The notes below the pieces were generated by a model that was given only the letters and a program-made list of their open reading frames with translations, was not told where the DNA came from and ran no database searches. Made by a program: the position numbers and the translations under genes. Positions 1-40,446 of a DNA stretch of 40,446 nt are shown here, piece by piece (the stretch's first letter is position 1; each line of letters opens with the position of its first letter). The DNA is from Candidatus Melainabacteria bacterium. GTDB lineage: Bacteria > Cyanobacteriota > Vampirovibrionia > 2-02-FULL-35-15. Location: the NCBI GenBank assembly GCA_016178265.1, contig JACOTS010000052.1, positions 1 to 40,446 of the forward strand, in the 5' to 3' direction.

Positions 1-322
1 AGACTTTGAGAGGCGGTCTCTGGAAACCCAGCCCTTAAAAAGGGCTGGGGGATTATAAATAAAGTATCAAACTGCTCGAAAGGGGTGTACTGCTGAGTGT
101 ATGAAATGTTAGAAAAATATTCTATTTTGCTAAGTAATTTTTGAGATAGCTTCAAATGATGTAACCAACGGTTACATAAATTTCTCCCACGCATTGTAAT
201 ATTTACACATGTTTGAAAAGCACTATCCAAACAGCAACCAATTATTTGGTTTACATTGCTTATTAACATTTTTAAGCAAGAGCAAACTTTATTGGCACAA
301 AATTGAACTAAGAGGAGATACA

Positions 323-421
323 ATGGTTGTAAAAGCAGAGCCGCCTAAAGGTGATATTGATATAAGAATTTTATATGTATATAAAAACGGAAAGGTAGAC
401 ACAGATGAACTTAGAAATTGA
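323..421 (+). CDS. small hypothetical ORF (32 aa; track ORF 209..421 trimmed to the internal ATG)
   Basis: ATG at 323 lies 5 nt after GAGGAG (312-317). The longer 209 start has no RBS. Overlaps the next ORF by 17 nt in a different frame. No recognisable family. Confidence 0.2.
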   Translation: MVVKAEPPKGDIDIRILYVYKNGKVDTDELRN

Positions 422-587
422 TTACACCAAATTATCAGAAAAAGAACTGAGAAGATTAATAACTAAAGATGATGATAAAGCATTAGATGAATTCACTAAA
501 CGTGTAGAAAGCGGAATAATCCAAAGAAAAAGATATTCTATTAAGCAATTAGAGAAAATGATTGAAAAAGTTAAAAAAGCATCATAA
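405..587 (+). CDS. small hypothetical protein (60 aa, charged, helical-looking)
   Basis: Track ORF with an ATG start, lying upstream of the yraN-like gene on the same strand. No family recognised. Confidence 0.3.
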   Translation: MNLEIDYTKLSEKELRRLITKDDDKALDEFTKRVESGIIQRKRYSIKQLEKMIEKVKKAS

Positions 588-595
588 ACAAAATT

Positions 596-952
596 ATGAA
601 AAGCGTTCATCTAGGTAAAGAATCTGAAAAGATTGCATGTGAGTATTTAAAGAAAAACAAATTTAAAATCTTGAATCAAAACTGGAGATCCGGAAGATTT
701 GGAGAAATTGACTTAATAGTAGAAGACATAAATACCAAAGAAATTGTATTTGTAGAGGTTAAATCACGTAAATCAAGTATTTCTGATGCAAAAGAGTTAG
801 TTACACAAGAAAAACAAACTAAGCTCTATAAATTAGCTAAAAGCTACCTATATTTGAATAAAAAACATGATTTACCTTGCAGGTTTGACGTCATTGCAAT
901 TAAAATAAATGACAAGGAGATAGAATTAGAGCATATTAAAAACGCCTTTTAA
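596..952 (+). CDS. yraN: YraN family (UPF0102) endonuclease-like protein
   Basis: 118 aa with GxxxExxAxxYL...GEIDLIV...VFVEVKSRK, the typical YraN/UPF0102 pattern. Confidence 0.75.
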   Translation: MKSVHLGKESEKIACEYLKKNKFKILNQNWRSGRFGEIDLIVEDINTKEIVFVEVKSRKSSISDAKELVTQEKQTKLYKLAKSYLYLNKKHDLPCRFDVIAIKINDKEIELEHIKNAF

Positions 953-961
953 TTCGTAATC

Positions 962-1747
962 ATGCAAGATATAATCCAACAATTAATTAAACAAGTGGAA
1001 GAAAACCAAAGGCTTTCTAGCAACACAAAACAAGCCTATAAAGGTGATTTATTAGAACTATTAGAATATATTCAAGAAACCAATACTGTAATTTCTGACA
1101 TTAACCAGACATGGACTAAAAACTATTTAAAGCACCTGGAAAAAACAAACAAAGAACGTAATTCATACAATAGGCGCGCTTCAACTTTTAGAACTTTTCT
1201 TAAGTTTTTGTACAAAAATAAGCTTGCTCCTACCAATTATTCACTTATAGTAAATAATCTGACAACTTTTACAAGATCATCTACTGATAACCTAGAGCCT
1301 GAAGATATAAAGAAAATTATTGGAAATACAAAGCTCAACAATAAGGACAAACTTATCCTTCTTTTTATAGGAAAACTGGGATTTACAGCAACACAAATTG
1401 CAGAAATAAAGACTTTTCAGGTGGATTTTGAAAAAAAAACAATAAGTTTATCCGATAATGAAAAAATATATTTGCCAAATGAAATATTTAATGAGCTTAG
1501 AGATTATATGGTAAATCAAAGAGCAAATGAAGTGGATAATAATACATTAAGTTTATTTCTCAATGAATCTAACGAGCCTGTCACTGAATTAGACATATAC
1601 AAGCTCATAAGAAATTTAAGTGCAGACTTAAAATTAGACAAAAAATTAACGGCACGAAATTTAAAGAGATCCTTTGACAATAGAATTGATGTTTTATCTA
1701 TGCAAAGAGAAATCTTTCAGGTAACCACCCCAAAAGATAAGTTTTAA
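962..1747 (+). CDS. tyrosine-recombinase-like protein (XerC/XerD fold) with substituted catalytic residues
   Basis: N-terminal core-binding (SAM-like) pattern (LSSNTKQAYKGDLLELLEY...RRASTFRTFLKFLY). The C-terminal domain aligns to the Xer catalytic domain. The GLR Arg reads GFT, HxLRH reads RNLKR, and the terminal IY reads IF. Confidence 0.65.
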   Translation: MQDIIQQLIKQVEENQRLSSNTKQAYKGDLLELLEYIQETNTVISDINQTWTKNYLKHLEKTNKERNSYNRRASTFRTFLKFLYKNKLAPTNYSLIVNNLTTFTRSSTDNLEPEDIKKIIGNTKLNNKDKLILLFIGKLGFTATQIAEIKTFQVDFEKKTISLSDNEKIYLPNEIFNELRDYMVNQRANEVDNNTLSLFLNESNEPVTELDIYKLIRNLSADLKLDKKLTARNLKRSFDNRIDVLSMQREIFQVTTPKDKF

Positions 1748-1779
1748 GCTTCAAGAAAGAATTTTGCTATAATCTAGCT

Positions 1780-2592
1780 ATGCCAAAAGAAATCAAAGTA
1801 TTAGTTTGCGGTGCCGCAGGCAAAATGGGCAAAAGTGTTGTAAAAGCTGTTACCGCAGAAACTGGGTTTAAGCTTGTTTCTGCTGTAGATAGAAGAGAAA
1901 ATCCTGATATCGGAAAAGATATTGGTATCATAAGTGGCATAGATAAAGTTAATGTTAAACTTTCAGGTGATTTAAAAGAAGCTATTTCAAAAACCTCTCC
2001 TGATGTAATGGTTGATTTTACAATGCCTGAAATAGTATTCACGAATACCGAGATTTCATTAAAATCAGGAGTAAGAGCTGTTGTTGGTACTACAGGAATG
2101 TCAAAAGAAGATATAAATGAACTTGCAAAAATTGCAAAACAAAACGGCATTGGTGCAGTCGTTGCCCCTAATTTTGCAATTGGCGCAGTACTAATGATGA
2201 GGTTTGCAAAAGATGCAAGTAAGTATTTTGATAATGCTGAAATTATTGAGTTTCATGGTCATAAAAAATTAGATGCTCCAAGTGGTACTGCTATAAAAAC
2301 CGCAGAGCTTATGACAGAAGCAAGAAAAGAATTTGGAAAAGATACAATAAAAGGAAAAGAAACTTTTCCGGGTGCAAGGGGAAGTAAAGGACCTGGCAAT
2401 CTACATATTCACAGTGTCAGGCTTCCATCACTTGTTGCACATCAAGAAGTTATCTTAGCCGGTTTAGGCCAAACTTTAACTATAAGACATGATAGCTTTG
2501 ACAGAACTTCTTTTATGCCAGGTGTTCTTATGGCAATAAAAAAAGTTATGCAAATTGACCATCTTATTTACGGACTAGAAAATATTATTTAG
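1780..2592 (+). CDS. dapB: 4-hydroxy-tetrahydrodipicolinate reductase
   Basis: N-terminal GAAGKMG Rossmann motif and the EFHGHKKLDAPSGTA signature. Confidence 0.9.
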   Translation: MPKEIKVLVCGAAGKMGKSVVKAVTAETGFKLVSAVDRRENPDIGKDIGIISGIDKVNVKLSGDLKEAISKTSPDVMVDFTMPEIVFTNTEISLKSGVRAVVGTTGMSKEDINELAKIAKQNGIGAVVAPNFAIGAVLMMRFAKDASKYFDNAEIIEFHGHKKLDAPSGTAIKTAELMTEARKEFGKDTIKGKETFPGARGSKGPGNLHIHSVRLPSLVAHQEVILAGLGQTLTIRHDSFDRTSFMPGVLMAIKKVMQIDHLIYGLENII

Positions 2593-3778
2593 AATTATCT
2601 TTTAGAATAAACATTCCATCTTTTACTTCATAAATTGCAAATCCAGGGCCTTCTAAATCCCCTTTTGAATTAAAAGATAACTTTCCTAAAGCACCATTAA
2701 ATTCATTTATGTTTTGAATTTCCTTAGCTATCTTATCCGAACTTTTCTCTTTTACTTTTTCTATAGCAGAGATAAGTATATTAGTAGCATCATATGCTGC
2801 TGCTGAATAACTTCCAAGTTCTTTTTTGTATTTCTGCTTATATTTTTCTACAAATGACCCATCTTTTACCGGAAGTGATGAGATAACTAAGGCTCCCTGT
2901 GCTGCTTCACTGGCACAATCTATGAACTCTTGATCAAACACTCCTTCGCTTCCAACAAAAGCCGTTGTAAGTCCTGACTCTCTAAGTTCTTTTAGAAACT
3001 TTCCAGCATCACCATATTCTCCAACAAAAAATATTACTTCCGGAGATTTTTCAGTAACTAGTTTTACCTCTGAAGAATAGTCACTTTTTCCAACTCTATA
3101 TTTTTCATACAAAATAACATCAGGTGCGGTTTCTGAATCTTTACTCAATCTTCCTAAAAATTCAGATGCAAGGCTTGAACCATAAGGTCTGTTATTGTAT
3201 AAAACTCCTATCTTTTTAAATCCTTTTTCTTGAATAAGATCAGCTAATATTTCTCCTTGTTTATCATCCCTTCCTATGGTCCTAAAAACATAGCCTTTTA
3301 CTGCATCCCTTTCAGTAAAAATTGGACTTGTTGAACCTGGTGAAATTTGAGGAATTTTTGCTTTTGCATATATTTCAGAAGCAGGAATTGAAATATCAGA
3401 GTTTAGATGTCCAATTACCCCAAGTACCATAGCATCAACCAAGTCTCTTGCTCTCCAAGTGGCATCTCCAGGAAGCCCCCCATCATCAACTTTTATAAGT
3501 TCAATCTGTTTGCCATTTATTCCACCCTTTTCATTTTTTATATCCACTGCAAGTTCTGCACCTCTAATTATTGAAAGTCCTAGGGCTTGATATGGTCCTA
3601 TTTGAGGAGCAACTACAGCAATTTTATAAATACTCTCATCTTTTTTTTCAACTTCAGCTTGAGTATTATTGGGTTTCTCTTTTACTTGAGATTTTTGATT
3701 TTTATGACATGCCGAAAGAATAGTTAAAGCAAAAACAAGTGAAAGTAAAATTAAACTTAATCTACCAGCTTTTATCAT
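2585..3778 (-). CDS. ABC-type branched-chain amino acid binding lipoprotein (LivK/PBP type 1 family)
   Basis: Lipoprotein signal (LSAC). YKIAVVAPQIGPY...GGINGKQIELIKVDDGG is typical of Leu/Ile/Val-binding proteins. Paralogue of the next gene. Confidence 0.8.
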   Translation of the reverse strand: MIKAGRLSLILLSLVFALTILSACHKNQKSQVKEKPNNTQAEVEKKDESIYKIAVVAPQIGPYQALGLSIIRGAELAVDIKNEKGGINGKQIELIKVDDGGLPGDATWRARDLVDAMVLGVIGHLNSDISIPASEIYAKAKIPQISPGSTSPIFTERDAVKGYVFRTIGRDDKQGEILADLIQEKGFKKIGVLYNNRPYGSSLASEFLGRLSKDSETAPDVILYEKYRVGKSDYSSEVKLVTEKSPEVIFFVGEYGDAGKFLKELRESGLTTAFVGSEGVFDQEFIDCASEAAQGALVISSLPVKDGSFVEKYKQKYKKELGSYSAAAYDATNILISAIEKVKEKSSDKIAKEIQNINEFNGALGKLSFNSKGDLEGPGFAIYEVKDGMFILKDNSK

Positions 3779-4935
3779 TATGTTTCACTTTTCTCCTTTT
3801 CTAATTTTAAAACTTGAAATTTCCCCTCTATAACTTTGCTTAAAACAAAACCCGGAGAAACAATATCTCCTTTTTCATCAAATGTTATAGAACCAGTAAC
3901 ACCAGGGAAGTCTTTAGTCTGAGCTACTTCTTGAGCAATTTTTTTCGAATCTTTTTCCCCAACTTTTCTAATTGCTTCTATTAATATATTGGTTGCATCG
4001 TATGAATTTGCTGAATAGCCTGTTGGAGGCTCACCAAATTCTTCTTTGTACTTTTTAATAAAGTCTTCATTAATTATTTGAGGGACTGAAATAGCAAGCG
4101 CTCCTTCAGTATTAATTCCACCAATCTTTATAAAATCCGGGTGATCAATGCCATCTCCACCAATAAATTGAGTTTTTTCTAAACCATACTTTGGAAAATC
4201 TTTAATTAAATGCCCTGCATCATCATGCTCTCCTGCAAGAAAAACAACATCTGGATTATTAGATGCTACCTGAGACAAAAGCGCACCGTAGTCAGTTTGA
4301 CCAACTTGAATCATGCTATAAAAGACTATTTGAGGACGTTCTCCGCTTGCAGGTAAAACCTTAATAGCTTTTGCAAATTCCCCCGCTAATGTTCTACCGT
4401 AGGCTCTGTCATTGTATAAAATCGCTACTCTCTTAAAATTATTGTTTATCACATAACTAGCAGCAATCTTGCCTTGTGTATCATCTCTTCCTATTGTTCT
4501 AAAAACATAACCTTTAGCTGCTTCTCTTTCGGTAAAATACGGGCTTGTTGTCCCCGGACTAATCTGAGGTATATTTGCTCTGGTATAAAACTCAGAAGCA
4601 GGAATTGAAATATCAGAGTTTAAGTGCCCAATTACACCAAGTACCATATCTGTTCTGGTTAACCTATATGCAAAGAAAGCTCCTTCTCCAACAAGACCAC
4701 CATCATCTTCTTTAATTAAAACAATCTCTTTACCATTAACACCATTTGTTTCATTAGCTTCTTTCACAGCAAGCTCGGCACCATTTACAATTGATTTTCC
4801 TAAAATAGAATAGGGCCCACTAAGAGGAGAAATAACAGCAATTTTATAAATATCTTTTGGATATTTTGGCTGCAGGCAACCTGAAGTAGAAAACATCAAC
4901 AAAATAATCAGTAAAAAATTTAAGGTCTTACTCAT
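3778..4935 (-). CDS. ABC-type branched-chain amino acid binding lipoprotein, tandem paralogue
   Basis: Same family and the same conserved blocks (VIGHLNSDISIPASE, GYVFRTIGRDD). The MSKTLNF start at 4935 is preferred over the track start at 4953. Its stop overlaps the downstream start by 1 nt (TAATG). Confidence 0.8.
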   Translation of the reverse strand: MSKTLNFLLIILLMFSTSGCLQPKYPKDIYKIAVISPLSGPYSILGKSIVNGAELAVKEANETNGVNGKEIVLIKEDDGGLVGEGAFFAYRLTRTDMVLGVIGHLNSDISIPASEFYTRANIPQISPGTTSPYFTEREAAKGYVFRTIGRDDTQGKIAASYVINNNFKRVAILYNDRAYGRTLAGEFAKAIKVLPASGERPQIVFYSMIQVGQTDYGALLSQVASNNPDVVFLAGEHDDAGHLIKDFPKYGLEKTQFIGGDGIDHPDFIKIGGINTEGALAISVPQIINEDFIKKYKEEFGEPPTGYSANSYDATNILIEAIRKVGEKDSKKIAQEVAQTKDFPGVTGSITFDEKGDIVSPGFVLSKVIEGKFQVLKLEKEKSET

Positions 4936-4942
4936 ATAAATG

Positions 4943-5863
4943 CTAATTATCAACCCCTTTTCTAATTCTATCTAATTCCTCAGAAGAAGTAATAAGCTTA
5001 ACAGGCAAAAATCCTTCTTGAACAACCACATCTTGTCCTTCGGGACTTAAAACATAATAAATGTAAGCAAGCCCAATGTCCGTTGAATCCTTTTTTATTG
5101 CATAATATAAGTCTCTAAACAAAGGATACTCTCCTTTATAAGCTGCTGCATAAGATGGGACTACTTTATTAACTGAAATTGCTTTAACCTTATTATCAAG
5201 ATAATTAAATGGCAAATAACCAAGTCCATATTTCAAGTTAGCAATATTTGCTTTCATTTCCGAACTAGAGTTGACTACCACTGATTGCAAAGTGATTGGT
5301 GTGCCGGGCTTATTTTCTTCTTTAGATTTACCCATAACTAATTCCATAATTGCAGCTCTTGTTCCTGCGCCAGCAGAATCATTAATAAGAAGTATTGGCT
5401 TATCAAACGGCAAGCCAAGTTCTTTCCAATTTATAATTTCTCCTGAAAGAACCTTTCTTAGATCTTCTATTGAAATATCTTTTATTGGATTTGAGGGATG
5501 AACTACAATAGCAATAGCATCACGTGCTATAACAAATGGTTTTAATTCTTGTTGTTCATCAAAAGACAGTTTTCTTGAACTTGCACCAACATGTGCAATA
5601 TTGTTAAGTACTGCGTTAATCCCTGCTGTTGAGCCACCGCCTTGTACTAACACTTCAACCCCAACCTCTTTTCTATAATTAGTAGCAAGATGTTCAGAAA
5701 GAGGAAGCAAGGTTGTTGATCCTACCAGTACTAGTCTAGGGGACTTAGCAAAGGACTGAGTACATAGGATTGAGAATTGAGTTAAAAGTGCAAATACTAA
5801 TAAAATAGTGGATATGATTATTAATTTTCTCTTGTTAAATCTTAATCGCTTAATTCTCATCAT
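4943..5863 (-). CDS. pstS: PstS-family phosphate-binding protein (PBP type 2)
   Basis: Signal/TM segment, then VGSTTLLPL ... VQGGGSTAGI motifs of PstS-like binding proteins. No pstCAB genes are adjacent. Confidence 0.7.
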   Translation of the reverse strand: MMRIKRLRFNKRKLIIISTILLVFALLTQFSILCTQSFAKSPRLVLVGSTTLLPLSEHLATNYRKEVGVEVLVQGGGSTAGINAVLNNIAHVGASSRKLSFDEQQELKPFVIARDAIAIVVHPSNPIKDISIEDLRKVLSGEIINWKELGLPFDKPILLINDSAGAGTRAAIMELVMGKSKEENKPGTPITLQSVVVNSSSEMKANIANLKYGLGYLPFNYLDNKVKAISVNKVVPSYAAAYKGEYPLFRDLYYAIKKDSTDIGLAYIYYVLSPEGQDVVVQEGFLPVKLITSSEELDRIRKGVDN

Positions 5864-5894
5864 CCAATCCTCAATCCCATTATAATAGAAATCA

Positions 5895-7649
5895 ATGCTA
5901 ACTCAACTTACCATTTCAAACTTTGCGATAATTGATGAACTAGAAATTAATTTTAATAGTGGTTTGATCGTACTAACAGGTGAAACAGGTGCAGGAAAAT
6001 CAATAATTATAGATGCATTGGATTTTTTATTGGGGGCAAGGGGAAGCTTAGATTTTATAAAAAATGGTACAAGCAAAGCAAAGGTAGAAGGGATTTTTGA
6101 AATTAGTGACAAACTTTCAAGAATCTTACATAATTGGTTTAAAGAAAATGGTTTTGATGAGCTCGATAGTCAAAATCAATTAATAATCTCAAGAGAATTA
6201 TCACAAAATGGCTCTAAAGCAAAAATTAATGGTTCAATTGCTAATCTTTCACATCTTACCTATGTCAGGGAATATATTTTTGATATTCACGAACAAAGCA
6301 GTCATATTGATTTGCTAAAGATTGAAAAGCAAATTGAAATATTTGATTCTTTCGGAGATATTAGCCATCAAAAGCTTTTAAGTAGTTACAGAAATTTATT
6401 TGAAGAATTTACAATCATAAAAAATAGGCTAAACAGTCTTACAGAAAGCTCAGAAGAAATTGCAAAAAAAATGGATTTCTTAAAATTTCAAATAAATGAA
6501 ATAGAAGAAGCAAATATAAGTGATTTAAAAGAAGAAGAAACCTTGCTTGAACAAAGGAAAAAGCTATTAAACAGCAAAGAACTGTATGACAATGCTTCAA
6601 AAATAAATGAGTTAATAAGTGGCGAAAATCCTTATAACCTAACAAAGCTACTTACAGAAATCAAAAAACTAATTGCAAGCTCAAGCTCTTTTGACATATT
6701 GTTTGAGCCTTATAAAGAAGTTATTGAATCTGCTAGTGATAGCATGAAAGATTTATCCTCATTTACATCAAGTTACACAGAAACCATTCAAGAGCCTGGT
6801 GAAAACTTAGATGAAATAGAAGATAGGCTTGATACTTTTTACAGACTAAAGAAAAAATACGGAAATACTCTTAAAGATATAAAAGGATCTTTAGAAAAAA
6901 TGGAAGATGAACTAACAACATATACAGATCCAAGAAAATCTAAAGAAAGTTTAGAAAAGGAATATAAACAAAGAGAAGAAGAGATTAATCTGCTTGCAGA
7001 CAAATTAACCAGATCAAGAGAAAAGCTAGCACAAGAATTTGTAAATAAAGTTAATGAGGAGCTTTTAACTTTAGGATTTAAAAGTAAAAACAGCTCAAGT
7101 AATTTTCCTTTATTTGTAGTTGAGTTCTTAGATTGTCCTTTAAGCAAATGTGGCAAGGAACAAATTCAATTTTTGTTTACAGCAAATCCTGATGAAGAGC
7201 CAAAACCCTTGTTAAAAGTAGCATCTGGTGGTGAGCTTTCCCGAATAATGCTTGCAATTAAGTCACTTGTAGGTTCTTTTGGATTTATAAATACAAAAAC
7301 CATGGTTTTAGATGAAATAGATATTGGGATAAGTGGAGAAATTGCATCTTCTGTAGCAAAAAAATTGTATAAGATTTCAAGAAGCAATCAAGTTATTTGC
7401 ATAACACATCAACCCATTGTTGCAGCAATGGCTGATGAACATTTTGAGGTAATAAAAGAGATAGAAGATGGTACTACTTTTGTCAATATAAGGCAACTAG
7501 CAAATGATGAAAGATGGAATGCCTTAGTTTCACTACTTGCACCAGAGTTAAAATCAAAAGAAATTTCTCATGATGCAAAACAATATGCAAAATCTCTGTT
7601 AGATAATGCAAATAAAATAAAAAACAAAAAAGAAGATGCATTAATATGA
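5895..7649 (+). CDS. recN: DNA repair protein RecN
   Basis: N-terminal Walker A (GETGAGKS), long coiled-coil middle, C-terminal SGGELSRIMLAIK signature and Walker B (LDEID). Confidence 0.9.
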   Translation: MLTQLTISNFAIIDELEINFNSGLIVLTGETGAGKSIIIDALDFLLGARGSLDFIKNGTSKAKVEGIFEISDKLSRILHNWFKENGFDELDSQNQLIISRELSQNGSKAKINGSIANLSHLTYVREYIFDIHEQSSHIDLLKIEKQIEIFDSFGDISHQKLLSSYRNLFEEFTIIKNRLNSLTESSEEIAKKMDFLKFQINEIEEANISDLKEEETLLEQRKKLLNSKELYDNASKINELISGENPYNLTKLLTEIKKLIASSSSFDILFEPYKEVIESASDSMKDLSSFTSSYTETIQEPGENLDEIEDRLDTFYRLKKKYGNTLKDIKGSLEKMEDELTTYTDPRKSKESLEKEYKQREEEINLLADKLTRSREKLAQEFVNKVNEELLTLGFKSKNSSSNFPLFVVEFLDCPLSKCGKEQIQFLFTANPDEEPKPLLKVASGGELSRIMLAIKSLVGSFGFINTKTMVLDEIDIGISGEIASSVAKKLYKISRSNQVICITHQPIVAAMADEHFEVIKEIEDGTTFVNIRQLANDERWNALVSLLAPELKSKEISHDAKQYAKSLLDNANKIKNKKEDALI

Positions 7650-7659
7650 GGGAGGGAAT

Positions 7660-8325
7660 ATGAAAGAGATAAACATTATTTTTTTTGGACCCCCAGGAGC
7701 TGGCAAAGGTACGCAAGCTCAAAAAGTATCTTCTGAAATTAACCTGCCTCATATAGATACTGGCTCTTTAATAAGAGATGCTATTAAAAAAGAATCGACC
7801 TTAGGCAAAAAAGCCAAAGAGTTTGTTGAGTCGGGGAATTTAGTACCTGATGAACTTGTAATTGATCTTATTGGAGAAAAATTATCAACAATTAAAAATG
7901 GCTCATTTAAAGGATTTATCCTCGATGGATTTCCAAGAACTATCCCTCAAGCAGACGCATTAAAAAATCTAATGAAGACAATGAAACTTCACAAGCCAAC
8001 AGTTATAAATGTTCAAGCACCCGATGAAATATTAGTTACAAGGCTAAGTGCAAGAAGACTTTGTTCAAACAAAGCTTGTGGTGCTATTTACAATTTAATT
8101 TCAAAAAAACCAATAGTAGAAGGAAAATGTGATGTTTGCAAATCTGATTTATATCAAAGAAAAGATGATACAAAAGAAGCTTGCACACAAAGACTTAAAG
8201 AGTACTATACAAAAACCGCTCCGCTTGAGGAATATTATAGAAAGCAAGAATTGCTTATAAATGTTGATGGTACAAAGGGTTCAGCCGAAGTATATAAACA
8301 AATAATTAATGAGCTAGAAATTTAA
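7660..8325 (+). CDS. adk: adenylate kinase (zinc-lid type)
   Basis: GPPGAGKGTQ P-loop and a Cys4 lid (CSNKACG...CDVCKS). RBS GGAGGG upstream. Confidence 0.95.
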   Translation: MKEINIIFFGPPGAGKGTQAQKVSSEINLPHIDTGSLIRDAIKKESTLGKKAKEFVESGNLVPDELVIDLIGEKLSTIKNGSFKGFILDGFPRTIPQADALKNLMKTMKLHKPTVINVQAPDEILVTRLSARRLCSNKACGAIYNLISKKPIVEGKCDVCKSDLYQRKDDTKEACTQRLKEYYTKTAPLEEYYRKQELLINVDGTKGSAEVYKQIINELEI

Positions 8326-8351
8326 AATGCAACATTTGCTATTATTAATGC

Positions 8352-9146
8352 ATGCCAATAACTATTTATGAAAAAGATCAATTTGAATTAATAAAAAAAG
8401 CAGGTAGACTTGCCGGGGAAGCAAGAGACCTTGCATGTAAACTAGCTAAACCAGGTACCAGTACATGGGCAATTGATCAAGAAGTAGAAAAATGGATTAG
8501 GGATCAAGGTGCAATACCTACCTTTAAAGGATATATGGGGTTCCCGGGTTCTGTATGCGTATCAATCAATCATGAGGTGGTTCATGGTATCCCAAATAAA
8601 AACAGAATATTAACAGAAGGGGATATAGTTAGTTTTGATGTAGGTGTTACTGTAAAAGAAAAGTTCAATGGGAGTGAGTGGAATTATATTGGGGATACAG
8701 CACGAACTGTGCCGGTAGGAGAAATAACCCCTCAAATACAAAAGTTGCTTGAGGCAACAAACACTGCTCTTTTTAAAGGTATTGAAGTATGTAAAAGCGG
8801 TAACACAATAAAAAATATTTCTGAAGCTGTTTGCAATATTGCAAAAAAAGACAACTTTGGAATAGTAAGAATGTTTGGTGGGCATGGGGTAGGCACAAAT
8901 TATCATGAAGAACCTTTTATACCTAACTGGCCTGAATATTTCATGCAAACACCAGATACTGATATTAAAACAGGGATGCTTCTTTGCATTGAACCAATGT
9001 TCAACCTAGGATCAGATGATGTGAGAAAGCTTAAAGATAACTGGACAATTGTCACTGCAGACCATAAGCTGTCAGCACACTTTGAACATACTATATTGAT
9101 AACAGAAGAAGGGCCATGTATCACAACTAAAACTAAGGAAAATTAG
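8352..9146 (+). CDS. map: methionine aminopeptidase type I
   Basis: Pita-bread fold motifs (VCVSINHEVVHGIP, FDVG, GHGVG, EPM, EHT). Confidence 0.95.
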   Translation: MPITIYEKDQFELIKKAGRLAGEARDLACKLAKPGTSTWAIDQEVEKWIRDQGAIPTFKGYMGFPGSVCVSINHEVVHGIPNKNRILTEGDIVSFDVGVTVKEKFNGSEWNYIGDTARTVPVGEITPQIQKLLEATNTALFKGIEVCKSGNTIKNISEAVCNIAKKDNFGIVRMFGGHGVGTNYHEEPFIPNWPEYFMQTPDTDIKTGMLLCIEPMFNLGSDDVRKLKDNWTIVTADHKLSAHFEHTILITEEGPCITTKTKEN

Positions 9147-9151
9147 ACTAT

Positions 9152-9160
9152 TGGTATAAT
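9152..9160 (+). promoter_or_regulatory. extended -10 promoter candidate (TGGTATAAT) for infA
   Basis: Perfect TGnTATAAT at 9152-9160, just after the map stop. The preferred infA ATG (9168) is only 8 nt downstream, so the transcript would be leaderless or nearly so. Confidence 0.35.
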
Positions 9161-9167
9161 GTTATCC

Positions 9168-9425
9168 ATGCCAAAAGATACTATTGAATTTGAAGGAGTG
9201 ATAAAAGAATCATTACCCAATGCAATGTTTAGAGTAGCACTTGACAATGGGCATTTAGTATTAGCACATGTATCTGGAAAAATAAGGAAACACTTTATTA
9301 AAATACTACCTGGAGATAGGGTAAAAGTAGAGCTTACTCCTTACGATTTAAATAGAGGTAGAATAATTTACCGTGTTCAAGAAAAAAGAAGGGGAGCCGG
9401 GTTATCAGAAGAAAATGAGAATTAG
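9168..9425 (+). CDS. infA: translation initiation factor IF-1 with a ~13-aa C-terminal extension
   Basis: [11 protein letters not shown]...MFRV...[14 protein letters not shown]...[14 protein letters not shown] is classic IF-1. The track start at 9159 is in frame 9 nt upstream. The tail [14 protein letters not shown] runs into repeat-like DNA. Confidence 0.9.
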
Positions 9426-9430
9426 AGGTC

Positions 9431-9651
9431 GCAAAACAATTTGTAGGATTTGTCCAATTTACTTGGCAAATCCGGTAAGGCGAAAATAAGGAAGGAACGA
9501 GCCGAGTGTTCGCACGAGACGAGCAAAATAAAGTGAGGAAAGACAAGGATAAAATCGGAGAAGAAAAAATAAGCTTTTTGTGTGATTCATTCACCAAAAA
9601 GCGTCGAGAAAGGGGAGCGAGCTGAGCATTCGTGCGAAGCGAGCGGTAAAA
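9431..9651 (+). repeat. structured repeat cassette, two tandem type-1 units
   Basis: Unit 1: hairpin H 9446-9473, GA hairpin S 9495-9526. Unit 2: H 9573-9602, S 9615-9646, then TAAAA and the rpmJ ATG. The reverse complement closely matches 14250-14398 and 12468-12550. Confidence 0.9.
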
Positions 9652-9765
9652 ATGAAACACAGAGCATCAGTAAAAAAATTATGTGCAAAGTGCAAAATTA
9701 TAAGACGCAAAGGCCGGGTAGTGGTTATTTGCGAAAATCCTAAGCACAAGCAAAAACAGCATTAA
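9652..9765 (+). CDS. rpmJ: 50S ribosomal protein L36 (not in the ORF track; 37 aa)
   Basis: Manual translation gives [37 protein letters not shown], the L36 zinc-ribbon pattern, in the canonical position after infA. Confidence 0.9.
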
Positions 9766-9779
9766 CGATTTTAGATTTT

Positions 9780-10553
9780 ATGTCTAAATTAAAATTGCTT
9801 TCTTGGAATGTAAACGGCATAAGAGCTTCTCATAAAAAAGGCTTTTTGAATTGGTTAGAAAAAGAAAAGCCTGATATTCTTTGTGTTCAGGAAACAAAAG
9901 CGCAAGAGGAACAATTAACCAGTGAACTTCTTAGCCCTAATTGCTATAAAACATATTGGTCAAGTGCAGAAAAAAAAGGATATAGCGGAGTTGCAACTTA
10001 TACAAAAATTGAACCAAAAGAAGTAAAAAAAGGTCTTGGCATTAAAAGATTAGATAATGAAGGTAGAACTTTAATTTCAGACTTTGGTGATTTTATTTTA
10101 TACAACATTTATTTCCCAAATGGGCAAAGAAGTCAGGAGAGACTTGATTTTAAGCTGGATTTTTACAATGAGTTTTTAAAACAAGTAAACAAGCTCAAAG
10201 ATAAAGGTAAAAAAATTATAGTTTGCGGTGATGTAAACACAGCACATACAGAGATTGACTTAGCAAGGCCCAGAGAAAATAAAGATACTAGTGGGTTTCT
10301 GCCTGTTGAAAGAAGCTGGATGGATAAGTTTTTTTCATATGGTTATATAGATACTTTCAGGCATTTTTGTAAAGAGGGCGGGCATTATACATACTGGGAT
10401 CCAGTTACAAGAGCCCGTGAAAGAAATGTTGGGTGGAGAATAGACTACTTTTTTATTACTCCAAATCTTTTAAAGAGCCTAAAAAAAGCATTTATTCTCT
10501 CTGATGTAATGGGATCAGATCACTGTCCTCTTGGAATTGAATTAGAACTTTAA
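9780..10553 (+). CDS. xth: exodeoxyribonuclease III (AP endonuclease)
   Basis: WNVNGIRA...CVQETK...GDVNTAH...SDHCP motifs of the ExoIII/EEP family. Confidence 0.9.
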   Translation: MSKLKLLSWNVNGIRASHKKGFLNWLEKEKPDILCVQETKAQEEQLTSELLSPNCYKTYWSSAEKKGYSGVATYTKIEPKEVKKGLGIKRLDNEGRTLISDFGDFILYNIYFPNGQRSQERLDFKLDFYNEFLKQVNKLKDKGKKIIVCGDVNTAHTEIDLARPRENKDTSGFLPVERSWMDKFFSYGYIDTFRHFCKEGGHYTYWDPVTRARERNVGWRIDYFFITPNLLKSLKKAFILSDVMGSDHCPLGIELEL

Positions 10554-10963
10554 TTTAAAGATACTGGCGCAGTAAACAGTGAGTGATTTCTCTCACGCTC
10601 TTCTTGTATACGACTTCTAACAAAAAATGGATTTCCATATGCCAGTGCTGCTTGTGTAGCAATTACACCTTCTCTTACAGGGGTTGGCATTCTGGATGCA
10701 GGGTCTATTATTTCGTTAGCTTGAGTAACTGTACCAAAGTTTGTTCCATGAATATCATCATGTGTAGGAGTATTAGCTATTCTGCTAAATCCAATATGTA
10801 CTGGAATTGAATTTCTTTGAGCAATATTTACATGTGAAGAGGTTATGGCTTGAGGCCTAGTATTGTTAAAAGGATATCTTTGAACTGGTTGAACTCTTTC
10901 TTGTTGAGCAAGAGCTCTTAAGTCATTTATTCTTGTATTTGGAAATCCAACCGGTGCTATCAA
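10550..10963 (-). CDS. hypothetical protein (137 aa)
   Basis: TTG start at 10963 with GAGGAG 8 nt upstream. No family recognised. Converges on xth with a 4-nt overlap. Confidence 0.45.
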   Translation of the reverse strand: MIAPVGFPNTRINDLRALAQQERVQPVQRYPFNNTRPQAITSSHVNIAQRNSIPVHIGFSRIANTPTHDDIHGTNFGTVTQANEIIDPASRMPTPVREGVIATQAALAYGNPFFVRSRIQEERERNHSLFTAPVSLN

Positions 10964-11090
10964 TGTACTATCTCCTCAATAGGAAAATTGTCTTATACAT
11001 AGGACATTTAGTCAAGTGATTGACCCTCAAACTGTGTAAAAAAGTTTATTTAACCTATGTTTAAACTTAATTTAACCAAGTTTTAACCAA

Positions 11091-12467
11091 TTACTTCAGC
11101 ACATTCACCATATCCACGACGGTTTTTTTGGCATCTCCAAATATCATCATGGTTTTTGGCAGATAAAACAATTCATTTTCAATTCCTGCAAATCCTGCTG
11201 CCATTGATCTTTTTAGAAAAATAATTGTTTTTGCTTTATCTACATCTAATATAGGCATTCCATAGATTGGGCTTCCTGGATTATTTTTTGCTGCAGGATT
11301 TGTAACATCATTTGCACCAACAACAAGTGCCACATCAGCTCTTTCAAATTCTGTGTTAATTTGATCCATTTCATAAAGTTTTTCATAAGGCACATTTGCT
11401 TCAGCAAGAAGAACATTCATATGGCCTGGCATACGTCCTGCAACTGGATGGATTGCATATTTTACTTCAACTCCTTTGGCTTCAAGCATATCAGCAAGTT
11501 CTCTTAAATTATGCTGTGCTTGAGCAACTGCAAGTCCATACCCAGGAACAATTATTACTTCATTTGCATTTTCAAGCACGATCTGTGCATCATCTACAGA
11601 ATATCCTTGAACTGATTTTGCTTTTCCATTGGTTGCAGCTGTTGCAGAAGCTTCAACTTTTCCAAATGCACCAAACATAACATTAGTCAGGGACCTATTC
11701 ATTGCTTTGCACATAATTCTAGTTAGTATCATTCCTGATGCACCAACAAGTGCCCCTGTTACAATTAGCGCATAATTTGAGAGTGCAAAACCAGCAGCAC
11801 ATGCAGCCATTCCTGAATATGAGTTTAAAAGTGCTACAACAACAGGCATATCTGCTCCGCCTATCGGAAGCACAAGAAAAATTCCAAGTGAAAATGAAAT
11901 AGCACATATTACCCCTGCCCATAAAATGTGTTCAGGATGCATAAAAAGAAAAATTGCACCTGTTACAATCACAAAAAACTGAAGCAGATTTAATGTTTTT
12001 TGAAATGGATATGTAACTGGTTGTCCTGTAACAATTCCCTGAAGCTTTCCATACGCTACAAGACTTCCGGAAAAAGTAATAAGTCCTATGACTAAAGTAA
12101 TTAAAATTGTAGATATTTCATAAAGAGTTGGAGTTGGATAAAGCCTTACATACTCAGATACAACTACAAGTGCTGAAGCAAGACCTCCATAGCCATTAAG
12201 AAGCCCAACCATTTGAGGCATCTCTGTCATTTTGACTGTTACTGCAAGAAACGCTCCGATAGCTGAACCAAGTATAATTCCAATTATTATAAGCTGATAA
12301 TTTATTACATTTCTCTCAAATAAAGTTGCACAGATTGCAATTAACATTCCAAATGCTGAAAGAAAATTTCCATTTCTTGCAGTCTTTGGATGACTAAGCA
12401 TTTTTAAACCAAGAATAAATAAAACTGCTGAAATTAAGTATGATATGTAAATTATGTTCTCTCGCAT
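11091..12467 (-). CDS. pntB: NAD(P) transhydrogenase subunit beta
   Basis: Multi-TM N-terminus and a C-terminal dIII NADP(H) domain (VPGYGLAVAQAQH...HPVAGRMPGHMNVLLAEA...GANDVTNPAA). Confidence 0.95.
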   Translation of the reverse strand: MRENIIYISYLISAVLFILGLKMLSHPKTARNGNFLSAFGMLIAICATLFERNVINYQLIIIGIILGSAIGAFLAVTVKMTEMPQMVGLLNGYGGLASALVVVSEYVRLYPTPTLYEISTILITLVIGLITFSGSLVAYGKLQGIVTGQPVTYPFQKTLNLLQFFVIVTGAIFLFMHPEHILWAGVICAISFSLGIFLVLPIGGADMPVVVALLNSYSGMAACAAGFALSNYALIVTGALVGASGMILTRIMCKAMNRSLTNVMFGAFGKVEASATAATNGKAKSVQGYSVDDAQIVLENANEVIIVPGYGLAVAQAQHNLRELADMLEAKGVEVKYAIHPVAGRMPGHMNVLLAEANVPYEKLYEMDQINTEFERADVALVVGANDVTNPAAKNNPGSPIYGMPILDVDKAKTIIFLKRSMAAGFAGIENELFYLPKTMMIFGDAKKTVVDMVNVLK

Positions 12468-12595
12468 TTTTTAATACCGCTCGTTTCGCGCTAACGCTCA
12501 ACTCGCTTTTTTCCTCCAGCGCTTTTTGGTGAATGAATCACACAAAAAGCTTATCTCTCCTTTTTCCCTAGTTTCTATCTCTTACCTCTTATCTC
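12468..12595 (-). repeat. structured repeat cassette, type 1, fills the pntAB-pntB spacer
   Basis: In RNA (minus) orientation: heptads 12573-12600, H 12521-12550, GGAGG (revcomp of 12513-12517), S 12477-12506, UAUUAAAAA, then the pntB AUG (12467). Confidence 0.9.
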
Positions 12596-12880
12596 TTATT
12601 TCTTCTTAAACATCTTAAGCATACGATCAGTTACTGTATATCCACCAACTACATTTATTGTTGCAAAAACTATTGCTACACACCCAAGAACAGTAGCTAA
12701 GTTTGTTTCCCCATATCCTGCAGATAGAAGTGCACCAACAACCGAGATGCCAGAAATTGCATTGGAACCTGACATAAGAGGAGTATGCAATGTAGGTGGA
12801 ACCTTGGTAATAACTTCAAACCCAACAAAAATTGCAAGTACAAGAATATAAAGTGTAATTAAAAATTCTCCAAATATCAT
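12596..12880 (-). CDS. pntAB: NAD(P) transhydrogenase subunit alpha part 2 (membrane part)
   Basis: 94-aa hydrophobic protein with HTPLMSGSNAISGI, the typical split alpha2 subunit, between pntAA and pntB. Confidence 0.9.
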   Translation of the reverse strand: MIFGEFLITLYILVLAIFVGFEVITKVPPTLHTPLMSGSNAISGISVVGALLSAGYGETNLATVLGCVAIVFATINVVGGYTVTDRMLKMFKKK

Positions 12881-13091
12881 TTTAATATCGCTCGTTTCGC
12901 ACGAATGCTCAACTCGCTTTTCCTTCCCGGCGACTTTTGCCGAGTAAATCGGACAAAAGTCTTAGGTTTTTTCTGATTCCTATTTCCTAATTCCTATCTC
13001 CTTATTTTATACCGCTCGCCTCTTCGCTTTTACCTTTTTCTTTTCCCATTTTCCCTGATTCCTATCTCCTAGCTCCTATTTCCTATCTTTT
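12881..13091 (-). repeat. structured repeat cassette, type 1 plus a partial second unit, fills the pntAA-pntAB spacer
   Basis: S 12888-12917, H 12932-12961, heptads (TCCTAnn)x4 at 12978-13005, a partial ACCGCTCGCC unit at 13011-13030, and heptads x4 at 13060-13087. The pntAB AUG (12880) follows GAGCGAUAUUAAA. Confidence 0.9.
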
Positions 13092-14249
13092 TTAATGCAC
13101 CTTTGCAAGTAAATGTTTAATGTCTTCTTTTAATACTACCCCCTGATGAGTAATAAGCGCACCTTTTATAATCTCATCATTTAAATCTAAATTTAGCAAT
13201 TTATCTTTTACGAGAAGCGAAATCACACTTTCCATGTTTTTTGAAAACATTTGGCTTGCATGCATTGGCATAGAAGATGGCAAATTAATTGGACCACAAA
13301 TCTTTACACCGTTTTTTATTACATCTTTTCCAAGTTCAGTAAGTTCACAATTCCCTCCCATATCAGCTGCCAAATCAACAATTACAGAGCCTGGTTGCAT
13401 GCCCAACACGGCTTTTTCACTAATTAAAACCGGTGCTCTTTTCCCTGGAATTTGTGCTGTAGTTATAACCACATCAAATCTTTTTATCTGCTCTGCCATA
13501 AACTCTAGTTCTCTTTTGTGGCTATCGCTGGAAAGCTGTTTTGCATATCCGCCTTCCCCTTCTGTTTTTTCTCCCTTTAAATCAAAAGAAACAAACCTTG
13601 CTCCTAAGCTTTCTATTTGTTCTTTTACTACAGGTCTTGTATCAAAAGCTTCTACAACAGCACCTAGTCTTCTTGCTGTTGCTATTGCTTGAAGCCCGGC
13701 AACACCAGCTCCAATTACAAATACTTTTGCAGGTGCAATGGTACCTGCTGCAGTCATAAACATTGGAAAAAACTTAGGCAAATTAGCTGCTGCAATTAAA
13801 ACCGCTTTATAGCCTGCTATTGTACTCATAGCACTTAAGACATCCATACTCTGTGCTCTTGTAATCCTTGGAATACTGTCAAGAGAGAAAGCTGATATTT
13901 TTCTAGAAACAAGTCTTTGTATCCCGTCCACATTAGTTGCTGGTTGAAGCAAAGAAACTAAGCAACTCCCTTCTTTCATCATATTAATTTCATACTCGTC
14001 AGCTTTTTCGTTAAACTCTGGTTTATTGATTTTCATTACCAGATCTGCCGATGCAAATAGTTCCATTGGACTTTTAACAATTTCTGCACCTGCTTCTTTA
14101 TAATTTTCATCAAAAAAGTATGCGGCTTGCCCGGCATTTTGTTCAATTAATACCTGAATACCCTTGCTAGTGATTTTCTTTACGCTTTGAGGAATTAGCG
14201 CAACCCTTGTTTCATTTTGAATGATTTCTTTTGGGATACCGAGTTTCAT
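13092..14249 (-). CDS. pntAA: NAD(P) transhydrogenase subunit alpha part 1 (dI, NAD(H)-binding)
   Basis: MKLGIPKE..NETRVA start, alanine-dehydrogenase/PNT fold and the Rossmann motif VIGAGVAGLQA. Confidence 0.95.
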   Translation of the reverse strand: MKLGIPKEIIQNETRVALIPQSVKKITSKGIQVLIEQNAGQAAYFFDENYKEAGAEIVKSPMELFASADLVMKINKPEFNEKADEYEINMMKEGSCLVSLLQPATNVDGIQRLVSRKISAFSLDSIPRITRAQSMDVLSAMSTIAGYKAVLIAAANLPKFFPMFMTAAGTIAPAKVFVIGAGVAGLQAIATARRLGAVVEAFDTRPVVKEQIESLGARFVSFDLKGEKTEGEGGYAKQLSSDSHKRELEFMAEQIKRFDVVITTAQIPGKRAPVLISEKAVLGMQPGSVIVDLAADMGGNCELTELGKDVIKNGVKICGPINLPSSMPMHASQMFSKNMESVISLLVKDKLLNLDLNDEIIKGALITHQGVVLKEDIKHLLAKVH

Positions 14250-14420
14250 CTTTTACCGCTCGCTTCGCACGAATGCTCAGCTCGCTCCTTATTTTCGACG
14301 CTTTTTGGTGAGTGAATCACACAAAAAGCTTATTTCCTACTTTTCTACTTTATCGGATTTGCTGGATAAACCAGACAAATCCTACAAATTGTTTTATGCT
14401 CTGATCTTCTTCTGATTCCT
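14250..14420 (-). repeat. structured repeat cassette (type 1) forming the pntAA 5' leader
   Basis: S 14256-14285 (same core as 9617-9646), H 14300-14329, a second H 14355-14382, the shared TACAAATTGTTTT edge, and a pyrimidine tail up to 14420. GAGCGGUAAAAG precedes the pntAA AUG. Confidence 0.9.
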
Positions 14421-14424
14421 CTTC

Positions 14425-14452
14425 ATTATAAATTTAATCATAAACATTGTAA
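14425..14452 (-). promoter_or_regulatory. sigma70-like promoter candidate for the pnt operon
   Basis: On the minus strand: TTACAA (14452-14447), 16-nt spacer, TATAAT (14430-14425). The cassette at 14250-14420 would then be transcribed as leader. Confidence 0.4.
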
Positions 14453-14483
14453 AAGTATTGTTATTTTGAAAATTAACTTATAG

Positions 14484-14622
14484 GATAACTGCTCACCTAA
14501 TAGAAGCAATCTTGTGGGTGACACCGGAAGGGAGGGGGTCCATGAGCAAGGTACGTAGCTCATGGAGGGTGACCTGTAGGTGGCAGGACCCACTAAGTTA
14601 TAGCTAGCAAGGTGAGCAGTTA
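14484..14622. other. 139-nt long imperfect hairpin (candidate structured RNA or MITE-like element), class unknown
   Basis: A perfect 13-bp closing stem ATAACTGCTCACC/GGTGAGCAGTTAT. Inner stems CTTGTGGG/CCCAC(T)AAG and CCATGAGC/GCTCATGG. GC-rich core. A partial third copy of the arm (GGTAACTACTCACC) sits at 14756-14769. Confidence 0.35.
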
Positions 14623-14635
14623 TAAAAGGAACTTT

Positions 14636-14659
14636 TGTACATTCGTACAAGTCTATAAA
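14636..14659 (+). promoter_or_regulatory. palindrome TGTAC-ATTC-GTACA (LexA-box-like) next to a TATAAA -10 candidate
   Basis: Perfect inverted half-sites at 14636-14649, 4 nt upstream of TATAAA (14654-14659) and about 270 nt upstream of lexA. It resembles the GTAC-N4-GTWC LexA box type reported for cyanobacteria (from memory). Confidence 0.3.
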
Positions 14660-14806
14660 ACTGGTCAAGCAAGTGGTAGCTAGCAGCTTACCCAATAATC
14701 TTGCATTTTTACTCCTCAAATACTTAAAACGCTAGCTACCGACCATTAAATTATGGGTAACTACTCACCATCTATAAAATGACCACTATAGCAATTTATC
14801 AGGAAA

Positions 14807-14921
14807 GGTTTTGTCCGACTTGTTCGGCAAAACCTGGACATCGTGGTAAGAAGCAAATATCTAGTGCACTCTGGAAAGGTGGCGAGCAAGTTATGAGCGA
14901 GCCACCTGAGTAAAAACAATT
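14807..14921 (+). repeat. structured repeat cassette, type 2 (long variant), lexA leader
   Basis: H 14807-14834 (GGUUUUG-U-CCGA-CUUGU-UCGG-CAAAACC), a middle block shared with 20338-20379, and S-like 14878-14906 (GGTGGCGAGCAAGTTATGAGCGAGCCACC). TGAGTAAAAACAATT then leads to the lexA ATG. Confidence 0.8.
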
Positions 14922-15503
14922 ATGGCAACAGAACTTACAGAAAACCAAACCGGATTTTTAAACGGGCTTAAAAAGCAATACAGAAAAACCCCGCTTCCAT
15001 CCATAAGACAAATAGCAGAAGATCTTGGTTTTAAATATCACAATTCTGTTCAACACTATCTTGAAATATTAATGTTTCAAGGCATTATTAAAAAAATCGA
15101 TGATTTTTTATATCTAGATAAAAATTTGTTTGGTTTAAAGATCTTTGATTCCAGGGTACCTGCAGGGCTTCCTGCTCAAAGCGATGATAGCTATGAAGTT
15201 TTTGATTTTGATGAATTCATGAACATTGATAATGAGAGAGGATTTATGCTTAGGGTCTCCGGAGATTCTATGATAGACGCTGGAATACATGATGGTGATT
15301 TAATTACAGTAGATACAAAAATCAGGCCCACACATGGGCTTATAGTTGTTGCAATAGTAGATGGTGGTTATACAGTTAAGTACTTACGCAAAAAAGGAAA
15401 TAAATATTATTTAAAAGCAGCTAACCCAAAATATAATGATATTCACCCAGAGCATGAGTTTAAGGTGGTTGGTGTGGTAACCGGTTCTATCCGTAAATTT
15501 TAG
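14922..15503 (+). CDS. lexA: LexA repressor
   Basis: N-terminal winged HTH, an Ala-Gly cleavage site (VPAGLPA), and the S24 peptidase Ser (SGDSM) and Lys (TVKYL). Confidence 0.9.
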   Translation: MATELTENQTGFLNGLKKQYRKTPLPSIRQIAEDLGFKYHNSVQHYLEILMFQGIIKKIDDFLYLDKNLFGLKIFDSRVPAGLPAQSDDSYEVFDFDEFMNIDNERGFMLRVSGDSMIDAGIHDGDLITVDTKIRPTHGLIVVAIVDGGYTVKYLRKKGNKYYLKAANPKYNDIHPEHEFKVVGVVTGSIRKF

Positions 15504-15601
15504 GAATAAATTAGGGCTATCCTCGTTTATCTAATAAAAGCAGGTATTAACCCTTAACCTTCCATAATGTACACTTAACTGCAATATGCGAAAGTTCTCC
15601 T

Positions 15602-16372
15602 ATGAATATTGAGAACACAATTAAAATTTTAGCTATAAGTTTGATACTAACTGTATCTTTCCCAAATTCATCTTACGCATTATCAGATAATCCTATTTTT
15701 GTTGAAATTTCAACTCAGTGGTGTGGTGCATGCAAAATGCTTGAACCAACTGTTGAACAGCTTAAAGGAGAATATGGAGGAAAAGTTACTTTTCTTAAGT
15801 TAGATGCAACAAATGAAGAAACAGTACTTGCATCTGTTGCAATAGCTGAACAATACGGTGTTTCTGAGTTCTTTTTAAATAATAGAGATGCATTCCCACG
15901 AATTGGAATATTTTGCAGTACAAGTGCAACTCCTGATCACAACTTACTTGGTGCACTTAGCATAGATTCATTTAGAGCAATCTTAAATGGTCTTGCTCTT
16001 GAAGGGGGGGTATGCAGTTTATCTGACTCTGGATCCCCAAAACAAGCCGATCTTGGTCCAGGAAGACCAGGTGAAGCAGAATATGAAGAAGTGCTTGGCG
16101 GAAGACCAGATATACCTTTACTATCTGACAGACCAAAGCTTCCTGTAATTTCAGGAAGACCACCAGAATTATCCTTCTGGCAAGCAGGAGGTCCCATCCC
16201 TTTCTATGCATATTTTCAATTTTGGGTTTTACCAGAATGCACAGGTGATATTAATGTTATTTGCAGCAACTTCGGATTAGAAGAAAACAAAGATGAGGTT
16301 CCTACTTTTAAACCATGGAATCCAAATACAACTAGAAATGAAAAAGAATTTAACGGATTAAAGAAAGGATAA
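15602..16372 (+). CDS. secreted thioredoxin-like protein with a C-terminal GRP-repeat extension
   Basis: Signal peptide, a WCGAC redox motif in a thioredoxin-like context, then four (G/D)RP-containing repeats 9-13 aa apart and a Trp/Phe-rich tail. Confidence 0.65.
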   Translation: MNIENTIKILAISLILTVSFPNSSYALSDNPIFVEISTQWCGACKMLEPTVEQLKGEYGGKVTFLKLDATNEETVLASVAIAEQYGVSEFFLNNRDAFPRIGIFCSTSATPDHNLLGALSIDSFRAILNGLALEGGVCSLSDSGSPKQADLGPGRPGEAEYEEVLGGRPDIPLLSDRPKLPVISGRPPELSFWQAGGPIPFYAYFQFWVLPECTGDINVICSNFGLEENKDEVPTFKPWNPNTTRNEKEFNGLKKG

Positions 16373-16376
16373 TTAC

Positions 16377-16673
16377 ATGCTTAGATTATTTACAACATTA
16401 TCAATTGCTATCTTACTAAGCATAGGACATGTGCAAGCAGAAGAAATTGTTGAAAACAATTTACCATTATTTGTTACCATCACTGCTAAATGGTGTACAA
16501 GTTGTCAAAGTTTAAAACCAATAGTTGAAGAACTAGTGCCGATTGTTGGTGTATTTTGTGGTGCTAAAGACACGGCTATCAAAGAGTTTCAAGCACAAAC
16601 AGAAAAAGGGATTTATCAAGCATACCTAGACAATTTAGTAATTAACGGCACTCAGATTTGTAGTTTAAAATAA
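16377..16673 (+). CDS. secreted thioredoxin-like paralogue with an internal deletion
   Basis: Signal peptide and a WCTSC motif. It aligns to the upstream paralogue but lacks about 45 residues of the fold after VEEL. Starts 4 nt after the previous stop. Confidence 0.45.
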   Translation: MLRLFTTLSIAILLSIGHVQAEEIVENNLPLFVTITAKWCTSCQSLKPIVEELVPIVGVFCGAKDTAIKEFQAQTEKGIYQAYLDNLVINGTQICSLK

Positions 16674-16681
16674 AGAGAATA

Positions 16682-16714
16682 AAAAAAACGACCTCTAGTG
16701 CAGGTCGTTTTTTA
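16682..16714. terminator. bidirectional rho-independent terminator
   Basis: A-run, CGACCT (16689-16694), 7-nt loop, AGGTCG (16702-16707), T-run. It sits between convergent genes. Confidence 0.75.
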
Positions 16715-16744
16715 AAGTTCTATTCAATTAGTGCAGGCAAAATA

Positions 16745-17047
16745 TTACTTGCAGTGTTTTGCAACAAGCTTGGTCATTTCAAACATATTGACTTTGCTTC
16801 TTCCATTGAACACCAGCTTCAATGCTGCATCAGCATTAATATTTCTCCTGTTTTTTGCATCTTGCAAACCTTTTTTCTTTATGTAAGCCCAGATCCTCTT
16901 TGTGATTTCTGTTCTTGGAATTGGTTTGCTACCTACTACTTCAGCTAGTGCCTTATCTGGCTGTAGCGGTTTCATAAATGCTTTATTTGGTGTCCTTGCA
17001 CCTTTTTTCTTTGCTGTACTCTTTGATTTAGATTTCTTTGTAGCCAT
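16745..17047 (-). CDS. SWIB/MDM2 domain protein with a basic N-terminal tail
   Basis: Lys-rich tail, then LQPDKALAEVVGSKPIPRTEITKRIWAYIKKKGLQD...MFEMTKLV, the typical SWIB domain. RBS GGAG. Confidence 0.8.
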   Translation of the reverse strand: MATKKSKSKSTAKKKGARTPNKAFMKPLQPDKALAEVVGSKPIPRTEITKRIWAYIKKKGLQDAKNRRNINADAALKLVFNGRSKVNMFEMTKLVAKHCK

Positions 17048-17197
17048 AATATTTTTTTCTCCTCTCTTATATTCTGGTTACTGCCAACCACATTATACAC
17101 GGAGTCATCCTATAGCTGGCAATCTAGTACATAGAAGATAGCACATATTTACTTCTTGTTCTAGTCTACATGAATACACTGTGACCAGTATTTTCAT

Positions 17198-17231
17198 AGA
17201 GAAACAAGGGGCTTTCTTATAGAAAACCCCT
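17198..17231 (-). terminator. candidate rho-independent terminator after the Cys-rich protein gene
   Basis: Minus strand: AGGGG-U-UUUC, loop UAUAA, GAAA-G-CCCCU, followed by UGUUUCUCU. Confidence 0.4.
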
Positions 17232-17306
17232 CTGAAAATCACTATTTTGTCACTGAAACTCTATTTCTATCTATTGCTCTTACGCAGTAATCAAACTCTG
17301 TCTTAC

Positions 17307-17663
17307 CTAATTAACTGCCATGTCCCAAATACAAGAGCACTCATGCTCTTTTACATTTTCATACCTTGTGCTTCTACCTGGACATTTTTCATCTTTTTCT
17401 ACGTCTAAATTAGCATCTGGACAACTATCAGCACACCACTTTGCTTCCATTTCTGGGCACTCATCTTCATATGCTCTTTCTTGACCTGTTGCACTAAGCT
17501 CCCGACCATTTCCTGCTGAATCCTCTGTTGTCCAGTGTGCATTACACTTACAAAACCCTAAGGGGTCATTTAAAGCATGATGTGCCTTAGCCTCACTAGT
17601 AGAAAACCACACAAAAGTAATAAAAACTATGGTAAATATAACAAAAAGTATCCTTGGCATCAT
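17307..17663 (-). CDS. small secreted Cys-rich hypothetical protein
   Basis: Signal peptide (…STSEA/KA), multiple Cys in CxC and CxxxC spacings, acidic. No family recognised. Confidence 0.5.
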   Translation of the reverse strand: MMPRILFVIFTIVFITFVWFSTSEAKAHHALNDPLGFCKCNAHWTTEDSAGNGRELSATGQERAYEDECPEMEAKWCADSCPDANLDVEKDEKCPGRSTRYENVKEHECSCIWDMAVN

Positions 17664-17934
17664 ATTTTCACATATACCCCATAGTGAAAAATATTACACT
17701 AGAAAGTTCATAAATTTCCTTTCATCTATATGATCTATCCATGAGTTTACTAACTAATAAGAGCTATATTGACGATTAAAAAATTTAAAGAAAACCACTC
17801 AAAATTCACACTAATTCAGCTTTTTCCTATAAGTTTAGAAACTTTTAAGGTTATCCCTATCTGAATTTAACCAAGATTTAAACATACCTCTGTAAATTTT
17901 CCTCAATAAAGAGAAAAAGTCATTTGGAGATTAT

Positions 17935-18387
17935 ATGCCCCGTAATCCTTTCCTAACTGTAGCGCTAAATGGCAGAAGATTTGATCTGCAAGAGAAGCGA
18001 AGTTATAGAACTCTTCTTATGAGTGAGCTTTCAGAAGTAGCATTTCTTAGAAATTTCATAAATACATGGGCAAATAGCAGCTACCAGGCAGCAGTAGACT
18101 CGCTTCCAGATGATGATCCAGCAACCACAGACGTAAATGAAAGTGTATCAGTAGATGATATTAAAGAGCTTGCAGGTAAACTTTTTGGATCAGGTTTTGA
18201 TTTTCCTGATAGTGATGGAGAAGCTGATGCTATTCAAGAATGGTTAGAAGAAAACAAGCAAATGGTTAAAGAAAGAATTTTTACCATTTATGGAAAAGTA
18301 AGAGCAATGGATATGGATATAGGTGGTATTGAAACTGATATTAAAAATTTAGAAGCTATACAGAAAAATGACGGTAAGGAAATATAA
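17935..18387 (+). CDS. hypothetical acidic protein (150 aa)
   Basis: Track ORF with coding-like composition. No family recognised. Confidence 0.45.
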   Translation: MPRNPFLTVALNGRRFDLQEKRSYRTLLMSELSEVAFLRNFINTWANSSYQAAVDSLPDDDPATTDVNESVSVDDIKELAGKLFGSGFDFPDSDGEADAIQEWLEENKQMVKERIFTIYGKVRAMDMDIGGIETDIKNLEAIQKNDGKEI

Positions 18388-18489
18388 AGTACTAATAAAT
18401 CTCTCTATATTTACCATTTAATTAGAATTTCGACTTATAAACATTGTAAAATATAACTTTGTTTGGTCATTTATAAGCTAGGTATTTCA

Positions 18490-19818
18490 TTGATTAAAAG
18501 ATATACACGCCCCATATTTGAAAAGCTTTGGTCAGAGGAGAATAAGTATGCGATCTGGCTTGAAGTAGAGCTTGCTGCATGTGAAGCAAGTGCAGAATTT
18601 GATCAAATCCCTCAAGAAGCTATTAAAAAAATTAAGGAAAAAGCCAAAATCAATATAAAACGAATTGAGGAATTAGACACAGAAGTTCATCATGATGTAA
18701 TAGCATTTTTAAGCAGTCTTACTGAACAAATTGGAAATGAGGGAAGATTCCTGCATCTTGGAATGACAAGCTCAGATTTGATTGATACCGCTTTTGCAAT
18801 TTTACTTAGAGATGCCGGAAAAGAAATATTAAAAGGGCTTGATCTTCTACTTGAAGCATTTAAGACAAAAGCAATTGAACATAAAAATATAATTTGTATA
18901 GGAAGAACACATGGGGTTCATGCTGAACCAACTACTTTTGGACTAAAACTGCTTAATTTTTATGAGGATTTAAAGAGAGTAAAAGAAAGATTTGAAAAAT
19001 CAACAGATGATATTAGTGTAGGTATGTTTTCTGGTGCTGTAGGCACTTATGCAAACTTTGACCCTAAGATTGAAGAGATAGCGCTTAAAAAACTAGGACT
19101 AAAGCCTGTGCCAATATCTACACAAGTAATAAGCAGAGAAAGGCATGCAGCTTACATAACAAATCTGGCACTAATTGCATCAGTTATTGAAAAAATAGCT
19201 ACTGAGTTAAGACACTTGCAAAGAACCGAAGTATTGGAAGTAGAAGAACCTTTCTATAAAGGCCAAAAAGGCTCTTCTGCAATGCCACATAAAAGAAATC
19301 CTTGGAAGCTAGAAAACTTATGTGGGCTAGCAAGATTAGTAAGATCTTATGCAATATCTTCTATGGAAAATGTAACTCTTTGGCATGAAAGAGATATAAG
19401 CCACAGCTCAGTTGAAAGGATTATTTTCCCTGATTCAACTACACTTGTTGATTTTATGGTTCACAGACTATATGAAATAATTTCAAAACTAAATATTTAT
19501 CCTGAAAATATGAAAGAAAATATGTTTAGATTTGGCGGGGTGGTTTTTTCCCAAACGGTTTTACTAAAACTGGTTGAAAAAGGATTAGAGCGAGAAAATG
19601 CATATAAGCTTATCCAGGACAATGCGCTAGCTGCATGGAATAAGAAAGATGGTAATTTTAAGCAAAATATACTTACTGACAGTAAGATCACCAATATATT
19701 GTCTAAAGAAGAAATAAACGACTGTTTTAACCCTGAAAAGCACCTTAAAAACATAGATTCAATATTTAATAGGGTCCTTAACGTTGAATCTAAAAAAGAA
19801 AAATCCCTTGCACTTTAA
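18490..19818 (+). CDS. purB: adenylosuccinate lyase
   Basis: (M)IKRYTRPIFEKLWSEENKY matches the canonical PurB N-terminus. SSAMPHKRNP signature. The in-frame TTG at 18490 is preferred over the track TTG at 18463. Confidence 0.9.
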   Translation: MIKRYTRPIFEKLWSEENKYAIWLEVELAACEASAEFDQIPQEAIKKIKEKAKINIKRIEELDTEVHHDVIAFLSSLTEQIGNEGRFLHLGMTSSDLIDTAFAILLRDAGKEILKGLDLLLEAFKTKAIEHKNIICIGRTHGVHAEPTTFGLKLLNFYEDLKRVKERFEKSTDDISVGMFSGAVGTYANFDPKIEEIALKKLGLKPVPISTQVISRERHAAYITNLALIASVIEKIATELRHLQRTEVLEVEEPFYKGQKGSSAMPHKRNPWKLENLCGLARLVRSYAISSMENVTLWHERDISHSSVERIIFPDSTTLVDFMVHRLYEIISKLNIYPENMKENMFRFGGVVFSQTVLLKLVEKGLERENAYKLIQDNALAAWNKKDGNFKQNILTDSKITNILSKEEINDCFNPEKHLKNIDSIFNRVLNVESKKEKSLAL

Positions 19819-19966
19819 TGCAAAGGTTAAATACTTAACCTATAGCTATTTTAGGTAGAAAGTACTATCTTATATATCGTTAAGAGATATAATGAAAAAA
19901 AATTTATCAACCTTTTAGTTTAAATTTGAATTAAGGATTGACAAAGAAGTGGTTAAAAGAATACTA

Positions 19967-20242
19967 ATGGCAAGATTTTTTGATTCAGCAAATGAATCAG
20001 TAAAAAGATCAAACTATAGCTCAGACATTCTAGAAGCCTTTGATCTTATCCAAGCAATTTCTTGTTACAGATACTTCCCAACTGTTGACGAATGCATTAA
20101 AGCATTTCCAAACCTTGAACAAGAAAAACATAAGGTTGAGTATATATGGGAGCAGTTTAAAGGTTTATCAAACGAACAACTAAGTGACATTTTCATCTCA
20201 TCACTAAGCAAGATTGATGTATCAAATGCAATAACTAATTAA
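19967..20242 (+). CDS. hypothetical protein (about 91 aa)
   Basis: Track ORF 19949..20242, with the first ATG at 19967. No family recognised. Confidence 0.35.
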   Translation: MARFFDSANESVKRSNYSSDILEAFDLIQAISCYRYFPTVDECIKAFPNLEQEKHKVEYIWEQFKGLSNEQLSDIFISSLSKIDVSNAITN

Positions 20243-20305
20243 TATCCCTTTGTTTTTGTTACTGCCTACCTAACACTAGAAGTTCCAACTAAACTACTAC
20301 AAGGT

Positions 20306-20420
20306 AAGATTTTATCCGATTTATTCGGTAAAATCTTGATAGCAATGCTAAGAAGTACATAATATGTGCACTTTGCAAAACCGGCGCAGCTCATTCGTGA
20401 GCAAGCCGGTGGTAGGCAAA
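20306..20420 (+). repeat. structured repeat cassette, type 2 (long variant)
   Basis: H 20306-20337 (AAGAUUUUA-U-CCGA-UUUAU-UCGG-UAAAAUCUU), a middle block homologous to 14835-14877, and S 20380-20410 (ACCGG..GCTCA-TTCG-TGAGC..CCGGT). Followed by GGTAGGCAAAAA. Confidence 0.8.
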
Positions 20421-20511
20421 AATATCCCTTTATTACGCCTAATTCTACATATTTAGTGATTATCTAATAAAAAGAAACTCAAGTAAATTTTTTACCGTCT
20501 TACTTTAAGTT

Positions 20512-21114
20512 ATGGCAGGATCTGAAAAAAATGTTCTTACAAACGATCAAAAAAGTAAAATCAAAGAGCTTTTGCTAATAATTTTTAGAGATATTTGTTT
20601 TAATAGCTCTAATGTTTTAAGAGCAAAAGAAGAATCAGATCAGGTATCCGATAAAATAAGAAAATTTATCTTAAGCTATGTCGAAACCAATAAACCTGTA
20701 GATGAAGTCAATTTGTTTTTAAAAGCAAAAGATATGGGTTTGCAATTAGTAGAAAGTCACGAGTTAATCTTTTTTGATGAAGATATAGATCCTATACTTA
20801 AAATGCGTGCATTTCTGATTCCAGGAATGAAAATTGATCTTACAGAAGAAAATGCCAGCGATAAAGTAACAGAAGATGATTTACAGACTATTGATCACGA
20901 GCTTTGTATTAGTTTTAAGAAAGATGATATAAATGACTTCACGAAGCTTGGAAATCTTTTGGACATAAGAGCTAATCTTGCAAAACCTTTAGGTCAAACT
21001 TCGCAGGACAAGAAAGAAGTAGAAGGCATAATAAGCGAAAGCAAGCTATTTGCACAATGCCTGGAAATGGTATTAGATTCAGCAAGAAGTGTAATTAGTG
21101 AAAAAGATACTTAA
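20512..21114 (+). CDS. hypothetical protein (200 aa)
   Basis: Track ORF with an ATG start. No family recognised. Its stop overlaps the convergent ferritin-like gene. Confidence 0.45.
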   Translation: MAGSEKNVLTNDQKSKIKELLLIIFRDICFNSSNVLRAKEESDQVSDKIRKFILSYVETNKPVDEVNLFLKAKDMGLQLVESHELIFFDEDIDPILKMRAFLIPGMKIDLTEENASDKVTEDDLQTIDHELCISFKKDDINDFTKLGNLLDIRANLAKPLGQTSQDKKEVEGIISESKLFAQCLEMVLDSARSVISEKDT

Positions 21115-21587
21115 CGAGCTCGATGACCATCTAATACCATCAGATCCTCATTAGAGGTTCTAAGATATTTTTCCATTTCGTCAACATGCTGTTGCTCATC
21201 AACAACAATTTGTTCAAGCATTAGTTTCATAGGAAGATTATCATCACCGAATACTTTTAATTGATCTATATATAACTGAAGTTGTTTCTTCTCTGCTTGT
21301 AAATCTTCTGCAATCATATCCTCAAGTGATTGATAACCAGGTTCAAAAACTTGTTCAACTTTTACTGTAGGATGACCACCAAGCGCTGTAATTTTTTCAC
21401 CAAGTTGAATTGCATGGGTCATTGATTCCGTTGCTTGTGTTCTAAACATTTGTACAAGAGGCCCTCTATTAGGTCCAAAAACAATAAAAGAATGATGCAA
21501 ATATCTGACTATACCTGCCATTTCTTTTTCCAAATCTTTATTTAAAGCTTTTATCAACTCTTCATTTGTTCCGTGTTTTGCAGCCAT
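21111..21587 (-). CDS. ferritin-like (bacterioferritin/Dps-superfamily) protein
   Basis: Four-helix-bundle di-iron ligand pattern (E..Y..H ... ESMTHA ... DEQQHVDEMEKYL). The ATG at 21587 has AGGAG upstream; the track start at 21647 is less likely. Confidence 0.7.
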   Translation of the reverse strand: MAAKHGTNEELIKALNKDLEKEMAGIVRYLHHSFIVFGPNRGPLVQMFRTQATESMTHAIQLGEKITALGGHPTVKVEQVFEPGYQSLEDMIAEDLQAEKKQLQLYIDQLKVFGDDNLPMKLMLEQIVVDEQQHVDEMEKYLRTSNEDLMVLDGHRAR

Positions 21588-21674
21588 AGTTTCTCTCCTT
21601 AATTCATTTAATACTAGTAATCTTATTCTCTCAGAAGAAAAAACCAATATCTATTCAATGATAATCTTTATCAT

Positions 21675-23063
21675 TTAGCCTTCTACTGTAGTAGAAAGTT
21701 TTATTTTATCTTTTAAAGCAGTTTCATATAAATCTATATACTTTTTAGCACAAGATGTAATGCTAGAATCAAGCCCCATAACATTTTTAACAATAGAAGG
21801 CCATTTTTCTCTATCCTTATACAACTTAATTGCTCTTTGAATTGCAGTTAGAACCAAGTCTTTATTTAGTTTTTCTATTAAGAACCCATTTGAATTATTA
21901 TCAGTAGAATTATCAATTATAATCTCCCCTGCTGCTGAACTTTGAAGTGCTATAGGAACTGCTCCATATTTCATTGCTATTTGCAATGGAATGATTGAGG
22001 GATCACTTCTATCAAGACAAACTAAGAAATCCGAGCCAGAAAAAATTCTTTTCTTCATTGAGAAATCATTAACTATTTTTAAATTTCCAAATTGTTTAGA
22101 TATTTCTGTTAATTTGCTATTTAGATAATATTCCTTTTCACATAAAGTTACTATCTGTAAATTAAAATTTAAGCATTTTGTTAATATTTCAATTAAAATA
22201 TCTCCTTCTAATTTGGAATTAACATTTGGTAGTAGTGCAAATAAGGGCAAACTAACATCGTCAAATAAATCTAGTCCCCTTAACAAACTTTCTTTGCACT
22301 TCCTCTTACCAATAGAAAAATATGCTTTTGAGAAGTTTTGAGTTATTTCAGAATCTGTTTCGGAATTATAAGTAAAATTATCAATCCCACATAGAATTCC
22401 TTGAAAATTATCCTTCTTTCCTAAAAGCAATTCTTTTATCAGAGCATATTTTGAATCAGACAATATTTCTTCTGCATGAGATTGTGATAATGTAGTTACA
22501 AAACTTGCACTTACAATTAAGTCTCTTAGAGATTCAGTAAGGTTATTTAAAAGATGCTCTCCGCTTAAAAACGAAAAAACAAACTTAGTATCTTGATATT
22601 TTCTATATTCAAATGACTCGTTAATGAGCTGGACACAAGAAGCAGTATAAGGATGAATAAAATGAATAATGTCTGGTTTAACTTTTAGTGAATTTAATAC
22701 ACTCAGAGATCCATTACAAAAGTAATTAAATCTTTTACAGTCCTCGTTGCTATTTAGATATACTGTTTTTGAGTTGCTAAAATAATTTTGATTGTCTATT
22801 AAGAAAACACTTACTAAAGAATCAGGTAAAATTCCTTTGTAAGTAACTGCTGTTGTTTGTTTTCCCTCATAGTTAAATTTGCACTCTGTGGGAAGCCTCT
22901 CAATTAAATAATGTGCAGGATCTATTGAGCCATATCTTGGAATAATGACCTTGACATTATTGCCTTCCTTCTCAACTCCTTTAGAAAGGCCATATACAAA
23001 ATAAGATAAAGCTGAAGCTAATGTATATGGATAACATTCAGGAGCAATAAATACAATATTCAT
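21675..23063 (-). CDS. glycogen/starch-synthase-like glycosyltransferase (GT5-like), signature motifs degenerate
   Basis: MNIVFIAPECYPY...VKVIIPRYG aligns to the GlgA N-terminus. The KTGGL, R/K and E-x7-E-type motifs are substituted (see finding). The track start at 23084 is 7 codons upstream. Confidence 0.65.
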   Translation of the reverse strand: MNIVFIAPECYPYTLASALSYFVYGLSKGVEKEGNNVKVIIPRYGSIDPAHYLIERLPTECKFNYEGKQTTAVTYKGILPDSLVSVFLIDNQNYFSNSKTVYLNSNEDCKRFNYFCNGSLSVLNSLKVKPDIIHFIHPYTASCVQLINESFEYRKYQDTKFVFSFLSGEHLLNNLTESLRDLIVSASFVTTLSQSHAEEILSDSKYALIKELLLGKKDNFQGILCGIDNFTYNSETDSEITQNFSKAYFSIGKRKCKESLLRGLDLFDDVSLPLFALLPNVNSKLEGDILIEILTKCLNFNLQIVTLCEKEYYLNSKLTEISKQFGNLKIVNDFSMKKRIFSGSDFLVCLDRSDPSIIPLQIAMKYGAVPIALQSSAAGEIIIDNSTDNNSNGFLIEKLNKDLVLTAIQRAIKLYKDREKWPSIVKNVMGLDSSITSCAKKYIDLYETALKDKIKLSTTVEG

Positions 23064-23134
23064 GCATACTATTTTAACTAACAATGAAGCAAGATGCAGG
23101 AGGCTTTGAAACCTAATGAATTTAGCTAATTAAT

Positions 23135-24148
23135 CTACTGCCTTAGTGATATACCCCAATCCTTTAAGACTTGTTGTATATAATCCACCCTAATTGAGCC
23201 GCCAATATCATCTGCTCCTCTATAACCCCATGTATTAGTTCCAACAAACTCAACTACAGGTTTACCGTTTTCAATTCTGATGCTAAAAAGTCCTCCGCCA
23301 GAGTTTCCTGGATTAATAGCTGCATCAGTTTGTATATGGTGATTAATATTTAACCCTTCTGCAGCCCTATCAACATGACTTATACTGCCTATAGTTACTG
23401 TGTCCTTTTCACCAAACGGATTACCAACTGCAAAAACCGGTTCTCCGACTCTTAGGGGATGTGCTTGTATATCTCTCATCTTTATGCCTGTTACATTGTC
23501 AGGTAACTTGACATCTGGTGGAATAAAAAGCAAAGCTAAGTCATGTTCATTAGGATCAGAGTAAGCTCTATTACCACTGCTTAACATAACTGGTGCTGCA
23601 TCAAATTCAATAGGGGCTGCAAAATCAGTCCCATTATAAACTTTTATATGATACACAGCATCGCGAAACTCCCCTTTATTAAATTCATTATTTTGAGTAA
23701 CATGTCCATTAGTTAAAATAAACCTTTCTCCTCTTTCTCCCATAATAACAACACCTGAGCCAAGTCCCATCGGACCTTCTACTCTTACTGTTGATGGTGT
23801 AACTTGTGCTATCGCACCAACAATTTGATCAAGGGTTATTCTGCTTCCAAGCTCAGTATTTAATGCTTGAATTCTTTCATTCAATGAGGTTACCATTGAA
23901 GATTGTTCACCATTCAGTGCTCTTTCTTTACCTAGCATGCTATCGAGTGTTTCTATTCTTCTTGCTTGAGCACCTACATTTGCATCATTTGCTTGATTCC
24001 AAGCAATATTACCTGCAACACCAGTACCTAGGAGTCCTAGTAAAACAGCATTAACTAAAGAGGAGGCTTTACTACGCTGTGGTACTGGAGTTATTACTTT
24101 TTTAGCTGGAGCATTACTTACAGGAACTACTTTACTTACTTTTGGCAT
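23135..24148 (-). CDS. membrane-anchored trypsin-like serine protease (S1/HtrA-like, no PDZ)
   Basis: N-terminal TM segment and coiled coil, then TNGHV (His), HDLALL (Asp) and NPGNSGGGLF (Ser). Confidence 0.8.
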   Translation of the reverse strand: MPKVSKVVPVSNAPAKKVITPVPQRSKASSLVNAVLLGLLGTGVAGNIAWNQANDANVGAQARRIETLDSMLGKERALNGEQSSMVTSLNERIQALNTELGSRITLDQIVGAIAQVTPSTVRVEGPMGLGSGVVIMGERGERFILTNGHVTQNNEFNKGEFRDAVYHIKVYNGTDFAAPIEFDAAPVMLSSGNRAYSDPNEHDLALLFIPPDVKLPDNVTGIKMRDIQAHPLRVGEPVFAVGNPFGEKDTVTIGSISHVDRAAEGLNINHHIQTDAAINPGNSGGGLFSIRIENGKPVVEFVGTNTWGYRGADDIGGSIRVDYIQQVLKDWGISLRQ

Positions 24149-24534
24149 AAAAAATCCCCCTTACTCAAGCAAAGCTGCTCGAGTACATATGTTTGCACTA
24201 GAAACTAATTTTCATTCTACAGTTAAGTGAAATTTTCTTTTGCAATTTAATTGATACAAACGTAATAGATAAAAGGCAAAACTTACATTGAAAGCAAATT
24301 GAAAAATTTTTATTTCATAATTTGAATTTAGTAGATTTACTTATCAAGCTCAAAAATAAAGAAATCATAAATTTAGAGATTAATCTTAGTAAGAGGGGGG
24401 TATGTCAGTTGTCTTGATATATAGAACATTTTTTTGCTTCGTAAATTTCAAATAGTATGAAAAATCCGTTATAAAAACTTTTTGTAATAATGATAATTGA
24501 ATGTTCTTACTTTATATCTATGCTTTGCAAATCA

Positions 24535-24682
24535 TAAAAAAGGGAAGCATTGCTGCTTCCCCGCCTCTTCGACTAACGTCCATAAATAGGCCACAAGGGT
24601 CTATATGAACATACAGCAGAAATTGGACTCATAGTGTCCATCCTTCAAGACACCATCGTCTTCCTACTGACATCGTCGTCTA
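24535..24682 (-). ncRNA. candidate small RNA (about 150 nt) ending in a strong terminator
   Basis: Minus strand: extended -10 TGGTATATT (24697-24689). No ORF of useful size. Terminator GGGAAGCA-GCAA-UGCUUCCC plus U6 (24562-24536). The region is GC-richer than its surroundings. Confidence 0.4.
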
Positions 24683-24881
24683 ACAATTAATATACCAGAA
24701 CTTTGTTTATTTGTTATCACAAGGGTAAAAATCTAGGACTTTTACTAGTCCATGGTTTTAACCTTATCCAGATTTTACCGAACAACCTTTATCTAAGTTT
24801 CTAAAAAAATAGAGGATGCTTCCAAAGAATTATTTCACTGGAATGTATATTCTAAATCTGGCTGTTAAAAGAGGAGAAAAA

Positions 24882-25907
24882 ATGAAAAAGAAAGCTTGTT
24901 ATCCCTTAATACTTACTTTGCTACTGATATATTTAAGTTGCCTTACCGCTAGTGCAGAAATATTAGGCGGGTTAAATCAAAATGAGTTTACTATAAAGCT
25001 TTTTGGATGGCCTTTAAATTTAACGCCTGCATTAAATATAAAACTGTCATTTAGCGATCCAGGCGTGGCAACACTAAGTTCAGCTAGTCCTTCATTTGAA
25101 GCCAAAGGTACTAGTTTGCTTCTTTCTTCCTCTGACGTAAATAACAACACAATAAGCATTTTACGAACCGAAGAAATAATTCCAAATAATGAAATGAAAA
25201 TTAAAGTAAAAGTAGATCCAGGTTTAATTATGGGAGCAACTGAGATAACCATAGATAAAATTGAAGCGGCAGGTGGTTTTGATATAACTGATAGTATCAT
25301 TACTCAGATAGATCCCCCTCTAATTACAAATACAAAAGGAATTGTAATATCCGAACTAGGAAGTTTTACTCTTTTAGATCCAGGCAAACTAATTGCTCCA
25401 GGAGATGCTGCAATAGCATTTAAAATAGTAGATACACCAAATATAATTTCAGCAGAAGTAAATGGAAATCCAGTTGATTTTATAGGCAAAAACACTGGTA
25501 TAGCAATTGTTGATTTGCCAAAAGACAAAAGTAAAAGCATTTTATCCTTAACCGTTTATGCAAAAGGTAAATCAGATACAATGCACCTGGGAGATTTAAA
25601 AATTGACAAAGGAATTAGCATAGGCCTTCCTCCAAGAATAAGAAAAGCAATTGCAGTTAATGAGTCAGGAAATACTAAATTTAAGCTACTAGGTAGAAAA
25701 TTTGGAACCAAAAGATTTGGAAGAGATAATGTAGATATTGAGGTAATTCCTATAAATAAATCAACCACAAATGATCTTTTAAAAAAGCGCAGCTTTAAAG
25801 ACAGACTAACAAACAACAGTTGTATTCCTTATGGTAGCTATGTGAATATCTCCCATCCAGGAGGAACAAGTGCTAAAAAAATTGATGTTATTGGAAATTG
25901 CAATTAG
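24882..25907 (+). CDS. secreted hypothetical protein (beta-rich)
   Basis: The ATG at 24882 is preceded by GAGGAG (24871-24876). Signal peptide MKKKACYPLILTLLLIYLSCLTASA. The track start at 24816 is less likely. Confidence 0.55.
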   Translation: MKKKACYPLILTLLLIYLSCLTASAEILGGLNQNEFTIKLFGWPLNLTPALNIKLSFSDPGVATLSSASPSFEAKGTSLLLSSSDVNNNTISILRTEEIIPNNEMKIKVKVDPGLIMGATEITIDKIEAAGGFDITDSIITQIDPPLITNTKGIVISELGSFTLLDPGKLIAPGDAAIAFKIVDTPNIISAEVNGNPVDFIGKNTGIAIVDLPKDKSKSILSLTVYAKGKSDTMHLGDLKIDKGISIGLPPRIRKAIAVNESGNTKFKLLGRKFGTKRFGRDNVDIEVIPINKSTTNDLLKKRSFKDRLTNNSCIPYGSYVNISHPGGTSAKKIDVIGNCN

Positions 25908-27277
25908 CTGTTTACCCCTATCCCATTTCTTAATCTCCAGCTAGAAAAAAGTGCATTAAATGCTGTAAGTCCAATCCCCATAATCAAGGCATTTTTAAGT
26001 AAGCTGCTTAAATCCATCTTTTTTCTAGCTTTAATAGATCTAGTAAGCAGTTCGACAGAACCTTGATTGCCTGAAACTGTTGCACCTTCTAATTCTTTAT
26101 ATAACTTTTCTAAAGATTTTACTGTTTTCACTTGAGTTTTTTTATCATATTCAAGCAGTGATGTTCCAAGACTTTTATCCATCTTACTAGCTGACATATT
26201 CTTTATATAAGTATCACCCCACATTGCCATAGGAAACCAAATAGTAAGCCTAATAACATTTTCAATAAACTCGGTAACTGATCTGGATGCAAAGAAATAA
26301 CTAAATATCCCACCTGTCATATACATGCCAAATAAGTTACCTCTATTAGGAAACTTGCCATCTTGAATATCAAAAGTATCAATATTTTTTCTTATATAAT
26401 CGAGTATGGGATTGGTTTTTACATCAGATTTTTTTGCACTGGCTGATTTTTCTATTGCATTTGAAAACAAATGACTTCCGAACAAATACGATAAAATTGC
26501 TCCGCTAAACAAAAAGAATTTATTCTTTTCATAACTGCCCGAATTTCTTTCAACCTGACTTTCATCTAATACATTTAATTCTCCGGTAAATCCTGTTACA
26601 CCTAAAACACTTTTTGCAAACCAGTTTTTAAACCAATAAACAAGATTTGCAAAAAGTCCTGTTGTAAAAATATTTTTTCTAATTGCACTTGACTTAGCTT
26701 TTATCAATTTTTCCCTCAAGATACATAGTTTTGCATTGCCATCATCTAAACCAGCCAAATATTTCTCTATCTTCTCTTTACCTTCAAGCTTTTGAAGCTT
26801 GTCTCGAAAAGCATTAATATCCTTATCTATAAGCAAATCTTCAAATCCTATTTCATGAAGTCTTGAAAATTCACTTGGGAGATTATATTCCTTTGTAGCC
26901 ATATTATTCCAAAGAGGCATAAAGGCCGTGGGTACAACAAAAGTTGTAGCAATGTAGGGTATCATAACAGCACACATTTCTACCCCTCTTTGCCAGCCCC
27001 TAAGCAGAAACTCTATTCCAATAGTTGGTAAAGCAACTCCCAATAAATCGTTTCCCAGCCTATTTAAAACTGGATTTTCAATCATCTTGTCTAAAAGGGT
27101 AATTTTAGGAGGACTATTTGATTTTTTGATTAACGCACCTTGCTTAAGTACATTAGGTAAACTGAGTCCTGAGATTACAGAGGGTGATTCTTGAAGAACA
27201 GTGTTCATAGCATAAGCCTGCGCCATGTTAAGAGGACAAGAAAGAAATGGATTGACTTCAAATGTAATAAGCGACAT
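25904..27277 (-). CDS. hypothetical membrane protein (457 aa)
   Basis: Long ORF with several hydrophobic segments. No family recognised. Confidence 0.5.
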   Translation of the reverse strand: MSLITFEVNPFLSCPLNMAQAYAMNTVLQESPSVISGLSLPNVLKQGALIKKSNSPPKITLLDKMIENPVLNRLGNDLLGVALPTIGIEFLLRGWQRGVEMCAVMIPYIATTFVVPTAFMPLWNNMATKEYNLPSEFSRLHEIGFEDLLIDKDINAFRDKLQKLEGKEKIEKYLAGLDDGNAKLCILREKLIKAKSSAIRKNIFTTGLFANLVYWFKNWFAKSVLGVTGFTGELNVLDESQVERNSGSYEKNKFFLFSGAILSYLFGSHLFSNAIEKSASAKKSDVKTNPILDYIRKNIDTFDIQDGKFPNRGNLFGMYMTGGIFSYFFASRSVTEFIENVIRLTIWFPMAMWGDTYIKNMSASKMDKSLGTSLLEYDKKTQVKTVKSLEKLYKELEGATVSGNQGSVELLTRSIKARKKMDLSSLLKNALIMGIGLTAFNALFSSWRLRNGIGVNS

Positions 27278-27360
27278 AAACTGGAAGTTTTTATTTCATA
27301 TCATTATAAGCAAATTTTGAGATATAATAAATCTAATTATTAAAATCAAGCTTTTAAGCT

Positions 27361-28119
27361 ATGAGAATATCTTCTTTGCCAACTTATCTTTATAAGGCAA
27401 GCATGCCAAATCTTTGTCAAACAGACAAAAGAGCAAGGGTCTTGCGCGAAGATGGACTTAGTCTTTGTGGCCCTGTTACTGTATCAAATATTTTAATTTA
27501 CCTTGCAAAAACACATTTCCCACCTATTGTCCCAGAGTTTGGGAACTTAAGCGAGTTTGATGTCCAGCTTAACTTGATAGAAAAACTTGCAAAATATATG
27601 AAAACAGATACTGATGGGACAAATGATGCTGATCTCATCGAAGGACTTACCAAATATATCAGAGAACATGGTTACAAAACAGAAGTATTTCAAGAAGGTT
27701 TTGAAGGGCAAGAAAATTTTACCCCTGATGTAATTGGAGACCCAGCTAAAATTATGCCTTTTGCAATTGGAACATCTAATGCAATACTTAGTGTCAATTT
27801 TTGCAAGGTTGATCCTGAAACAAAGAGGTATGAACCTATAGATGAATGGCAGTATGTTAATCTTGCCGGATTTTCAAATTGTAGAGTCCCAAAATTAATA
27901 GTACACGATCCTTCCCCTGCAACAGAAAGAGAACCTAAAGAATGTGAATTATTTAAAATTGAAGATGGGACACTTCATAACTGGTATCCACCAAATGAGT
28001 TTGATGCAAAAGGGTTCTTAGAACTTGAAGGTATTGGCATTCATGAAGAGGACAAGAAAAAAGGTGCAAGTAAAATTGTTTTAGATAGTATTCTGGCATT
28101 TAAAGTTGAGCAAAAGTAA
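27361..28119 (+). CDS. papain-fold / C39-like cysteine peptidase homologue, paralogue 1 (putative His replaced by Gln)
   Basis: Q(20)...LCGPVTVSN (Cys) ... EWQYVNLAGFS ... IVHDP. Clearly similar to the next ORF along most of its length. Confidence 0.45.
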   Translation: MRISSLPTYLYKASMPNLCQTDKRARVLREDGLSLCGPVTVSNILIYLAKTHFPPIVPEFGNLSEFDVQLNLIEKLAKYMKTDTDGTNDADLIEGLTKYIREHGYKTEVFQEGFEGQENFTPDVIGDPAKIMPFAIGTSNAILSVNFCKVDPETKRYEPIDEWQYVNLAGFSNCRVPKLIVHDPSPATEREPKECELFKIEDGTLHNWYPPNEFDAKGFLELEGIGIHEEDKKKGASKIVLDSILAFKVEQK

Positions 28120-28130
28120 GGATTTAGGAT

Positions 28131-28865
28131 ATGAGAGCTGTTTCTTTACCACCCTATCTCTACAAATCTACTATGCCAAACATCTATCAAAGGGATAAGC
28201 AAAGTAAGATCTTAAGAGAAAATGGGAGTAGATGGTGTGGTCCAGCAGCAATCTCAAACACTTTAGTTTATCTAGCAAAAAGATATTTCCAGATGCTAGT
28301 ACCTCCAATAGGAAATATGAGTGAATTAGAGGCACAAGCAAAGCTTATAGAGACATTAGCTACGCATATGAAAACAAATGATGAAGTAGGTACAGATCCA
28401 ATTAATCTAGTAGAAGGATTAGAAAAATATGTAAGAGAGCGTGGTTACAAAATAAAAGCAAAGTGGAGAGGAAACCCTAAAGCAAGAGAGGAAAATCTCC
28501 CAACTCCTATGTGGATAATGAATGGCATTATAGGGACTTCCAATGCAGTGTTAAATATTGGAGGGTATGAATTCAATCAAAAAAGAGGGGAATACAGAAG
28601 GCTAGATGGCCACTATTTAACGGTAGCTGGTTTTAGTTTAGCCAATAGCAAGTTAATTACTCACGATACAGCACGAGGTGGCAAAAGAGGTATAAAGGAT
28701 TGTACCCTGGAAAAAATTGACGGTGATAATTTCGCAAAAGACCATGAAATTTCAGCTCAGCCTGCCGAAGGATTCTATAAATTACATAGCATATATCTAC
28801 CAAATACAAAAATGGACTTTGCAATAATTGATGGTGCGGTTGTATTTGAAGTTGCAAAAAAGTAA
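28131..28865 (+). CDS. papain-fold / C39-like cysteine peptidase homologue, paralogue 2 (Gln-Cys-His-Asp order intact)
   Basis: YQRDKQ...WCGPAAISN ... DGHYLTVAGFS ... ITHD. The order matches the papain-like Q/C/H/D(N) arrangement. No signal peptide. Confidence 0.45.
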   Translation: MRAVSLPPYLYKSTMPNIYQRDKQSKILRENGSRWCGPAAISNTLVYLAKRYFQMLVPPIGNMSELEAQAKLIETLATHMKTNDEVGTDPINLVEGLEKYVRERGYKIKAKWRGNPKAREENLPTPMWIMNGIIGTSNAVLNIGGYEFNQKRGEYRRLDGHYLTVAGFSLANSKLITHDTARGGKRGIKDCTLEKIDGDNFAKDHEISAQPAEGFYKLHSIYLPNTKMDFAIIDGAVVFEVAKK

Positions 28866-28922
28866 CTACCTAAAAGGGGCTTATTAATAGACCACGCTAT
28901 AATAAATCTTGCTAGTCTTATC

Positions 28923-28953
28923 CTCTGATCTCTGATTCTCTGATTCTCTGAAA
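28923..28953 (+). repeat. tandem 7-8-nt repeats (CTCTGAT(T))x4 abutting the tRNA 5' end
   Basis: CTCTGAT CTCTGATT CTCTGATT CTCTGAAA, ending 1 nt before the tRNA-Arg. The same CTGATTC word occurs in the cassette tails at 12973-12979, 13055-13061 and 14413-14419. Confidence 0.8.
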
Positions 28954-28954
28954 C

Positions 28955-29029
28955 GGGCCCTTACCTCAGCCTGGATAGAGGACATGGCTACGAACCATGG
29001 CGTCAGGAGTTCAAATCTCCTAGGGCCCT
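28955..29029 (+). tRNA. tRNA-Arg (anticodon ACG)
   Basis: Manual cloverleaf: acceptor GGGCCCT/AGGGCCC, D stem CCTC/GAGG, anticodon stem CATGG/CCATG with loop CTACGAA, T arm AGGAG-TTCAAAT-CTCCT. No encoded CCA. Confidence 0.9.
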
Positions 29030-29030
29030 A

Positions 29031-29159
29031 ACTTAAATAGCCCAGCAAGCAAAGGATTTTCTGTTAAGTGAAAATCCGGAGCGTCGAAAATTAATATAGA
29101 CCATACCAGATAATGCAAAGTTGGTTTTAGTCTCTGCTAAAACCAGCGGTTATAAAAGC
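29031..29159 (+). repeat. 129-bp insert built of cassette-like modules between the tRNA and its duplicated 3' half
   Basis: Hairpin 29054-29077 followed by GGAGCGTCGAAAA (compare the cassette linker GCGTCGAGAAA). Hairpin 29122-29145 followed by GCGGTTATAAAAG (compare the cassette 3' end GAGCGGTAAAAG). Confidence 0.6.
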
Positions 29160-29208
29160 ACATGGCTACGAACCATGGCGTCAGGAGTTCAAATCTCCTA
29201 GGGCCCTA
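29160..29208 (+). repeat. exact 49-nt duplicate of the tRNA-Arg(ACG) 3' half (matches 28982-29030)
   Basis: Base-by-base identity from the anticodon stem through the acceptor end plus 2 nt. It ends 1 nt before the stop codon of the convergent gene. Confidence 0.9.
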
Positions 29209-29209
29209 T

Positions 29210-30619
29210 TTAATCTGCGGTACCGTTAATGAAGACCTGTGCTTTCTCAAAAACAAGCTTGCCAACTTTTCTTCCAAGTTTTTGACCTTGTATATCAGCA
29301 TCTCTAAAGTGAATGCCCCCAAGCCTACGTGAAAAGCCTGCTTCTTTAGCAGCCTCAGAGAAAGTTTTCCAATATATAACTACATCTTTTTTAGGGGTAC
29401 CTTCTTCAATTGTTGATGAACCTGCTTCAACAATCACTGATTCACCAAACTTATTGCTTCCGGTAAAAAGTTTTAATACCTCTGCACTGGCAGCACTGAT
29501 AGTACTGTGGGCTGATACATATTCAGGAAAGGGAGGGGTAAAAATATAAGGTTCAAAGTCACCAGCATTAATTTTTCTTGTGCCTTTGCCAGGACCACCC
29601 CATGCTTTAATTTTTTTCCCGCTAAATAGAAATTGAATTGCAGTTATAGGGCGCACATAATCATAAAATCTTTTTGCATCCCAAGAAGCTATGCTTGCAT
29701 CATGCATTGCATTGGTTAGAATAAAAAACATCTTTACATCTTCATCCAGCCCATTATTATCCCTTCTTGAAACCTCTTGAGCTAAAAAACTCCAATTGCT
29801 ATTAAGATCACCACTATCAAAAACACTAGCCCAATACTCAGCAATTGCTTTTTGTTTATCGGTTAATCTTGCACTAAGTTTAATTATTTGAATCGCTTGT
29901 TTTTTATATGCTTTACTTGGAAACTCTGCGGGGACTTTTGGTCTAAACTGAGAGGCGGTCTCAAGTGCAAATGGTGTTACCATATCCCAATGTGGAACTA
30001 AAAACTTCTGAACAGTATCACCCGCTAGTGTAAGAGGTTGCCAGCGGTTTGGATCAGTCAGCTCTTCAGGACTATTCACAGGCTCATAACCAGTATAGTC
30101 AGTATAAGGACCTTCATTTAAGTCCCCTAATTGATTTGATCCATCTATGTGTCTAAGCTCTAATAATTCTTCAGCAACGCCGTTGCCTATCCCAGAGGGG
30201 GTTGTGACATCAAGAGAGGTATGAGCCACATCAAAACCAAGCTCATTCATTAAGTCATCAAATATATCTTTCTGTGATGGCAACAAGTCTAAAAGCGTTC
30301 TATATGCAGCAAAACTAATTGCTTCTTCCTTATTTTGAATTGTATGCTCGGAAGCAGGTCTTCTTAAACTACTTCCAAAAGTAGTAGATACAGCTATAGG
30401 ATCATATGCTGACCAGGCATCATAAATCCCTGTGTGTACTATTGCCAAGACACGATTTAAGACAGGAGCAGAAATACTTACGTTGCTAATTGCAAGAAGT
30501 GTAGCTTGATTCCACCTCAAAACCACATTACCAACTTCCTGTGTTCTGGCAACTGGAAAACTAAGTAAAAAAATTGCTGTTAAAAATGGCACTAAGCACA
30601 AAATCTTTTTAAATCTCAT
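29210..30619 (-). CDS. secreted vanadium-dependent haloperoxidase / PAP2-superfamily protein
   Basis: Signal peptide. C-terminal PAP2/haloperoxidase motifs (PEYVSAHS ... SRRLGGIHFRDAD). Confidence 0.7.
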   Translation of the reverse strand: MRFKKILCLVPFLTAIFLLSFPVARTQEVGNVVLRWNQATLLAISNVSISAPVLNRVLAIVHTGIYDAWSAYDPIAVSTTFGSSLRRPASEHTIQNKEEAISFAAYRTLLDLLPSQKDIFDDLMNELGFDVAHTSLDVTTPSGIGNGVAEELLELRHIDGSNQLGDLNEGPYTDYTGYEPVNSPEELTDPNRWQPLTLAGDTVQKFLVPHWDMVTPFALETASQFRPKVPAEFPSKAYKKQAIQIIKLSARLTDKQKAIAEYWASVFDSGDLNSNWSFLAQEVSRRDNNGLDEDVKMFFILTNAMHDASIASWDAKRFYDYVRPITAIQFLFSGKKIKAWGGPGKGTRKINAGDFEPYIFTPPFPEYVSAHSTISAASAEVLKLFTGSNKFGESVIVEAGSSTIEEGTPKKDVVIYWKTFSEAAKEAGFSRRLGGIHFRDADIQGQKLGRKVGKLVFEKAQVFINGTAD

Positions 30620-30788
30620 TGAAAGCCTCCAATACTAATTTTGTCAGCAAATTATAATATTTGGCTACTAGGAGCTTCAAAGCTTAAGAATTTTTAATCT
30701 CAAGCTTAGGTAAGAGCAGTTTATGTGCAAGTGAACTGGTGATAGGTAGAAACGAAAAATCAGATTGTTAAACGATTGTTATTTTTTA

Positions 30789-30817
30789 TTGGTATCTGGA
30801 CTCATGCTCTGTATAAT
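30789..30817 (+). promoter_or_regulatory. sigma70-like promoter candidate (TTGGTA-N17-TATAAT)
   Basis: Hexamers at 30789-30794 and 30812-30817 with a 17-nt spacer, about 105 nt upstream of the 30922 ORF. Confidence 0.4.
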
Positions 30818-30921
30818 TTCATGAAAGAAAGAAAGCCTACAAACATGCAACCTTTCTCATAGATGAGGAACCCATAAGAATTAATAGTATTGCTTCAGTA
30901 GAAGAATATTATCCACTAAGG

Positions 30922-31995
30922 ATGACCCTTGGTGGAAATCTTGTATACCAACAAAACAGCAACAAAGAATTTATTGAAAAAGTTCACGAATCAATTGGCA
31001 ATAAAAACCACGAGTACTACAAAAAAGAAATAAACAGTCTTCACGGCCCTGCAGGAGTTGCAGGACTCTATGATGTTTTTTCTACTGGACTTATGTGGTA
31101 CTTTGCACCAAGTGCTGCACCAACAACAAATTTTCTTGTAGCACTTGCAGATTATTTACAAGTGCATATTGCAAGAACAAAACTATTTGGGGATCCTAAC
31201 GTTGATTCAGAAAGTGGCCAAATTGCAAAACAAAGAAGAGTTGGTGCAATGGCTTGGACACAGGTACTTGCAGGAGCAGGCGGAATAGGAAGTTTTGTAA
31301 CAGAAGCAATTTTTGGTGAGAATGACGATAATGGTTTATCAACAAGTAAAAAATCATTTCTTAGCTTATCATCACTTGTTGCTGCATTTACCATGCTTAC
31401 AACTTACTCTGAAAAAATGCTTGTTGCAACAACAAGCAAAGGAAAAAAAGTAGGAAATGAAATCAAAGGCATAGTACTTGACGCAAATAATGATATAAGA
31501 GCATCTCTTGAATATGTTGCAATGGCTATTTATCCATGGGTAACAAGCATTAAGTCCATTAAAAAAGCAATAGATTTAGCAGTACCAATACTTGCTATAA
31601 GAGATGGACTAGGAAATTTTATAAGTGATGGAATAAGCACTGTTTTTACAAATAAACCAAACATACAATTCCCAGAAAAATTAGGCAACTTCTTAAAATA
31701 TGCTTTGTTTATATTTACTAACGGAAAAAATGGCAAGAGACCTTTTTCTCATGTTTCTTTACCGAAGCCTTTAGCACAATCTTGGTTTTTAGGGGAAGGA
31801 AATTTTAGAGACAGATATTTAGTGCCTATTTTTAGAACTCTTGGCTGTAAAACCATTCCTAAAGTAAACATGGAAGGTGAAAATGGAAGCAGGGCACTTG
31901 TTGTAAAGTACCCAATAGGTGAGTTACCAAGTGAATATGAAATAGACAATCCTAAGATCCTAAAATTTGAGGATCGTTTGGTTGCAGCATTGTAG
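30922..31995 (+). CDS. hypothetical membrane-associated protein (357 aa)
   Basis: Track ORF with hydrophobic segments. No family recognised. Confidence 0.45.
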   Translation: MTLGGNLVYQQNSNKEFIEKVHESIGNKNHEYYKKEINSLHGPAGVAGLYDVFSTGLMWYFAPSAAPTTNFLVALADYLQVHIARTKLFGDPNVDSESGQIAKQRRVGAMAWTQVLAGAGGIGSFVTEAIFGENDDNGLSTSKKSFLSLSSLVAAFTMLTTYSEKMLVATTSKGKKVGNEIKGIVLDANNDIRASLEYVAMAIYPWVTSIKSIKKAIDLAVPILAIRDGLGNFISDGISTVFTNKPNIQFPEKLGNFLKYALFIFTNGKNGKRPFSHVSLPKPLAQSWFLGEGNFRDRYLVPIFRTLGCKTIPKVNMEGENGSRALVVKYPIGELPSEYEIDNPKILKFEDRLVAAL

Positions 31996-32050
31996 ACTAT
32001 AATTATTTAAGTCTTCAAAATACATACACGTTATAATTTAACCTGTGCAA

Positions 32051-32124
32051 GGGCCTTTAGCTCAATTGGATAGAGCGTCTCGCTTCGAACGAGTAGGTTG
32101 CGGGTTCGAGTCCTGCAAGGCCCG
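32051..32124 (+). tRNA. tRNA-Arg (anticodon TCG)
   Basis: Manual cloverleaf: acceptor GGGCCTT/AAGGCCC, D stem GCTC/GAGC, anticodon loop CTTCGAA, T arm GCGGG-TTCGAGT-CCTGC. There is one U-U at 27:43. Confidence 0.85.
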
Positions 32125-32128
32125 TGGT

Positions 32129-32740
32129 TTATTGTATTGGGCTATCATTAGGAGTAGCAATAAAAGGAAAGCCATAAGACTGAACTATTCCTGCAGAATC
32201 TTTGTAAATAGTTGAACAGCCCCCTTGAAATATAGAATTTGTATCAATTCCGCCAATACAGTTAAAGGAGTATAGCTGCTTGTCAATTTCATAAGGCAGG
32301 TTAAAGTTCACCACATCATAAATTAAAAAACCAACATTGTTTTTTGCCACAATTTGAAAGTTCTTGTATCTTACCTCATAAGAAAATGCCCCTGTATAAT
32401 CATCATTTTTTGAGATATTAAGTTTGAATATTACATCCTGACTGCCCTCAACCGTTCCTACAAAGGTATATCTTTGTTTCAACAAAGGATTAAATGAGTC
32501 AGTTCTAATACATGCAAGTGATGCAGTGGGACAATTAACCTCAGGACAGCTTGGGCAAACAGAATCAATCTCTAGCTTTTCCAATGCCCTTTCTTCACAT
32601 GTAGTACATAGATTCTTAAGAGTTCTTATTGAGCAAGCTGCAAGTGCATTATCAGAAGTAGTAAATATTTCTGCTGATATCAAGAATAAAACTAAAAGAA
32701 GTATAAATCTAAGTTTGTTATTTATGAAACTGGCAAACAT
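32129..32740 (-). CDS. secreted Cys-rich hypothetical protein (203 aa)
   Basis: Signal peptide, an N-terminal Cys cluster (CSIRTLKNLCTTCEE...CPSCPEVNCP...C), then a beta-rich domain. No family recognised. Confidence 0.5.
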   Translation of the reverse strand: MFASFINNKLRFILLLVLFLISAEIFTTSDNALAACSIRTLKNLCTTCEERALEKLEIDSVCPSCPEVNCPTASLACIRTDSFNPLLKQRYTFVGTVEGSQDVIFKLNISKNDDYTGAFSYEVRYKNFQIVAKNNVGFLIYDVVNFNLPYEIDKQLYSFNCIGGIDTNSIFQGGCSTIYKDSAGIVQSYGFPFIATPNDSPIQ

Positions 32741-32889
32741 AAGAAAAAATTATAAAACTTGGTATTCAAAGAAGAGAATCAATTAATAAATTCTTTAAAT
32801 TTGAATTGATATGATACTTACTCAATTAAGAACTCATAAACTAGTAAGCCATAATTAAATTTAGCTGGATTTATCCTTAAAACTAGCAC

Positions 32890-33339
32890 TTAAGCGGCTT
32901 GAAGCTTATTTAACTCTTCTAAAACTGGAATTGAGTTATTCTCTGGCATATCTTCATCCTCTTCAAGAAACTCATTATCATCCCCAGCAGGATCTTCCTC
33001 ATAATCCACAGCATTTACAATTTCTTCTATTTTACGCCCTTCTTCTTCCTCTTCTTCAGTTTCTATATCATCAGTTTCTGCAAAATCATCACAGGTTTCC
33101 ACATCATCAAAGTCTACCTCTCCTGTTTCTTGTAAAAAAGCTCCTTCTTCTAAAATCTCAGGATTTGTTTCAGCATATTCCACCAAAACAGTAGGGGCTT
33201 CTAGATAGTTAGTTATAGCTTCTGGAGTTATGGATTCTGGAGGTGGAAGATTTTCTACAAACCGCTCCGGTTTTACATTATTTTCCCTATTAACAGTAAT
33301 TGAGCTTACTTTAAAGCCCGAAAGGGAATCAATCCTCAA
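32890..33339 (-). CDS. highly acidic hypothetical protein (149 aa)
   Basis: Track ORF with Glu/Asp-rich low complexity (ETDDIETEEEEEEG). Coding status is plausible but unsupported by homology. Confidence 0.4.
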   Translation of the reverse strand: MRIDSLSGFKVSSITVNRENNVKPERFVENLPPPESITPEAITNYLEAPTVLVEYAETNPEILEEGAFLQETGEVDFDDVETCDDFAETDDIETEEEEEEGRKIEEIVNAVDYEEDPAGDDNEFLEEDEDMPENNSIPVLEELNKLQAA

Positions 33340-33467
33340 GTTATGTTTTATCCTTCTTCATTTTTACTTCCAACCAATTACAGATATATTTTATCTCAAG
33401 TAAGTTTAGCTTTCAATAAATGAAAGTTGAAATAATAATTTTTTGTTATATGACAAAGTTGCTATTT

Positions 33468-35066
33468 TTATTTTCCAGCTAAAGCAACTTTGTCAAGTTG
33501 CTCACCGCCGTACTCTTTAATATTCTTGTCAAACATAGAGGCAAGTTCTTTGGCTTTCTTGTCATAAGCATCCTTATCTTTCCAGGTATTTTTAGGTTCT
33601 AATATTTCACTAGGTACCCCTGGACAAGAAAGTGGCACTTCAACTCCAAAGACTGGGTCCTTTTTAAACTTCTCTTTTTTAAGCTCCCCGCTAAGTGCTG
33701 CTTTCACCATAGCCCTGGTGTGGGGTATTTTTATCCTCTGCCCCACTCCATATGGTCCGCCACTCCAGCCTGTATTAATAAGCCAAACATCTACCTTTTG
33801 GTTTTTAATCTTTTCTCCTAAGAGCTTTGCATAAAGTGTAGGATGAAGTGCCATAAACGGGGCACCAAAACATGGGCTAAATGTTGCTTGTGGTTCAGTA
33901 ATTCCACGTTCTGTACCTGCAACCTTGGCAGTATATCCACAAATAAAGTGATACATTGCTTGATCATATGAAAGTTTAGATATTGGCGGCAAAACCCCAA
34001 ATGCATCACAAGTAAGCATAACTATATTTTTAGGGTGCCCGCCTGTCCCCTTTCTTGTCATATTTGGAATATGAGAAACAGGGTAAGATGCCCTTGTATT
34101 TTCTGTAATCGAATCATCATCCAGGTTAATTCTTCTTGTAACAGGATCAATTACTACATTTTCAAGCATTGTTCCAAACCGCCTGGTTGTTTCATAGATT
34201 TCTGGTTCGCTTTCTTTTGATAGCTTTATTACTTTTGCATAGCATCCACCTTCAATATTAAAGACCCCATGATCACTCCAACCATGTTCATCATCACCAA
34301 TCAAAGTCCTTTCAGGATCAGCTGAAAGGGTGGTTTTTCCAGTACCAGACAAACCAAAGAAAATCGCTGCGTCATCCTCGTTGTCTCCATAATTAGCTGA
34401 TGCATGCATAGACATAACACCTTTTTGCGGAAGTAAGTAATTCATTACAGTAAACATTGATTTTTTCATCTCACCAGAATAAGATGTCCCACCAATTAAA
34501 ATGGTTTTTTCTCCAAAGTTTAAGATTATAAATGCATTTGAGTTTATACCATCAATTTCAGGATCCCCATTAAAATTTGGGACATGAAATACTGTAAATT
34601 CCGGGGAAAAGTTTAAAAGTTTATTTTTATCATGCTCCTGAATAAACATGGTTCTTGCAAAAAGTGCCCCTGTTGCACGTTCTGAAATAACTCTTAAAGG
34701 AACCCTAAATTTCTCATCTGCCCCTACATAGCAATCCTGAATAAATAAGTCTTTTTCTTGCAAGTAAGCACAAATCCTGTTTTTTAATAATTTAAACTTT
34801 TCAGGATCTATAGGTTGATTGACTGTTCCCCACCAAATTTTATTATCACTTGATGGTTCTTTAACAATAAATCTATCTTTTGGAGATCTGCCTGTATAAG
34901 GAGCGGTTTGTACAACAATTGGACCTAAGTGACTTAATAAACCCTCATGCCTTTTAATAATAGATTCATAAATTACCGGCGTAGATTGGTTCCAATAAAC
35001 ATTCCCAAAGTTTTTTAAGCCAAATTCTTTTAAACTTTCATTTTTCTTTTGAAATTCTGAGTACAT
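33468..35066 (-). CDS. pckA: phosphoenolpyruvate carboxykinase (ATP)
   Basis: Full-length match to the PckA pattern, including the kinase-1a motif GLSGTGKTTLS and the conserved N-terminal YxGRSPKDRFIV. Confidence 0.95.
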   Translation of the reverse strand: MYSEFQKKNESLKEFGLKNFGNVYWNQSTPVIYESIIKRHEGLLSHLGPIVVQTAPYTGRSPKDRFIVKEPSSDNKIWWGTVNQPIDPEKFKLLKNRICAYLQEKDLFIQDCYVGADEKFRVPLRVISERATGALFARTMFIQEHDKNKLLNFSPEFTVFHVPNFNGDPEIDGINSNAFIILNFGEKTILIGGTSYSGEMKKSMFTVMNYLLPQKGVMSMHASANYGDNEDDAAIFFGLSGTGKTTLSADPERTLIGDDEHGWSDHGVFNIEGGCYAKVIKLSKESEPEIYETTRRFGTMLENVVIDPVTRRINLDDDSITENTRASYPVSHIPNMTRKGTGGHPKNIVMLTCDAFGVLPPISKLSYDQAMYHFICGYTAKVAGTERGITEPQATFSPCFGAPFMALHPTLYAKLLGEKIKNQKVDVWLINTGWSGGPYGVGQRIKIPHTRAMVKAALSGELKKEKFKKDPVFGVEVPLSCPGVPSEILEPKNTWKDKDAYDKKAKELASMFDKNIKEYGGEQLDKVALAGK

Positions 35067-35098
35067 AATAATCCTCCTTGATTATTTAAGTACATTTA

Positions 35099-35761
35099 TT
35101 ATAGATTACAGGAATATAATGAGCTCTTCCATTTTTCTTCTACAAGATTAGAATTATTGTTAAAAACGTATTTATGCCAAAAGAGGACCTTTGTAACAAC
35201 TGCTTCAATTAAACGTTCTTTAGAAAAGTTAGAAAAAGAATCGTTTGGCATTATTTCTTCAAGTGAAATAGGTTTTACAGTCAAATCATTGATTTCTCGT
35301 TTAGCTTTATGAGTATTTATTCCTATACCGGTAATAAGTGCTGAAAGTTTATTTTCTTTAAGTCTTGTTTCAACCAATATCCCGCCTAATTTTTTACCTT
35401 CTATATAAATATCATTCAACGGTTTTAGTTGTGTATTTATATTACATATTTCTTTAATTGCTTCAACGCATGCAATTCCTGCTGATTTGGTAAATTCATT
35501 GCGAGCCGAAGGCGAAGCAACCCCGAGCGAGGTTGCTTCATCACTAATGCTCCTTGCAATGATCTGAACAACCGATAAATAAATTCCTGCACCCTTTGGA
35601 GAAATCCATATTCTTCCTCTAGTACCTTTTCCACTGGTTTGTTCATTAGCTACTATATAAGAAGTGTTTGTAATTTTGCCAGAATCAATTAACCGTTTTG
35701 CTTCTTCATTTGTAGAGTCAACTGTATCTAAATAAAATTTGTTTTGTACTTCTAAGCTCAT
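35099..35761 (-). CDS. birA: biotin--[acetyl-CoA-carboxylase] ligase (group I, no HTH)
   Basis: GKGTRGRIWISPKG (GRGRxGRxW-type biotin loop) and KPLNDIYIEGKKLGGILVE. Contains a GC-rich insert (see repeat 35501-35539). Confidence 0.8.
   Translation of the reverse strand: MSLEVQNKFYLDTVDSTNEEAKRLIDSGKITNTSYIVANEQTSGKGTRGRIWISPKGAGIYLSVVQIIARSISDEATSLGVASPSARNEFTKSAGIACVEAIKEICNINTQLKPLNDIYIEGKKLGGILVETRLKENKLSALITGIGINTHKAKREINDLTVKPISLEEIMPNDSFSNFSKERLIEAVVTKVLFWHKYVFNNNSNLVEEKWKSSLYSCNL
35501..35539. repeat. GC-rich hairpin-containing insert, in frame within birA
   Basis: GCGAGCCGAAGGCGAAGCAACCCCGAGCGAGGTTGCTTC, 26/39 G+C by my count. Perfect 9-bp stem GAAGCAACC/GGTTGCTTC. It carries the GCGAGC/GAGCGAG words of the cassette S module. 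Confidence 0.6.
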
Positions 35762-35771
35762 CTGCTATAAA

Positions 35772-36707
35772 TTAATTGCTTATCTTTTGTCTTGTACTTA
35801 AGATTCTTGCAAGTTGCTTGCTAGGAAGCGGGTGTCCTAAAACACCTTGCATAAAAAGCGATGCTTCAGCAAGCTTTTCCAGATCAACTCCTGTTTTAAT
35901 CCCCATCTTTTCTAAAAAATATACCAAATCTTCAGTAGCTAGGTTTCCTGAAGCTCCCGGTGCATAAGGACATCCACCAAGTCCGCCACTTGAAGAATCA
36001 TAAGTTGAAATCCCAAGCTCAAGTCCTGTAAGCACATTAGTAAGTGCTGTTCCGTAAGTATCATGAAAATGAAGTGCAATTTTTTCTTTTGGAATAGAGT
36101 TTAGTAAATTTCCTACCGTACTATAAACATCTTTTGGTACAGCTGCTCCTATAGTATCTCCTATTGAAATTTCTTCCACTCCAATGTCTAAAAGCGCATT
36201 TGCTACATCCAATACCTTTTCCTTTTTAATATTTCCTTCATAAGGACAAACAAAACAAGTCGAAATATAGCCCCTAATGGTAATTCCCTTTGTAAGTACA
36301 ACTTTTATAACATCATTAAAAACAGACAGTGATTCGCTTATTGTCATGTTTATATTTTTCTTATTAAACGTTTCAGATGCTGCTGTAAAAATCGCAACAT
36401 GCTTAATCCCTGCTTCCAGTGCTCTATCGAGTCCTTTCATGTTTGGTATAAGTGCGGAATAAACAATATCTTTATCCAAATTCAAAGCTTTTACTACATC
36501 AGAAGCATCATAAAGTTGTGGAACATTCTTAGGATTCACAAATGATGTTACTTCAATAAACTTAAGTCCTGACTTTGAAAGTTTATTAATGTATTCAATT
36601 TTTCCATTTGTAGGAACTACGCCCTTTTCATTTTGAAGTCCATCACGAGGTCCAACCTCTACTATTTTTACTTGCATTGGGTATGTTTTCATCTCTATAA
36701 ACACCAA
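35772..36707 (-). CDS. liuE: hydroxymethylglutaryl-CoA lyase
   Basis: VGPRDGLQNE, HFHDTYG and GGLGGCPYAPGASGN motifs. The true start may be an internal Met (MQVKIVEV). Confidence 0.9.
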   Translation of the reverse strand: MVFIEMKTYPMQVKIVEVGPRDGLQNEKGVVPTNGKIEYINKLSKSGLKFIEVTSFVNPKNVPQLYDASDVVKALNLDKDIVYSALIPNMKGLDRALEAGIKHVAIFTAASETFNKKNINMTISESLSVFNDVIKVVLTKGITIRGYISTCFVCPYEGNIKKEKVLDVANALLDIGVEEISIGDTIGAAVPKDVYSTVGNLLNSIPKEKIALHFHDTYGTALTNVLTGLELGISTYDSSSGGLGGCPYAPGASGNLATEDLVYFLEKMGIKTGVDLEKLAEASLFMQGVLGHPLPSKQLARILSTRQKISN

Positions 36708-37498
36708 TTAGGTTTTCTTTTTTCCAGAAAAGCTTTCATCCCTTCTTGTCCTTCTTTGCTTACTCTTCTATCAGCAATATTTTCTGCCATGAGTTTAAGA
36801 GTGTTGTCTAAATTAACATTTGCTACATCCCGAACCATTTTTTTACACATGGAAACTGCCTCTGGTCCGCCAGATTTTATTGCATTTATCCATTCGTCTA
36901 TTTTTTTATCAAGCATTTCTTCTTTGCTTACAACTTCTGATATCAAGCCTATTCTCTTTGCTTCTTGTGCACTAAATCTCTCTGATGTTAAAAAGTATCT
37001 TCTTGCTTCACCAGGAATAAGTTTACTCATAACAAAAGGAGATATAACCGCTGGCACAAGTCCTATTTTTACTTCACTTAGGGCAAATAGCGCTCCCTCA
37101 AGAGCTACTGTCATATCACAAACGCTCACAAGTCCTACACCACCACCAATTGCTGTCCCTTGAATTCTTCCGATTACTGGTTTAGAACATTTATTTATAA
37201 CTTTAAACATGTTTGCAAGTTTCATAGCATCTTCAATATTTTCGTTATACGAATAATTTAGTGTAGATTTCATCCAGTTTAAATCTCCGCCAGCACAAAA
37301 TGATTTGCCTTTCGCTTTTAAAATAACAGCTCGAATATCAGCTACTTCATCCAGCTTGGAAAAAATATTTGTTAATTCTTCTACCATTTGGTCATTAAAT
37401 GCATTGTGAATTTCAGATCTATTTAAAGTTACATGTGCAACATTTTCTTTAATTTCTTGTTCTACAAATTTAGTCATTGTCCCCATTTTGTACTCCAA
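36695..37498 (-). CDS. liuC: methylglutaconyl-CoA hydratase (crotonase family)
   Basis: Crotonase motifs (FCAGGDL, GGG...). Positioned between the MCCase beta and HMG-CoA lyase genes. Confidence 0.8.
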   Translation of the reverse strand: MEYKMGTMTKFVEQEIKENVAHVTLNRSEIHNAFNDQMVEELTNIFSKLDEVADIRAVILKAKGKSFCAGGDLNWMKSTLNYSYNENIEDAMKLANMFKVINKCSKPVIGRIQGTAIGGGVGLVSVCDMTVALEGALFALSEVKIGLVPAVISPFVMSKLIPGEARRYFLTSERFSAQEAKRIGLISEVVSKEEMLDKKIDEWINAIKSGGPEAVSMCKKMVRDVANVNLDNTLKLMAENIADRRVSKEGQEGMKAFLEKRKPNWCL

Positions 37499-37501
37499 AA
37501 A

Positions 37502-39112
37502 TTACATTCTAAATACACCGTGCTCTTTAGCTTTTATAGATGAATTGAAAGCAGCAGAAATACAATTTGCAAGAATTTTTCTTGTATCAATTGGATCTAT
37601 TATCCCATCATCCCAAATCCTTGCAGTACTATAGTAGCAACTGCTTTCTTCTGTATACTTCTCAAGAATAGGTTTTTTAAATTCTTCTTCTTCCTCCTGT
37701 GACATAGACGGTTCACCCTTTGCTACAAGTCCATCTTTCTTAACCGTCAAAAGCACACTTGCTGCCTGTTCACCACCCATAACTGAGATTCTTGCATTTG
37801 GCCACATGAATAAAAACCTAGGAGAGTATGCTCTGCCACACATCCCATAATTTCCCGCACCATAAGAACCACCTATAATAACTGTAAACTTCGGCACATT
37901 TGCATTTGCAACAGCCTGCACCATCTTTGCTCCATTTTTGGTTATTCCTCCGGCTTCAAAATGGCTACCAACCATAAATCCAGCTATGTTTTGCAAAAAT
38001 AAAAGCGGGATATTTCTTTGGCTGCAAAGCTCTACAAAATGTGTTGCTTTAAGCGCGCTTTCAGCAAATAAAATTCCATTGTTAGCTAATATTCCAACCG
38101 GATAACCATAAATTCTTCCAAAGCCACAAACAATAGACTTTCCATAAAGAGCTTTAAATTCATGAAACTCACTACCGTCAACAATTCTAGCTATAACCTC
38201 TTTGACATTATAAAGTCTTCTTGGATCTTTATTAATTATTCCATACATTTCAAGCGGATTATATAGAGGTTCTTTAGATTCTCTAATATCTGGTTCTGTT
38301 TTTTTCTTTAAATTTAAATTCTCAATTATGTTTCTGGTTATTCTTATCGCATGATCATCACTATCTGCGCAGTGATCTGTTACCCCTGATTTTCTACAGT
38401 GAACATCTGCACCACCTAAATCCTCTGCACTAACTTCTTCCCCTGTTGCTGCTTTAACAAGAGGAGGACCTCCTAAAAAAATAGTACCTTGTTTTTTTAC
38501 AATGACTGACTCATCGCTCATTGCAGGCACATATGCACCACCTGCAGTACATGAACCCATAACAACTGCTATTTGAGGAATATTTGCTGCTGACATTCTT
38601 GCTTGGTAATAAAAAATTCTTCCGAAGTGTTCTTTATCAGGAAAAACATCTGCCTGTAGAGGCAAAAATGCACCACCAGAATCTACCAGGTAAACACAAG
38701 GCAAATTATTTTCCATTGCTATTTCTTGAGCACGAAGATGCTTTTTTACAGTTATAGGATAATAAGTTCCGCCTTTAACAGTTGCATCATTTGCTACTAT
38801 AACCACTTCTCTGCCATGTACCTTTCCAATGCCTGTCACTATACCTGCACAAGGTGCATCATTGTTGTATAAATTAAAAGCAGCTAGGGATGAAAGTTCT
38901 AAAAAACCAGATCCCTTATCAACAAGAGTCTCAATCCTTTCTCTTGCAAGCATTTTTCCTCTTTGCTTGTGCTTTTCAATGGCTTTTTGTCCACCACCTT
39001 GTTTAATCATTCCAACTTTAGATTTAAGTTCAAATACAAGTTCCTCCATATAAGCCCTGTTTTCCTGAAAAGCAGGGTCCTTTGAATTAACATTTGTTTT
39101 TAAAACATCCAT
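37502..39112 (-). CDS. liuB: methylcrotonyl-CoA carboxylase, carboxyltransferase (beta) subunit
   Basis: 536-aa carboxyltransferase with two crotonase-like halves. The sequence is of MCCC2 type ([22 protein letters not shown]..., [13 protein letters not shown]...). Confidence 0.9.
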
Positions 39113-39162
39113 TCTTTCTACCTACCGCCTGCTCGCTCATAATTCACTGTTACGATCACGCT
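39113..39162 (-). repeat. cassette S-module variant (type 2) forming the MCCase beta leader
   Basis: Minus-strand RNA: ...GAAUUAUGAGCGAGCAGGCGGUAGGUAGAAAGA-AUG. The 12-mer TTATGAGCGAGC is identical to 14891-14902 in the lexA leader copy. Confidence 0.65.
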
Positions 39163-39225
39163 TTACATCTTTTGAAATTATAGCAGGCATAATCTCTTAA
39201 ACCTCAATTGCTAAAATATAGGTAT

Positions 39226-39639
39226 ATGACAAAGCTTCAGCTACAAGATAATAAAACAATTTTAGAAGAGAAAATTAATACTATTACTCGTATAAATGTT
39301 GAAAATATCCCTTGTTATTGTGGCATAGGAATTGATGAGGAAGAAAGAAAACTGGGTCAGAAGCTTTTAATTGATGTATATGTAGATGTAGATTCTTCAA
39401 GCCTTTCAAAAACTGACAATATAAAAGATACTCTTAGTTATGTTGACATACACAAATTAGTGCAAGATGTTGCTAAAAGTAAGCCTCACTTTTTAATAGA
39501 ATATCTGGCTCATGATTTAGCAAATAATATTCTTAGGAATCCACTTGTGCATTCAGTAAAAATAAAAGTTAGAAAACCGCATATTCCATATCCTGAATTT
39601 CAAGGTGATGTTTCAGTTGAAATTGAAAGAAGAAAATGA
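39226..39639 (+). CDS. folB: dihydroneopterin aldolase
   Basis: GIGIDEEERKLGQKLLIDV...LSYVDI...VKIKVRKPH pattern. The ATG at 39226 is preferred over the track TTG at 39208. Confidence 0.75.
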   Translation: MTKLQLQDNKTILEEKINTITRINVENIPCYCGIGIDEEERKLGQKLLIDVYVDVDSSSLSKTDNIKDTLSYVDIHKLVQDVAKSKPHFLIEYLAHDLANNILRNPLVHSVKIKVRKPHIPYPEFQGDVSVEIERRK

Positions 39640-39643
39640 CATA

Positions 39644-40446
39644 GTGTTTTTGGATCATTTAAGAAGCTCTCTGATATCTTTTTGGATCGATAGCTCCGGT
39701 GGTCCAGAAAAATTATGCAAACAATCTTTTTTTAGTATAAATCCAAAGTACTACTTATATGGCTCCTTAAATGAAATCACGTTGGAAGATTGTGAAACTG
39801 GAGCAATTTCATACATTCCCGGAAACTGTTTTGATACTCTCGAAGAAAAATTGAAAGAGGAGAAGAAAAACAAAAATGGCATCTTTGTGGGTTACGTATC
39901 ATATGATTTGTTCAAAGCAAATTTAAAGGCGATTAGGTATCCCAATTTTTTCTTTGCTTTTTTCGACAATTATTCCACATTCGATCCTAATCTCTTAGCT
40001 CCCAATCCTCTTGCTTCTTATCCCTTACCTCTTACCTCGATTTCTTCTAACATGAGTGATGAAGAATATTTAGAAAAAGTAAAACAAATAAAAGAAGAAA
40101 TCAAAGCTGGCAATGTTTATCAAGTTAATTTAACTAGAGAGTATTCAATTCTAAGCTCTAAGCTCCAAACTCCAAACTCAGAACTGGATCTTTATTTCAA
40201 CCTGAGAGAAGTTTCTCCAAATCCATATGGATGTTTCTTTAAAACTCCTTTTGTAAGTATACTTTCTAGCTCACCTGAGGAATTTCTCTATATAGGACCA
40301 GCCGCCCAACAGAGTTGGGCGAGCCTTGCCACTCCTCAATCCTATATTATTCGTACTCGCCCAATTAAAGGAACTCTTCCAAAAGGAATACATAACATTG
40401 ATCCAAAAAACAAAGCAGAAAATTTAATGATTGTTGATCTTGAAAG
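39644..40446 (+). CDS. pabB: aminodeoxychorismate synthase component I (partial, runs off the window)
   Basis: Manual translation in the frame of 39644 (GTG) gives ...GIFVGYVSYDL...AGNVYQVNLTREY...SSPEEFL...RTRPIKGTLPKG...NLMIVDLE. Absent from the ORF track because there is no stop in the window. The start codon is uncertain (GTG 39644 or TTG 39650). Confidence 0.8.
   Translation, partial: MFLDHLRSSLISFWIDSSGGPEKLCKQSFFSINPKYYLYGSLNEITLEDCETGAISYIPGNCFDTLEEKLKEEKKNKNGIFVGYVSYDLFKANLKAIRYPNFFFAFFDNYSTFDPNLLAPNPLASYPLPLTSISSNMSDEEYLEKVKQIKEEIKAGNVYQVNLTREYSILSSKLQTPNSELDLYFNLREVSPNPYGCFFKTPFVSILSSSPEEFLYIGPAAQQSWASLATPQSYIIRTRPIKGTLPKGIHNIDPKNKAENLMIVDLE
40016..40036 (+). repeat. heptad array (TCTTATC CCTTACC TCTTACC) in frame inside pabB
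   Basis: Same heptad type as the cassette tail at 12573-12600 (TTCTATC TCTTACC TCTTATC TCTTATT). 21 nt equals 7 codons. Confidence 0.6.
40151..40185 (+). repeat. five tandem heptads (CTAAGCT x2, CCAAACT x2, CAGAACT) inside pabB
   Basis: Read directly from the sequence. Encodes ...LSSKLQTPNSEL... in a variable segment after YQVNL. Confidence 0.7.
40296..40343 (+). repeat. GC-rich hairpin-containing segment in frame inside pabB
   Basis: GACCAGCCGCCCAACAGAGTTGGGCGAGCCTTGCCACTCCTCAATCC. Stem GCCCAA/TTGGGC (40304-40320), a GCGAGCC word, and a CTCCTCAATCC tail. It lengthens the segment before RTRPIKGT. Confidence 0.5.

Follow-up and report, generated by a model that had tools for sequence, protein, structure and literature searches.

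A palindromic repeat lies in frame within a birA-like gene of a Melainabacteria-like bacterium and resembles repeats found in many phyla

Background

A biotin protein ligase gene on a contig of a Candidatus Melainabacteria bacterium (40,446 nucleotides in its entirety, which we call the window) contains a short, G+C-rich segment that can fold into a hairpin. What is this segment, where does it begin and end, and how could a ligase gene have come to accommodate it within its reading frame? A first-pass annotation of the DNA suggested that it is a selfish palindromic element that is tolerated in frame, by analogy with the palindromic elements of Rickettsia, which were reportedly treated by Ogata et al. 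in 2000 and 2002. The question is important since in-frame palindromic repeats offer selfish DNA a rare way of adding peptide segments to essential proteins. So far, the documented cases come mainly from Rickettsia and from a survey of REPs, and the present analysis extends them to a Melainabacteria-like lineage.

The host gene

The gene occupies positions 35,099 to 35,761 on the minus strand and encodes a birA-like biotin protein ligase (BPL) of 220 amino acids, comprising the catalytic domain only. This assignment is based on Pfam, on sequence matches to BirA and BPL entries in the PDB, on a structural model and on the ratio of nonsynonymous to synonymous substitutions. BPL_LplA_LipB (PF03099) is the sole Pfam domain reported (E-value 2.7e-18), and both BPL motifs are present, i.e., GKGTRGRIW (GxGxxGRxW) and KPLNDIY (KxxND). 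An AF2 model that was based on an alignment of 120 sequences has a mean pLDDT of 89.7 and a helical C-terminus, and Foldseek matches it to BPL structures of S. aureus, M. tuberculosis and E. coli (TMq up to 0.78; E-value 1e-16 at TMq 0.77). For both BirA and PEPCK, the best named relatives are MAGs of Candidatus Melainabacteria, and it is on these two proteins that our description of the host as Melainabacteria-like is based. When birA is compared outside the element with the orthologous gene L001, dS is 0.12 and dN/dS is 0.20, which indicates purifying selection on the gene.

In the model, the residues encoded by the element are located between a strand (residues 59-67) and a helix (residues 84-106), and the alignment places them opposite the loop formed by residues 138-147 of E. 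coli BirA. In the E. coli protein, this loop is at the dimer interface. The first-pass annotation had proposed modeling the structure to see whether the insert is a surface loop. The insert is indeed modeled as a loop, with low confidence: residues 71-80, with a mean pLDDT of 54, are the only low-confidence block of the model. We infer that the insert forms an extra loop on the surface, which would be exposed to solvent.

Extent and structure of the element

The segment was originally delimited as 39 nucleotides (positions 35,501 to 35,539; GCGAGCCGAAGGCGAAGCAACCCCGAGCGAGGTTGCTTC), whose minus strand is translated as EATSLGVASPSAR. Its sequence, its content of 26 G+C in an AT-rich gene and its position between GKGTRGRIW and the KPLNDIY strand were all reproduced. 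This G+C count is the joint highest of any 39 nucleotides in the window, whose mean is 34%, and it is reached at only 7 of 40,408 positions. The perfect 9-bp stem that had been described is likewise evident in both the sequence and the predicted fold: GAAGCAACC (35,514 to 35,522) pairs with GGTTGCTTC (35,531 to 35,539) around an 8-nucleotide loop, and this hairpin has z-scores of -2.5 on the plus strand and -3.7 on the minus strand.

However, the extent of 39 nucleotides was too small. The 9-bp stem is the inner stem of a partly decayed palindromic element that covers 69 nucleotides (35,495 to 35,563, minus strand) in frame, i.e., 23 codons that specify residues I67 to E89 (IIARSISDEATSLGVASPSARNE). 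These boundaries follow the terminal inverted repeats of a repeat family described below, whose members have the termini (C)GTCATTGCGAG...CTCGCAATGAC(G) and the inner stem GAAGCAATC/GATTGCTTC. The element is also distinguished by its G+C content (52%, versus 30% in the rest of birA), by the fold of the whole 69 nucleotides as sense RNA (-34.2 kcal/mol, z = -6.1) and by being the sole match to the family in the window (nhmmer E-value 0.0015). The outer inverted repeats, TTCATTGCGAG and CTTGCAATGAT, enclose the inner stem along with modules of 8 and 13 nucleotides.

Read in the direction of the gene, the element begins with the terminal inverted repeat ATCATTGCAAG (35,553 to 35,563, minus strand), which exhibits two G-to-A changes relative to GTCATTGCGAG, the consensus of 98 family copies. 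It is followed by a module that we classified as the long "A" type (GAGCATTAGTGAT; 35,540 to 35,552, minus strand), a decayed form of GAGCG(T/A)AGCGAC with mostly GC-to-AT changes that encodes ...RSISD. The gene-5' arm of the inner stem (35,531 to 35,539) reads GAAGCAACC on the minus strand, where the family consensus is GAAGCAATC, and the gene-3' arm (35,514 to 35,522) reads GAAGCAACC on the plus strand. Between these arms, the sequence and fold define a central loop (35,523 to 35,530; CCGAGCGA on the plus strand), which holds the word GAGCGAG and the following G. The second half of the element continues with a short module that is assigned to the "B" type by its classification and its fold (CCGAAGGC; 35,506 to 35,513, plus strand), a mini-hairpin (GCC GAA GGC). 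It ends with the gene-3' terminal inverted repeat, TTCATTGCGAG on the plus strand (35,495 to 35,505), within which TCATTGCGAG (35,496 to 35,505) is an exact match that occurs once in the window. The match to the family profile is on this arm; the decayed arm alone is not detected by the profile.

The window copy is a worn member of its family, with mostly G/C-to-A/T changes in its A arm and with degenerate tags, GATC and ATTC, at its ends. In the inner stem, compared with the family consensus, a T-to-C change on one arm is matched by an A-to-G change on its partner, and it is because of this compensated change that a perfect 9-bp stem could be seen in the first place. The element had also been called antisense to birA. 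This description has little meaning for a palindrome, and orthologs carry both orientations.

The insert in homologous ligases

E. coli BirA had been described as about 12 residues shorter in this interval, and an alignment of orthologs was suggested as a check. The length difference is present: the HMMER alignment to E. coli BirA has gaps of 3 and 9 residues, 12 in total, exactly between GKGTRGRIW and KPLNDIY. The interval from GIYLS to IACVEA is 21-22 residues long in 96 of 120 homologs and 32 residues long in the window, i.e., 10-11 residues longer, and it varies by +4 to +6 residues in some other homologs. Most orthologs lack the element, and among the 120 homologs, this anomaly is common only to the four nearest relatives, in which its length differs.

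In five orthologs (the window, L001, L004, L005 and L006), the sequence (G/A)TCATTGC(G/A)AG...CT(C/T)GCAATGA(C/A) is present at the identical codon, and the four copies outside of the window have the inner stem GAAGCAAT(C/T). The elements are 69 nucleotides long in the window, 36 in L001, 87 in L006, 93 in L004 and 111 in L005, all of which are multiples of three. The four copies in the relatives read VIA(R/S)...(P)RND. The encoded peptides range from 12 to 37 residues, and each of the five copies folds into a long hairpin (z-scores of -6 to -10). The copies in the nearest orthologs are intact, with the tag CGTC in L004 and L006 and TGTC in L001 and L005. The birA copies have CTC or CCC where canonical copies of the family have CCA. 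A scan of metagenomes for further birA orthologs found only L127, which is the same as L001, and distant ligases.

Three relatives, P0017, P0010 and P0007, have no recognizable element in birA. The loop in P0017 is LPKNTEHLNQT, which resembles the general consensus. Roughly 10 native codons (LPKNxxxxxxT) are absent in all carriers of the element, which implies a replacement rather than a clean insertion, and we count this observation against a simple insertion.

A repeat family in many phyla

We scanned one genome per species for the exact pattern GTCATTGCGAG-N(0-25)-GAAGCAATC-N(5-35)-GATTGCTTC and found at least 120 loci. Among the matches listed, this 29-base signature of an as yet unnamed family occurs in at least 11 phyla. 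The 80 matches listed include Bradyrhizobium and many other alphaproteobacteria (among them Rickettsiales, Tisiphia and Micavibrio), the gammaproteobacteria Solimonas, Halofilum and Coxiellaceae, as well as Bacteroidota, Chloroflexota, Patescibacteria, Zixibacteria, Ignavibacteriota, Nostoc, Planctomycetes, Spirochaetes, Moduliflexus and Binatia. The family is common in Bradyrhizobium, sphingomonads and Bacteroidota, again among the matches listed.

We extracted 98 full canonical copies, which range from 70 to 125 nucleotides and share one architecture, consisting of an outer repeat, a variable module, an inner stem, a free loop and then the mirror image. The outer repeat is 11 nucleotides long. 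Of 196 ends, 82% have a C outside of GTCATTGCGAG (a G in the mirror image), such that the end is CGTCATTGCGAG. The variable module is of two types, "B" (CGnAGC) and "A" (GAGC-nnnn-GCGAC), either of which can be expanded by a small hairpin, and the inner stem is GAAGCAATCC. Canonical copies read GAAGCAATCCAG...CTGGATTGCTTC, i.e., an inverted pair with a CCA junction. The family element starts with GTCATTGC... and ends with ...GCAATGAC, so an ATGAC motif is present at the ends. Single consensus arms fold at -5.2 and -7.8 kcal/mol, with z-scores of -0.5 and -0.7, and stability arises only from pairing between the arms. Because single arms do not fold, we rejected a description of the element as a dimer of self-folding REP units.

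Neither a target-site duplication nor a target motif was found around the 98 canonical copies, apart from the C/G that extends the inverted repeat. Clustering of the 769 ORFs within 400 nucleotides of these copies yielded no recurrent real protein family, only artefacts consisting of translated repeats, and no transposase, IS or RAYT/tyrosine-transposase neighbor was present in the same range. The family may move by some means other than a transposase encoded beside each copy. Rfam contains no family that matches the window copy or the canonical copies, and when the literature was searched for its DNA motifs and peptides, only primers or nothing came up; a keyword search yielded nothing further than PMC3733652.

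A profile of the family's arms detects all of the birA copies. Nevertheless, it must be counted against the explanation that we favor that there is a single family copy in this 40-kb contig and none in the 1.7-8.5 kb around the other four birA copies. With one copy per examined stretch, we do not claim a high copy number in this genome. The missing target-site duplication, the lack of a recurrent partner gene within 400 nucleotides and the failure of the profile to detect the decayed arm of the window copy alone likewise count against it.

Copies inside other genes

The profile search also detected two copies in or at pabB of L190/L191, which belong to the genome of P0007, whose birA has no element. 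Of these, the first is located at the gene's 5' end, and the second is in frame within the gene, where it encodes IIARSVSDKAIAKRYEIASPAPSAPPRND. An A-type arm in the pabB gene of L190 encodes IIARSVSDKA, which may be compared to ...RSISD in the window. Only 29 of the 98 canonical copies have a length divisible by three, whereas in birA and pabB divisibility by three is the rule, as is expected if selection acts as a filter.

Ten long ORFs hold canonical copies in G+C-rich genomes, and none has a Pfam domain. These ORFs are probably spurious, so the placement of canonical copies inside coding sequences looks uncommon in that sample, and canonical copies elsewhere look mostly intergenic. For annotators, it is worth considering that such elements create spurious "hypothetical proteins" and local breaks in alignments.

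Proposed origin of the birA copy

We consider it likely that the segment is a degenerate, non-autonomous palindromic repeat that was fixed in frame in birA and is translated as a loop extension, with the ligase remaining functional. The repeat, in which the outer inverted repeat (C)GTCATTGCGAG is followed by a variable module, by the inner stem GAAGCAATC(C), by a loop and then by all of these in mirror image, would have become fixed where birA encodes the loop that connects a core beta-strand to the next helix. Fixation would have occurred in an organism ancestral to a small clade of Melainabacteria-like bacteria that are uncultured. In the phase GTC-ATT-GCG ... CGC-AAT-GAC, the repeat reads VIA(R/S)...(P)RND with no stop codon. 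Given this stop-free phase and a length divisible by three, the window copy would be translated as an extension of 23 residues and the ligase would stay functional. Thereafter, the palindrome is proposed to have changed much faster than birA itself, with one arm decaying toward A+T, the inner stem kept perfect by the compensated change, and internal deletions and flips of the arm order affecting the copies in relatives.

The idea of a selfish palindrome tolerated in frame, as first advanced for the 39 nucleotides, is supported by the absence of the element in most orthologs, the palindromes at the same codon in the nearest ones, the match to the family profile, the low dN/dS of the gene and the modeling of the insert as a low-confidence loop. 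That the element is neutral, "selfish" DNA with no function is our interpretation of these observations, and it seems plausible that the remodeling took place in situ through the element's own inverted repeats.

Remodeling, and alternative explanations

The copies differ in ways that complicate a history based on a single event. The order of arms is A|B in the window and L006, and B|A in L001, L004 and L005. Read in antisense, the window copy translates as FIASRRRSNPERGCFITNAPCND, which matches the peptides that P0002 (VIASRANAPRND) and P0004 (...DCFVANAPCND) encode in sense. Over more than 6.7 kb, the DNA of the locus in the window is 93-96% identical to that of L001/L127, so both orientations occur even between two genomes with this level of identity. 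Outside of the loop, the two BirA proteins are 96% identical, and the immediate flanks are identical, yet the interior of the element in the window cannot be aligned to that in L001. In addition, the 13 nucleotides just upstream of the element contain four substitutions, and a 6-nucleotide indel is found just downstream. In a neighbor-joining (NJ) tree, the five carriers are not monophyletic: P0010, which has no element, adjoins the element-bearing P0003, to which it is 80% identical, and P0017 is near P0013. Since P0010 and P0017 lie inside the carrier group without having the element, a single gain requires at least one loss. The remodeling may have occurred by flipping or deletion in place via the element's own repeats, by conversion from other copies or by re-insertion.

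The last of these possibilities leads to the alternative that the position in birA is a hot spot, at which the family was inserted or re-inserted independently, several times, in different lineages. Opposite arm orders in sister genes, the two relatives that lack the element inside the carrier clade and the interiors that cannot be aligned between such similar genomes are all compatible with this idea. Moreover, related palindromes are reported "in the same region" of birA in Rickettsia and Wolbachia, where the option of a hot spot was left open (Matsutani et al. 2013, PMC3767692). However, the boundaries of all five copies coincide exactly, as does the loss of approximately 10 native codons, which is most simply explained by one event, and a flip between the element's own inverted repeats requires no new insertion. 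Aside from the C/G base, no target motif or target-site duplication surrounds the canonical copies, and the NJ tree is weak, as it is based on a 200-amino-acid protein and groups P0013 with P0017 at 69% bootstrap. On balance, we regard repeated insertion as possible but rather unlikely.

A more ambitious hypothesis would be that of a currently active, cross-phylum family that is moved by machinery encoded away from its copies and that rewrites itself in place, through flips, shrinkage or replacement, at roughly 4% genome divergence, with the same BirA loop colonized independently in Rickettsia, Wolbachia and Melainabacteria-like bacteria. We consider this to be unlikely. If it were true, independent colonization of the same loop would imply that insertion is directed to a site or structure, as opposed to random insertion followed by selection.

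It is even less probable that the element was co-opted, such that the extra loop alters the behavior of BirA or the strong mRNA hairpin regulates the expression of birA. The compensated T-to-C and A-to-G change that keeps the inner stem perfect might be understood as a sign of such a role, as might the persistence of a copy in five diverged orthologs and the stability of the sense RNA hairpin (-34 kcal/mol). However, template switching from arm to arm could also yield matching arms with no selection. In addition, the peptide varies wildly among close relatives, from 12 to 37 residues in both orientations, two relatives do without the element entirely, and in the AF2 model, the loop has low confidence and no defined structure.

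The first-pass annotation also drew attention to the words GCGAGC and GAGCGAG, which might link the element in birA to four GCGAGC-rich cassette repeats in the window (9,535 to 9,651, 12,475 to 12,566, 12,886 to 12,977 and 14,251 to 14,354). Both words are common to the element and the cassettes, and both are indeed enriched in the window, where GCGAGC is observed 10 times versus 3.1 expected and GAGCGAG 6 times versus 0.86 expected. However, the cassette repeats are approximately 100 nucleotides long and not palindromic over their full length, they are always directly upstream of a start codon (four genes) and in gene orientation, the motifs TCATTGCGAG and GAAGCAATC are absent from them, and they do not match the family profile. 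No significant alignment or shared covariance model was found that would join the birA element with the cassette repeats. We therefore reject this kinship as highly improbable, and regard the shared hexamers as no evidence for it.

Finally, a chance G+C-rich hairpin in a loop that ordinarily varies in length (by +4 to +6 residues in some other homologs), or an artefact of assembly, is effectively refuted by orthologous copies in independent JGI, Logan and ENA assemblies, by outer and inner repeats that agree with those of a family whose definition comes independently from other phyla, by the profile matches and by fold z-scores of -6 to -10.

Returning to the explanation of a degenerate repeat that was fixed in frame and then remodeled, the series of orthologs (none, 36, 69, 87, 93 and 111 nucleotides, in both orientations, with two genomes of 93-96% identity among them) constitutes a natural experiment on the speed with which a palindrome is remodeled within a gene under selection.

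Comparison with known systems

The most similar repeats that have been described are the CGTC-tagged REPs (Di Nocera, De Gregorio & Rocco 2013, BMC Genomics 14:522, PMC3733652). These have a CGTC tag (TGTC or CCTC is tolerated), a stem that starts with AT and a CCA tail, and they occur mostly as inverted dimers of units that each have a stem of 8-9 bp and a loop of 4-5 nucleotides (PMC3733652). They are known from five phyla, mainly from alphaproteobacteria, and are not linked to RAYT transposases (PMC3733652). They are repeatedly found in frame within genes, with dimers that encode 20-30 residues, and the intragenic hosts include RC0773, the biotin-protein ligase of R. conorii (residues 102-108 of 270; PMC3733652 Additional file 3). 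Among their families, Neisseria dRS3 and Rickettsia RPE-6 are equivalent to CGTC-1, and RPE-4 to CGTC-4, and the peptides published for these REPs have the signatures VIPAKAGI/DSRFRGND, VIPGLDPGIH/DGRVKPGHD and VIPVLDTGI (PMC3733652).

The family in birA resembles these REPs in that its ends consist of CGTC or TGTC followed by AT..., and in that there is an ...AAT-CCA junction toward the center. The tag and the AT stem are thus present, and the CCA tail and inverted pairing are found in the canonical copies. Further similarities are the occurrence in several phyla with alphaproteobacteria predominant, the absence of an associated transposase gene (among neighbors within 400 nucleotides), and the copies in frame within genes, including that for biotin-protein ligase. 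However, the published units fold by themselves, whereas a single arm of the birA family does not (z-scores of -0.5 to -0.7), so there is no unit hairpin. The stem ATTGCGAG...GAAGCAAT and the peptides (VIARS...PRND) are absent from the four published families, CGTC-1 to CGTC-4, and from the table of intragenic copies; correspondingly, none of VIAR, VIAS, PRND, HCE and LAMT occurs in the supplementary files of PMC3733652. The host also differs, as it is a Melainabacteria-like MAG.

In Rickettsia, RPE-4/-6/-7 have an ATGAC motif at the ends of the palindrome, orthologs have inserts at the same loci that belong to different RPE groups, and the elements sit in solvent-exposed regions of proteins (PMC3767692). 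These RPEs and the Wolbachia WPE share with our family the toleration of in-frame inserts at the same site in orthologs, a form or group of insert that differs between species at one site, the terminal ATGAC and the use of birA as a host, which is reported for both Rickettsia and Wolbachia. The first-pass annotation had drawn a parallel to the RPEs while assuming a different sequence family. The phylum is different, and so, as judged from the encoded peptides, is probably the core sequence, but the two are not wholly separate, as the CGTC and ATGAC ends are the signature of the CGTC-tagged REPs and RPE-4/-6/-7. The peptides of the birA family differ from those that CGTC-1 and CGTC-4 (i.e., RPE-6 and RPE-4) encode, and the family is not confined to intracellular bacteria.

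MITEs (Correia/NEMIS, RUP) and the GTAG REP and REPIN-RAYT systems likewise involve short, dispersed sequences that are non-autonomous, bear terminal inverted repeats and can fold into one long hairpin. In contrast to MITEs, the birA family has inverted repeats of 11-12 nucleotides with no target-site duplication and no IS within 400 nucleotides, and in contrast to GTAG REPs and REPIN-RAYT, it has no GTAG tag at its ends and no RAYT gene next to its copies. With shared ends, junction, layout and in-frame behavior, but a different unit-hairpin property, sequence and peptides, the element in birA is, as judged from sequence comparisons, a new family of a known kind, separated from CGTC-1 to CGTC-4 by its peptides and found in a new host lineage.

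Palindromes within and near pabB

A pabB-like ORF, which starts at window position 39644 and continues past the contig end, contains an in-frame G+C-rich hairpin. The hairpin occupies 40295-40336 (+), with a perfect 8-bp stem (40303-40310 / 40314-40321; CGCCCAAC-AGA-GTTGGGCG) and an RNA fold z-score of -3.1, and its DNA forms the other 26/39 G+C peak of the window. It encodes an additional segment of 14 residues, GPAAQQSWASLATP, flanked by SSSPEEFL and RTRPIKGT; close relatives (loci L190 and L189) and solved PabB structures lack this segment. We note that this is the second case in the window of an in-frame G+C-rich hairpin. Because the hairpin lacks the terminal repeats of the birA element, i.e., the palindromic repeat inserted in frame in the biotin ligase gene, it probably belongs to a different family of small palindromes.

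The family of the birA element is itself associated with pabB in a related genome, represented by loci L190 and L191. This genome has no element in birA, but two members of the family are located in or at its pabB gene (5601-5686 and 5990-6086 in L190; 3464-3549 and 3853-3949 in L191). One copy is in frame and reads IIARSVSDKAIAKRYEIASPAPSAPPRND, and the second lies at the annotated 5' end of pabB.

Two intergenic stretches, at window 12562-13084 and 39990-40040, are filled with short C+T-rich repeats (CCTATCTCCT, TTCCTA...) arranged in runs. A similar run is translated within the pabB-like ORF as LAPNPLASYPLPLTSISS, at the position of the variable pabB linker where L190 has its palindrome.

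Leader-like repeats and other candidate elements

Copies of a repeat of ~100 nt, with pairwise identities of 68-88%, occur at window 9535-9651 (+), 12475-12566 (-), 12886-12977 (-) and 14251-14354 (-). Each copy contains the hairpin GCTTTTTG(T/G)TG...CACCAAAAAGC and ends in ...GCGAAGCGAGCGGTA. Only a few A/T bases separate this end from the start codon of a gene oriented like the repeat (e.g., rpmJ at 9654). The repeat resembles a 5'-leader or promoter module present in several copies. Several of the window's matches to GCGAGC and GAGCGAG, which the first-pass annotation regarded as cassette words, fall within these repeats.

Upstream of the ORF at 14922, a G+C-rich intergenic segment of 147 nt (14484-14630, +) is closed by a 14-bp stem and has an RNA minimum free energy of -63.5 kcal/mol (z-score -6.4). 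It had no match in Rfam, and is a candidate for a structured RNA or for another palindromic element.

The 3' 52 nt of tRNA-Arg(ACG) (28979-29030) recur 178 nt downstream (29157-29208) with 98% identity. This partial repeat could be a scar left at the attachment site by an element that integrated or was excised.

The biotin ligase gene and its surroundings

The biotin ligase (35099-35761, -) and its relatives of ~200 aa show the PF03099 catalytic domain alone, and the C-terminus of the ligase is modeled as helical (helices 181-200 and 204-213). Based on the syntenic genes of L190 and the ORF layout of the window, rather than on annotation of the window's ORFs, we infer that the gene lies within a leucine-catabolism-like cluster comprising carboxyltransferase, enoyl-CoA hydratase and HMG-CoA lyase.
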